Source: Carcharhinus longimanus
Taxonomy: Eukaryota
Assembly (NCBI GenBank): GCA_030264375.1
Contig: JASCQW010000150.1
Span: 22,091,319 to 22,155,318 of the forward strand
DNA: 64,000 nt
Direction of reading: 5' to 3'
Below are positions 1-64,000 of this stretch, piece after piece. The notes beneath the pieces are model-generated. The model did not search any database and was not told the DNA's origin. It worked only from the letters and a program-made list of their open reading frames with translations. The translations under genes were made by a program, and so were the position numbers. Positions within the stretch are counted from its first letter, which is position 1. The number at the start of each line of letters is the position of its first letter.

Positions 1-78
1 ATAAACCTGGACTTTAACCTGGTGTTGTGAGACTTCTTACTGTGTTTACCACAGTCCAACGCTGGCATCTCCACATCA
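1..78. mobile_element. Partial arm of the Penelope-type terminal repeat family
   Basis: ATAAACCTGGACTTTAACCTGGTGTTGTGAGACTTCTTACTGTG...GGCATCTCCACATC is the reverse complement of the start of the copies at 16354 and 51174. Confidence 0.7.
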
Positions 79-1348
79 TGCCAGTCATTTTTAACAGTCT
101 AACATTAGGTAAAGCAGCAATTAAACTTTAATTAATCTTGAAGAAAAAGAGACTAAACAGGAAATAATTTCACTGCTTTGAAGCAGATAAAGATAATACC
201 ATTTTGTACACAATTCTCATTAACATTTCAATAATTTAGTTTGAGTTCTAATATCACAGCTTTCGATTTTGAGAAGAAATCTGCCCAAGATCACCATTCC
301 AAGAGTGATCTCCACTTTTCCCAGGGCAAGAAGGGCAATCTACAAGACCTAGCTACAAGACCTCCGTCCTGGGGGAAGAGTCTTAAGATCAACTCCTTGT
401 CCACTGCCCAAGCTCAACCAAACACCAGGTCCTTTCGGGGAACCCTCTCTATGCAGCTTTGCAGCAACAGAAGGACACATGGGTGCTTTGTCCAATTGAC
501 AGTTTTATGATCAGTTAGTAAGATTAAATGTTTTGAAGCGGTTTTTGAGTGGCTGTTTGCTTATTTTGACAGATTAATCAGCACTTGAGAAGAGAGATTG
601 TTTTTTCAATGGGAACTTCAATGGCTCAGTTGGACAGTTATGAGTTTCTAAGAGGATCAGTTTTATTCAAACAGGATCTGAACGAATGATTGTCTTTTTT
701 GATTTTCTAAGCATTTCAAAAATTTTCAGATATAATGTAGCTTATGGATTCTGTACATAGTGCAGTGAGTACATACAGAGGATGCAGGTGGGGTGCACAG
801 GGGGTGGCCATGGAGTGTAGAAAAAGAGCATGAAGGGTGCACGAGAACATGGAGGGGCCTCTGAGCGTGAGGTGTGAGAATCAGGGAGCCTAACCACCTT
901 GTAGAGACTGGGTTGACGATTCAGTAAACAGGGTGGGCCTTTTACCTGCCAGCCTTGGCATCTGCCCACTTTGGGCCTGCTTCAGGAGGCAACAATCATG
1001 ACACTGGCCTGCCCTCGACTCTGACTGATGAAAATTTTATGCAAATGGGCTGACTTTCAGCAATCTCAAATGCAACATAAGGAAATGGCTCAACTTTTGC
1101 TTCCTGACTCAAAGGGAGAAGTCTGGCCCAAGGAGTATAATCTGCAACTACAATTTGTACATGAGGTAAAAAGGGGGGAATTTCCCTGTCCTACCTGCCA
1201 CGGGAATTGTTGGGGGGGGTGGGGGGCGGTGGGGAAGAGACCATGCAAAGGTCCATTGACTTCGGGTGGGATTCTCCAGTTTTGGGGCAAGTGTTGCAGG
1301 AAAATCCCACCCATTTTGTTTTATTCAAACAAAATTCAAAAAGCCTAC

Positions 1349-1576
1349 CAGTGATGTTGATCTTTGCTGACCACTTTGATGTGCCATCCAGTACACTTTG
1401 TTTAATTGCCTTCATCTGTTGTGCGTGTACTGATTTTGGAAGTCCAAATACCTCCTGGATGAGCTCAAAGATTTCTGGCTTATTTCTTTCTCTGATTTTC
1501 ATTCGATCTTTTAGAACCATGATGATATTTTGTGTTCGGTCTTCTGCTCCATGTTTTGAACTCTTTTCAGCAGCGC
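1349..1576 (-). CDS. UNC13A: UNC13A exon, C1-C2B linker ([44 protein letters not shown]...[10 protein letters not shown])
   Basis: Acceptor TTATTTCAG|GC at 1577/1576 and donor G|GTAGGC at 1349/1348. 228 nt, phase 1-1. The translation is a recognisable Munc13 segment. Confidence 0.96.
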
Positions 1577-2075
1577 CTGAAATAATGGTAGAAGTAGTGC
1601 TAGTAGATGAAATCTAACAACACTTTGAATATAGTGGAAAATTGGAACAGTTGTTTACTAATATACAGCAAGGTTCTCAGCCATGTAAATTGAGATGCTA
1701 AAAAAAATCACATTTAACAAGAATTAACATTTTATTAACTGTGTTTTGTTTTTGAGGACTTAACAATAATTCATAGTTTAATCATGAGGTTTTTTGTTTT
1801 GTAATGGCTGCTTGACAGTACTGTACGCTGCAATTCCAGAGAGGAGAAACTACAACATCCAACCTAAAACAATGCTACTTTCTACTCAGTGTTGAATTGC
1901 ATTTAAATTGGACTGAAAAATATTCAAACCCAACCATCCTGCCAAAAATGTTCTGGGTGCCCCTCAAAGAGATAAAAGTTCAATATATTTTGTGTAAGAA
2001 TAAACCTGTAAGAATGATGCTGCCAATTAAATAGTTCTAATGGGTCTAACTGTTATGAGTACTTATAGTATATTA

Positions 2076-2351
<276 letters not shown>

Positions 2352-2789
2352 CTAACAAACAGAAATATTTCATTAGCATGCATTTTGCTGTATGGAGCTT
2401 AGGATCAAGTAATGTTTCTGTAGTACATATATTAATGAAAAATATTAGTTTAATTTAAAGAAAACCTTGCAAATTCTTCTCCTGTCTGCTTTATAGCCAA
2501 TTGTTCACATCAGGCTGATATTGATATTAAGCTATTACAGTGAGTAATCTGATACCAACCGAGAAATGAATTTCCTTAACTTTAAAAGAAGCACAACTTA
2601 CACTAAACTAAATAGCTTTCATATGTTGCGGAATGTGATATTAGCATCTTTTGAAAATACCATGTTTCCAAAAATATTGCACAGATGACAAGCATCACAA
2701 GCAATTCAGCTCAGTGGTAGATGAAAACTTATGGTAATATAATCAATAACCACTACCAACCTTTCTACCTCGAAAGGATAAGAAAAGGA

Positions 2790-3235
2790 CTCATTTTTAT
2801 GAGGGCTAAAATCAGAATTAAAGCATCAGTTACAAAGTATCTTAAGAGGAGAGAAAAGATAGGGGGACAGGCAGAATTCTATACCTTGGGACCCAGGCAG
2901 CTGAACTCACAGTAACGAATGGTGGAGCTATTAAAATTGAGGATACAAAAGGATTGGTGGCAGAGATCGTGGAATATTATAGGACTAGAAAAGGTTACAG
3001 AAATAAAGAGGGGCAAAGTAATGGAGGGATCCAAAAATGAGGAAAATTTTGAGATTGGCACTTTACCAGACCAGGTGCCAATATAAATCAGTGAGAATAA
3101 GGGTAATGGATCAATAGGATTTGGGAGTTACGGTAAGTGTAGCATTACTTTGGATGAGCTCAGATTAATGGAAGTTAGAAGATGGGAGGTTAGCGCTGGA
3201 ACAGTCAAGTCTATTGATATCAAAGACATGGAGGA
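2790..3235 (-). mobile_element. Old L2-like LINE 3' fragment
   Basis: Purine-rich degenerate sequence resembling, in reverse, the L2-like tail at 47700-48150. Confidence 0.4.
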
Positions 3236-3488
3236 GATGATATATTGATCCCCCAATCAGACTAAACCAACTTGTTTTGGGAGAGATTAATATTGTAACC
3301 AATTTATTTTTCCATTCAATCTCCTCCTCTTCTTTTTTTCAGAAGTGGATATTTCCTTTCTTCACCAGAAAAAAAACAATTATAAATGGCAATTTACAAT
3401 CTGTAAAGAAGCTCCACAGATGATTCAAAACTTAAACATTTTAAAAGAATTTATGTTTGGAACAAAATTATGTAGCAACTCATCTTAC

Positions 3489-3560
3489 CAGCTCTTCATC
3501 ATTAAGAGTACGAGTTGCCAGTGCAGAAGTGATGCCAGCTTTTCTTGATTGCACCAAAGA
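3489..3560 (-). CDS. UNC13A: UNC13A exon (SLVQSRKAGITSALATRTLNDEEL)
   Basis: Acceptor TATATAG|TCT and donor CTG|GTAAGA. 72 nt, phase 0-0. Not in the ORF track; read manually. Confidence 0.95.
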
Positions 3561-4972
3561 CTATATAAATAAAGAGATAGATTACCTATACATTCAAAGA
3601 CATACCCCAAACATTTTTCAGGCAAATTGTGTTTTTGTAACAGCTGATATTATGCAGTACATATAACAGGGAAATTAACCCCCAAAAAGGAAGCAGCATT
3701 TCTTATTCAACAACCAGAATAGAACCGAATGGCCAGCAAAGAAAAACCCCTTAAACTGTTGAAGCATTTTGCCTCAAACAATTCTATGCAAGTACTGCAA
3801 TTTTACATTTCAGCAAAATTAAACTTCTTTTAATTGATTTAAAAGAAAAGCGCACAAAACTAGGTAATGATTGTCTGAAGATGTATCAGCTGAATGACTA
3901 AAGACAGAAGTTTAATGTCAGAAGAATTTTATGGATGGTATATTTGGCATGAGTGAATGTCTATTAATTGATAAATAAATAAACCAGAAGCAAAGATATC
4001 AAAATCTCAAATAACTAGAGTTACTTTTCCTTTATTAATTATATAGCCATCTGTGCTAGTTTCACTTGGTATTGTATATTATTATTCACTCCTTAATATT
4101 ATTCACTCCTTAAGAATCTGTAAAGCTTTGGATTTGAAAATTAGAAATAGTTTCATTTTCAATGCCAGTGGCTTCCATTTTAACAGTTTCTAGAAAGAAC
4201 TTCAATCTAGGAGAGACATGAAACAATATCATTGCTGAAACATTAGATAAAGTAAGGATTTGTTATTGGACAAACATTATTTGGCACATCATGAAGAATC
4301 TCCATTTTGGAGCCCAACTAAAAATGTTAATATTTTGTATTTAAGTAACACCTTTAAAACTGCTTAGCTGGCAATGGCTTCTAAAAATTGCTTGGTCATT
4401 GATGAAGGTATGTTACTGTCCCAATCTAATTTGATCTAAACAATTCTACACAAAATAAAAATATAGGAAGAAAGGATGCAGGAGTGCATGAATCCTGAAC
4501 CAAAATGATCCAAACTAGGCAGACGTAGAATGTGGTATGGGGTTTATATGCAAAACCATAAGTATTACTTTTGTATGCATTTTGTGGTCAGGCTACTTGC
4601 TACTCATGTCTAGCAATTCAATAAAATAAAATTGCATAAGCAAAGAAAAGAATCACAAAAGTCCATTAAATCCCTGGTTAACTTTATGACAATTTGTTTC
4701 TTGCTCCACTGTAAAAAAATTACACTTTAAGATTTGATAAAAGATTGCCTTCAAAACCTGTTCTGTAATTATTATATTTTAAGCTTGAAAACTTATCAGG
4801 TAACTGTAAATTTCAATTGCTCTGATAAGAAACTGACCAATTAATATCGCCTGAGGGGATTCATAACCACACTTAACGTGACCTATTTAATTCAGTGATA
4901 TTTGGTTCAAGGTCTATGCATCACTATTAGATCTTCACTAGACCTAGATTACACCACATATAAAGCACTTAC

Positions 4973-4978
4973 CATAGC
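4973..4978 (-). CDS. UNC13A: UNC13A 6-nt microexon (Ala-Met)
   Basis: Minus strand reads TTCATCATTGCATTCACTTTGTGCAG|GCTATG|GTAAGT, phase 0-0. It supplies the AM of the Munc13-1 sequence ...VSDL-AM-SLVQSRK. Confidence 0.88.
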
Positions 4979-7656
4979 CTGCACAAAGTGAATGCAATGA
5001 TGAAATAAATTACAAAACATTAATACATGGATTAAAAAACATCTAAGGCTTGACATTGAGCACAAACCACAAGGTCAGTCATCGTGGACACTATTGGCAG
5101 GAAATAAATAGGCTGTATTCATAAAACTACAATTCTGATTTCTGTGCCATTTTCAACTAATTATTTAATTTTTATATTTTACGTTCTTTGTTTTAACTTG
5201 ACAATTATTAAACAGGAAAACAAAAAAAAGTCCCTCAAGGGAAAGAATTAATATTTCTGGCACTTATTATTTTTACTGACCGATCATGAATAATTCTTGC
5301 CGGATTGCAAATAAATATCTTGTTGATTAAATCTGAGATGCATCTCTTGTTTAGTGATTCCTTCTTTGATGAACTCCTCTATTTACAGGCATTCTATTGT
5401 GTCTATTGAGGTATAGTTTCACTGATACCTGAATCAAGTTTTATTAAAATAACATGTTAAAAAGCTTGCCAAAGACTTTAAATAATGTGTGGTCAGTTAC
5501 TAATTATCAAGAAGTTTATTCCACCTCTCATAATATGGAAAATTTAAGCACTGCAATCTTAAAGGATATTAATAACAAGTATTACTTTGGTTGGCAATTA
5601 GGTTTAAATCCACGGTTTTAATATATTAAACATCAAAACTACTGGGCTTCTATATGGCTTTTTAAATATTTCCCATAAATGCATATACTGTAGCAATATC
5701 AACTAATTGCTATTTCATTTAAAATTGAGTTGTAAGTTTGCACTTGGTTTCTTTTTTTTTACATATTCTGATACTAAATAACGTTTCCTATCTGAGAGGA
5801 ACAGCATCTACCATGTACTCCGAATTCTGTTTATGGCTTTTTAGAATGATTTTGCAAATAGGTTCACAAAAATAGGGCAGAGAGATTTGTCTGCTGATTC
5901 TACCTCAGTCATGTGGGAAAACATCTTTTTCTACTTTTCATCAAGAGTTAGTTGGAATCAGGAGCTTGCTATGCAAGAACTAAAGCCATGATTCTTTGGT
6001 CTATTTCTCAGCTACACAACATCTATGTTTGCAATCTACCCCACTAACATCAATGATTCATTCATATTTTAATATCTCAATAGAATCAGTTGTGTTCAAC
6101 GTGCAAAACTGACTTGTGCACAAAATCCTAGGCCTCTATCTGGAAATAAAACTGTGTTATAATTTGAGTTATAATGTCTTCTTATTTAGGTTGCAATCTA
6201 AGGAAAACACAAATAAATACGGTGTTTATTGCATTTAATTTTCAAGTGAGTAATATTAATGGCTTCCTTGATGTCAGACAAAAAGTAGAATCAAATTGAT
6301 CAATGTTTGAAGATACATTTGCAGTCTAACTATTTAGCATCGTTAATCATCAGTTTATTAACTTGTGGAAGTAGGAATGCCCATGATTCTGACACAGTCA
6401 CAATTATCACAATCTTATGCGCCTACATTAATCAACTCAGCCAGACACTATACATGAGTGATCTAAAAGAGAAGCATATGGAAGAAGCTACATTAAGAAT
6501 CTAAGTATTATAGGATGGCTCATGGAGTTTGACACAAGACATCAGTAGGCTTGAAACAAAATAGAAACAGCAGCTAGGCATTGAGCACCACTGTGCAAAT
6601 ATTACAACTATTTTTAAGTTATAGGATGACAAAGTGAGAAAGAAAATTTTAAATATTATGTCATAACAAGCATGCTTCTACTCTGATCTACTATATAATA
6701 GTTACAAGTGATAGCATCTTTCTGGACTAGTTTCCAAACGTTCATGGAAATAACAGCCCTTAATTGCCAAAAACAAGCATTGAAGCCAGTTGTGAATATT
6801 AGATTAGGTAAACTGAAGTCATTTGTAACTACATCCAGTAATAGTCTACAGATTGTGTTATTAGGGGTCATTATGATGATCAGTTTACAAGTACTACTGA
6901 TATGTTTCTGAACATGCTAATGTGATCACTTCACTGAACTAATTTGAACAAATGGTTCCAGCCACCATTACAGTGCAATTTTATATATGTAACAGTGGAT
7001 ATTGAAGCAGAGACCCTAGCCAGAATTTTACCAGCATGCCCTCCCCGGAATCAGGGTGGGTGAGGCTCGCAGAATGGAATTCTCTGTGGCCTCAGGCAGG
7101 CAAGGTCATAAAATACCAGTCCCTGTGTTTAAATACTTTTTTTTATAAGAGAAAAATAATTAACTGTAAATATCTATCACCATTTAATATTTGCTGAAAA
7201 CTTACAGGCTTATTCTGTAGCTTTTACACATTATATTTTGTTGGAATTGTTCAGAAAATTGCTGCCAAAATGAGCATTATTTCTAGAATAAATTAACTTT
7301 AAGGTCAACAACTTTAACCACCCATGGACTAGTTATTGTTATTTTATTTTACGGATCTGTAAACATACCTTATGAGTATGAGCCAACCTTCTGAATAGTT
7401 TTATAGAACTGTACACAATTAGTATTTTCCAAACTAAATTTTTGTTCAAGCTTTCAGTGAAACATAATCACAGCACAAACATTTGATATTTTAAATCAAT
7501 TGTTTTTACAATGGGGTAAAACAAATCTGCCAACTGAAATGGTTTTTCATTTGCCATAAAATGCAGCATTATTTAACCAATACTTAACATACTTGGACAT
7601 ATTATGTGTATGCAAGTGCCAGTTAGATCGAGAGTTAAAAGATTAATGGTCTAACA

Positions 7657-8128
7657 CAGCGATGAACAAGCTTGATTACAGTGAGTGGGCCACATGAGTG
7701 GCCCTCCTTCATCTCAGTGGGCTGCAAGACTGAAATCAGACTTGTTCAGTAACCAAGATCCTTCGAATAAGATTAAATCATTTAGTACACACCAAATATT
7801 TTATAATGAGTTACTGAATTTTGAATCATTTATATTCAAATAGAACCATCATCAACTTCAAGTGGTAAAAACAAAACAAATATTTACTCTTTGGGCACAA
7901 GGGGAGCACATGTCTCTAACAGTCAGTGTGATTATGTACGCAATCAGCATGCATCTCACTTCAGTTGTCCTTGCTTTATCTGTATATCACTTCAGTCATA
8001 CCAATAAGAGAAAAAACTATGTGGACGAAAATCAGCAAAATGTGGCAACCATGACCAAAATGTCTCACGGGCCACACTCAGAACCCAGATGGGCCACATT
8101 TGGTCCCTGGCCACAAGTTGCTGGTCAT
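7657..8128. mobile_element. Possible non-autonomous hAT-like DNA transposon
   Basis: GGGCCACA motifs near both ends and degenerate inverted termini around an AT-rich core. Confidence 0.4.
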
Positions 8129-9359
8129 TCGTCTTACAATTTATCTTATTACCAATAAATTCCACTTTCTGCTTCCATAGTTGTGTGTGTCCTACACATC
8201 CATCCCTAACTTAATGTTAGGAAAGAGATGCACTTGGACATCTTCTGCCAGTATCTGTAACTGGTCATTAGAACTTTAAAAACATTCAAGGGTGTGTACT
8301 CCTGTAGTTTCCCTCTTTTCTATAAACCAAAGCAATACTTCTTTGTAATTATTGTGTTTTCATAAAAATCATTTAGAATGTGAACATTTCACCAAATTTA
8401 TATATATTTTTAATTTTAGTCATTAACTGTTTCCAAGTTTAAATGCAATGGTGCAGTTTAAAGAGATTTACCACTGGAAATCTCTATAAATGTTAAATCA
8501 ATTGCACTTTGAATTTAATTTTGAAGTTGATCATTAATGCAGTAATGATTTTTGATCCTCAACTTTACTAACTTGGTCTTGTCCCACCAAATTTGCAAAA
8601 GTAACATGCTTTTAATGTTGCAATTTGACAGTTCTCTGCTCAAAAAGTAAAACCATAAATTATCTCTCACTATGTGACATGGAACTGTGTAATTAAAACA
8701 GCAGAAATATAGCAATGCTCCAAACAGATCTATTTTGTCCAGCAAATGTAAGTACAGGGTATACTACAATTCTCAGTATTAAAAGGAATAATTTAAATTA
8801 CCCCCACACACTTGACATTTATATTTAACATGATCTCACATTGTGGTGGGCATACGTTATATAACAGGTGATATTTGTAAAAGGTTATAGTAGTTATCTC
8901 AGCATTTAATTACTCCATTAGTAAGCTAAGGCTTCACACTTATCCTCTCAAAAATAGGAATGATTGTGGATGGACAATGTGTCATTTTGGTAATCACCAT
9001 AGAATTGATGCAGATTGAGATATGGTTGGCTGACAAGGTCTTTAGTCACAATTCCAATACTGTCAGCAGCAAAATAATCATGTTAGTGTCAAAGATTCTC
9101 CTGATTGTACTTCCTTTGGCAAAGGACCTATGCTCACTGCAGATTAGACCAAAATTGATAAATGTTCAATTTGCTTGTTAACTTGAGAGGTCTTTGAATG
9201 GTAGAAGGGACCTCATTTATTTAGCCTATGAACAGTGTCAAAAAATCCTTGCAAAAGGCAGCAGCAAATGGTGGAAAAAAGTGAAGATGATCAAAGAAGG
9301 AGCGAGTTGTTCCATCGATAAAGTTTTACAACAGGTACAACTCAAGCATCCGTGGGTTA

Positions 9360-12300
9360 GAGAATATCATGAATAGCACTTATAGATAGGTGGCCACGCT
9401 GCAGGCTCAGACTCCGCAGGCAGGAAGGGAATGAGTGACTACCAGACACAGCAACACAGATAGGCAGGGAGTTGTAGAGGTTTACAGCATGGAAACAGGC
9501 CCTTCGGCCCAACTTGCCCATGCTGCCTTTTTTTTTTAAATATAAACCCCTAAACTAATACCAATTGCCCGCATTTGGCCCAGATCCCTCTATACCAAAG
9601 TAGTGCAGGAATTTCCTCTGGCTATTCCTCTGCAAAACAGAAATACCATTTTGGATACTGTTGAGAGGAATGACCTCTCAGGGAAAAGCAGCAGCAACCA
9701 AACTTGTTGCACCACAGTTGGTTATGCTGCAGAGGGGAAGAGTAAAAAGTGTGCCAGTGCAATAATTATAGGGGATTCAATTGTAAGGGAAATAGACAGG
9801 CAATTTCTGTGGCTGCAAACAAGACTGGGATGGTATATTGCCTTCTTGGTGCTAAGGTCAAGGATGTCTCGGAGCGGATGCAGGACATTCTGGAGGGGGA
9901 GGGTGAACAGTGAATGGCCATGGTACATATCGGCACAAATGACAATGGTGAAAAAAAGGATGAGGTCCTAAAAGCAGAATTTAGGAAGCTAGTGAGAAAC
10001 TTAAGAAATCGGACTTCAAAGGTAGTGATCTCAGGATTACTACCAGTACCACGTGCTAGTCAGAGTAGAAATGATAGGCTATATTGGATGAATACGTGGC
10101 TGAAGAGATGGTGTTGGGGCAAGGTTTCAGATTTCTGGGGCATTGGGATCTATAGAAATTGAATGGGTTACACCTGGGCAGGGCTGGGACTGATGTTGTG
10201 GGGACAGTGTTTGCTAGAGTGGTTCAGGAGGGTTTAAATGCCAGGGGTATGGGAAGCAATGTAAGGAGTCAGAGGAGGAAGCAAGGACAGTATCAAAAGG
10301 TAGAAAAGGGAATAAGAAAAATGATATGCAAAGAAACCAAGGACAAAGTCAAACAGGGTTATAGAGAAAAATATTCAGAGTGAAACAAATGGATGTTAAA
10401 AAGACAAGCTTAAAGGCTCTGTGCCCAAATGCGCGGAGCATTCGCAATAAAATCAATTAACTAATCGTGCAAATAGATGTAAATGGATACGTTATATTGG
10501 AATTGCGGAGACATAGTTGCTGGGTGGGAATTGAATATCCCAGGGTATTCAATACTTAGGAAGGACAGGCATAAAAGGAAAAGGTGGAGTGGCACTACTG
10601 GTTAAAGAGGAAATTAACAATAGTGAGAAAGGATTTAGCTCCGACAACGCAGAGTTTGCATGGATGGAGCTGAGAAATACCATGGGGCAAAAAAGTTAGT
10701 GGGTGTCAAATATAGACCCCCAAACTGCAGTGATGATATTGGGAATGGCATTAAACACAAAATTAGAGATGCATGTGATGAGAGAACATCGGTAATCACG
10801 GGCGATTTTAATCTGCACGTATATTTGGGAAATCAAATTAGTCACAATGCCGTAGAGGAGGAATTCCTGGAATGTATATGGGATGGTTTTCTTGGCCAAT
10901 GGGTGGAGGAACCAATTAGAGAGTAGGCCATCTTAGACTGGGTACTGTGTAATGAGAAGGGAATCATTGCCAATCTAGCTGTACGAGACCTCTTGGGGAT
11001 AAGCAACCATAACATGATAGAATTTTTTATCAAAATGGAGAGTGAAGTGGTTGATTCAGAGACTAGGGTGTTGAATCTTATAAAGGAAACTATGAGGATA
11101 TGAGGCATGAGTTGGCCTTGATAGATTGGGGAGAGTTACTTAAAGGGACAACAGTGGATAGGAAAGGGCAAACATTCAAGGAACGCATGGGGGATCTGCA
11201 CAAGCTGTTTATTCCTGTCTGCACAAAAGCAAAATGAGTAAGAGGACCAATCCATGGCTTATAAAGGAAATTAGAGAGAATATCCGATCCAAGGAACAAG
11301 CGTACAGATTGGCCAAGAAAAATAACAGGTCTGAGGATTGGGAACCGTTTAGAATTCAGCAAAGAAGGACCAAGGGATTGATTAAGAAGGGGAAAATACA
11401 GTACGAAAGTAAGTTTGTAGGGAACATGAAGACTGACACTAAGTTTCTATATATGTGAACGTAAGAACATAAGAACACAAGAACATAAGAAATAGGAGCA
11501 GGAGTAGGCCATCTAGCCCTTCGAGCCTGCCCCGCCATNNNNNNNNNNNNNNNNNNNNNNNNNNNNNNNNNNNNNNNNNNNNNNNNNNNNNNNNNNNNNN
11601 NNNNNNNNNNNNNNNNNAAGATCGATGAGAGGGAAGAACTGAGGGAGATCAATATTGTAGAGAAATAGTGCTGGGAAAGTTGATGAGATTGAAGGTGGAT
11701 AAATCCCCAAGGCCTGATAACCTATATCCCAGAGTATTTAAGGAAGTAGCTCGAGAAATAGTGGATGCATTGGTGGTCATCTTCTAGGATTCTATAGACT
11801 CAGGAACAGTCCGTGCAGATTGGGGGGTAGCTCAATATTCAAAAATGGAGTTGAGAGAAAGCAGGGAATTATAAACCAGTAAGCTTAAAATCAGTATTGG
11901 GAAAATTCTCACATCCATTATCAAGGACTTTACAGCGCAGCATTTCGAAAGCAGTAGCAGGATCAGACAGAGTCAGCATGGATTTATGAAGGAGAAATTA
12001 TACTTGACAAATCTGTTGGAATTCTTTGAAGATGCAATCGATTGGAAAGGGGATCCAATCGATGTAGTATATTTGGACTTTCAGAAAGCTTTTGACTAAG
12101 TCCCGCATAAGAGATTATAGTGCAAGATTAAAGCGCATGGGATTGGTGGAAGTGTATTGAAATGGATAAAAAACTGGTTGGCAGAGAGGAAACAAAGTGT
12201 AGGAATTAATGGGTGCTTTCAAATTGGCAGGCAGTGACTACTGGGGTGCCACATGGATTGGTACTGGGATCCCAGCTGTTCACAATATATATTATTTGGA

Positions 12301-13236
12301 TGAGAGAACAAAATATACATCTCAAAGTTTGCAGATGATACCAAGTTGGGTGGGAGGATAAACTGTGATGAGGATACAGAGATCCTTCAGAATGATCTGG
12401 ACAGGTTGGGTGAGTGGGCACATCAATGGCAGATGCAGTATAATTTGGTTAAATGGAAGATTATTCACTTTGGAAGCAAAAACAAGAAAGCAAATTACTA
12501 CTGAATGGCCATAAATTGGGAGAGAGGAGTGTGCAACGAGACATGGGTGTCCTTGTGAACCAGTCACCGCGGGTAAGCATGCAGGTGCAGCAGCGGTAAA
12601 GAAGGCTAATGATATGTTGGCTTCTTTGCAAGAGGTTTCGAGTACAGGAGCAGAATGTCTTGTTGCAATAATGCAGGGTCTTGGTGAGGCCATACCTAGA
12701 GTATCGTGTGCAATTTTGGTCTCCTTTTCTGAGGAAGGATGTTTTGGCTCTCGAGGGAGTGCACAAAGGTTTAAGTGGGCTGATTCCAGGGACAGCAGGA
12801 CAGATGTATGAGGAGAAATTGACTAGGTTAAGATTGTTTTCGCTGGAGTTCAGATGAATGATGGGAGATCTCATAGCGACTTATAAAATTCTAACAGGAC
12901 TAGACAGGGTAGATGCAGGGAGGATATTCCTAAGGGTGAAGGAGTTCAGAACCAGAGGTCACAGTCTGAGGATTCAGTCCATTTAGGAGATGAGGAGACA
13001 TTTCTTCACCCAAAGAGTGGTGAACCTATGGAATTCATTCCCACACGAAGTAGTTGATACCAAAACATTGAATGTATTCAAGAAGCGATTAGATATAGCA
13101 CTCAGAGCGAATGGAATTAAAGGTTAAGGGGAAAAAGCAGGGTTAGGCTATTGAATTGGAAGATAAATCATGATCATAATGACTGGGGGACCAAGCTTGA
13201 AGGGCTAAATGGCCTCCTCCTATATTTCTATGTTTC
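9360..13236 (+). mobile_element. Near full-length degenerate CR1 LINE (ORF1 esterase; ORF2 endonuclease and reverse transcriptase)
   Basis: ORF1 SGNH/GDSL motifs IIGDSIVR, VHIGTND, VVISGLLPVP. Endonuclease motifs NARSIRNK, YRPPN, GDFN. RT motifs QHGF, YLDFQKAFD, KFADDTK. CR1 3' tail present. Many stops and frameshifts. Short antisense CR1 tails are nested at about 9475-9600 and 11461-11538. Confidence 0.92.
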
Positions 13237-14239
13237 AACATTAAAACGTCCTGCAAAGCCAGAAGCATCATGAGATCATTTGGGAACCATAATTGAGCAC
13301 ATTGCATGACCCATTGCAACAAGCATCACTTCATCAACACATAGAAAATCCAGGCCGCTGTGCATCTGCTGTCACCCTGGGAGCTGTCAAGCCAGCTTGA
13401 CAGAAAGAGCAAGACATTCAACTCCTGCCGCTGACCAGAAAGGTGTCAGAAACAGTTGCAAATATGCCCTTGGCCCACACTGTAGCCAATGGCACAGCTG
13501 CAGATTCAGATCCGTGCCTCACAACCTTTAGATGTTGGCTCTAGTTATCAAGATAATGCTCCTGATCACACTCCTGATTTTGGAGACAAGAAATTGGGTT
13601 CAATTAATTCAGGTTCACTTACTTGACATTCACTGAAGGTTTATTCTGTCACAGGATATCATGCCTCCCATTCCAAATTATTCTTGTGGTTAAATATGAA
13701 TAAAATGCAATTTGTAAATGCTCTCATCATGCTGTGATACATATTATTAATAACACAGCAGGTAAAATTACATTTTAACTGATAAAGGGAGATATTCCAT
13801 GGGAAGTCTGTGAACAGGTTGAAACTGCTTTGTGCGAGGAGTTCCAACAGAGCCTGACTAGCTCAGTTGATTTTGTAATGAGATTCTTATTTTCAGGGTC
13901 ATGGTTTCAAATCCCATATTCGGTGATACATTCTTTTCTTCAATATGTTATTCAAAATAATTTTTATAATGGAATTTTCCTGAAAAGTGGCCTTAAACTA
14001 AATGACATTTCCCAATTCATGTTGGAATTTGGGAAATTTCCTGAATATATATCAAAATTTACTGAATTGTCAAAAGTACATTTTGCAGAGGGAATTGTTG
14101 CTAAATGAGAGGTGGACCAGAAACAAGAACTTGCATATAGGTAAGGACTGCACAGATTTAAAAATGGGTAACTGGAACTTTGTTAGTCTACGTCAAGCCA
14201 ACCAACTTGTTTCAATGCAAGAAGTGAACACTGATACTG

Positions 14240-14900
14240 ACAGACACAGAGGGGGCGATCTTACCGGCTCATCACTCAAGGTGACAGAGCAGGTTAAGAG
14301 CATGGTTAATAAAGTATACAGTATCCAAGGCGTTATTAAGAGGGCATAGAATAGAAGAGCAAGGAGGTTATCTTTAACTTGTACAAAACACTGGTTTGGC
14401 ATCAGCTGGAGTGTTGCATTCCAGTTCTATGCACCATATTTTAGGCAACATGGAAGGGCATTAGAGAGAGTGAAAAAAAAATTCACAAGAATGGTTCTAG
14501 GGATGAACAACTTCAGTTACGTGAATAGATTAGAGAAGTTGGCACAGTTCTTATTGCAGAACAGATGTTTGAGGGGAATTTTGATAGAAGTACTCAAACA
14601 TGAGGGTTCGGGACAGGATAGATAGGGAAAAACTGTTCCCACTGACGGAAGGATCAAGAATGAGAGGGCATTGATTTAAAATAGTTGGCAAAAGAAGCAA
14701 TGATGACATGTGCAAAACACTTTTTTCATACAACAAGTGGTTAAGATGCACTGCCTCAGAGTGTGGCGGAAGGAGTTTCAAGCAAGGTATTCAAGAGGGA
14801 ATTGGATTATTCTCTCAAAAAGAAGAAATGTAAATGGTTAAGGGTAGAAGGCAGAGGAATGGAACCCAGATGAATTGTAAGTTTGGAGGGCAAATACGGA
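14240..14900 (+). mobile_element. CR1 LINE 3' fragment
   Basis: Degenerate ORF2 C-terminus (LYKTLV..QLECC), similar to 12560-13230. Confidence 0.75.
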
Positions 14901-15084
14901 CACTATGGCCAGAGCTGCCACCTCGTCTACCATAGAATTGGCATGGGCAACAGTCCAGCAACAGAAATCTCCGTTGACCTCAGGCGGGAATTTCCAGTCT
15001 TGCCTGAGTGAGATTATAAAATCCCGCCCTACAGGTCGAATTGCCCCCTCTTGTGCTGTATTGGTCCAGTGAAGTTGACTCTAT

Positions 15085-15810
15085 TCACTGATGCGATACA
15101 AGTGGCACAGACATATGACAGATGAAATTTAATCCACCGATGTGCATGCTGTTGTGTTTTGGTAGTAAGAACAAGTAAAAGCAACGTAAACTAAAAAGGT
15201 ACAATTCTAAAAGAGGTGCAAGATCAGAGACCTGAGGGGATATGGACATTAACCATTGAAGGGAAAAATATAGAGAACCTTGAATTTTATAGGAACAAAA
15301 TAAATAAACCAAGGAAGTTATGATGTACATTTATAAGTTACAATTTGGCCTTAACAGCAGTATAATAACCAATTCTGAATAACACATTTAGAAGGGTGGC
15401 AAAGGCTTTAGAGAGGGTGCAGAAAAGGTTTACTCTAATGGCTCTAAGGATGAGTTACTTCAGTTACGTGAATAGATTGGAGAAGCTGGGGTTGTTCTTG
15501 TTAAAAAAGAGGATGTTGAGCTGATTTGATAGAGATGCTCAAAATCACAGGAATCTAGACAATAGATAAAGCGAAATTGTTCCCATTGGCAGAAGGACCA
15601 AGAGCCATAGGGCACTGACTTAAAATGACTGGCAAATAAATCAAGAGGCAATATGAGAAAAGCTATTTGTTTCATCCAACAAGGGCCTATAACCAGGAAT
15701 GTACTGCTTGAAAATGTGGTGGAGGCAGATTCTATCATGGCTTTTGAAAAAGAATTGGATAAGGACCAGAAAGGGAAAGAAAATTGCAGGGCAAAAAGGA
15801 ACAATGGGCA
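15085..15810 (+). mobile_element. CR1 LINE 3' fragment
   Basis: WQMKFN motif followed by the same ORF2 C-terminal sequence as the 14240 copy. Confidence 0.75.
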
Positions 15811-16353
15811 AGCTTTCATGCTAACAGTGATCAACCTTTCATACTAAAATACAGCCCACTGTATCATCCAAGACACCAGCCACATGGTACATCATTATAA
15901 TGACCAAAGGGAACAGCTGGAGAGTATACAGTGCAAGTCAAGAATCATGGAAAAGGGACAGAAGTGATAGGTACCGAAGGGATTCCTCCTTCTGCGCAGA
16001 ATATAAATATGGCCATATTTATATAATTTTACATTTCATCATTTTACAATTTTAAGTTGACAGGGCACCCATAAAAATAAACTATTAACTAAGCAACAGT
16101 AAATGAAAATGATAGTGACATGGATGGAATTGTTCACCACTTCAGTACAAGTATTGCCCATTTTTTGGTTTGTATTTTGCAATTTGTAACATCAATGGTT
16201 TCTCCAAGACAAACATAAAGCATGCAAGTAACATTTGTAATATTACTTAGGATAGGAAATCTCAGCTGCCAGTGACGCTCAGGATTTCTGTGACATATTC
16301 CCTGCTTCTCATCCTAATCCTTGGCTTCACATTAATGTTTTTTTTTAAACAAA

Positions 16354-16561
16354 GATGTGGAGATGCCGGCACTGGACTGGGGTGGGCACAGCAAAAAGTC
16401 TCACACCACCATGTTAAAGTCCAACAGGTTTATTTGGTATCATGAGCTTTTGGAGTGCTGCTCCTTCATCAGGTGACTCACCTGATGAAGGAGCGATATT
16501 CCGAAAGCTTGTGATACCAAATAAACCTGCTGGACTTTTACCTGGTCTTGTGAGACTTTTT
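16354..16561. mobile_element. Penelope-type palindromic terminal repeat with hammerhead cores on both strands
   Basis: Inverted arms of about 84 nt (16393-16476 and 16478-16561) centred on 16477. Each arm contains CTGATGA-stem-(G/A)AAA. Confidence 0.75.
16478..16514 (+). ncRNA. Minimal type I hammerhead ribozyme motif
   Basis: UCAC-CUGAUGA-A-GGAG(CGAUA)UUCC-GAAA-GCUU-GUGA: stem I UCAC/GUGA, intact core, palindromic AGCU in place of stem III. Confidence 0.6.
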
Positions 16562-17609
16562 AAAGCAAAGAAAACCTTATCTTTCATTGACAGCTGTTTG
16601 TCAAGCAGCATCCATGCCAGGAAATCTTGAACAAAAATAAGACGAGCTCCCGTTCAATCCACAGCAGCCTAATTTCAGAAAGAGGAACTAAAACAGGGGC
16701 TCAGCCATTACTATGTACTAATAACTGTTTGAAGGAGTCACCAGGAAAGTTTGAAAAATCACCAATTCAAGTTGAAGTTGGCTTATTTCACGTGTCTTTG
16801 GGAACACTGGATAGCCCTCCAAAATTAATCTTTTTGCTCACATTTTCCACTTAGAAAACAGGTATGCCATTGTTAAGTTTGGGAACATAGAAATTGCTAG
16901 ATGTAGAAAAACATGATCCGTCGATGTTCACCATCATCTGGATGGCCATCTGACAATAATAATGGTGATGAACCATGGCTGCATAACTACTTATAAATTC
17001 AAGTTTTCTCTGCCTTTGATTTGTCCAGGACAGCCAACAGGAAGAAGTATATATCCCGCCATCAACCTGATTACTCTATAGAGTTATATTTATTTTTAAA
17101 AATGGACAATGCTTTAACCTGACTAGCCATGAGTCATATCAGAGGAATTTCTAAGTTTCAGACAAACAGCAGCGTCTTGTTATCTCTTTAAAAAAAAAGT
17201 GCTAACGTGCCTTCCTTGAACTGCCCAAAGTCTCTTTACATTTCTACAGCAGAGCTCCAGCCACTGGCGATGGTACATCTGCGCTAGCCAGGTATGGTCA
17301 AAGGCAGCTGTTTAGGACTCCTAATCTTCAATGTGGTGTTAATGGCCTGTTCCCTGCTCTGAAATAAAATGGGCTTAAACTGGAGCCTTGTTAGTTATTC
17401 CAAACACCTCATTACACGATCGACACTTGAGCTGAATGAATTCCTTCAATTAATAAGCTTTTGGATCTCATCATCAGTCACTGTTTGATCTTTGAAAGAA
17501 ACAGTCCTCCAGGCAAGCAGCCTGCATGTGTCTACCATCTTACTATGAGCAGGTAGCAACAGAGAGAAATCTGTCCCTCATCTACAGAGTGAACTACTGG
17601 AAATCGTGC

Positions 17610-19585
17610 CTTCAAAACAAAGGCTGAAGCATTCACAGCAATCTTCAGCAGAACAGCTGACTGGATGATCCATCTTGGCCTCCTCCAGTGGTCCCCAGCA
17701 TCTCAGATGCTAGTCTCCAGCCAATTAAATTCACTCCACTTGATATCAAGAAGCAGTTGGAAGCATAGGATACTGCAAAGGCAACGGGCCCTAATAACAT
17801 TCCGGTAATAGTACTGAAGACTTGTGCTCCAGAACTTGCTGCTCCCCTAGTCAAGCTCTTCAACTACAGTTACAATATTGGGTCTACCCAATAATGTGGA
17901 AAATTGCCCAGGTATGTCCTGTACACAGAAAGCAGGACAAATCCAACTCAATTACTGCTCAGTTTACTCTTGTTCATCAGTAAAGTGATGGAAGGGGTCA
18001 TCAGCAGTGCTATCAAGCGGCACCTTCTCAGCAATAACCTGCTCAGTGATGCCTAGTTTGGACTTCACCAGGGTCACTTAGCTCCTGACCTCATTACAGC
18101 CTTCGTTCAAACATGGATACAAGAGCTGAATTCCAGAGGCGAGGTGAGAGTGACAGCCCTTGACATCAAGGCTGCATTCGACCGAGTGCGACATCAAGGA
18201 GCCCTAGCGAAACTGAAATCAATGGGTATCAGGGGGCAAACTCTTCACTTGTTGGAGTCATACCTGGTACATAGGAAGATGGTTGTGATTGTGGAGGGTC
18301 AGTCATCTCAACTCCAGGACCTATCTGCAGGAGTCTCTCAGGGTAGTGTCCTAGGCCCAACCATCTTCATCTGCTTCACCAATGACCTTCTCTCCATCAT
18401 AAGGTCAGAAGTGGGGATGTTTGCTGATGGTTACACAATGTTCAGCACCGTTCACGACTCCTCAGGTACTGAAGCAGTCCAAGTTCAAATGCAACAGGAC
18501 CTGGACAATATCCAGGCTTGAGCCGACAAGTGGCAAGCAACATTCACACCACACAAACACCAGGCAATGACCATCATCAATAAGGCACTCTAACCACCAC
18601 CCCTTGACATTCAATGGTGTTACGATCACTGAATCCCCCATTGTCAATTGGGGTTCCAATTGACCAGAAACTCAACTGGACTTGCCACATAAACACACTG
18701 GCTACAAGAACAGGTCAGAGACTATGAATACTGCAATGACTAACTCACCTCCTGACTCCCCCAAGCCTGTCCACCATCTATCTACAAGGCACAAGTCAGG
18801 GGTGTGGTGGAATACTCCACACTTGCCTGGAACACTCAAGAAGCTTGACACCATCCAGGACAAAGCAGCCAGCTTGATTGGCACCACATCCACTAACACC
18901 CACTCCCTCCACCACCAACACTCAGTAGCAGCAATGTGTGCTATCTACAAGATGCACTGCATGAGTTCACCAAAGAGCCTTAGACAACACCTTCCAAACC
19001 CACGACCACTTCCATCGAGAAGGACAAGGGCAGCAGATACCTGGGAACACCTCCACCTGCAAGTTCCCCTCCAAGCCACTCACCTCCTGATTTGGAAATA
19101 TATCACCGTTCCTTTGCANNNNNNNNNNNNNNNNNNNNNNNNNNNNNNNNNNNNNNNNNNNNNNNNNNNNNNNNNNNNNNNNNNNNNNNNNNNNNNNNNN
19201 NNNNNNNNNNNNNNNNNNAGCAGCAGTGTGTACTATCTACAAGATACACTGCAGCAATTCACCAAAGATCCTTAGACAGCACCTTCCAAACCCACAACCA
19301 CTTCCATCTAAAAGGACAAAGACAGCAGATAAATGGGAAGATCACCACCTGCAAGTTCCTCTCCAAGCCACTCACCATCCTGATTTGGAAATACATCGGC
19401 GTTCCTTGCAATCACTGGATCAAAATCCTGGATTCCCTCCCTAACCACGTTGTGGGTCAACCCACAGAACATGGGCTGCAGCGATTCAAGAAGGCAGCTC
19501 ACCACCAACTTCTCAAGGGCAACTAGGGATGGGCAATAAATACTGGCCAGCCAGTGACACCCATGTCCCACAATGAATAAAACAA
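17610..19585 (+). mobile_element. Non-LTR retrotransposon (CR1/L2 group), RT region and 3' end, degenerate
   Basis: ALDIKAAFDRV, GVSQGSVLGP and MFADG(D) RT motifs in ORF 18144..18521. 3' tail GGGCAACTAGGGATGGGCAATAAA. Interrupted by an N gap, with diverged repeated segments on either side. Confidence 0.88.
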
Positions 19586-21234
19586 AAAATTCAATACATG
19601 CATTCTCCCATCATGGAAGTCCTTACTTCTGGATCACCCTGAAACAGTCAGGCAACTAGCCTGAGAAGGAATATGCCATTAGACATTTTATTCTGAACTT
19701 GCATAAAATCCTAATTTGAGTTTTTATCATTGTTTTGCCTATACCCCTTTCTTTCCCTCGTCCCTCTTTTATTGTACGAGTACAAAAGGGGTGGATATGT
19801 GAAACACCCTTTCCCATGTATCTTATCTCAAATTTGCTGAGAGAGTCATCTATAGAGGATTGGAACACTCCAAATTGAAGACTAGCAGAAAATATGCCAT
19901 CATTTATAAGAGGAAATCAAAATCAAAAACATCTATCTGTTTACAGATCGGGACTGAGTAAAGATTAGGGCTGTTTAAATTAATCTCTTTTCTGTCTGTA
20001 CCAGTTTACACAAAAAAAAACCCCAAAAAAGTTGAGACTGGGTTTGATTTGTCAGCTTCACCTAATGCTACATGTATACTGTTTCACTGAAACTCTGCAA
20101 GGTCTAAGGGCATTCCTTATGGTTTCTGCTCATCTTACTCAGCATGCAAAGGCCTCTTTGTGAAACATGCAACACATGACAATGACTCAAACAATTCATT
20201 GTGACTCATGCTATGAGGCATCCACATTTGTTTAACACTTCAAAGATATACTCCACTTTGTGACTTCCATTAGAAAGTGCCTCATTATAAGCTTTTGTGA
20301 CAAGTAAAGGGATTCAGCATGTGGTCAATGCCTCCTGCAGAAATCTATTTTACATTTAAAATAGTTGCAAAACTTTTGATTCTATCAAGGTGCGAGCTTG
20401 CCCAGAAGTGAGTTGTTATTTGCATGGCTTTACACCTGTGATCACATACCATCAGCATGTTACGTGAAAATTTACCTGATCAAATGCTCAAAGTGAAGAT
20501 GCTGTGGTGCATTGAAAAAAGACAATAGATGTTGCCCTGTAATCAAGGAATGCCAGACAACAATACAATTGTTTGGCCGATCTAAACTTACATGATAGTC
20601 GAACAGTAAGTATGGCGAACAAATCTAAAAGATCATAGCTGTGTTACAACTGCAGTAGCGTAGTGAATTGAACTGTATAATGATTTCATGTGCAACCGCA
20701 GGAGGTGTGACACCTGCCGCTTTATCTTCTTCTTCTCCAAAGCAGCATACACTCCTTCCAGGTGAAATANNNNNNNNNNNNNNNNNNNNNNNNNNNNNNN
20801 NNNNNNNNNNNNNNNNNNNNNNNNNNNNNNNNNNNNNNNNNNNNNNNNNNNNNNNNNNNNNNNNNNNNNNNNNNNNNNNNNNNNNNNNNNNNNNNNNNNN
20901 NNNNNNNNNNNNNNNNNNNNNNNNNNNNNNNNNNNNNNNNNNNNNNNNNNNNNNNNNNNNNNNNNNNNNNNNNNNNNNNNNNNNNNNNNNNNNNNNNNNN
21001 NNNNNNNNNNNNNNNNNNNNNNNNNNNNNNNNNNNNNNNNNNNNNNNNNNNNNNNNNNNNNNNNNNNNNNNNNNNNNNNNNNNNNNNNNNNNNNNNNNNN
21101 NNNNNNNNNNNNNNNNNNNNNNNNNNNNNNNNNNNNNNNNNNNNNNNNNNNNNNNNNNNNNNNNNNNNNNNNNNNNNNNNNNNNNNNNNNNNNNNNNNNN
21201 NNNNNNNNTTTTATTCTGCTATTAACACCTAATC

Positions 21235-21490
21235 AGGACCAAAGCTTTACTATCATTACCACTCCTTTTGTTTCCTATTCCATGACATCTGTCGTTTAAT
21301 CTCTTTTGCCTTCTTAACCTATTCCTAACCTATTTTGAGTCATCTACCCCTCACCTCAGCATAAAACCCATCATATTTCTACTTCTCTCTACTTCCTAAG
21401 CATATTGGACTCAAAATATTAACGCTGTTTCTTCCTCGATAGATTTTGCTAGTCCTCCTGAGTGTTTCCAGCATTTTCTGTTTTTATTAT
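21235..21490 (+). mobile_element. Degenerate Penelope-type terminal repeat (second family)
   Basis: ...CTGTTTCTTCC...CCTGAGTGTTTCCAGCATTTTCTGTTTTTATT; a related inverted copy lies at about 52265-52425. Confidence 0.45.
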
Positions 21491-21779
21491 ATACAAGACT
21501 GATCCTGATTATATTTCCAAGTCGTGTTAGGAAAGGCTAAATTATCTAGACCTAAATATAGTATGCCCTTTAACTTTCACTGATTTTTACTATCTGGATG
21601 CTACTCCCTGGTGTGGAAGCTAACACATTGTGAGATGTTTTCTCGTTTAAGTATATTCTTCCCAAACACAAATATTTTAAATGTCTTGGGTATACAGTAC
21701 CCTGATGCTCCAGGTTCTGTGCCATTGAATAGGAAGTCTTTTACCTATGTTGGCCTGTCAGATGTTCAACAGACTTAAT

Positions 21780-22110
21780 TATAGAACATAGAACACCACA
21801 GCACAAATAGGCCCTTCGGCCCACAAGTTGCGCCGATCACATCTATACCTACCAAGCCACAGAANNNNNNNNNNNNNNNNNNNNNNNNNNNNNNNNNNNN
21901 NNNNNNNNNNNNNNNNNNNNNNNNNNNNNNNNNNNNNNNNNNNNNNNNNNNNNNNNNNNNNNNNACATCTCCTCTGTACTTGCTTCCCAGCACCTTAAAC
22001 CTGTGTCCTCTTGTAGCGACCATTTCAGCCCTGGGAAATAGTCTCCGAGAATCCACCCTATCTATTCCTCTCAACATCTTACAAACCTCTATCAGGTCGC
22101 CTCTCAACCT
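21780..22110 (-). mobile_element. CR1 LINE 3' fragment
   Basis: RLRGDLIEV.KMLRGIDRVD...TRGHRFK in ORF 21775..22158, with a CR1 tail. Confidence 0.85.
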
Positions 22111-23363
22111 TATGCACTCATGCAGTTTCACATTCTTGTTGTAAACAACCATAACCAAAAATTATGATAATGAAGCGTTCCATTTGCTGCCATAAATCTT
22201 GATTTTATGCAGTTATCATAACTTAAAAATAGCAACTCTTCAAAATATGCAATTTTAAGCACAAGTACTGCTTCACAAATAAACAACTTTGATGCATGAT
22301 CACTTACTCTCTCATCTCCAATTCCAAGCTACATCCAGGGATCTTGGATTTATTCCAAGAGGTCATCCATTCTTTAAATGCTGCATCAACAATTAAGCAT
22401 CCTTTATCTTATTACTTTATGAAGTTACTTGGAGTATTAAAATTTATTTCTAAAACATATCTCTGGGCATTTTTTTTTAAAATTTTATATCTGCAAAGTC
22501 TATTTTAATACTTTAACAAGTAAGTAAATTAATGTTGATTTTTCAATGAATTCATCTATTTGCTTTGTTACTAACCATTACTGATTGACTCCCCTTATAA
22601 TTCACCCTATAATTTCAGTTGGCAGAAGATGTAATACAACATTCTTTACACAAAGTAAAACATTTGTTCAGGGTTTGGAAATTTTTAAATTCTGCTGATG
22701 CAAGTATTTGAACTTGAGTAGAAGTTTTACACTGACATCACACAGAGAAGGCTAGTACGGGCTTTGGGGCCAGACTGAAGGACTGAATAAACAAACTAAT
22801 AAGCAATAAAAAGTTCTGATAGAGGCAGTGCAAACAAAAAAGATGGCAAAATATCTTAAAAAAATATAATCAGAAAAACAATAGAAAGTGAAGCAATATT
22901 TAAGAGCTTTGGTTTCTAATTTGCTGTGTATATTTGTAAAATATCAATCACTTTATTAGAATTTTGTACAGAAACTTTTTTAAAAAAAATATACATTGTG
23001 AACTTCTTAAAACAAAAGTTACATTGCATTCAACCATCCTGAAAGTAGAATAAAGCAAGTTTGGCTTCTTGGTAACTGCAAGACAGAGCTTTGGGGAGAA
23101 GTATATTTTATACGTGGTTGTTTACATTTAATGTATTTAACTATGTTTTATGAGGTAGAATGAAGATTTTATGTGCAGGACCAGGTCAAGTGCTTGTGGA
23201 ATTAAAATGTTATTCATTAATTAAAAACATGCCACATGTTAGAAACCAAAGCCTTTCAGCCTAGTACTGAACCCAGAGGCCCGTGTAATGCTGCGAACAA
23301 AACTAGCTGCATGTTGATATTGTAACGCCCTCCCTTGAATATAGCAGTCAAGGATTTTCTCAC

Positions 23364-23451
23364 CAGGTCGCTGACCAGTGGGAGGGATTTACGCCGAGGC
23401 TTAATGTCAGGCATGCTGTCAATGCTACGCAGAAATTTAACCGCTGCTCCC
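23364..23451 (-). CDS. UNC13A: UNC13A alternative exon B (GAAVKFLRSIDSMPDIKPRRKSLPLVSDL)
   Basis: Acceptor CTGTAG|G after a long U-rich tract and donor CTG|GTGAGA. 88 nt, phase 2-0, open frame. Paralogous to the adjacent exon at 23624-23702. Confidence 0.88.
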
Positions 23452-23623
23452 CTACAGTTTTAAGTGAAACAAAAGACAAAAGAAAACAAAACAAAAGTAA
23501 ACATACATAAAAAAAAAGGAACAGAGAGAATTACTGGCAAGCAAGGCAACAGGCACAATTCCATGACTATCAGATGTCTCAGTGCATAGTGGCAGGTCAC
23601 TGTGGAGAAAAGAGATGTCTCAC

Positions 23624-23702
23624 CAAATCACTAACAAGATTTTTGGGTTTTTTCTTTCGAAGATCTGGCATACTGTCAATACTGTAAAGCCCACCGCCAG
23701 GC
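23624..23702 (-). CDS. UNC13A: UNC13A alternative exon A ([26 protein letters not shown])
   Basis: Acceptor CTTTTCTAG|G and donor TTG|GTGAGA. 79 nt, phase 2-0. Continues LWFKGG-PGGGL as in mammalian Munc13-1. Confidence 0.92.
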
Positions 23703-26700
23703 CTAGAAAAGATAGCAATAGTACAGTGAAGTATGTGCACACAGTGGGGAAAAGAACTCCTTGAGGCCTAGCCAATAATCATGTACAATACAGAACAAAA
23801 TGTAAACAATATTACCAAAACTGCATACTGTATTTATTGAGATAAAGAAATGAAAACACATGCATTTCTCAAATCTCTTTTTTAGGTATTGAAGGGGCAC
23901 ATTGTCAATAATTACTCTGCAAATTTTTATTTTGATCAAGGAGGAGAGAAACTCGTCCAATTTAAAGTGGTATTTACTAGTTAAAATACATTTTTCAATA
24001 TTGATTTCCAGATTTTCCTTATACCATCTTTCCAGATTCATCTAAGAGTCTCACATAAAGTAATACTGAACAAAAATAAATTTATAGAAATTGGTCAGTT
24101 TTATTTTGAACTCAAAGTTGCCATCCACATTTTAGTATGTAACCTCCTCAATTACTTTGCAATGCAAGTTTATTTTGTAACTTTGTTAATTGCTGCTAAA
24201 GCTTCAGTGTATTCAGAACAGACAACAGCATATTTGCATACCAAACTCTATTTGTAGGTAAATCAAATTACTTAAAATAACCAATATTATAAACTACCAT
24301 CCCATTTATCCTAATGTTTTGATAATTCCTTCATTTGTTTTAAGCTTCAAAACATCATCCAGCATTACTTTGCCAGTCCAGAAAGGCCAAAGTTTCCATT
24401 CTAACACAGCCCATCCAATTGATGGGTCATTAAAATAATGGGATCAATGCACGTTCTATGTTTGGAGTGCATGGGCACTTTAAATGATTTTGTCCGGTCA
24501 CACGGCAAAATATACCCTAAATATCATTAACTACATCATCTGAAATAAAATGCCTGTTTTTGACTGAGTATTTGAGTGATCATCTTGCTGTTATTTCTCA
24601 TCCTCACATATGTACACACCATCACAGTGTTTAGTTTCAAAACTCACTGGTTATATGGAGTAGGAGCTCAACATAAAGTATGAGATATACAAATGTGTTT
24701 TTTTATTGCGCAAACTTTCACTCAAGTGTTTAGTAAGACACAATCTTCTAGGAAGGGCCAAATGCACGTGATACTTGGCACACCAATCAATATCTTCTTC
24801 TATAACATGGTGAACAGGAACTAACTCACTCACTTGTATGCTTTGACAACTTAGGTCATGTAATGCAATCATTCATCAAGTCTCAACTGAGCACTAAGCA
24901 TACATTCACACAGTGTCTTTAATATGATTGTAGCTGTTCTATGTGCCATAAGTGGACATGATGCCCAAATGATGGGTATTTGAACCATGGAGTTAAAATT
25001 TGTGAGCTTCTTCATACATTCAAATGAATGGAACTTAAGTGCACAAATAAATCCTTAAAAGCCATAAATCATGTTCTCTTTACTTAGGCACTGTAGCCAT
25101 ACCAAGCATTTGGAGCAGCTTGAGGCAATTATGTTTCTATATAGAATTTATGTAGGGCAGTTAATGCAATACTTATGAGGTAGTACCCGTGTGTGTGTGT
25201 TTTATCCTCAAATGAGTCTTTCTAGAGTGCCTAACAACATCGGCCAGTTGTCCTTTTCCACGTAACAATGGTTATGGTAGGCTGGCCAAAGTTAATTTCT
25301 CCCCTTCATGAAGGGCCAGAAGTTGAAAACTGTTGCTGGTCATTAGACACTATTCCTTTTGATTTAAGTGGTGTCTACCAACCCTCACCTCCACATGGCC
25401 CTTCAACAATGTGATGATTCTGGTTTTGGGTCCCATGTGCTCTTGCTTTCAGGACTACTCCCTAAAAAGTCTAAAGGTCAGTTAGTTGTGTGTGCACATG
25501 TGCTTGTAAACAAATCTGGGAGGGTCTCTCCTCTGGAAGCACATTCAAAGTTTCTGAACCCTTTGCCAAAAGATGCAAGTCAATCAAATGCCACAGACTA
25601 TTGTCACTACAATGGGAGTGGCAATATTTATCAAAAAGTAAAATTCACATCAGAGAATTGCTCATCTATCTTTCCAATTTTCAGAAAAATTGCATCAAAG
25701 CACATCTTCACACTTTATGGATATTTAATTAGCATTTTCTGGGATGTAGGAAGATCAAGCTTAAGCCATGTTTTACGATTGTAAGGATGGCAAAACTGTT
25801 AGCATTCACCATTGTAAAACTGTTAGCAATTTCTGGCATCCACAAATGTAGGTAAATGCAGAAGTCCTCAATTCCCTGCTCCTCTTCAGGCTGTACTGCT
25901 GAAGGCCTTGCTGATGGAAATCAATTAAAAATTGCTAATTTGACATGAAATCCCACTTTTTATGCCATAAGTCTCACTGGATGCACCTTTGAAATTATTA
26001 CACCTTGTTGAATGAGCTGTAACTTTGCTTTCCAAAGACATAAAGTCACAATTATTATTGAACAACCTTTCTGGTCCTGAAAAGCTAATTGTCTATTTGC
26101 GTAATGTCAAAGTTTTAATCATTGTTCAACATTACATAATTTTTTAAAATATTTTTTATTTGAAGTTTATGGTATTTCAGCTTCTACCTTCATTGAAGCA
26201 CATGTCCTAATCTTTAATTTTCTTTCTACACTATTATAGTAAATAAATGTAAAAAACCTACTTGTTACTTCCTGGTTTAATATCTTGGAAAATCTTTCAA
26301 TTGTTATGTCCAGAAGACATATGTATGTCTATGTTATCCTGCTACTTCACATTTTTTTTAAATTTAAAGCCTTTTAAAAAAAGGCTTTACACTGACTGAA
26401 ACCTGACACCAAGACTCTCACAAAAGGAATTTCAAGCCTGCAGAAAACTGCAAGAATCACATTATCCCTAAAGATGCACCAATGCACCCTGTGGCCACAA
26501 AAATTAAATTGCAAGAAAATACACAAAGACCCTTTACATTTCTAAGGCAGAGCTCTGAACAATGGAGACAATACGTTAGCAAGGACAATGGGACCCTGAA
26601 AATTCTGAAATTTATTAATACAATATTAGCCATCTCAAGAATCCAAATCAGGATTTTGGGCAAACCCAGGGGAAAAGTGGTAGTTTTGTTACATGAGCCA

Positions 26701-26778
26701 ACCCCCCTCCTCCAAGTTGCTAGAACCTGTAATGTTGCCTTACGGAGCTGAACAAAGGCACTCTGCCACCTTCTACCA

Positions 26779-26885
26779 AGTAAGAAGTTTCACAACGCCA
26801 GGTTAAAGTCCAACAGGTTTATCTGGTAGCACAAGCCACTAGCTTTCAGAGCACTGTCCTTTCATCAGATGAGTCTCCACATCAT
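26779..26885 (-). mobile_element. Penelope-type repeat arm with a degenerate hammerhead core
   Basis: Minus strand reads TCAT-CTGATGA-AAGGACAGTGCTCT-GAAA-GCTA-GTGG; same family as the 16354 copy. Confidence 0.65.
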
Positions 26886-26908
26886 CCTCACCTTCTACCA
26901 AAGCAGAA

Positions 26909-27057
26909 GCAGAAAGTGAATTCTGTTCAGATTAATTTACCTGGTTTTTATCTACTCTCTTTAATACTGGAACATCTGAACTTCTGTACCAGTGCCTACT
27001 GCATCGCCACATGTTTCTCACATTATGGAAATCACTGCTACTGGAAAAGTGGATTAC
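26909..27057 (+). repeat. Copy 1 of an inverted repeat of about 150 bp
   Basis: Highly similar to the reverse complement of 28885-29034; both ORF-track peptides share YLLSLILEHLNFCT.AYCIATCFSHYGN. Confidence 0.85.
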
Positions 27058-27233
27058 CCCACATTAGGTTCAGCCATTCTTATGAAATACACATTGGGCT
27101 TTCAAGTAAAGACCCTGGACACGTGAAAGAATAATTCTGATTTTATCCACAGTCTTTGCCCAGAACTTCTTTCTTTCCATTACCCCTCTTTTATTGTGAA
27201 TGTACTGGGGCTAAATTTCAAACCGCCCTCAGG

Positions 27234-27237
<4 letters not shown>

Positions 27238-27287
<50 letters not shown>

Positions 27288-27387
27288 NNNNNNNNNNNNN
27301 NNNNNNNNNNNNNNNNNNNNNNNNNNNNNNNNNNNNNNNNNNNNNNNNNNNNNNNNNNNNNNNNNNNNNNNNNNNNNNNNNNNNNNN

Positions 27388-27414
<27 letters not shown>
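27238..27414. repeat. (TG)n microsatellite spanning an N gap
   Basis: Directly visible. Confidence 0.97.
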
Positions 27415-27420
<6 letters not shown>

Positions 27421-28481
27421 AACTAATCCTCTGATTTTACCCCATCTTAAGTTTTTTGTCAGGTTATTAATAAAGGATTGGATCACTCCAAAACTGACAG
27501 GTTGGGAAAATATGCCACCATTTTAGAAGAGGGGGGAAATCAAAAACCAAAGCACCTTTCTATTTACAGATGGGTGGTGAGAGGAGAAATCAGGGCTGTT
27601 TTAAATTACAACCCCTGCTGTCCATAACAAATGTTATTGGCTGTGTAGCCTGTCTGATGACACCAGAAATCCCACACAGCTGGTATCAGAATGAAACTGT
27701 CAGGAAAGATGAGATCTACACGACAGTGATCACTGTATGCTTATAGAAAGCTTTCTTCAAGGTCAGCGGCAAACACTGACTTCACCACTGATCTTGCAAA
27801 ATCAATGCCAAGGAAAAGACAATCTGCAGCATCCTCCCTTCTGCACCTGCTGTTTAACAACTGCCTATTTCTGTTACTACTTTCTCATGTTCACCACTGT
27901 GTTGAGAGATATCCACTACTTCCTTTTGAACTTTCATAATTCAAAGTCCCGATTTGTTCGTACATGACCTAATGCTGAAGTGAAAGTGGTTTGGGGTATT
28001 TTACTGCTCCAACCCTGGCAATAGGCTACCGCTTCTTGTATAATCATTCACTGAATGCAAGGGACACCCTAAATGTTTCCAGCTCTATGTATTTAAATTG
28101 CTTCCTAAAGCATGCATAATAATCAAGAGTTTCTAAAAATTTAACTAACTTGAAGGCAATACGTATCAATCAAGTTATGTCACTTTTGTGATCATCATAT
28201 GTATTACTAACAAATATGTATTTGGAGCACACTAAAAAATAATATATGACAAAGCTAAAAGACACTTTCTATACTTGCATTCTGAGAACAAAGTAGAAGC
28301 ACTAAGGAACACATTTTCCCTCAGGATTAGGCTTCCTGTACACTACAGGGATTAACAAATTAAGACTACCACTAATGTATTTTTAGTATTGAGGAACTCA
28401 AGAATTCTAATGTATTTTAATATTAATGTATTTAATCTATATAAAGTATAGCTACAAACTAATTCTTGAAATGATACTTAC

Positions 28482-28537
28482 CCTCCTTTAAACCAAAGCG
28501 GCTTAGGTAGATCTCCAACTCCTTCCCCAAGTTGTGC
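28482..28537 (-). CDS. UNC13A: UNC13A exon (AQLGEGVGDLPKPLWFKGG), carrying the distal Trp anchor of the calmodulin site
   Basis: Acceptor TTTTTACATAG|GCA and donor GG|GTAAGT. 56 nt, phase 0-2. Homologous to mammalian ARGEGEMSKSLWFKGG. Confidence 0.93.
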
Positions 28538-28853
28538 CTATGTAAAAAGAAAAAATATACTGTCAAATTTGGCATACTTGATACTCGCAATAATAATACA
28601 TTTTCAGCAGAGCTGATTTTTATGCTCTCGTACACCTTAATAGTTACACTTTCTGATGTACTTTGATACAGATGCTGCTGAAAGCACTTCAATAGAGGTT
28701 TGCTGCTTGCAGGTTGAAAATGAAAAATAAACACATTTTAATGTGAGAATTAAAATTAGCCACTTATTTAAAAGAGAGTTAAGCAACAACTGTATACTTA
28801 CTACTTCTGAGAACATCTAAAAAATGCAGCTCAATTTTAGATACATGACTAAT

Positions 28854-29069
28854 GCTGGAATTTTACCAGCACACCCGCCCAAGAGTAAACCACTTTTCAA
28901 AGAACGCTGATTTCCATAATGGGAGAAACATGTGGCGATGCAGTAGGCGCCGGTACAAAAGTTCAGATGTTCCAGTATTAAAGAGAGTAGATAAGGACCA
29001 GGCAAATTAAATCTCAACAGAACTCATTTTCTGCNNNNNNNNNNAGGCATGCCGGTAAAATTAGGGCCT
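28854..29069 (-). repeat. Copy 2 of the inverted repeat, enclosed by MITE-like termini
   Basis: GCTGGAATTTTACCAGCA at the left and TGCCGGTAAAATTAGGGCC at the right are imperfect inverted termini resembling the element at about 7018-7122. Confidence 0.7.
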
Positions 29070-30394
29070 AAATGTTCATCATGAAAAAAAGGCTATTAGT
29101 CATTCTAGGTAACTTAACCCAAAGGTACGAATGATTATTTTACCCTATCCTTTCCTTTCCTACACACCACTGAGATCCTCTACTCTCCCTGCCAAAAAAA
29201 ACAAGTGTGGCTATAAATATTCCTGTACCCCTCAATCTCAATTTTCAACAAGTATCAATCAATTCCTTTAAGAATGTCAGTTGGCTGCAGATAAACTATT
29301 TTCTCTCAGCCAATTCTAGTTTTCAACCATCAGCTGTTGAGTGTAGATAGGGATGAAGGAGGGAAGGACTTTGCACTCTGTAATTTTGCTCAATGTCCTT
29401 TAACATTGTATTTATTGCATGACCCACATTGGTGACCCAGCAAGCTGTATCAACGGTCAGAATATTTATTTGTTTGAAAAGAATGGTCAAGGGTAAGTCA
29501 ACAAAATCAAAATACATTCAATAAGATTGGCTGCATGTTATTTCAACTCCCATTACTTAACTTTGAACACCGAGATAAGCAACTAACCAGATCATTAATC
29601 AGTCAGTCAATCTGGCCAATGTCCAGATGGATATCTGGTTGAAGAAAAAGGTTGCATGCTGTGGATTTAAGCACGTGGGGAAATCCAGATTTTCCATGTT
29701 TCTTGCATATTACTGAACCTTTCCAGTGTGCTTCAGCAAGTAAAATTTCCCCAAAAGTCTGAAGCTGGCACATTTTGAGTGATTATCCACCATTTCTTTG
29801 CTCTCCACAGGTTATGCATCAACTATGGCTAAAATGATTGCGGTCTGAAACAAAACAGCCTAAAGATGGTTTTCTGAAATTGGCAGTAGGAGGCACTCAA
29901 AATGACTCTACCTAAAATATATCACTTCTCCAATTTGGTTTCTGTTCAATTTTCCCCAAAATGATGCAGCTGAGAAAGAAAACTCTCTAATGTGTGTATG
30001 TGTATATGTGGGGTGGGGGGGGGGGGGGGGGTGGTTTGGGAAAATGTGGGAGTCAGGAATCAAGTTAAGTCCAAAGTGATGCCTTAACTCTAGTCACAAG
30101 TGAGTGAGCAAGATTGAAAAGATTTCCTGGGTCACTAATTCTAATACTGTCAGTATCCTATAGTTTCGCTTTAAGTAACTTTTTTTTCTATTAGTTGATT
30201 TGTTATACTTTTTTTTTAGCTAATTAACAGATTTGTTAGATACATGTATTTTCAATACTTAATTCTACAATTCCATAAATATCCTATTCCCAACACAATA
30301 TACTTTCAGTCTTATCTGCAGTGATGTAAGTTTTCCAATGTTGACAAAGAACACCAAGGATTGTGTCACTCAATGAAAGGAAAAACAGACTTAC

Positions 30395-30482
30395 CTCTTG
30401 AATCTGCATACGAACTTTGTTAAAAGCTCTAATCCAATTGGCTTTGGCCCGAGACATATTAGGATGTCCTTCCTCCTCATTT
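30395..30482 (-). CDS. UNC13A: UNC13A exon, calmodulin-binding helix ([29 protein letters not shown])
   Basis: Donor GAG|GTAAGT. The acceptor is TTTAG-TTATAG, so the start could be 30482 or 30488 (same frame). Phase 2-0. Contains the Munc13-1 W-x3-F-x2-V motif. Confidence 0.94.
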
Positions 30483-31344
30483 CTATAACTAAAGATGTAG
30501 CAATGGTATGATAGAAACAATCAAAATAACTTTCACACACTGAAATTTCTTATTCTGCTCGGCAATACAAGCTTGATGATATAATCATCATTTTTTTTGT
30601 TACAGACATCTCAGGACCTTTTGCTTTGCAATTTGTTTTCTGCCCACTTTCTCCACTCTTCAAATGCTAACATTATTCAGAAAGCATTAATATATCACTC
30701 AGAACTCATTCAAATGATGATCTTTAGGTATGTGCCTGATAGTAAATGTGGAGTGCTCAAATGTGGATTTAGATTACATTCTCACCTGATCTTACCATCA
30801 GGTGAGAAACACTAAAGAGAGAGGGATTGTACAAAAATTTAAGATTGTGCTGAATGGATATTTTTAAATTACTTTTCAGATTATGGTAGCATTCTAAAAA
30901 AAAAGGCATGTATGTCTATGATGCATTATAATGGGGGGAATAGAGACAGTTTGTCCGAGAGAACTGAGAGATAAATGGATGAAGATTTTAGATTCATGCA
31001 TTCTAATGTTGCATTTAGGTTACAATTCAATAGGTCGGATTAAAATTTACATAGGATAAGCGAGGACTTGGTTTTTCAACTGTAGAATTTCAAGAGAAGT
31101 TCCAAAATGTCAAGGAACTTTTACAACTTACAAAAGTTTCATTGTTAAATATGGGGAGGTACATTAAATTTAATTGACCCAAAAGTAGTGGCAATTGGGA
31201 AACATAACATATTATGCTTTCATTTGGGGAAGTTGAGTTCAAAAATGTGTTTTAGGACAATGGAGCTCGAGATAAAAAAAGATATTTAATATGTTTAGTT
31301 GAGTTGGTGTGGCTTAGTGGGAGAAATGTCCTGTTAATCAGATC

Positions 31345-31637
31345 TAAAGTTTAAAGATTATTTATTAGTGTCATAGTAGGCTTACGTTATTGCAATGAAG
31401 TTACTGCAAAAATCTCCTAGTTATCACATTCTGGCACCTGTCGGGTGCACAGAGGGAGAATTTAGCATGGCTAGCACACCTTTCCGACTGTGGGAGGAAA
31501 CCAGAGCTTCCGAAGAAAACCCATGCAAATATGGGAGAACATATAGACTCCACTCAGACAGTGACCCAAGTCAGGAATCAAATCCGAATCCCTGGTGCTG
31601 CGAGGCAGCAGTACTAACCACTGTGCCATCCATGTGC
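31345..31637 (-). mobile_element. tRNA-derived SINE (V-SINE-like)
   Basis: Head GGCACAGTGGTTAGTACTGCTGCCTCGCAGC; tail shared with 37035-37307 and 62139-62436. Confidence 0.85.
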
Positions 31638-31784
31638 TGAGAAGGTGGGAAAGTTTTAAATTTGAGGCAGTCATCCAGTTACAAATCAGAAAAGTCTGTT
31701 TCTAAGAAAGCAATTTGTTTTGAACCTACTTTTTGGATTTGGACAACAGGATGGAAACATTTGTGTCGTTATATTGTATAAGGG

Positions 31785-32078
31785 TGGGGTGGTGGCTAGC
31801 ATTACTGTGCCAGGGACCCAATCAACTCTGGCCTTGGGTGATTGTATATGTGGAGTTTGTATGTTCTTCCGTGTCTGCGTGGATTTCCTCCAAGTGCTTT
31901 GGTTTCCTTCCACAGTCCAAAGATGTGCAGGTTAGATGGATCAGCAATGGTAAATGTGTGGAGTTATGAGGATAGGGTCAGGGAAAAGAGCCCGGGTAAA
32001 ATATGCTGTCACAGAGTTAGTGCAGACTCAATGGGCTGAATGGCCTTTTTCTGCACTGTAGAGATTCTATGATTCTAA
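31785..32078 (+). mobile_element. tRNA-derived SINE with CR1-derived tail (HE1-like)
   Basis: V-domain-like GTGGAGTTTGTATGTTCTTCCGTGTCTGCGTGG and tail ATGGGCTGAATGGCCT...TTCTATGATTCTA. Confidence 0.8.
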
Positions 32079-33909
32079 ACCTTTATTCAAGTGACAACCA
32101 TGCTTTGGGTAATATTACCGGACTTTGATAATTAGAAATCTATAAGGGAGTTGTTGTCAAGTAGATTGTTTAATTGCACATTTTTGAACTGGTGGATTTT
32201 TTTGGGGGGGTGGTTGTTTTAACTGTGTAACTTCATTCCTATGCATTGGAGTTTTTTTCCTTTAATGAAAATTTTTAATGTATAAAATCCTAAAAATGTT
32301 ACTGGAGTTCTATGCTTTTGGGGTCAGTAGCTCTTCCTCCTCATTTTCAAAATCTAAAAATAATGGTTTATGATCAGTAAAGTAAGTTTTTCTCTGTGAC
32401 CTGACTTGTTGAGCAATAATATCTGCTGCAGTCTGAACAAGATTTAAAGGATTATAGTTCAAGAATGCATTACAAGAGTTGAAGTCTCAAAAAAAAGGGG
32501 CAAGTCCATATTTCAATGCTTTTTATTTTCTTAAATCAAAGCTATTTGACTGCAATTTTGCTTCTGTTTCTACTGAAATGCACTACCTGACAAGATTGTG
32601 GAAGTATATTCAATAGTAACTTCAAAGTGAATTGAATATATATTCATGAAAAGAGGAAAACTGTGGTACTATGGTGATTAAGCAAAGGATTTGTTTTAAT
32701 TGGGAGGCTCTTTCAGAAAGTCAACAGAAAAGGCCTATGTTTTAGCAATACATGTTGATTTAGCTATACACTGTTATAATGATTTTTTTTCTCAAATTCC
32801 CTAATGGTCTCAATCCCTCCCTATCCCTGTAATCTCATCTAGCCTACAACTTGCCAAGATAAGTGTCCCTCCCAATCAGGATCAGAATTCTCTAACCTCC
32901 CCTACAGCTGGGATTTTTCAGTCCCGCTGCAGCAAATGGAGATTTGGCTGAGTGCCAAAACTCTTCATTCTTGCTGGGAGCAGTAACGGAGCATGCTTTT
33001 CAACGAAGGCCTTATCATCTCCTTACGTAGCCTGATGTCAAACTTTAGGTAATTAAAATACTGGACATTAGAGACTGCTGGAATACCTAAAGAAAAATAG
33101 CAGTTCATAACTAATTTAGCAGAATCTGGGAATTGTTAGCAGACCCCAGGTATTTAGGGTTCAGAGAGGCTCTTGGAACTGAGATAGGGAGAAAGGTCAT
33201 GGTTTTACGTCAGGCAGTTAGGGCTCCAAGAAGCCAAAGGTTCAGCTTAATCCAGTCGACAGACTGGAGTTTGAAAAAAACCAGAGCAGTGAAGCCAACG
33301 ATCTGTGACAGAGTGGAAACTGTGCTAGTAATTAGAGATTGGATGGCAGCTTTGTGAATTCTATGGAAATCCCTCCTGAGGGAGATAGAGTTTTTATGCA
33401 GTTTTGAGATAGAGTTTTTATGCAGGTTTGTGGTCACTGATGTCTAAGTGGGTTGCTAAGAAATCTTTGGGATCTGTTTTGGTCGTGTCTGCCATTTAAT
33501 GTGTAGTGAGATATGTTCGTTCATATTTATCTCAAGTTAATTTTGAATTTTAGTGTATAATGTAGACATTGTAAATTGTTTTACTTTTCTGACTTTGTAT
33601 ATTAGTGCCTATTTTGTTTGTTTAAAACAGTGGAATCTTGTAACTTTGTCTGCTAGTGGGTCACTGGAGTTTCAAACTGTGGATAATTTAGACAAAAAAG
33701 TTACTGGTCCTTAACTGGATTGTAATAACTGAAATACAATTATTTTCCAATGTTGCAGGATAATTAAATACCTCAAATTTCTTTAAGCATCAAGTATGCA
33801 ATTCAGCCATAATGCCACTCAACAACTCAATGTGTGTCACTTTGGAATATCACTCACCAACAACTATCTTTAAAGCGTATAACAACTGCAAACACTTTAA
33901 AATGCTTAC

Positions 33910-34269
33910 GTTTCTAGTTGTTTTCCTTCAACCTGCTCTGGAGGGATCTCAGCTTCAGGTAGAATTTCAACTGGAACAGCAATTTCTTCCTCCTCTTTAG
34001 GTTTCTCCTCATAAATTTCTTCTTCCTCCTTCTGGAACTCGTCAGGTTCACTATAAATCTCCAGTGGTTCATTATCTTCTTTGTCCCAGTCCAAGGATTC
34101 TTTCTGACAGCTCACTGAGCTGTGACAGGAGTGGTAAGAATCCCCATCGCGTTCATCATCAATGTCTGAGCCTTGCAGGCTCTCATTATCTGGATCAAAC
34201 TCCTCACTGAACTGGGAGCTACCCTGGCTCAGTTCTGCAGATGAAGCATACCTGCTGCTACCTGTGGGA
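33910..34269 (-). CDS. UNC13A: UNC13A exon, Ser-rich and acidic N-terminal linker ([27 protein letters not shown]...[11 protein letters not shown]...KQLE)
   Basis: Acceptor TTTTGCAG|T and donor AC|GTAAGC. 360 nt, phase 2-2. Corresponds to ORF 33906..34286. Confidence 0.94.
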
Positions 34270-35076
34270 CTGCAAAACAATGGCAAATATTTAGACTTTT
34301 GATTTCAGATAACAAAGTAATTTCGTAGAATATCACTGTAACTAATTTTTAAAATAAAAATTCTAATTGTGTATTTGCCCTGTAGATGAAAGTGACAAAA
34401 TTAAAATATATTGTAAATAAATTGGATGATACAATCAATCAAGATGTACATTAAAAAGACATATCTTTTTAAAAATATACTCTCATATGGCCTTGGCTGA
34501 ACGTAATCGTTATTGGTTGCTTGAACAGGAAACAAACATGAACACCTGGATAGACTAATGCCACTGCTACTCCTGACACTGGCTTCTGCTCAACTGCCTA
34601 AAATAGAAAACATACAACACAAATAAATGTTCAGATTTAAGTCTTATGGTGCAGTGCTGGAAATTAATACTGGGATCAGAGGGGTGTTCGGAAAAAAAAG
34701 TCCCTGCACTACCAAATCAGTACCACAAGAAGTCTGGAATTAATCCACCCATGACACCATGACCTGAATTCTTTTGACTGCAAGGGAACACCAATAAAAA
34801 ACAGTCAGAGTTGGGGTGGGATGGGGACTGCAGTGTTGGGGAATAGAGACCAATGGCTCTTGCATTTTACTCAGTCTAGTATATGTGGTATTGGGGACGA
34901 TTTCCCCTATTTATTATGTATTAACACCACTAAAGTTTTTCACAAAACTCTGAGCATTCACAACAATAATAACATTAAAGCAGGGAACAAAAAGCTTTTA
35001 TACCTGAGTCCTGATTCATCAGAACAAATTTGCAAGAATACCATATCACAAAGGGGAAAAATAATTTACATTACAT

Positions 35077-35558
35077 GAGAAGAGGGTGCTGGTTGATTGG
35101 GAAGTGGATTTTGATTAGTAGAGGAGTCACCATGGAGAATGCACCAGCGAACAGTTAACCACCAAGCTTTTGCTTAAATTCAAACCAGGCAGATTGGCTC
35201 TGATTGATCAAGGCATTGTCTCTTAAGCTTTTGTTTGTTTGAAAAATGTGCCATGTTTGGACATGTTCTTCCTTTGCAAAGAACAGTATGTGAATATACA
35301 TAGCTTCTAGCACACATTAAGTGAGCCACACTGCCAGCCTCACTATTAACCATAAATTGGTTGTCAGTGCAATTCTTAGCACTGCGTTTAGCAAATGTTG
35401 CCCAATCACAGAATCATATCTAATGTCGCACAGAGTACTCTGAGTTTTGCAAGCGTGAGCTGGTTGAGTATGGTCAGTATTTTGTCTGTTGCAAATAACC
35501 AAACAGAAATACCTGTTTGATGTGCTCCATCAGTCATTAGGGTCTACGGCCAGCCTAC
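35077..35558 (-). mobile_element. Penelope-like element fragment (GIY-YIG endonuclease C-terminus and 3' flank)
   Basis: Degenerate VG...EHIKQ, DSVIGQHLLN and CAKNCTDNQF segments, typical of PLE endonucleases. Abuts a gap of about 950 N. Confidence 0.65.
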
Positions 35559-37034
35559 NNNNNNNNNNNNNNNNNNNNNNNNNNNNNNNNNNNNNNNNNN
35601 NNNNNNNNNNNNNNNNNNNNNNNNNNNNNNNNNNNNNNNNNNNNNNNNNNNNNNNNNNNNNNNNNNNNNNNNNNNNNNNNNNNNNNNNNNNNNNNNNNNN
35701 NNNNNNNNNNNNNNNNNNNNNNNNNNNNNNNNNNNNNNNNNNNNNNNNNNNNNNNNNNNNNNNNNNNNNNNNNNNNNNNNNNNNNNNNNNNNNNNNNNNN
35801 NNNNNNNNNNNNNNNNNNNNNNNNNNNNNNNNNNNNNNNNNNNNNNNNNNNNNNNNNNNNNNNNNNNNNNNNNNNNNNNNNNNNNNNNNNNNNNNNNNNN
35901 NNNNNNNNNNNNNNNNNNNNNNNNNNNNNNNNNNNNNNNNNNNNNNNNNNNNNNNNNNNNNNNNNNNNNNNNNNNNNNNNNNNNNNNNNNNNNNNNNNNN
36001 NNNNNNNNNNNNNNNNNNNNNNNNNNNNNNNNNNNNNNNNNNNNNNNNNNNNNNNNNNNNNNNNNNNNNNNNNNNNNNNNNNNNNNNNNNNNNNNNNNNN
36101 NNNNNNNNNNNNNNNNNNNNNNNNNNNNNNNNNNNNNNNNNNNNNNNNNNNNNNNNNNNNNNNNNNNNNNNNNNNNNNNNNNNNNNNNNNNNNNNNNNNN
36201 NNNNNNNNNNNNNNNNNNNNNNNNNNNNNNNNNNNNNNNNNNNNNNNNNNNNNNNNNNNNNNNNNNNNNNNNNNNNNNNNNNNNNNNNNNNNNNNNNNNN
36301 NNNNNNNNNNNNNNNNNNNNNNNNNNNNNNNNNNNNNNNNNNNNNNNNNNNNNNNNNNNNNNNNNNNNNNNNNNNNNNNNNNNNNNNNNNNNNNNNNNNN
36401 NNNNNNNNNNNNNNNNNNNNNNNNNNNNNNNNNNNNNNNNNNNNNNNNNNNNNNNNNNNNNNNNNNNNNNNNNNNNNNNNNNNNNNNNNNNNNNNNNNNN
36501 NNNGCAGGCCTGGAGAATACCGTCCTGGGACTGCTAATTATATCGAAATCCTTATTTCAACATGATAATCAGCTCTGCGCTGACTTCCAGCACAAAGCTC
36601 ACTATGCTCAAAGAAAGCAGCGAATACTGATCGCAAACAGAGCTAAAGGCCACCTACTGGTGTCTCCCAGCCCGCTGCACTGCTTGAGCAACAGTGAGCT
36701 GGGAGAATCCCCCCCATATACTTCCAGGGCAAACCGAAGTAGACTGGGCACTTTTCAGGATGAAATATAGCGGCATCAGACCCATCATGAGTTTGAACAA
36801 TATACAACAATCAATGATCTGATCAGTTTACTTGCCTTATTTCAGCAGCTAGATTGCACAGTGAGCAAATGGTTCAGGCCCTATTTACAAGATTGCTGAC
36901 AAGACCAATCTTACAGCACTTGGAACAGTTGGAATTTTAACATTAACCAATGAAAATGGGTTTGCAGCAGTTAGCATTAGAAAACTCGTATAGAATGTGG
37001 GGATATGGATGAAATTTTGCAATTGCATATAAAA

Positions 37035-37307
37035 TTTGTCTATTTATTAGTCACAGTAAGGCTTACATTAATACTGCAATGAAGTTACTGTGAAATTCCC
37101 CTAGTCGCCTGTTCAGGTACACTGAGGGAGAGTTTAGCATGGTCAATGCACTTAACCCGCACATCTTTTGGACTGTGGGAGGAAACGGAAGCACACAGAA
37201 GAAGCCCATAGGAAGCCTCCACACAGACAGTGACCAAGCCAGGAATCAAGCCCAGGCCCCTGGCGCTGTGAAGCAGCATTGCTAACCACTGTGCTACTGT
37301 GCTGTCC
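37035..37307 (-). mobile_element. tRNA-derived SINE (V-SINE-like)
   Basis: Same head and tail as the 31345 and 62139 copies. Confidence 0.85.
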
Positions 37308-39769
37308 ATGTTTATTAAAACACCTATCAAAAAACCACTGTGATAATGAAATAGAGTTTCATGAGCTTTCTTTGCTTGAGGAGGAAGAACAAATTTATTA
37401 CAATGTTAAACACAAATTTCTAAATGGATGAATTTTCCTAAAAAATGACAAAGTGTCAGCTAGTGATTGTTTCTGGCGAGAAACATGCCGGTTTTCATAG
37501 TCAGGTTTTCATTCCAGTTCTTCTGCCACATTGTCAAAAAAAAAGTGGGGGGGTGGGAAAGAGAGAGAGAGGGAGAGAGAGAGGAGGTGTTTTGTACCAT
37601 TATTCTTGTGGGGTGAGGTCTGATCAGAGTGCCCTTTTTAAAGGGCACCCTGATCTCAAGGTCAAAATAAAGGTTTCCTAGGAACATCACGCTTGGAAAT
37701 CACACTGGCACAAAAACCATTAGGGTCCTCTCATGAGATTTAGCAGCCATAATGGGATTTGCACCCATGGCGAATGACCCCCAAAAATTTGCTGCCACTG
37801 TGTTTAATAACATTTTTGTATGTTACAAGTTTGTAAAGGAGAATATTAAATCTTTTTAATAAAGACTGTTCCTTTTTAATATTTCATTACAGATTTTTCA
37901 CTTAACTAATAATATTGAACATTCTAAAGTAATATGAATACTAAAGATTCTTCCAGGTTATTGCTCAAAATGAATTGAAAGAAATGATTTTGATATTGCA
38001 GTTGCAATGCTACCACAATTTTTTTTAAAGCCCAATTTTTTTTAAACAATTGGGAACACTTACTGAAGATGTAATTATTGGAATTTAATATTTATATTCA
38101 TGGCAATATTAAATATCTTAATTGAAGGTTTAGAAAGTAAGCAACTGAAAGAAAACTTGTCTCCTTTATCCCAATAGGTCTGTGGCATTGAGCGTTTCCA
38201 ATGTTTATTTAGCTGAGGCACAGGGTAAGCTGTTGAAAGCAATTGGTCGTATTTTACAGAGGAGGGGGAAGGTGGGGGGCATGCATAGCTTGCTTTCCCC
38301 TTCCCTTCCACCCCAGGAAGGAAAATTGACCAATAGCCAATGCACCTGAAAAAAGCCCACTCTATAGCCACAACAAGCTGTGGGTGGGCTAAACTAGGTG
38401 TGAGCAGAACCTCTAACTCTCAGTGCAAGGACATCCTGTCCTCAAGAGCTGCTGACCAATCTAACTGGCCAGCAGATCCTGTAGTCTGGGCAATGCCAGA
38501 GCTCCATAGTGGGCAGCAATGCAACTAGACCAGGAAGGAGAAAAGATGAATGCTGGAGCGGAAAGTTGGGCCTCAATGGGTGGAGAAAGATTGGATGGCT
38601 TAGGGAGAAGGTTGGAGAGTAGGAATATTGATTTTGGATGCATCAAAGGGGAGGAAAATTTTGTGGGGTGTGCCCCAATTCACACAGGCATCTCCCCCCC
38701 CCAACAAAGGGCAGATGCCACCCAACCTTCCACCTAAACATTTAAGCACATTTAGAAAAATAAATCAGTCTGCCCACACCACTGTATAAGTGTGTGGGCT
38801 GCATGTTATCTGGGTCAATTACTCAATTAACAAGTTCAATTGACCCTTAATTACTTAATTAAAAATCCTGCCAATTTTGGCACCTGCTCACCTTCAGTGT
38901 TATGGGGGACAACACAGACATGGGTGTAAAGAAGTGAGATTGACATCCATTGTATTTTTGGGCTCCTTTTCCTCTTCCTCTCTCTTCTCCCCCTCCCATT
39001 GTAAATACCCAGCAGTCCATAAAATCCAGCCCATGAATTCAAGATGGTCATATTTTTAGATTCCCTGTTGCCAGTTAATTTCCAAAAATGCTCACAAGAT
39101 GAGAAGCATGAAGAGGACCAAAGTCAATTGCTTGCTCAACCAGCTGAAAGATGAAGATCACATTAAAGCTACAAACATAACTTTTTAAATTATTCTTCAG
39201 AAGCACTTTAGGATGTCTTCTATGTCAAAGGTGCTACACAGAGCTGTCACGACTGAAGGAAGTAAGTTCTGGATAGGCAATACAGTACCCGGCTGAACAG
39301 ATTGGATAACAACCTATAACCTTTTGAGTGCTCCTAATTAATGTTGGCCTATTAGCATCATCAATTCAATTAGGGTAAAAAATAATCTTGACTTGTTCCC
39401 ATACAACCAAACAGATTTCACTGAGATCCTTCAGTATTGTTATTGCACTTCCATTGGGATATTTGCAAAAGTAATCATCTGCAGATTTTAATCTTTTTTT
39501 TAAGTAAATACTTAAAGGAAAACTGAACATGTAGAAAACCTCCTAGGGCTCTCAATTTATTTTCAGAAACAGGATCCCAAGATTTTAAAAAGTTAAAAAC
39601 TGTCAAGTTAGTGCTGTTAATGATAAACTATAGGTACAACATATGCAAGCCAGCATTTTCTATCTGCAGCAATGAATATTGTTGTGTAAACTAAAGAAGA
39701 CTAACAAGTTGGTGGGTCTTCACAACTCTCAGATTTGTTGCATCATACAAATCCATTTAGCCCAATATA

Positions 39770-41760
39770 TCTGTGCCCACTCTCTATCCTAATTGCCTTT
39801 GAGAAAATGGTGGTGAGCAACTTTCTTGAACCGCTGTAATCCATATACTGTGGATATTGCTAGGGAGAGGAATTCCAGTGTTTTGACCCAGTGACAGTGA
39901 AGGAATGGTAATGTAGTTCCAAGTCAGGATGGGAAGACTTGGAGGGCAACTTGCAGGTGGTGTATTTCCATGTACCTACTGACCTTATCTTTCTTGCTGG
40001 TGGAGGTTGTGGGTCTGGCAGGTGCTGCTGAAGGAACCTTGGTGAGTTGCTCAAGTATATTGTATCTATGGTAAGCACTGTTGTCACTGCATCAGTGGTG
40101 AGGGAGTGGATGGGATGCTGATCAAGTGGGCTGGTTTGTCCTGGATGGTGTTGAGCTTCGAGTGTTTTTGCAGCTGCATTCGTCCAAGCAAGTGGAGTGT
40201 ACTCCATCACACTCCTGACTTATGCCGTATAGATGGTGGACAGGCTTTGGGGAGTCAGGAGGGGAGTTACTCACCGCAGGATTCCTAAACTCTGACCTGG
40301 TCTTGTGACCACATCATTTATATGGATGATCCAGTTCGGTTTCAATGGCAACCACCAGCATGTCGATAGTGTGGGATTCAGCAATGGTAATGCTATTGAA
40401 TGTCAAGGGGCAATCTTGTTTTAGATGATCATTGCCTTCCCTTTTTGTGTGGTGCAAATGTAATTTGCTATTTATCAACCCACACTTAAATGTGGTCCAG
40501 GTTTTGTTACACAAGGGCACAGACTGCTTCAGTATGAGGAGTCACGAACAGTGCTGAGATTTATGCAATCATCAGTGACCATCCTCAATTCTGACCATAT
40601 GATGAAGAGAAGGTTATTGATGAAGCAGCTAAAGATGGCTGGGCCTAAGACACTACCTCGAAAATCTCTAGCAATAATGTCCTAGGATTGAAAGATTGAC
40701 AACCATCTTCGTGTTTGGGATGACTTTAATCTGTGGAGGACCATCCACTTGGAATATCTGTCTGAATATGGTTGACTTTTGTTTTGCATTGATTTGCTGG
40801 GCTCTCCAGTCATTGAGGATGGGGGTATTAGTGGAGCTTTCTCCTCCAGGAACTTGTTAAATTGCCCATCACCATTTACAACTAGATACGTCAGGATGAA
40901 GCTTAGCTCTGTTTTTTGCATGCTGTTTACATTGACTGACATGCAAGTAATCCTGTTTCATAGCTTCACCAGGCTGACATTTATTTTTAGATATGCCTGA
41001 TGCATGTGTGTTTCATTCAACTGGCATTGATCTCCTGGCTTGTTGAGAATAGCAGAGTGGGAAATATGTTGGCCAATGAGGTTGCAGGTTGTCATTGTAT
41101 ACCATTCTGCTGATGGCCCACAGTACCTCACTGATGATCAGTTTTGAATTGCTAGATCTGATTGAAGTGTATCCTATTTAGCAAGGTGGTAATGCCACTC
41201 AGTATGATTTAGGACATCCTCAACAAGAAGATGGAATTTGCCTCCACAATGACTGTACGGTAGTCACCTCTACTAATGCTGTCATTGACAAATGCATCTG
41301 CATCAAGTAGATTGGGTAGGTTTTTCTGTATTTTTGGTTGCATCAGCACCTGCTACAGACCCAGTCCAGCAGCCATATCCTTTAGAACTTGCCAACTTCA
41401 TCGGTAGTGGTGCTACCAAGCCACTCTTGGTAATGGACATTGAAGTTTCCTACCCAAAGTACATTACTCATAGCTCGTGCCACCCTCTGATTCTTCCANN
41501 NNNNNNNNAAGTGTTATTCAATGTGGAGAAATACTGATTTGTAAGATGAATGTGGGATGGGGGGAAAGACTGTGGTTTCCTTAACCATGTTTAACCTGAT
41601 GCCACAAGATTCCATAGGCGTCTGGAGTCAATGTTGAAAACTCTCAGCATTACTCCTTGCTGACTGTATGCCACTGTGCTGTCACCTCTGGATGGTTTGT
41701 CTTGTCAGTAGGCCAGGACATATCCAGGGATGATGATGGTGGTGTCTGAGACATCTGTCC
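39770..41760 (-). mobile_element. Degenerate non-LTR retrotransposon, same family as 17610-19585
   Basis: Reverse-complement similarity across the 3' tail and RT region (for example QHLPDPQPPP versus QHLPNPRPLP). Confidence 0.85.
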
Positions 41761-41769
41761 TTTCAGATA

Positions 41770-42350
41770 ACAACATAAATTCTTCTTGAAAGACTTGCTT
41801 GAATCTGCCTCCACCACACTGTCAAGCAATGCATTCCAGATCTTATCCGCGTGCCATGTGAACGTTTTTCCTCATGTTGCCATTTATTTATTTTGCCAGG
41901 CACCTCAAATTTGTGCAATCTGTTCTTGATCCTTCTATTCATGGGAACATTTTTTCCCAATATTACCAGCAAGGGAAAATAATAGTCTCATTATNNNNNN
42001 NNNNNNNNNNNNNNNNNNNNNNNNNNNNNNNNNNNNNNNNNNNNNNNNNNNNNNNNNNNNNNNNNNNNNNNNNNNNNNNNNNNNNNNNNNNNNNCATTAT
42101 AACCATACATACACAACTGGGTGCTTCTATCAACTCTGTCCAGACCCCTCATGATTGCGAATATTTTTACAAAATTTCCTCTCAGCCTTCTTTTCTCCAA
42201 GGAAAGTAGTCCCAACTTCTTCAATCCACATAACTGAAGCTTCTCACCCCTGGAACCATTTCATGATTCTTTCTTGCACTCCAACATCTTCATTTTTTCC
42301 AAAAGAACTGGATGCAGTTGAGATTAATCTAGTTTTCTATACAAGTTTAA
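41770..42350 (-). mobile_element. CR1 LINE 3' fragments
   Basis: KLGLLSLEKRRLRG...IMRGLDRVD in ORF 41991..42224. Confidence 0.75.
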
Positions 42351-43414
42351 CATGAGACAGGATGTTCAGACCTTCCAGCCTGGGGGTCATAAATTCCCAC
42401 CTGAGCTCAACAGACCTTTTAATGGGAAAATGGGAGTAAATCATGTCTGTTTTTCTATAACATACTTACCAAAGCAAATCTCCAACTCAGAGCACTGTAC
42501 AGCAGGGGACAGGGCCTATTCCCACCTAAGAGATCGGCAGCATAGTGCTGAGCGGGCCACTGCACATGTGCCAATCTGTCAGAGCAGAGATCGGTGCATT
42601 CACAGTGGTCCCACATTGCCAGCCTCCCAATCACTGGCCTTCCCGATCACTGGCTAGCTCTGCAACCCTCCCTGCACCCGCCCATCGCTGGCCTACCCTG
42701 ACCAGCCACGATCTCCCTGACCACCACCCTGACATTCCCATTTCCCATCCCACTCTGATGGCCAGTACAGACCACTTCCTCCCTCCCTCCCCACCAAACC
42801 TTTTGCAGAATGGCAGCAGGAGTCTCCCCCAATTCAAATTTCCACATGATAATCAGCTCCGTGCCGATCTCTGGTAGAGTTGATCATGCTAAAAAAGCAT
42901 AGTCTGAAATATGTGTGGAGGCCACAGTGCCCAGCATGAATCCACAAAGCAGCTGCTGCTGATCGCCCCCATCATGTAGGGTGCACCAGTCCTTGGCAAA
43001 GCTCACTTGACTCTCCTACCATGGTAGGCTGGATTCTCGGCAAAAAAAAATTTGCAATGTTCATGCAAAGTGACATCGTAGGCAAGGCAGTGGAGTGTTG
43101 TTGAGGGCTCAGCCTGAATCAACAAAATCTAAAAAGGAAAAAAGGAAATCTATGGAATGAAAAGTGATGAAAAACAGAAATGGATATAAATGGATATAGG
43201 AAAGATCAAGCTAGGAAAGTGAAATCAGTTGGGAAACAAGTAACAAACACCTGACAGAAGGGGATGGTACATGAACACTAATGCATTAAATATAATGGGT
43301 CAGCAGCTTCAGAAACGTGCAAACTACTAATGTAAACTCTAAAGTTTTCATAAAGAAGGCTTAAAGTAATATAAAGCAATTAATTAAACTTTGGCTGCAA
43401 GAACAAAATCTTTT

Positions 43415-43755
43415 TGGATAGTCAGAAGCTTTTTCCCAGGGTGGAAGAGTCAATTACAAGTGGGCATACATTTAAGATGCGAGGAGCAAGTTTTTTTAAA
43501 GAGATCTGTGAGGCAGATTTTTTTTACACGCACAGTGATGGGTGCCTGGAAATTGTTGCCGGAGGAAGTAACGGAAGTGGTTGTGGAAGTGACTTTTAAG
43601 ATGCATCTTGACAAGTACACGAATGAGATGGAAATAGAGGGATATGGTCCCCAGGAGCGTAGGGGGTTTTAGTTAAGTCAGGCAGCATGGTCGGTTAGGC
43701 TTGAAGGGCCGAAGGGCCTGTTCCTGTGCTGTAATTTTTTTTATTCTTTGTTCTT
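43415..43755 (+). mobile_element. CR1 LINE 3' end
   Basis: DSQKLFPRVEESITSGHTFK and tail GAAGGGCCGAAGGGCCTGTTCCTGTGCTGT. Confidence 0.85.
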
Positions 43756-45977
43756 ATACATTAGATTAAAAATAAATATTTTTCCAAGGATTCTTTGCAA
43801 GGTTTCAGATTAATACAAAGATTCCGTATTTTCAGACATATGGTCAAACAGCATGCAAAACTTATAAATACACATATAACTACCAAAGTAAACTGGAAAA
43901 AGGACTTAGACATACATTAATGTTCAATTTTATATCTACAAAGACAGTAAAGTAATCCATGTTATAACAATAAATTGTCTTCCACCAATGGCCTTCTGTT
44001 TCTTATGTTCTTCCCCGATTGATTACACGTGCATAGTACCAATGTTTTTCTATTTTCTAATTTTTAAAAATTTTCTGGTTCATCAATCATATGATAAATT
44101 CTCCAGAAATTAATGTAATTCATCCTGTGAGAATGAAAGGAATTACATACCATCACTGTCTTGAAAGCCATACCTAAAGGAATCCATAATGTCAAAACCA
44201 AGGAATAGATCACAGTCACTTTCAGCTTTTGTTGCCTTTCTAGCAATACCTCAGAAATAATAGGGTAAATTTTAATTTTCTTCTTGTAAAGCACATCCAG
44301 AAAAACAGGTGACATTAATCATAACAGATTGAAAGCATGCTATTATACATCAACCTTACTTGCCAGATATTGCAATTAACATACCCCAATAAATTAATCT
44401 AGAGACTTGGAAACAAAGGGGAGTTGCAGCAAAAGCAGAATACTAGGTATCATGTAGCAGTATTAAAAATGGATTCACATGGAGGCAGCAAGCTAGATGA
44501 ATCTCCAGAGACAGATGTTCACTGGCCATGCTCTCAGGATAGATTAAGTATTATGTTCTACAAATAAAAGTTGATATATTTTGCTTTTTTTTTTAAACAC
44601 GGTTTTGATAATATTGCATGTTTCGCTGGACATGGAGCTATTGCTTAATAAAGATGTGTGTGTATTTATAATAAAACGTATGCCCTTACCCAATTTGACA
44701 AGTCTGAACCCAAATTATATTTAAAGTTGAGACACAGTGCCTAAATAATAGCACATTATATTATGCTCTGTCTGAAGGAACACACAGACTTATATCAGAG
44801 GCATTGGCCATAACTCTCAAAACTTAATTGAGTTTTTCCCCAAAAATGTTCTAGCGTGTGGTGACAGAAAGAAAAAGTCATGTCTTACACAAGGGTATTT
44901 AATACATACATCGACGTTAAAAATGACCTGTATTTACACTAACTAGAATCAATCTTATTTAAATCGACATAATAGGGCAAGTGTATCAACTTCAAAACTT
45001 AAATTTCTCTTACCTGGCAATGCCCCTTTTCAACGTGTACCTAACTGTCATCTTAGGCTTGTTTTATTTAGTGTAGGTGATTTTAAGCTTATTTGACTGT
45101 GAACAATGGCACTTGAGAAACTAAATTACTGGTTGATTTATTTTAGTCAGGTCCTAATCTTAACAAAGTAATTGGTTGAAGTGATGATTTACTGCTTGAG
45201 TGATAATCAATTTGGCCTGTGATTAAGCAATAATATAAATTGTGCCTTCATAGTAATGTAAAAGTAACCATTCCATTATGAACATTAACAGTGACAAGAC
45301 TGCAAGCAGGAAGTGACACCCCGAGTTTTAAAATGGACACTGATTTCAAGGTTAAATCTCAGTGAATCAACAGGTGGAACAATTCATCTCTTTTTGAGAT
45401 ATTAAAATCTATACTGCAGGAAGTACTGGTAAATTTAAATACAATTCATCAAATTGAACTCTTTACCTTTAATTAGAACATCATTCGTACAATCCAGATC
45501 AATAAAACAATTAGTACAACATCTTCCCCAGGGAGAAAATTTGATGTAAAACATTTCTCACCTAGGTCACTCAGTATGCAGAATGCAAAGAAGTTGGCAT
45601 AGATTGTTTATTAAATAATTTCTGTTCAAATGCAAGGAGCTGTGCTGGTTTCTCAGTAATGGGGGCAAAACCTCAGGGAAAGCAAAACATTTTCCACCAG
45701 AGAGGGAGAGAGGAAGTATAGAGGGAAAACCATTTCCTAGTGTTCAGTCAAAACTAGAGATAAAATTAGACAGCACAATTCTAAAATTAGAGCTACACTA
45801 TTTAGGAGTAACATCAAAAAGCACTGTCAAATCTAGATTTCTCATCCCTTCGAGGGGCTTAATGTCCTACTTGTTTCTCTGCTCCTATAGAATGCTACAA
45901 CATAAACAGGCTTTTCTAACTTATGTCAACACTTCTATCTTTTTCACATGAACAACTTAGTGTAATCTCAAATCCAA

Positions 45978-47100
45978 TAGAAACATAGAAACTAGAAGCA
46001 GGAGTAGGCCGTTCAGCTCTTCGAGCCTGCTCCGCCATTCATTTTAATCATAGTTGATCATCAAATTCAATATCCTGAACTCCCCCCTGACCTCCCACCA
46101 TTCCCTATCCTTTGACCCCTTTAGCCCCATCTAATTTCTTCATGAAATCAGACAACGTTTTGCCCTCAACTACATTCTGTAGTAGTGAATTCTACACATT
46201 CACCACCCTCTGGTGGAAGAAATTTCTCCTCACCTCAGTTCTAAAATTTTACCCCTTATCCTCAAACTGTGATCCCTAGTTCTGGACTCCCCTACCATTG
46301 GGGACATTCTATCTGAATCTACCCTGTCTAGACCAGTTGGAATTTTATAAATTTCTATGAGATCCCCTCTCACTCTTCTAAACTCCAGTGAATATAATCA
46401 TAATCCTAACCAACTTGGTCTCTCTTCATATGAAAAAACTGCTATCCTGGGAATCAGCCTGATAAACCTTCACTATCCTCCCTCTATAGCAAGGCCATCC
46501 TTCCTCAGATAAGGACACCAAAACTGCACACAATACTCCAGGTATGGCCTCACCAACGCCGTGTACAAATTGCAACAAAACATCCTATCCCAAGACATAA
46601 ATCCTCCCTTTCTGAAGGCCTACATACCATTTGCCTTCTTTACTGCCTGTTATACCTGCGCACTTACATTCAGCAACTGATGCACAAGGACTCCAAGGTC
46701 TCATTGAGTATCTACCACTCTCAATTTACACNNNNNNNNNNNNNNNNNNNNNNNNNNNNNNNNNNNNNNNNNNNNNNNNNNNNNNNNNNNNNNNNNNNNN
46801 NNNNNNNNNNNNNNNNNNNNNNNNNNNNNNNACTTACATTCAGCAACTGATGCACAAGGACTCCAAGGTCTCATTGAGTATCTACCACTCTCAATTTACA
46901 CCCATTCAAGTAATAATCTGTCTTCCTATTATTGCTACCAAAGAGGATAACTTCACATTTATCCACATTATACTGCATCTGCCACACATATGCCCACACA
47001 CACAGCCTGTCTCAATCATGCTGAAGCATCTTTGCATCCTCTCCACAGCTCACCCTCCCACTCAACTTCATATTATCTGCAAATGTGGAAATAACATATT
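45978..47100 (-). mobile_element. CR1 LINE 3' portion
   Basis: Antisense CR1 tail (TAGAAACATAGAAACTAGAAGCAGGAGTAGGCC) followed by ORF2 C-terminal sequence similar to 12330-13236. Confidence 0.88.
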
Positions 47101-47699
47101 CAGTTCTCAAGCAACTATTAAATTCATTTTTTAAAGAATTATTGACTGTTTCAGTGTATTCAGAGAATTGCAAATTTCAAGCACCTTCCATGTAAAAGAA
47201 TTATTTTCTAATCATCTGCTAATTTTTTTGTGATTACCTCGTTCTGCCACACATTGACTTCCCACTGACCAGTGGAATTACTTTTGCAATATTTACCCCA
47301 TTACAACAACCCTTAGATTTTCTTTATCTTTCCCTGCCCTTGTGGAAATAGCTTAATTCTGGTTTCCTCTTCATTACATGAAACTCAAATTTGTTAGTGA
47401 CCGAGTGATCTACACTGCAACATTTTCATTGATTTTATAGCCCTTCTATAATGTAGTGCTTAAACCTGTAGACAATACTCCACCTGTGATCTAAGGATAT
47501 TATACAAACTCAAAATTATCTGTTTTCTTATAAATTCTAGAAATTTATATATAAAATCAAAAATTTCAAAGTCAAACATTTGACTTTGTGGTTTTATTTA
47601 ATTTTCTATTTAGAACCCTACCATTTAAGGCACAATTCTTTCCATAGTCTTATTTCTAAAATTTACACTTTCTGCATCGAACTGCATCCTCATTTGCAC

Positions 47700-48150
47700 C
47701 ACGTTCCATTCACCCATCACCGCAGTGCTTATGGGCCTATATTGGCAAACAGTTAAGTAAGCTCCAATTTTAATGTTTTCATCCTTGCTTTCATATGCCT
47801 TATGCCTCCATCTCTCAATACCTTTGTAGTCACTCAGTCACTTTAACTTCTTGAGGTATTTGTGCTCCTCTGATTCTGGTCTCTTGAGCATCTATGGTTT
47901 TATTTGCTCCAATATTGATAGCTGTGCCTTCAACTATCAAGGTCATAAAGCTCTGGAATTCTCTCCTTAAACCTCCTCGCTTTTTTTTCCCCCTTTAAGA
48001 CACTCCTTAAAATCTCTCTCTTCGATCAAGCTATTGATCATCTGGCCTAACATTTTCTTATGTAGCTTATTGTTAATTTTATTCAATAATGTAGCTGTGA
48101 AGTTTCTTGGGACATTTAACTATATTATATTTATATAAATATAAATTGTT
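47700..48150 (+). mobile_element. L2-like LINE 3' fragment within older antisense CR1 remnants
   Basis: CTCTGGAATTCTCTCC...TTTAAGACACTCCTTAAAA...CTCTTCGATCAAGCT, typical of L2 3' ends. Confidence 0.55.
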
Positions 48151-49334
48151 GCTGCGTCATCTATCCACCACCGACTTTGTCTCTGCTCTCCTGCAATCTT
48201 TCATAATTCTTATTGGAATCTGTTATATCTTTTTAGTACCAATTTAGTGTGATCAGTTAATCAATATTGTTCTCCCAATCATTTATGATATATAAAATAA
48301 CAGCAGCCTCAACAAAAACCACTGTGGAACATTACTAACCACATATTTCAGGACAAAGAAACTGCATTCTATCTACCTTTGTTTTCTGCCTTCAACTATT
48401 AATTTTATGTGCCACTGTGTTGTGACAAATTTCCTATATGGGGGTTTATCATTTTTTGTCAATTCCTTTTACTTCTTCAAAGTATTTTGTAATATTAGGC
48501 TAACATTGCAAAATGTCTGTGCTGACAAACCCTTAAGTAACTTCCACACCCAAACAGCTAATAAATTTTATTTTTAATCAACAAGTAAAACTAAAAAACT
48601 TGTTATTTCCTGCCTTATCGCTCCCTGGTCTTCCAGCATAATTTGGCTTTCCATAAAATTTTGTAAAATGTTGTCAGAAACTTCTTTTTCCCAACTCTCC
48701 TCAGGATCCTTGGATATAAACCAACTAGGACAAACATAAGTTTGAGCAAATTTTGTAATATTTCTTTTTAAGCAGCAACTTTTGCTGTTTGTCATCCATA
48801 TCAAGTGATACTACAACCTTCAAAATCCATCTCCATGAAAATTAAGATAAAATACTTTTTTAGTTACTATCTGTGTCATTTTGCAATTCACAACCAACTT
48901 TCTACATTTACCTTTAAGTAGCCCTATTACTATTTTGGCTGTCTGCTGTTCACATGCCTACTATTTGTTGCACTTTGTTTTGTTGCCAATTTCTGCTCAT
49001 GCTCCCTCTCAGCTTTTCCAATTTCCCTGTTTGTGAGTTTCCTATATTTTTATGCCTTAATCTTCCATTTTGACAGCTAGATGTTAAAAGTTTCATATTT
49101 GATTTAATTTCAGTTCATCCACGAAACCCCTGCCTTTATTACACTTTCCCCGCATAGGAATATACTTGTGATTTGTACCTCTCCCCTCTCCAGTTTACAG
49201 ATTTTCCATTGCTGGCCTATGAATCTGTTTGCTTACTTTTCCTTATAGTTAGTTTGGCTAAGAGGCGTTAGTTTTTTTTTCCCCCAGTCAGGTACTACCC
49301 TCATCCTATTCTTATATGGAATCAAACATATTTC

Positions 49335-49770
49335 ATACTTCAGTTATGTGGATAGGTTGAAGGAACAGGAACTCTCTCCCTGGAGAAGAACAGGTTGAAA
49401 GAAGATTTGATAAGGATATTCAAAATCATGACAGTATTTAGGAAGATACTATTCCCATTAAAAAAGGATCCAGAATCAGAGGACACCAACTTATAAGTAA
49501 TTGGCAAAAGCAGCGACAATATGAGAAAATACTTTTTTTAAATATAGCAGTGGTTAGGATCTGGAATGCACTGCCTGAGTGTGTGGTGGAGGTAGATTTA
49601 ATAGAGGCCTTTAAAGAGACAATTAGATAATTATCTAAAGAGAAAAAATAATGCAAGTCTACAGAGAGAGGGGGAGGGAGTGGTTGTGCGTGTGATGCTC
49701 ATGTAAAGAGCTGGTCCAGACATAACAGTCTAAACAACCTCCTTCTGTAAAGTAACCATCTATGACTTTA
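49335..49770 (+). mobile_element. CR1 LINE 3' fragment
   Basis: Similar to 14500-14880 and 15460-15800. Confidence 0.75.
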
Positions 49771-51173
49771 CATTCTGGTTCCCAAAAGCGTCCCTCCTAC
49801 AATATCACATAGAAAGCCAAGAAGCACCACTTTTAGAATGTGGAAGTTTATGGAACACTAAATTCTCTGATTCCTCCGCTTGGAGCAATGCTTCTTGCAG
49901 ACAGCTCATTTTAGTTTGGAATATTGTCTTTTTGAGAGAGAGGATTATGGGGAGTATATGCACAGGATGCAGAAGCATATTACACATCAAACATTTGGTT
50001 ATCATGAAAGCACTCAATTTGCTCAAAAACGTTTTCTGCATTTTACATAACTTAACTTCTTTTCAGAAGTTGTCCTAGAGTCAAATTAATGTCCTGACTC
50101 TGGGCTGGGCTGGGCTGAATATTAACATTGTACAAATTTATTTCACTTAATAAGATTAGAATTTATCTTCCTGGCTGTCTTAAGAATTGTTGCATCAGAA
50201 GTAGGCACTTGCTGTTCAAAACATTGATACGAGTTGACAAATATGATCACTTTTGGTTATGATTTGGTAACAGCAATGTTATTACATATATAGCAGGCCA
50301 CAAAAACATGGCAAACTTTCTCAAATCTATGAAGACAAAAATAACAAAATATAATTGATGCATCTCAGATATTCTCCAAACTCAATAAAATTCTTGAGAA
50401 CCCCTGGGGTCAGATCTTCCCATCAGTTGATGCTGTGTGCATCGCCAATGATCGTAAAGATTTCTGTGCCCTGATCTTTTTGCAATAGATCATTCTAGCC
50501 ATATGGACGAAAGACTGACAAGCGCAGGAGATGATGGGCAAGGAAAGTACACATCCTCTTTTTACAATGTAAGCTACCAAATTCAGGTAAGTTTTTTTAA
50601 AGTTTCAAGTCTTTCATTGGGTTAGTGATTGAATGAGTGAGTAAGTGATTGGGCAAGGAGCGAGTGAGCAAGTACTCAGTTGGGTCAGGGATGGGAAAGT
50701 GTTGGGTCATTTTGAGCAGGGATTGGGCAGGTTGGATCAAGAGTATGGTATTCGGAGAGTTTGTTGGTTCAGGACAGGTTATTAGAGGGTGGCGGGGGAA
50801 GGGGCTGTCAGTCGTAGTGCTCAGTTAAGTTATGCTAGCAATTAACCAGTGTAACATTTCCAGAGTAATTATGCAGATACGTGGTGCATTTCTGCTCTAA
50901 GTCTCTGACACCAAGTTCAGAAATTCTGGCACTGAAAATTTTTAGAGATTTAACAGAAATTTAAACTTCCCAGATAACTTCAGCTTATTTGTTGCATCAG
51001 AACTTCACCAAGTCCTCATGTGCATGTCCCAACTTAAAATTTGAATTTTGGTGAAATGAGCACCAGAAGATTTGAGCTAAGATATTTTCTTCAACAGAAA
51101 CTAATGGGGGGTCATATATCCAGAATACAAGAAAGGTTCTGTTATGTTTGGCTTGCTGTGCCAACATATCAGA

Positions 51174-51376
51174 ATGTAGATATGCCTGCGTTGGACTGGG
51201 GTGGGCACAGTAAGAAGTCAAACAACACCAGATTAAAGTCCAACAGGTTTATTTGGTATCACGAGCTTTCAGAGCACTGCTCCTTCATCAGATGAATGAT
51301 GAGGAGCAGCACTTCAAAAGCTCATGATACCAAATAAACTTGTTGGACTTTAACCTGATCTTGTGAGACTTCTTAT
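51174..51376. mobile_element. Penelope-type palindromic terminal repeat
   Basis: Same asymmetric inverted architecture as 16354-16561. Confidence 0.75.
51259..51295 (-). ncRNA. Minimal type I hammerhead ribozyme motif, sense to the UNC13A pre-mRNA
   Basis: UCAU-CUGAUGA-A-GGAGC(AGU)GCUCU-GAAA-GCUC-GUGA: intact core, putative CUC cleavage triplet. Confidence 0.6.
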
Positions 51377-54371
51377 TGAACACATCAGAAGGTTGACCTA
51401 CTACGATTGACTTATTTTATCCATTTATTCTCATTTTCAAAAACAAATTAAATCATTCCAAAAACATCCCAGATGAATCACTGCAAAAAACAGCAATACA
51501 GAAATTGTTATTTCGTACTTTAGTCAAGTCATTTTGTTTGCATAACCTACATCGAAAAACAGATTGGTCTCCACTAAAAGTGATGGGAGTGGGAAACAAG
51601 GCTGATGAGCCACTGCAAAGGATATGGGGTGCAATTTTTCAATCCTTTTGTCAGTGTTGTCTCCAGCAGGAAAAGTGGAGAGCAGCCTGCCAGCTGTTTT
51701 GCCTGGCTTTCTCACCGTATTTTTAAACACTTTGCAAAAAAAGTGAAGAGGTAGATGCCAAGATATCATGCTGGTGGGGCCACTCCAGACAGAAAACCAT
51801 CTCTAATATCAAAAGGAATATCCCTAAAGACATAGGACACCCACCTGCTCAGGGATGCCCTCGCTCCCACCCCAACAAAGTCCCCTAGGCACTGCCCATT
51901 GGAAGTATCCATCGACAGTGCCAGAGCGTGACCCTCTCCCCCTCTGGGGGCTGTTCTTAGCTATGCGCCCCTGTAGGTTACATTCACCAGTTCTGTTTTC
52001 CAAAACCTTTCAGCAGGATTTGCAACATGAGGTGACATTACACTGTTCTGTGTGGGGGTTATATGTAAATATATTATAATGGGGTTACCTTCATGACAGG
52101 AACCCCCATTGCATCACTGGCAGGGGATGGGGCCAAGAGTGGAAATCCCACCGATGTGAAAGCCACTTTGTGACTCCGCCTTGAGTCTCCGCCCCTGCTG
52201 CCGTTCCCACTCACCAAGAACAGAGACAGAGAATCCCCCTCCCCCCTGCCATGGCCTCCTCCTCAATTAAAAACAGATATTGCCAGAAATATTCAGCAGG
52301 TCTAGCATTATCTGTGGAAAGAGAAACAGGAATAACATTTCAAGTAAATGGCCCTTGCGATTGAAGACTTATAGCATTCCCTGTTTTATTTTCAGATTTC
52401 CATTATCTGCAGTATTTTGCTTTCATATTAGTCACCTCCTCAAAACTGATAATCATTAGCTGAAGTACTTGCAGAATTTTAACAGCTTATGGGGAGAAGG
52501 GTTCAGATGTGAGGGTTAAAGTCATGAAAAATGGCATTGGTCAGGTACTCTACACAATTTTGCTCACTTTGGATTTTAATCCAGAAGGGCTTGCAGGTAA
52601 GTAGGGAGCAACCAGGGAGCTATTGGATAAAAGCAATTACCTGAGGTTTTAACCCAGCATTATGGCTTTAACAGCCAGTACCAAAACTTCTTCAGTGAAA
52701 CTGAAGATCAGAAAGGCTTCAAACAGTGAAGCTGAAGAGCTACATCCCTTTGCAGCTCAGAGGTCTGGTATTCACATCACTTCTTCCAATAGTGCAGTCC
52801 CACTGCACTACTGCATCACCATCATCAATCACCATTGATTCGTGATTCTCAAATTCTGGAAAGTTAAATTGCTTGTCTTGCACTCTACTCACCTTGGTCT
52901 TCACTTCTGTGTGCAGGGAAGCCTCCACCATGGCATGAGAGTAGCCTATGTAATTCCTCTACCTTATACACTTCTTATGAAAGACATGAAGTAGCAACAC
53001 CAGCAATAGCAGCTGCTACCTTCTTCTCAGCTACAAACTGCAGGTCAGATGGCTTGGTCAGAGGTTAAGCTTAGGTTTGCAGGGAGATGATCAGCATCAT
53101 TGTCTCAGGAGGGTCACACATTCATGCAAAGTCATTGCTGACATCTTCAGTCTCCTGAACAAGACCCCTTTCCCCATGATTGAGAGCGGCATATATTGCA
53201 CTGGATATCAAGATGACTATTACAGGAGAGCAACCCCTTCCCATTTCTCTGCCTCTCCCTGGAACTCTGCACTCTTCTCATGGAAGGAGAGAAAGCAGTG
53301 AATTGAGAGTGAAAGAAATAGATTGATTGATATAGAGAGAACATTTGTAGACGGTAAGTGTAGGTACAAGTGTGGGATACCAGAAGAATTGGGTACATAA
53401 GAATTTTGGTAATAAGCAAATGAAATTTTCATGAAAATATCTATACTAGGTTGGATTTGGCTATCAGTAAAAGGTTATGAAGTGGAGATTTTCTATACTT
53501 GTTAATTGGAAGATTATTCCCCGATGCAATAATAAGTGTTGCTATGAATGGATTAACCATATTTACAGAAGATTCAATCTCCTTTGTAACCACTAGTAAT
53601 TTTAAAACTCAAAGCTAATGCACTGTTAGTTAATAGAGTTATTAAATCTAAAATGCTTATGCTGTTGACATAGTGATCTGATGCTATAATGAACTGAAAC
53701 AAGGTTAAACATTTTAATGATAATGGGCCTTTTGACTTAGAAGTTTTAGGATTTTGCCACTGGTCATGTTAAGAGTCTCTCAAACTCAGTAAATTGCTAC
53801 CATAAATAAATTTTAACAAAGGAAAAAGGGGGCTGATAAGTACAAGGTTATTAAAGACTAAAGGTTAAAACATTATACTTATTGAGTATGTATCAATCTT
53901 TGGTCAAGCATAAGAACTGAAGATAAACAGTGCATGTCAAATTTGCAGCAATTTTACATAAGAGATCTCTACAATGAAATGACATTCTACACAATCTCAA
54001 GAAACTAGTTTTAATTCCAACTAAAAATTGATTAAAGAAAACATAGAAAATAGTTCTCAAAAACATAATTCAATTCCACCTTTGTTGACTATTAGTTGTG
54101 CACAAGAGCACAGTGCCAGTAAGACCAGAAGACACAGGAGCAGAATTAGGCCCATCAAGTCTGCTCCATCATTCAATCATGGCTGATATTTTTGTCACCC
54201 CCATTCTCCTGCATTTTTCCCATAACCACTGATCCCCTTAATAAGACCACAAGACATAAGAGCAGATTTTATCCGCTTCTCAATTGCAAGCATCTCCCAT
54301 TTTTTGCTCAGTTTTTTGAATGCCACCATCTTTCAGAATGCAGATATTTTTTCTTTGAAATGTATTTTCAC

Positions 54372-54502
54372 TGGGTGGCACAGTGGTGAACACTGCTGCC
54401 TCACAGCACCAGGGAAGTGGGCTAGATGCTCTTCAGGAGAATTGGTGCAGATTCAATGGGCTGAATAGCCTTCTTCTGCATTGTAGGAATTCTATTCTAT
54501 TT
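54372..54502 (+). mobile_element. Internally deleted HE1-like SINE
   Basis: tRNA-like head GTGGCACAGTGGTGAACACTGCTGCCTCACAGC joined to a CR1-type tail. Confidence 0.7.
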
Positions 54503-55361
54503 ATTATGACTGAGCAATTAAGGCATTAATTCAGCAGGGAACAAGATCCATATTCATAACATTTTAATTTTTTGCAAAACAAGTAGGTAGTGGAAGAATG
54601 CCAATTTGCCTGAGGAAATCATTCTTCCCTGCAACCTGGGCAATGGTCTGCTAATAGTGTTCCAGTGCACATGTGTGTGCTTTTGATTAGTCAAATAGAC
54701 AAATATGCTCTGGACCTTTGTGTGCAATTCCATTACTGTGTAGATGCCTATTAATACAAGCATGGCATTTTACCAATGACCTTGTGTTCAAATTTAGGAC
54801 CTGTAATGGGGAGATAAAGCACAACCACTAATTAAGACCACGAAATAATTTCTGTCTATGCATTAGATCACTGCATCCATAGTTGACATGTGAAGAGGAC
54901 AATCAGTAGAGCACCAGACTATTAACCCAACATTATTACAATTACATAGCTCTTCCTTGAGGATTTTCCCTGTCTGTTTATGCTTTGTAATTATAAAGCT
55001 GAAAAAAATAAATATTTTTATTAACAGTTTTGATCTCAATGAGGAGACTGCAGGTCAATCCACATGCAACAGCCTGTTCTGAAAACTGTGCTCACATTTT
55101 TCAACTGTGACAAATTGTACAACAGCATCCAAGACAACTCCCAACATTCTAAAACAACCCATAGCATTGAAAAAAGTTCATTCTCCCCATCTCCCTTTTA
55201 AAAATTCCAAACGTTCACCAAAAACAAAACACTTCTTTGGTCAACACCCTACCATATCCCTTCTGTATGTGAAGTTTTGTTGAAATCCATGTAAATTGTT
55301 TACGAGCAAATAGACAAGGGTGAAAACATTACTTCTGTCAACTCCAGTGACAGGGGTAAAG

Positions 55362-55595
55362 ATAATGTTAAAGTCGCTATAGTCCCAGATGACCACAGGC
55401 TGCTTTTCCCCTTTGAGGGGGAGGGCTGATTGGTGGTGATTTAACCTGAGGATCATCACACCTCAGGCGAGGGGCCTGGTTGAGAAGGCAGGTCTTCATG
55501 AACAACCTCAGCCAGTATGGGAACTGAACCCATGCTGTTGGCATCGCTTTGCATTACTAACCAGATATCCAGTCAATTGAGCTAAACCTACCCCC
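55362..55595 (-). mobile_element. tRNA-derived SINE (different family)
   Basis: Minus-strand A-box TAGCTCAATTG and B-box GGTTCAGTTCC, followed by a non-tRNA body. Confidence 0.7.
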
Positions 55596-56311
55596 AGGCA
55601 GGAGTAACTACTTATCAATTCACTCAGCAATTTAAAACAAGTCAGAATCCTAATATGCAGTTTAAAATTAATTCATTCATTTTCCAAATTTGTTATATTT
55701 TTGGCAAAAAGAACCCTGGTTGTATTGAATCATATATATTGAATCATATCAAGCAGGATTTTTCACATGCTGGGGTTTCCATCCAAAGAGCGCACGTGGA
55801 AAACATCCCTACCAATCACAGCTGTTCTGCGGCCATTTAAAGCTCAGCAAGGGGACAGGACCTCTATCTCACACATGGACAGAGGCCACACTTCAAGAGA
55901 GCTGCTTGCCAACCTGCACTGCTACTTTGTGATTTGTGTATTTGTACTTGCTGTGTACTCCAATGTCTCACATTTCAGTTACTCAACTGTTCGTGATGTT
56001 GTTGCCAGTTCATTGATTACTGAACGTAAGCTGCACTATTTATTGTAGCAAAGAGTTACAGTTCCATTGGATTACTTTTGTGCTATTTTGAGAGACCATG
56101 CAAAAAGCATGCTTGCTTAAAGCCACTTAACAGCACTTTTTGACCCATCTACATTTGTCACACAGTTTCGTACAACCTGAACTCATTTCTGCAATTTTGT
56201 CCAAGATTCATTGAGTTAATTCAATGCCCTTTCCCACAATTAAACTTCATTTTGCTTTAAATTCTACCAGTATATTATGAAATCATACATCCAGTTATGT
56301 CTTTTAGGTAT

Positions 56312-57152
56312 TGTGATAATACTGTGCCTTTGAGAAATGTATTTGTGTTATGTTTCTTGTGTAGGAGTTTGGTTTATCAGTTTGTTCTATTCACCTGGTG
56401 CCGTTTTGTCTATAACTGGCAGCCCACGTTGATAGTGCAGAAACAGAATCGATCTTAATTGCTAAAGTGTCTATTTTAATGTAGACTAAGGCAGTTGTTA
56501 TTTTAGAGTTTTTCCCTGAAGTTTTTCAGAGTAGGGCTTTACTAGGTTGATTGACAGGAAAATGGATGTTACTGGGCAGAGCTAGACTTAGAGGCTCAGT
56601 TGCTGCTCGAGATCTTCTGGGAGAAGTGGCTCTCTATGTGCCTCTGTCTCTCTCTGGAATTGGAGACTGGGACATGCCTGGAAATAAGTCTCTTTCTTTG
56701 ATGTTCTGCTGTTTGAAGATAGATCTTTCTCTGGAGACTGCTGTATGGGAGTCAAAAGACAGATGTCTTTCTATATCTCTGTCCAGAGGAGTTAAAAGGC
56801 TGGAAATGTAGTATTCACGTGAGCATATATGTTTCTGGTGCTGATTCTGAAGAAGGTCTTACATCTGTGGGAATTTTGTTTAAATTGGAATTATAGCAGT
56901 AGCTAGTTGTTAAGAAGTATACCTTTGTCATGTTTAAGTATTTTAATTGGTAGAAGTTATGCTAGTACTTTTTGTGATATTTTAGCTCTGTTGTTAAATG
57001 AAGTTGGCTTTAATAAAAACTTCCTATGGATTAATAGAATCATACCTGGAACAAAGCACCTTATGCTTGCACTGATGCCAAAATCAAAAGAAGTTGGTGT
57101 CTAGACTAACTTCATACTATACTTTGGAGTTTTTTTTATCTGATCCCTAACA
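56312..57152 (+). mobile_element. Solo LTR (841 bp) with a 4-bp target-site duplication
   Basis: Begins TGTGA and ends TAACA, flanked by GTAT at 56308-56311 and 57153-57156. AATAAA near 57012. Confidence 0.75.
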
Positions 57153-58256
57153 GTATTAATGCTATGTGATGGGTTACTTTTTTGTATCAAGTTTAAAAGC
57201 ACTGCCTATTTAACATAAAAAGAGTTTCTGTAGTTTGAGTTTAATTCTGATACAAGAAAACAAACATTCGCAAATATTAAAAACATTTAAACCAGTAATT
57301 TTCATATTTGCTAACTTGGATTTAGCCAATCAAACTGGCTGCTGCAACAAAAATGTTAAGTGAAAGGCAACTTTTGATCAATATCAGAATTTTAAAAACA
57401 AGGTAGTAATTTTAAAAATGTGGTGATATGGAATATTGAAGTTAGTTGAAAACAAAGACACCTGAAAAGTGATCTAAAAGTTATTAGCAATAAGATTGAA
57501 GTGGTCGCCATCATGGTAAATAAGTCAGTTATTGAAATTGTATTGTAATCTCTGATTTTCTTACCACCTCAAAAATATGATTTTATAACCTGATTTGAGA
57601 ATTTATGTAAAAAAAGTACAGCTTCATTTACAACTTGTCTATAATTCGCTGTTGAGGGTTTACAAAAGAAATCCAGCTTACAAATGTTGCATTCAAGACC
57701 AGAATGTACACAAAAAAAAGGGCAAGGAAAGATGGTTCAAAAAGCCTGTCCTATTCAATCATGGTGCATCCTATGTGACTCCACCACTCCCAACCTTGCA
57801 TTCCACAATCACCTGGGTCAGACAAAATAGAAAAAGTAATCTTGAACTCATTTAGGAAAAAAATAAGAAATTCTTTCCCAACCCCAAAAGACAAAATAGC
57901 CAGCTCCAGAAGACTGCAGTACTGCTGCTGACCCCGCAGTGTCCAGATGTTGATGATGGTGTTCAAAACTTAAAGGGTTAGAGGCAAACATCAAAATACG
58001 ATGCCACATTCTTATTGAAATAAATATGTAAACATTTTATTACAATTTATAGATTAAATTATATTGATTAATGTGAAAATTTAAAGAACAAGAAACTGGG
58101 TATAGAAACTTGTGTAAATTTATACACCTATTAAATATCAATACATATATAATTTTAGTCAACCTATACTGATAAATGTTATACAAGTTCAACTTTTGAT
58201 ATTATTTCATTGAAGCCATTGTAAGTCCACAAATACAGAAGAAACATTTAAGCGAG

Positions 58257-58262
58257 CATGCA
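58257..58262 (-). promoter_or_regulatory. TGCATG (RBFOX-type) intronic element downstream of the 126-nt exon
   Basis: CATGCA on + reads UGCAUG in the pre-mRNA, about 90 nt into the downstream intron. A single hexamer can occur by chance. Confidence 0.35.
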
Positions 58263-58350
58263 CACAACTACTAGACAAAAAGCCACAGCACATTTATAGA
58301 CCACAAATGTCTAGTGTACGAACAATGCAATAGATGCAGTTCAAACCCAC

Positions 58351-58476
58351 CTATCCGACAGATCTAGAGACTGCCTACTTTCAAGGGAATACTGACGACT
58401 GGTTAGCCTGCTAGAGTCTGACGCAGTCTCTAGGTCACTGCGTCCATTTGTGGCAGAATCTATGCTATCATAGCGT
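58351..58476 (-). CDS. UNC13A: Probable UNC13A cassette exon (RYDSIDSATNGRSDLETASDSSRLTSRQYSLESRQSLDLSD)
   Basis: Strong polypyrimidine tract TCTTCCTCTTTGTGCTTTCCACTTTCTCTGGTAG and donor AG|GTGGGT. 126 nt, phase 2-2, open in the required frame; AG+T regenerates the S of SPTGSSRY. CpG-retaining, coding-like composition in an AT-rich background. Confidence 0.72.
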
Positions 58477-60099
58477 CTACCAGAGAAAGTGGAAAGCACA
58501 AAGAGGAAGATGGTGAGGGAAAATTTAAAAATATCAAAAGGTTACTCTACACATTTTTTATTGCATACCCTACTGAGACAACTGTGCTTTTCTGGATCAG
58601 GATATAAAATTAAACTTAATATCCAGTGAAGCCAATGAGTTGGGCAAAAGAAAGGAAGTACTGGGGTACTGGGCACATTGAATCAATTAATTCAGTGTTC
58701 AGTTACCACAGTACTCTGCAGCAAACACATCACAAGAAGGACTTACAATACCCACAGATGCAGATCTGATTTCTCAGCCTTCCTGTTAGGAATGCTTAGC
58801 CAAATGTATTCAGCAAAGTTAACAATTTTGGTTATAGAGGGAAAATGTAAAAAAAACATAATGGTCCAATACCATGGCTAATCTTCAAGTTCAAACACCA
58901 CTTTAATTTATTTTTACCCACTGCATATTTAAAAANNNNNNNNNNNNNNNNNNNNNNNNNNNNNNNNNNNNNNNNNNNNNNNNNNNNNNNNNNNNNNNNN
59001 NNNNNNNNNNNNNNNNNNNNNNNNNNNNNNNNNNNATTTAAAAATACAGTAGTCTCAGAACATAGTAAGCAATAGTTCTTGCAATTTCTAATGCCCAACC
59101 TCATTCTTTAAGAACTTTTGATAGAAAGTCAAATTACATACACAGATTAAAAACATGACAGTCTGCTATATAGAGATTTGTTGCAATATTTCCAGTCTGA
59201 AATTGTAAATACAAAATCTTATTCCAACATATTCCAGTTAATGGGAACAGTTCTTTTAATGGGTATAATTACAGATATACAATTGAGTCACTATTCAAAA
59301 AGTGCCAAAAGGGATTGACAATCAAAACAGAATGATAGAGGTGTTCCCATTAAGGGGTTTGTTTCTGTATATCAATACTGTAACTATATAAACTGCAGAT
59401 ACTATTTTCCAGTACAGTACATATGCATGTGTTATCCTTTATAAAATACATTTTCCTGGTGTCTTGCATGCTTACAGATTTTATTCTCTATATATTTAAA
59501 TGGTTGCATATTCCCCAGACAGCTGCTAATGTTGGGGTGCAATGTAGTCATTTTATTTAAAATGAGCAAAGATGTTGCCCTTTTAAACACTTCCATGAAG
59601 TTATCTTCCCTACATTAACAGAAAAATTACTACATGCTGATCTTCCACAGAGACGATTAGCAATAACACTGTCTCCAGTGCAAAAAATTATGAAAGTCAT
59701 TAAATAATTTAATAACACATACATTATACATAATATCAAACAGCAGGGAGACACCTAAAGAAAAGGTTGCATTTTAGAATTTAAAGTGCATTCATAATCC
59801 CAGTGTGCACTATGAAAGTAATAATCTGCAGTATATTTTATACAATTTTTAATGTACACTCTTTACATGTACAATTATATCATTAGTTTATATCCCAAGT
59901 TACTTGCAGAACTAAAATAGTTAAAATGGTAAGCTTTCAATGTTGCCAAAATTGAAGTATTAAAACCAAAAAGAAGTAGCAGCACAAACATGAATGCACC
60001 AGGTAAATTTCTGTAATATTTCACACTGCAAGGACAATATTATTAAAAATATTTTTGAAATGCTTTTAATTTGGCCAAACAATTCGTGAATTAAAAAAT

Positions 60100-60572
60100 A
60101 AAAGAACATAAGATGTAGGAGCAGAAATAGACATTAGCTCTCAAGCCGGTTTTACAATTTAACAAAATCATGGCTGATCTTCTGCCTCTAATCGAATTTC
60201 CTGCCTGCTTCTCAAGTCCCCTTATCAGAGTTATAATCAATAATGGAAAACTCACAACACTGAGGTGCACAATTCCAAAGATTTGCAACCCTCTGAGAAA
60301 AGAAATTCATCTCTCAGTCTTAAATGATCGGCCAAACTCCAGAGAGTGCAGGCCCAATTTACTCAGCCTCCCATCATAAAAGAACCCACATCCCAGGAAT
60401 CTATATATAGAAACCTCCCTATATCACATCCAAAGGACATATATTCTTCCTTAGACATGAAAACTAAAACTGTATTCCAGTTGTGTTATCACCAAAGCCC
60501 ATACAATTCTGGCAAGACTTCCAATCCCTTTTCAGTAAGGCCCAACATGCCATTTGCATTCCTAATTGACTT
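60100..60572 (-). mobile_element. Antisense CR1 3' part, interrupted; resumes at about 62646-63190
   Basis: The sequence breaks at CCAACATGCCATTTGCATTCCTAATTG and continues as ...CTTGCTGCACTGCATGCTAA after 62646. Confidence 0.75.
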
Positions 60573-61105
60573 ACCTTCGTGGAACAAAGAGCACCAGACC
60601 TGCAAGAGACATGCTTCTGGAAGCGGAGAATAAAGGGAGCACGAGGCTCGGAGCCCTCATTTACCTTCAGGGAGCGGAGACTACTGGGCTCGAGAGGGAC
60701 ATCCTTCTGGGAACGGAAGATAAGGGGTGCGCAAAGCTCAGGGCCTTCAATTACCTTCAGGAAACAGAAAGCACTGAAACTGCAAGGGGCACTCTTCTGG
60801 GAATGGAGGATAAAGGGAGCATGAGGCTCGGGATCTTCATATACTTTCAGGGAGTGGAGAACACTGGACCTGCAAAGGATAGTCCTCTGGGAAAGGGGGA
60901 TAATGGGTGCGCAAGGCTCAGGGGCCTGCAAGGGGTACTCTTCTGGGAATAGGGAATAATGGGTGCGCAAGGCTCAGGAGCCTGCAAAGGATACTCTTCT
61001 GGGAATGGGGGATAATGGATGCGCAAAGCTCATGGGCTTGCGAGGGATACTCTTCTGGGAATGGGGGATAATGGGTACGTGAGGCTCAGGGCCCTGCAAG
61101 GGAGA
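60571..61105. repeat. Compound tandem repeat: 90-bp units followed by 56-bp units
   Basis: A CTGCAA anchor recurs at 60600, about 60690, 60780 and 60870 (period 90), then at 60926, 60982, 61038 and 61094 (period 56). Confidence 0.9.
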
Positions 61106-61564
61106 GCCGCCAAACAATGTATTACATTTGAAAATCTAAAAGTGATTTCACAGGAAAGTGGTAAGCTGATTGGTTGGTGATTAACTGATATCAGGGTTCA
61201 GCTTTAAATAACTGAAACTCAAACAGCTGGACAAGATAAGAGTTAAGGAACAAAACTAGGGGGATAAGGAGTTAAAAAAAAGTGAATCTAAGGTCAAAAC
61301 CAGGTGGCTAAAGGACTGTAAGAAAGAGTAGAGTGCAAGCTTACATCTCCTAAGGAAATCTAAATAGCCGTTTGTTTGAGTGAGTACAGTTGGGTAGATA
61401 CTTACTACTACTGCTGGTTAGAACTATTAAAATATTGTGATTCATTGTTTGTAAGAAATATATTCAATAGTAACAAAGAGCAGAGAAGAGCGTTGTTAGA
61501 TATTGTTTATATTAAAAGTATTAATTTAACCTGAAAGGGTAAGACATGACAGGAGGGCTCCAAG

Positions 61565-62645
61565 CTGAGGTGACTCTATAAATTGTGATAGGTGAATACT
61601 CAGCGAGATCTTGGTGTCCTCGCGCATCAGTCACTGAAAGTAAGCACGCAGGTACAGCAGGCAGCAAAAAAAGGCAAATGGTATGTTGGCCTTCACAGCA
61701 AGAGGATTCACAGGACTAATGATGCTTTACTGCAATTGTATAGTCCATTGGTGAGGCCACACCTGGAATACTGCGTGCAGTTTTGGTGTCCTTATCTGAG
61801 GAAGGACATTCTTTATTGCTATAGAGCAGGTGCAGTGAAGGTTTACCCAGGCTGATTCCTGGGATTGCAGATCTGTCATAAGAGGAGAGACTAAGTTGGT
61901 TAGGATTACATTCATTGGCGTTTAGAAGAGTGAGAAGGGATCTCATTGAAACCTGCAAAATTCTAACAGGGTTAGGCAGAGTAGATTCAGAAAGAACGTT
62001 CCTGATGGCTGTGGAGTTCAGAACTGAGGGTCATAGGTTGAGGAGAGGGGATTAGCCTTTTAGGACTGAAAAGAGGAGAAACGTCTTCACCCAGAGAGTG
62101 GTGAATCTGTGGAATTCACTACCACAACTTCATTACCAGGGCAGCACAGTGGTTAGCACAGCTGCCTCACAGCACCAGGGACCCAGGTTCAATTCCCAGT
62201 TTGGGTCCCTGTCTTATTAGTTTGCACATTCCCCCGTGTCTGCGTGGATTTCTCTGGATACTCTGGTTTCCTCCCATGGTCCAAAAGACATGCTTGTTAG
62301 GTGCACTACCCATGTTAAATTCGCTCTGTGTACCCGAACAGGCACCGAAGTGTGCCGCCTAGGGGATTTCCACAGTAACTTCATTGCAGTGTTAATGTAA
62401 CCTACTTGTGACTAATAATTAAATAAACTTTAACTTTACCACACAAAGTAGTTGAGGCCAAAACATTGTGTGATTTTAAAAAGGAATTAAGTATAGCTCT
62501 TGGGACTAAAGGTATCAATGGATATGGGGGGAAGGTGAAAACAAGTTATTGAACTTCATGATCAGCCATGATCATAATGAATGACTGAGCAGGCTTGAAG
62601 GACAAATGGCCTACTGCTGCTTCTATTTCTATTACTACTGTTTCT
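61565..62645 (+). mobile_element. CR1 LINE 3' portion with a nested SINE
   Basis: QRDLGVL...[21 protein letters not shown] in ORF 61592..61855; CR1 tail at about 62580-62645. Confidence 0.9.
62139..62436 (+). mobile_element. tRNA-derived SINE (V-SINE-like) inserted in CR1
   Basis: A-box GTGGTTAGC and B-box GGTTCAATTCC. Probable TSD TACCACA at 62120-62126 and 62437-62443. Confidence 0.88.
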
Positions 62646-63704
62646 ACTTAATCACTTGCTGCACTGCATGCTAATTTTCTGTCTCCTCTATATGGATACA
62701 CCCAAGTATTTCTGCATATCAACATTTAAGAGTTTCATGCCTTTTTAAAAATACTGTTTTTTCTATTCTTACTACAGACTGAATAGGATCACGCTTCCCC
62801 ACATTATACTCCATCTGCCATCATGGTGCCTACTTACTTACCCTGTACCTGTCTACAACTTCTTTGTATCCTCCTCGGAGATTACTTTCATATCTAATTT
62901 TATATTGACAGTGGACTTCAATATATTACTCGGTTTCCATCTAAGTCATTAACATAGCTTGTGATTAGTTGAAGNNNNNCACTAATCCTTGCTACACCAG
63001 TTAAAACCCACCAACTTCAAAATGCTGTTTATCCCAAGCTCTGTTTCCTGTACATTAATTTATCCATGCTAATGTATTATTCCCAACTCCATGAGCTCTT
63101 GTCATGCATACTAACATTTTGTGTGGCACCTTATCCAATTCCTTTTAGAAAATCAAGTACACTGCTTCTTTCAGTTCCTCTTTCCTTCGCCTAGTGTAGT
63201 AATTAAGCAGTTTTCCAGAGTAGCTTTAAGTGTCTGTTCTGACGTTATTTCTGTTCATTCCCTGTAGATGGATGTGTGCAGTGATGTTCAAATTTGCAGA
63301 AAGTACAATGAATAAAATTAACTTGAAAGTGAACTGTACATTGTTGGGTTTTTTTTAAGCTATTGATATTCCACCACATATAAAATACTTTTTAAATTCT
63401 TCGTTCAACCACGAAAAACATGATTCTAGGTATTCTAAAATTTTGAAAATCTCATGCATTTCCATGAAAAAAATTGAATTATCAAGCATAAATTTAATAA
63501 TACTGTCCTAATTGCATGCATTTAATGTAAGTAATCAATAACTTGACACAATACAATGAAAAACAAGAGAAACAAAAATACTCAAGAATGGCGAATATAA
63601 TGTTCAAGGGAAAAAACAAGTAGAGGTTGTAAAACAACATTTGCATCACTAAATCCAGATTAACTTACCTTTGGATTTAGTGCACGTTTGCTTTATCGAT
63701 TGTC

Positions 63705-63915
63705 GGAATAACCCATCTGGTTCACTAATGTCCTTTAGGGAAGAAAATCTGCCATCCTTACCTGCTCTGGCCTACATGTGACTCCAGAGCCACAGCAATG
63801 TGGTTGACTCTCAACTGCCCTCTGAAATGACCAGCATGCCATTCAGTTCAAAGGCAATTAGGGATGGGCAATAAATGCTAGCTAGCCAATGAAGCCCATG
63901 TCCCACAAATGAATT
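63705..63915 (+). mobile_element. SINE-like fragment sharing its 3' tail with the LINE at 17610-19585
   Basis: GGCAATTAGGGATGGGCAATAAATGCT...CCCATGTCCCACA matches 19518-19572. Confidence 0.7.
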
Positions 63916-64000
63916 TTTTAAAAAAACTTTATTAACTAATTCATATATCATTTTATTCCAGTTCATGCTAAAAGCAAGATCTCTGGAAATGAAAAATTAG

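Follow-up and report, generated by a model that had tools for sequence, protein, structure and literature searches.

UNC13A of Carcharhinus longimanus carries two adjacent exons, A and B, which are very probably spliced as a mutually exclusive pair. Overall, they are likely to be frame-exclusive tandem duplicates whose alternation changes short motifs of a linker that is predicted to be disordered and that directly follows the calmodulin anchor of the protein. The window analysed here is the whole stretch of 64,000 nucleotides (contig JASCQW010000150.1), on the minus strand of which lies the 5' half of UNC13A from a cartilaginous fish (Table 1). The exons of the window and named shark UNC13A proteins agree at 85-100%. 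Orthology to UNC13A, and not to UNC13B or UNC13C, is indicated by the relatives being named UNC13A and by a clade support of 100/99 in a tree from which two short rows were left out, in which Anolis UNC13B forms a long branch, and which does not place the hagfish gene with UNC13A. The UNC13B and UNC13C paralogs of the shark sit on two other contigs (C1 and C163, respectively).

Table 1. Exons of UNC13A around the A/B pair, in coordinates of the window.
Feature	Position	Strand	Description
First calmodulin anchor helix exon	30487-30395	-	5' boundary approximate
Upstream exon	28537-28482	-	56 nt, ends WFKGG; Trp aligns with second calmodulin anchor
Exon A	23702-23624	-	79 nt, phase 2-0, ttttctag|G...TTG|gtgaga; vertebrate-type linker exon
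Intron between A and B	23623-23452	-	172 nt
Exon B	23451-23364	-	88 nt, phase 2-0, actgtag|G...CTG|gtgaga; putative ancestral type with AAVKFL and RRKSLP
Ala-Met microexon	4978-4973	-	6 nt; in or out in public isoform models
Downstream exon	3560-3489	-	72 nt, SLVQS...
C1 domain exon	2351-2132	-	downstream of the 3560-3489 exon

The homology of A and B is apparent from the IDSMPD...LVSDL framework common to both. Their coordinates, spacing, phases, splice sites and peptides, as given in the initial annotation of this DNA, were all confirmed on the window sequence. Both exons have lengths of 1 mod 3 and follow an upstream exon of 2 mod 3, and hence both have phase 2-0. Spliced in silico, the transcript with A alone remains open through the C1 exon, and so does the transcript with B alone. 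Inclusion of both exons introduces a stop four codons into B, while skipping of both produces a TGA across the 3489/2351 junction, with or without the 6-nt exon. These two stops had been proposed beforehand and are reproduced here, as is the conclusion drawn from them, that the reading frame allows exactly one exon of the pair. The Ala-Met microexon is itself present in some isoform models and absent from others, from hagfish to birds.

Public protein models, which are automated, display the same either-or use. Models with A only and models with B only occur for one and the same gene in eight of the 12 taxa tallied. Among elasmobranchs these are Amblyraja radiata (1 A and 8 B models; e.g., RefSeq XP_032902756.1 with A and XP_032902754.1 with B), Chiloscyllium plagiosum (3 and 2) and Scyliorhinus canicula (1 and 1); among reptiles, Chelonia mydas (2 and 9) and Crotalus tigris (6 and 10); among birds, Pezoporus wallicus and Corvus cornix (1 and 1 in each). 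In these seven jawed-vertebrate taxa, the A and B models follow the same upstream exon. The eighth taxon is the hagfish Myxine glutinosa (1 A and 3 B), in which either-or splicing is only presumed, since the A-type model starts with a different N-terminus; downstream, its two types of protein agree at 400 of 400 residues. Automated gene models of this kind rest on RNA-seq. The whole vertebrate set comprises 216 proteins, 144 with A, 67 with B, three with both and two with neither. The three carrying both (P0068, P0069 and P0077, from two lizards and a stork) are named "hypothetical protein", have filler between the exons and show A followed by B, as in the shark; they are likely annotation artefacts of an exclusive pair. 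B is not found in the models of Callorhinchus (0/8), caecilians (0/6), gar (0/8) and geckos (0/5), all of which have A; either the distribution of B is patchy or annotation misses it. Reads from four of 24 runs, mapped to a 20-kb stretch at 85% likeness and swamped by repeats, give a low depth in both exon bins in all four runs; in this same mapping, one contig listed covers A with flanking intron, and no junction is among the rows displayed. The RNA type is a guess for 18 of these 24 sequencing runs (shares 0.10-0.20).

Exclusivity would be maintained by competition of A and B in splicing, transcripts with both exons or with neither being removed by nonsense-mediated decay, of which premature-stop transcripts are targets. 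A physical constraint is also conceivable, although we consider it doubtful: the branch point of B would lie within ~50 nt of the donor of A and preclude joining of the two exons, as in OGDH 4a/4b. The threshold of ~50 nt from the upstream donor is that given in the available part of PMC7969005. The intron between the exons is indeed short, its pyrimidine tract is long, and of the branch-point-like hexamers located at +27, +45, +54 and +93 from the donor, the first two would satisfy this distance. However, AGs at -128, -117 and -84 intervene between the +27 and +45 hexamers and the acceptor, and no AG occurs in the 82 nt that precede the acceptor AG. This pattern favours +93, the hexamer bordering the AG-free stretch, a position over the threshold. 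A docker/selector RNA structure was rejected, as 9, 36 and 38 of 60 shuffles pair at least as well as the best long-range 12-bp duplexes between the flanking introns. The intron flanks of A (23490-23810, minus strand) are conserved in a related contig, at ~71% when read through as a protein (P0035), and this read-through includes the 5' part of the 172-nt intron. A TGCATG, which we take to be an Rbfox-type site, occurs at 23864. Together, the conserved flanks and the TGCATG are possible splicing regulatory elements.

In human isoform 1, exon A corresponds to residues 481-506. It starts five residues past the anchor Trp 476, which occupies position 26 of the calmodulin motif when Trp 451 is taken as position 1, and the C1 domain starts at 554; the segment thus lies between the calmodulin site and C1, as initially stated. 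The 1-5-8-26 calmodulin motif of Munc13-1 includes Trp 489 in the rat protein, according to the accessible parts of PMC7017353 and PMC9501808. The spacing of the anchor Trp residues varies, with the second at position 26 in human, 27 in turtle, 25 in crow, and 29 in shark and hagfish. Solved chains of the C1-C2B-MUN region start ~8 residues after exon A, and none of the seven PDB sequences matched at E <= 1e-50 extends over the segment. In both AlphaFold models the linker has a pLDDT below 50, with means that are low overall (46.9 and 66.5). These predictions fit, if weakly, a disordered motif.

In exon B, an AA[VI][KR]FL segment and a KSLP motif are common to the whole set of 70 B-type proteins from vertebrates (67 with B and three with both exons). 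The former is invariant and specific to B, and had been missed by the initial annotation. Exon A instead has a Gly-rich start, and a Pro where B has the Ser. The pair had been proposed to toggle an RRKS phospho-motif. RRKS is present in sharks, rays and hagfish (24 of the 70 proteins, 19 from elasmobranchs and five from hagfish) and absent from reptiles and birds, every B-type protein of which reads GRKS (46 of 70), while in scorpion the Ser is replaced by Pro. Since R-R-x-S is lost in reptiles and birds, the conserved toggles are Ser versus Pro and a hydrophobic-basic versus a Gly-rich stretch, and not the full PKA consensus. Mechanistically, next to the calmodulin anchor, B would exchange a Gly-rich stretch for a hydrophobic-basic one, and would place a phosphorylatable Ser (K-S-L-P) at the Pro position of A, by which the regulation of vesicle priming would be tuned. 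We hold this functional interpretation, a motif swap tuning vesicle priming with a kinase that is not fixed as PKA, only tentatively.

A more specific proposal, which seems to us rather improbable, is that B adds an R-R-x-S coupling cAMP to vesicle priming, and that this is the reason for keeping both exons. R-R-x-S is the PKA consensus, and RRKSL fits it. This pentapeptide is present in the elasmobranch and hagfish B-type proteins counted above as well as in 18 of 19 distant representatives with a segment of B length (arthropods where named), and A has a Pro at the aligned position; a PKA site is plausible from these sequences in sharks, hagfish and insects. However, reptiles and birds have kept the exon without the Arg at -3, the scorpion Unc13 lacks the Ser itself, and phosphorylation of the segment was not found in the literature searched by title and start of abstract. 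Less probable still, B might be a phospho-Ser docking site for 14-3-3 proteins, with Arg at -3 and Pro at +2, controlling active-zone anchoring as in Bassoon. The S-x-P part is found in all 70 B-type vertebrate proteins and in 18 of the 19 B-length representatives. The mode-1 motif, as given in the available part of PMC3597591, is RSXpSXP, but position -2 of the segment is Arg and not Ser, the Arg at -3 is gone in reptiles and birds, and binding of Munc13 to 14-3-3 was not found in the same title and abstract-start search.

A second alternative exon is observed in the same gene, in the C2A-to-calmodulin linker (58476-58351, minus strand). It is 126 nt long, bordered by AG/GT and frame-preserving, and models of sharks, gar, turtles, snakes and birds either contain it or lack it. 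A Ser following Arg is frequent in it, the reptile and bird versions having RRTS, RQxS and RRS, and its motif occurs in none of the 63 mammalian UNC13A proteins. By its sequence, it is a putative kinase-site cassette, better conserved than exon B.

Both exons of the pair are conserved. Exon A is identical to that of the skate Amblyraja (26/26 residues) and to that of Callorhinchus, and shares 20/26 residues with each of human, turtle, crow and hagfish. Exon B is likewise identical in Amblyraja (29/29), with 27/29 residues retained in turtle, 25/29 in crow, 23/29 in rattlesnake and 26/29 in hagfish. The acidic linker exon, in a comparison that leaves out Crotalus and its short search segment, reaches 92/120 against Amblyraja, and the exons flanking B reach 13/31, 6/18 and 14/24 between shark and hagfish, less than B itself. 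Because both exons have 100% matches in UNC13A proteins annotated in other cartilaginous fish, the pair is not a product of chance. At the level of protein identity, this amounts to purifying selection on A and on B, as had been suspected from the differing synonymous sites. That one exon is dead or marginal in Carcharhinus longimanus and only the other is used is very improbable: the repeat-crowded mapping revealed no junction reads, and the models lean to B in Amblyraja (8/9) and to A in Callorhinchus (8/8), but the splice sites of both exons are intact, three elasmobranchs have both modelled separately, and the identities to skate and hagfish show neither exon to be dead.

The mutually exclusive pair is probably of early-vertebrate origin, the duplication preceding the split between hagfish and jawed vertebrates. 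The presence of both exon types in hagfish is a sign of age that was absent from the initial annotation. Mammalian UNC13A uses the A type, as had been proposed: among 63 proteins, 62 have A, none has B and one is without the segment. Shark UNC13B and UNC13C have one A-type exon each, and a B-type exon was not found in ~100 kb upstream of their C1-domain exons; the stretches searched contain 14,892 and 12,636 N, respectively, but the 2.5 kb that follow the A-type exon are free of them. Outside vertebrates, 19 of 42 motif-bearing distant representatives have a segment of B length, and the five looked up are all arthropods (hoverfly, firefly, mosquito, wasp and scorpion). The core of B shares 17/20 residues with hoverfly Unc13, and that of A 12/19. 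The proposed resemblance of B to the insect motif is thereby upheld with the hoverfly protein, the earlier claim having named Drosophila. The simplest reading of these comparisons is that B would be the ancestral-type exon and A the vertebrate type. The ancestral exon would have been of the B type, like that of insects, and would have duplicated before hagfish and jawed vertebrates parted, and A would have become the general vertebrate exon. Both would have been kept by UNC13A in sharks, rays, reptiles and birds, and A only in shark UNC13B and UNC13C and in mammalian UNC13A. Loss of B from mammalian UNC13A is likely, as judged from protein models, where absence does not equal loss (compare the geckos).

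The catalogues of tandem duplicated exon substitutions (PMC8373072, PMC9741552 and PMC5740500) bear on this absence. The supplements searched, which for PMC9741552 consist of one small file, do not list UNC13. This is explained by the lists being human; two of these human catalogues include SNAP25 and OGDH in the supplements seen, which serve as positive controls and reinforce the absence of B in human.

The A/B pair resembles the known homologous mutually exclusive exons of SNAP25 and of OGDH (4a/4b) in that the exons are adjacent, homologous and of the same phase, that use of both or neither is forbidden by the frame, and that the arrangement is ancient and located in a neuronal gene. It differs in swapping a predicted disordered linker and not a part of a folded domain, and in the apparent loss of one exon in mammals. 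The Munc13-1 regulatory region, with its 1-5-8-26 calmodulin site and its polyE autoinhibition, has been described for this same protein (PMC7017353, PMC9501808 and PMC12184661), in which the exon lies just past the second anchor Trp; the accessible parts of these papers mention neither an alternative exon nor a function for the IDSMPD segment. RefSeq and UniRef models of UNC13A from sharks, skates, turtles, snakes and birds contain the same two exons, one at a time; they are automated, and a curated description, dating or function was not found with them. By the criterion that the initial annotation itself had set, the novelty of the isoforms is thus reduced, A-only and B-only forms being already present in automated models of eight of the taxa tallied above. 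In the literature searched, which includes the available part of bioRxiv 10.1101/2025.10.16.682770, the pair, its age and its mammalian loss are undescribed; subscription papers and databases of the VastDB type lie outside this search and could list the event. The pair is therefore a real member of a known exon class, apparently undescribed in papers, and the surprise it offers is limited, as this splicing class is familiar and automated annotation already contains the isoforms.

Priming of synaptic vesicles depends centrally on Munc13-1, which, to our knowledge, has been investigated almost exclusively in mammals, flies and worms. The hagfish lineage split off ~500 million years ago, and a pair kept since then marks a motif of 26-29 residues in the linker, outside the solved structures matched. 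Exchanging A for B in rescue neurons would amount to a natural swap experiment, and the Ser is a candidate in fly Unc13 as well. In its furthest-reaching form, which we regard as unlikely, the pair would be a Munc13-1 splicing switch older than jawed vertebrates and retained in non-mammals. B would then provide a phospho-Ser motif inherited from the bilaterian ancestor and constitutive in the Unc13 of insects, together with an amphipathic segment altering calmodulin N-lobe binding, and its loss in mammals along with the 126-nt cassette exon would have left a simplified mammalian Munc13-1. Should this ancestral-switch reading be true, the Ser of insect Unc13 would be a possible direct target of cAMP signalling.
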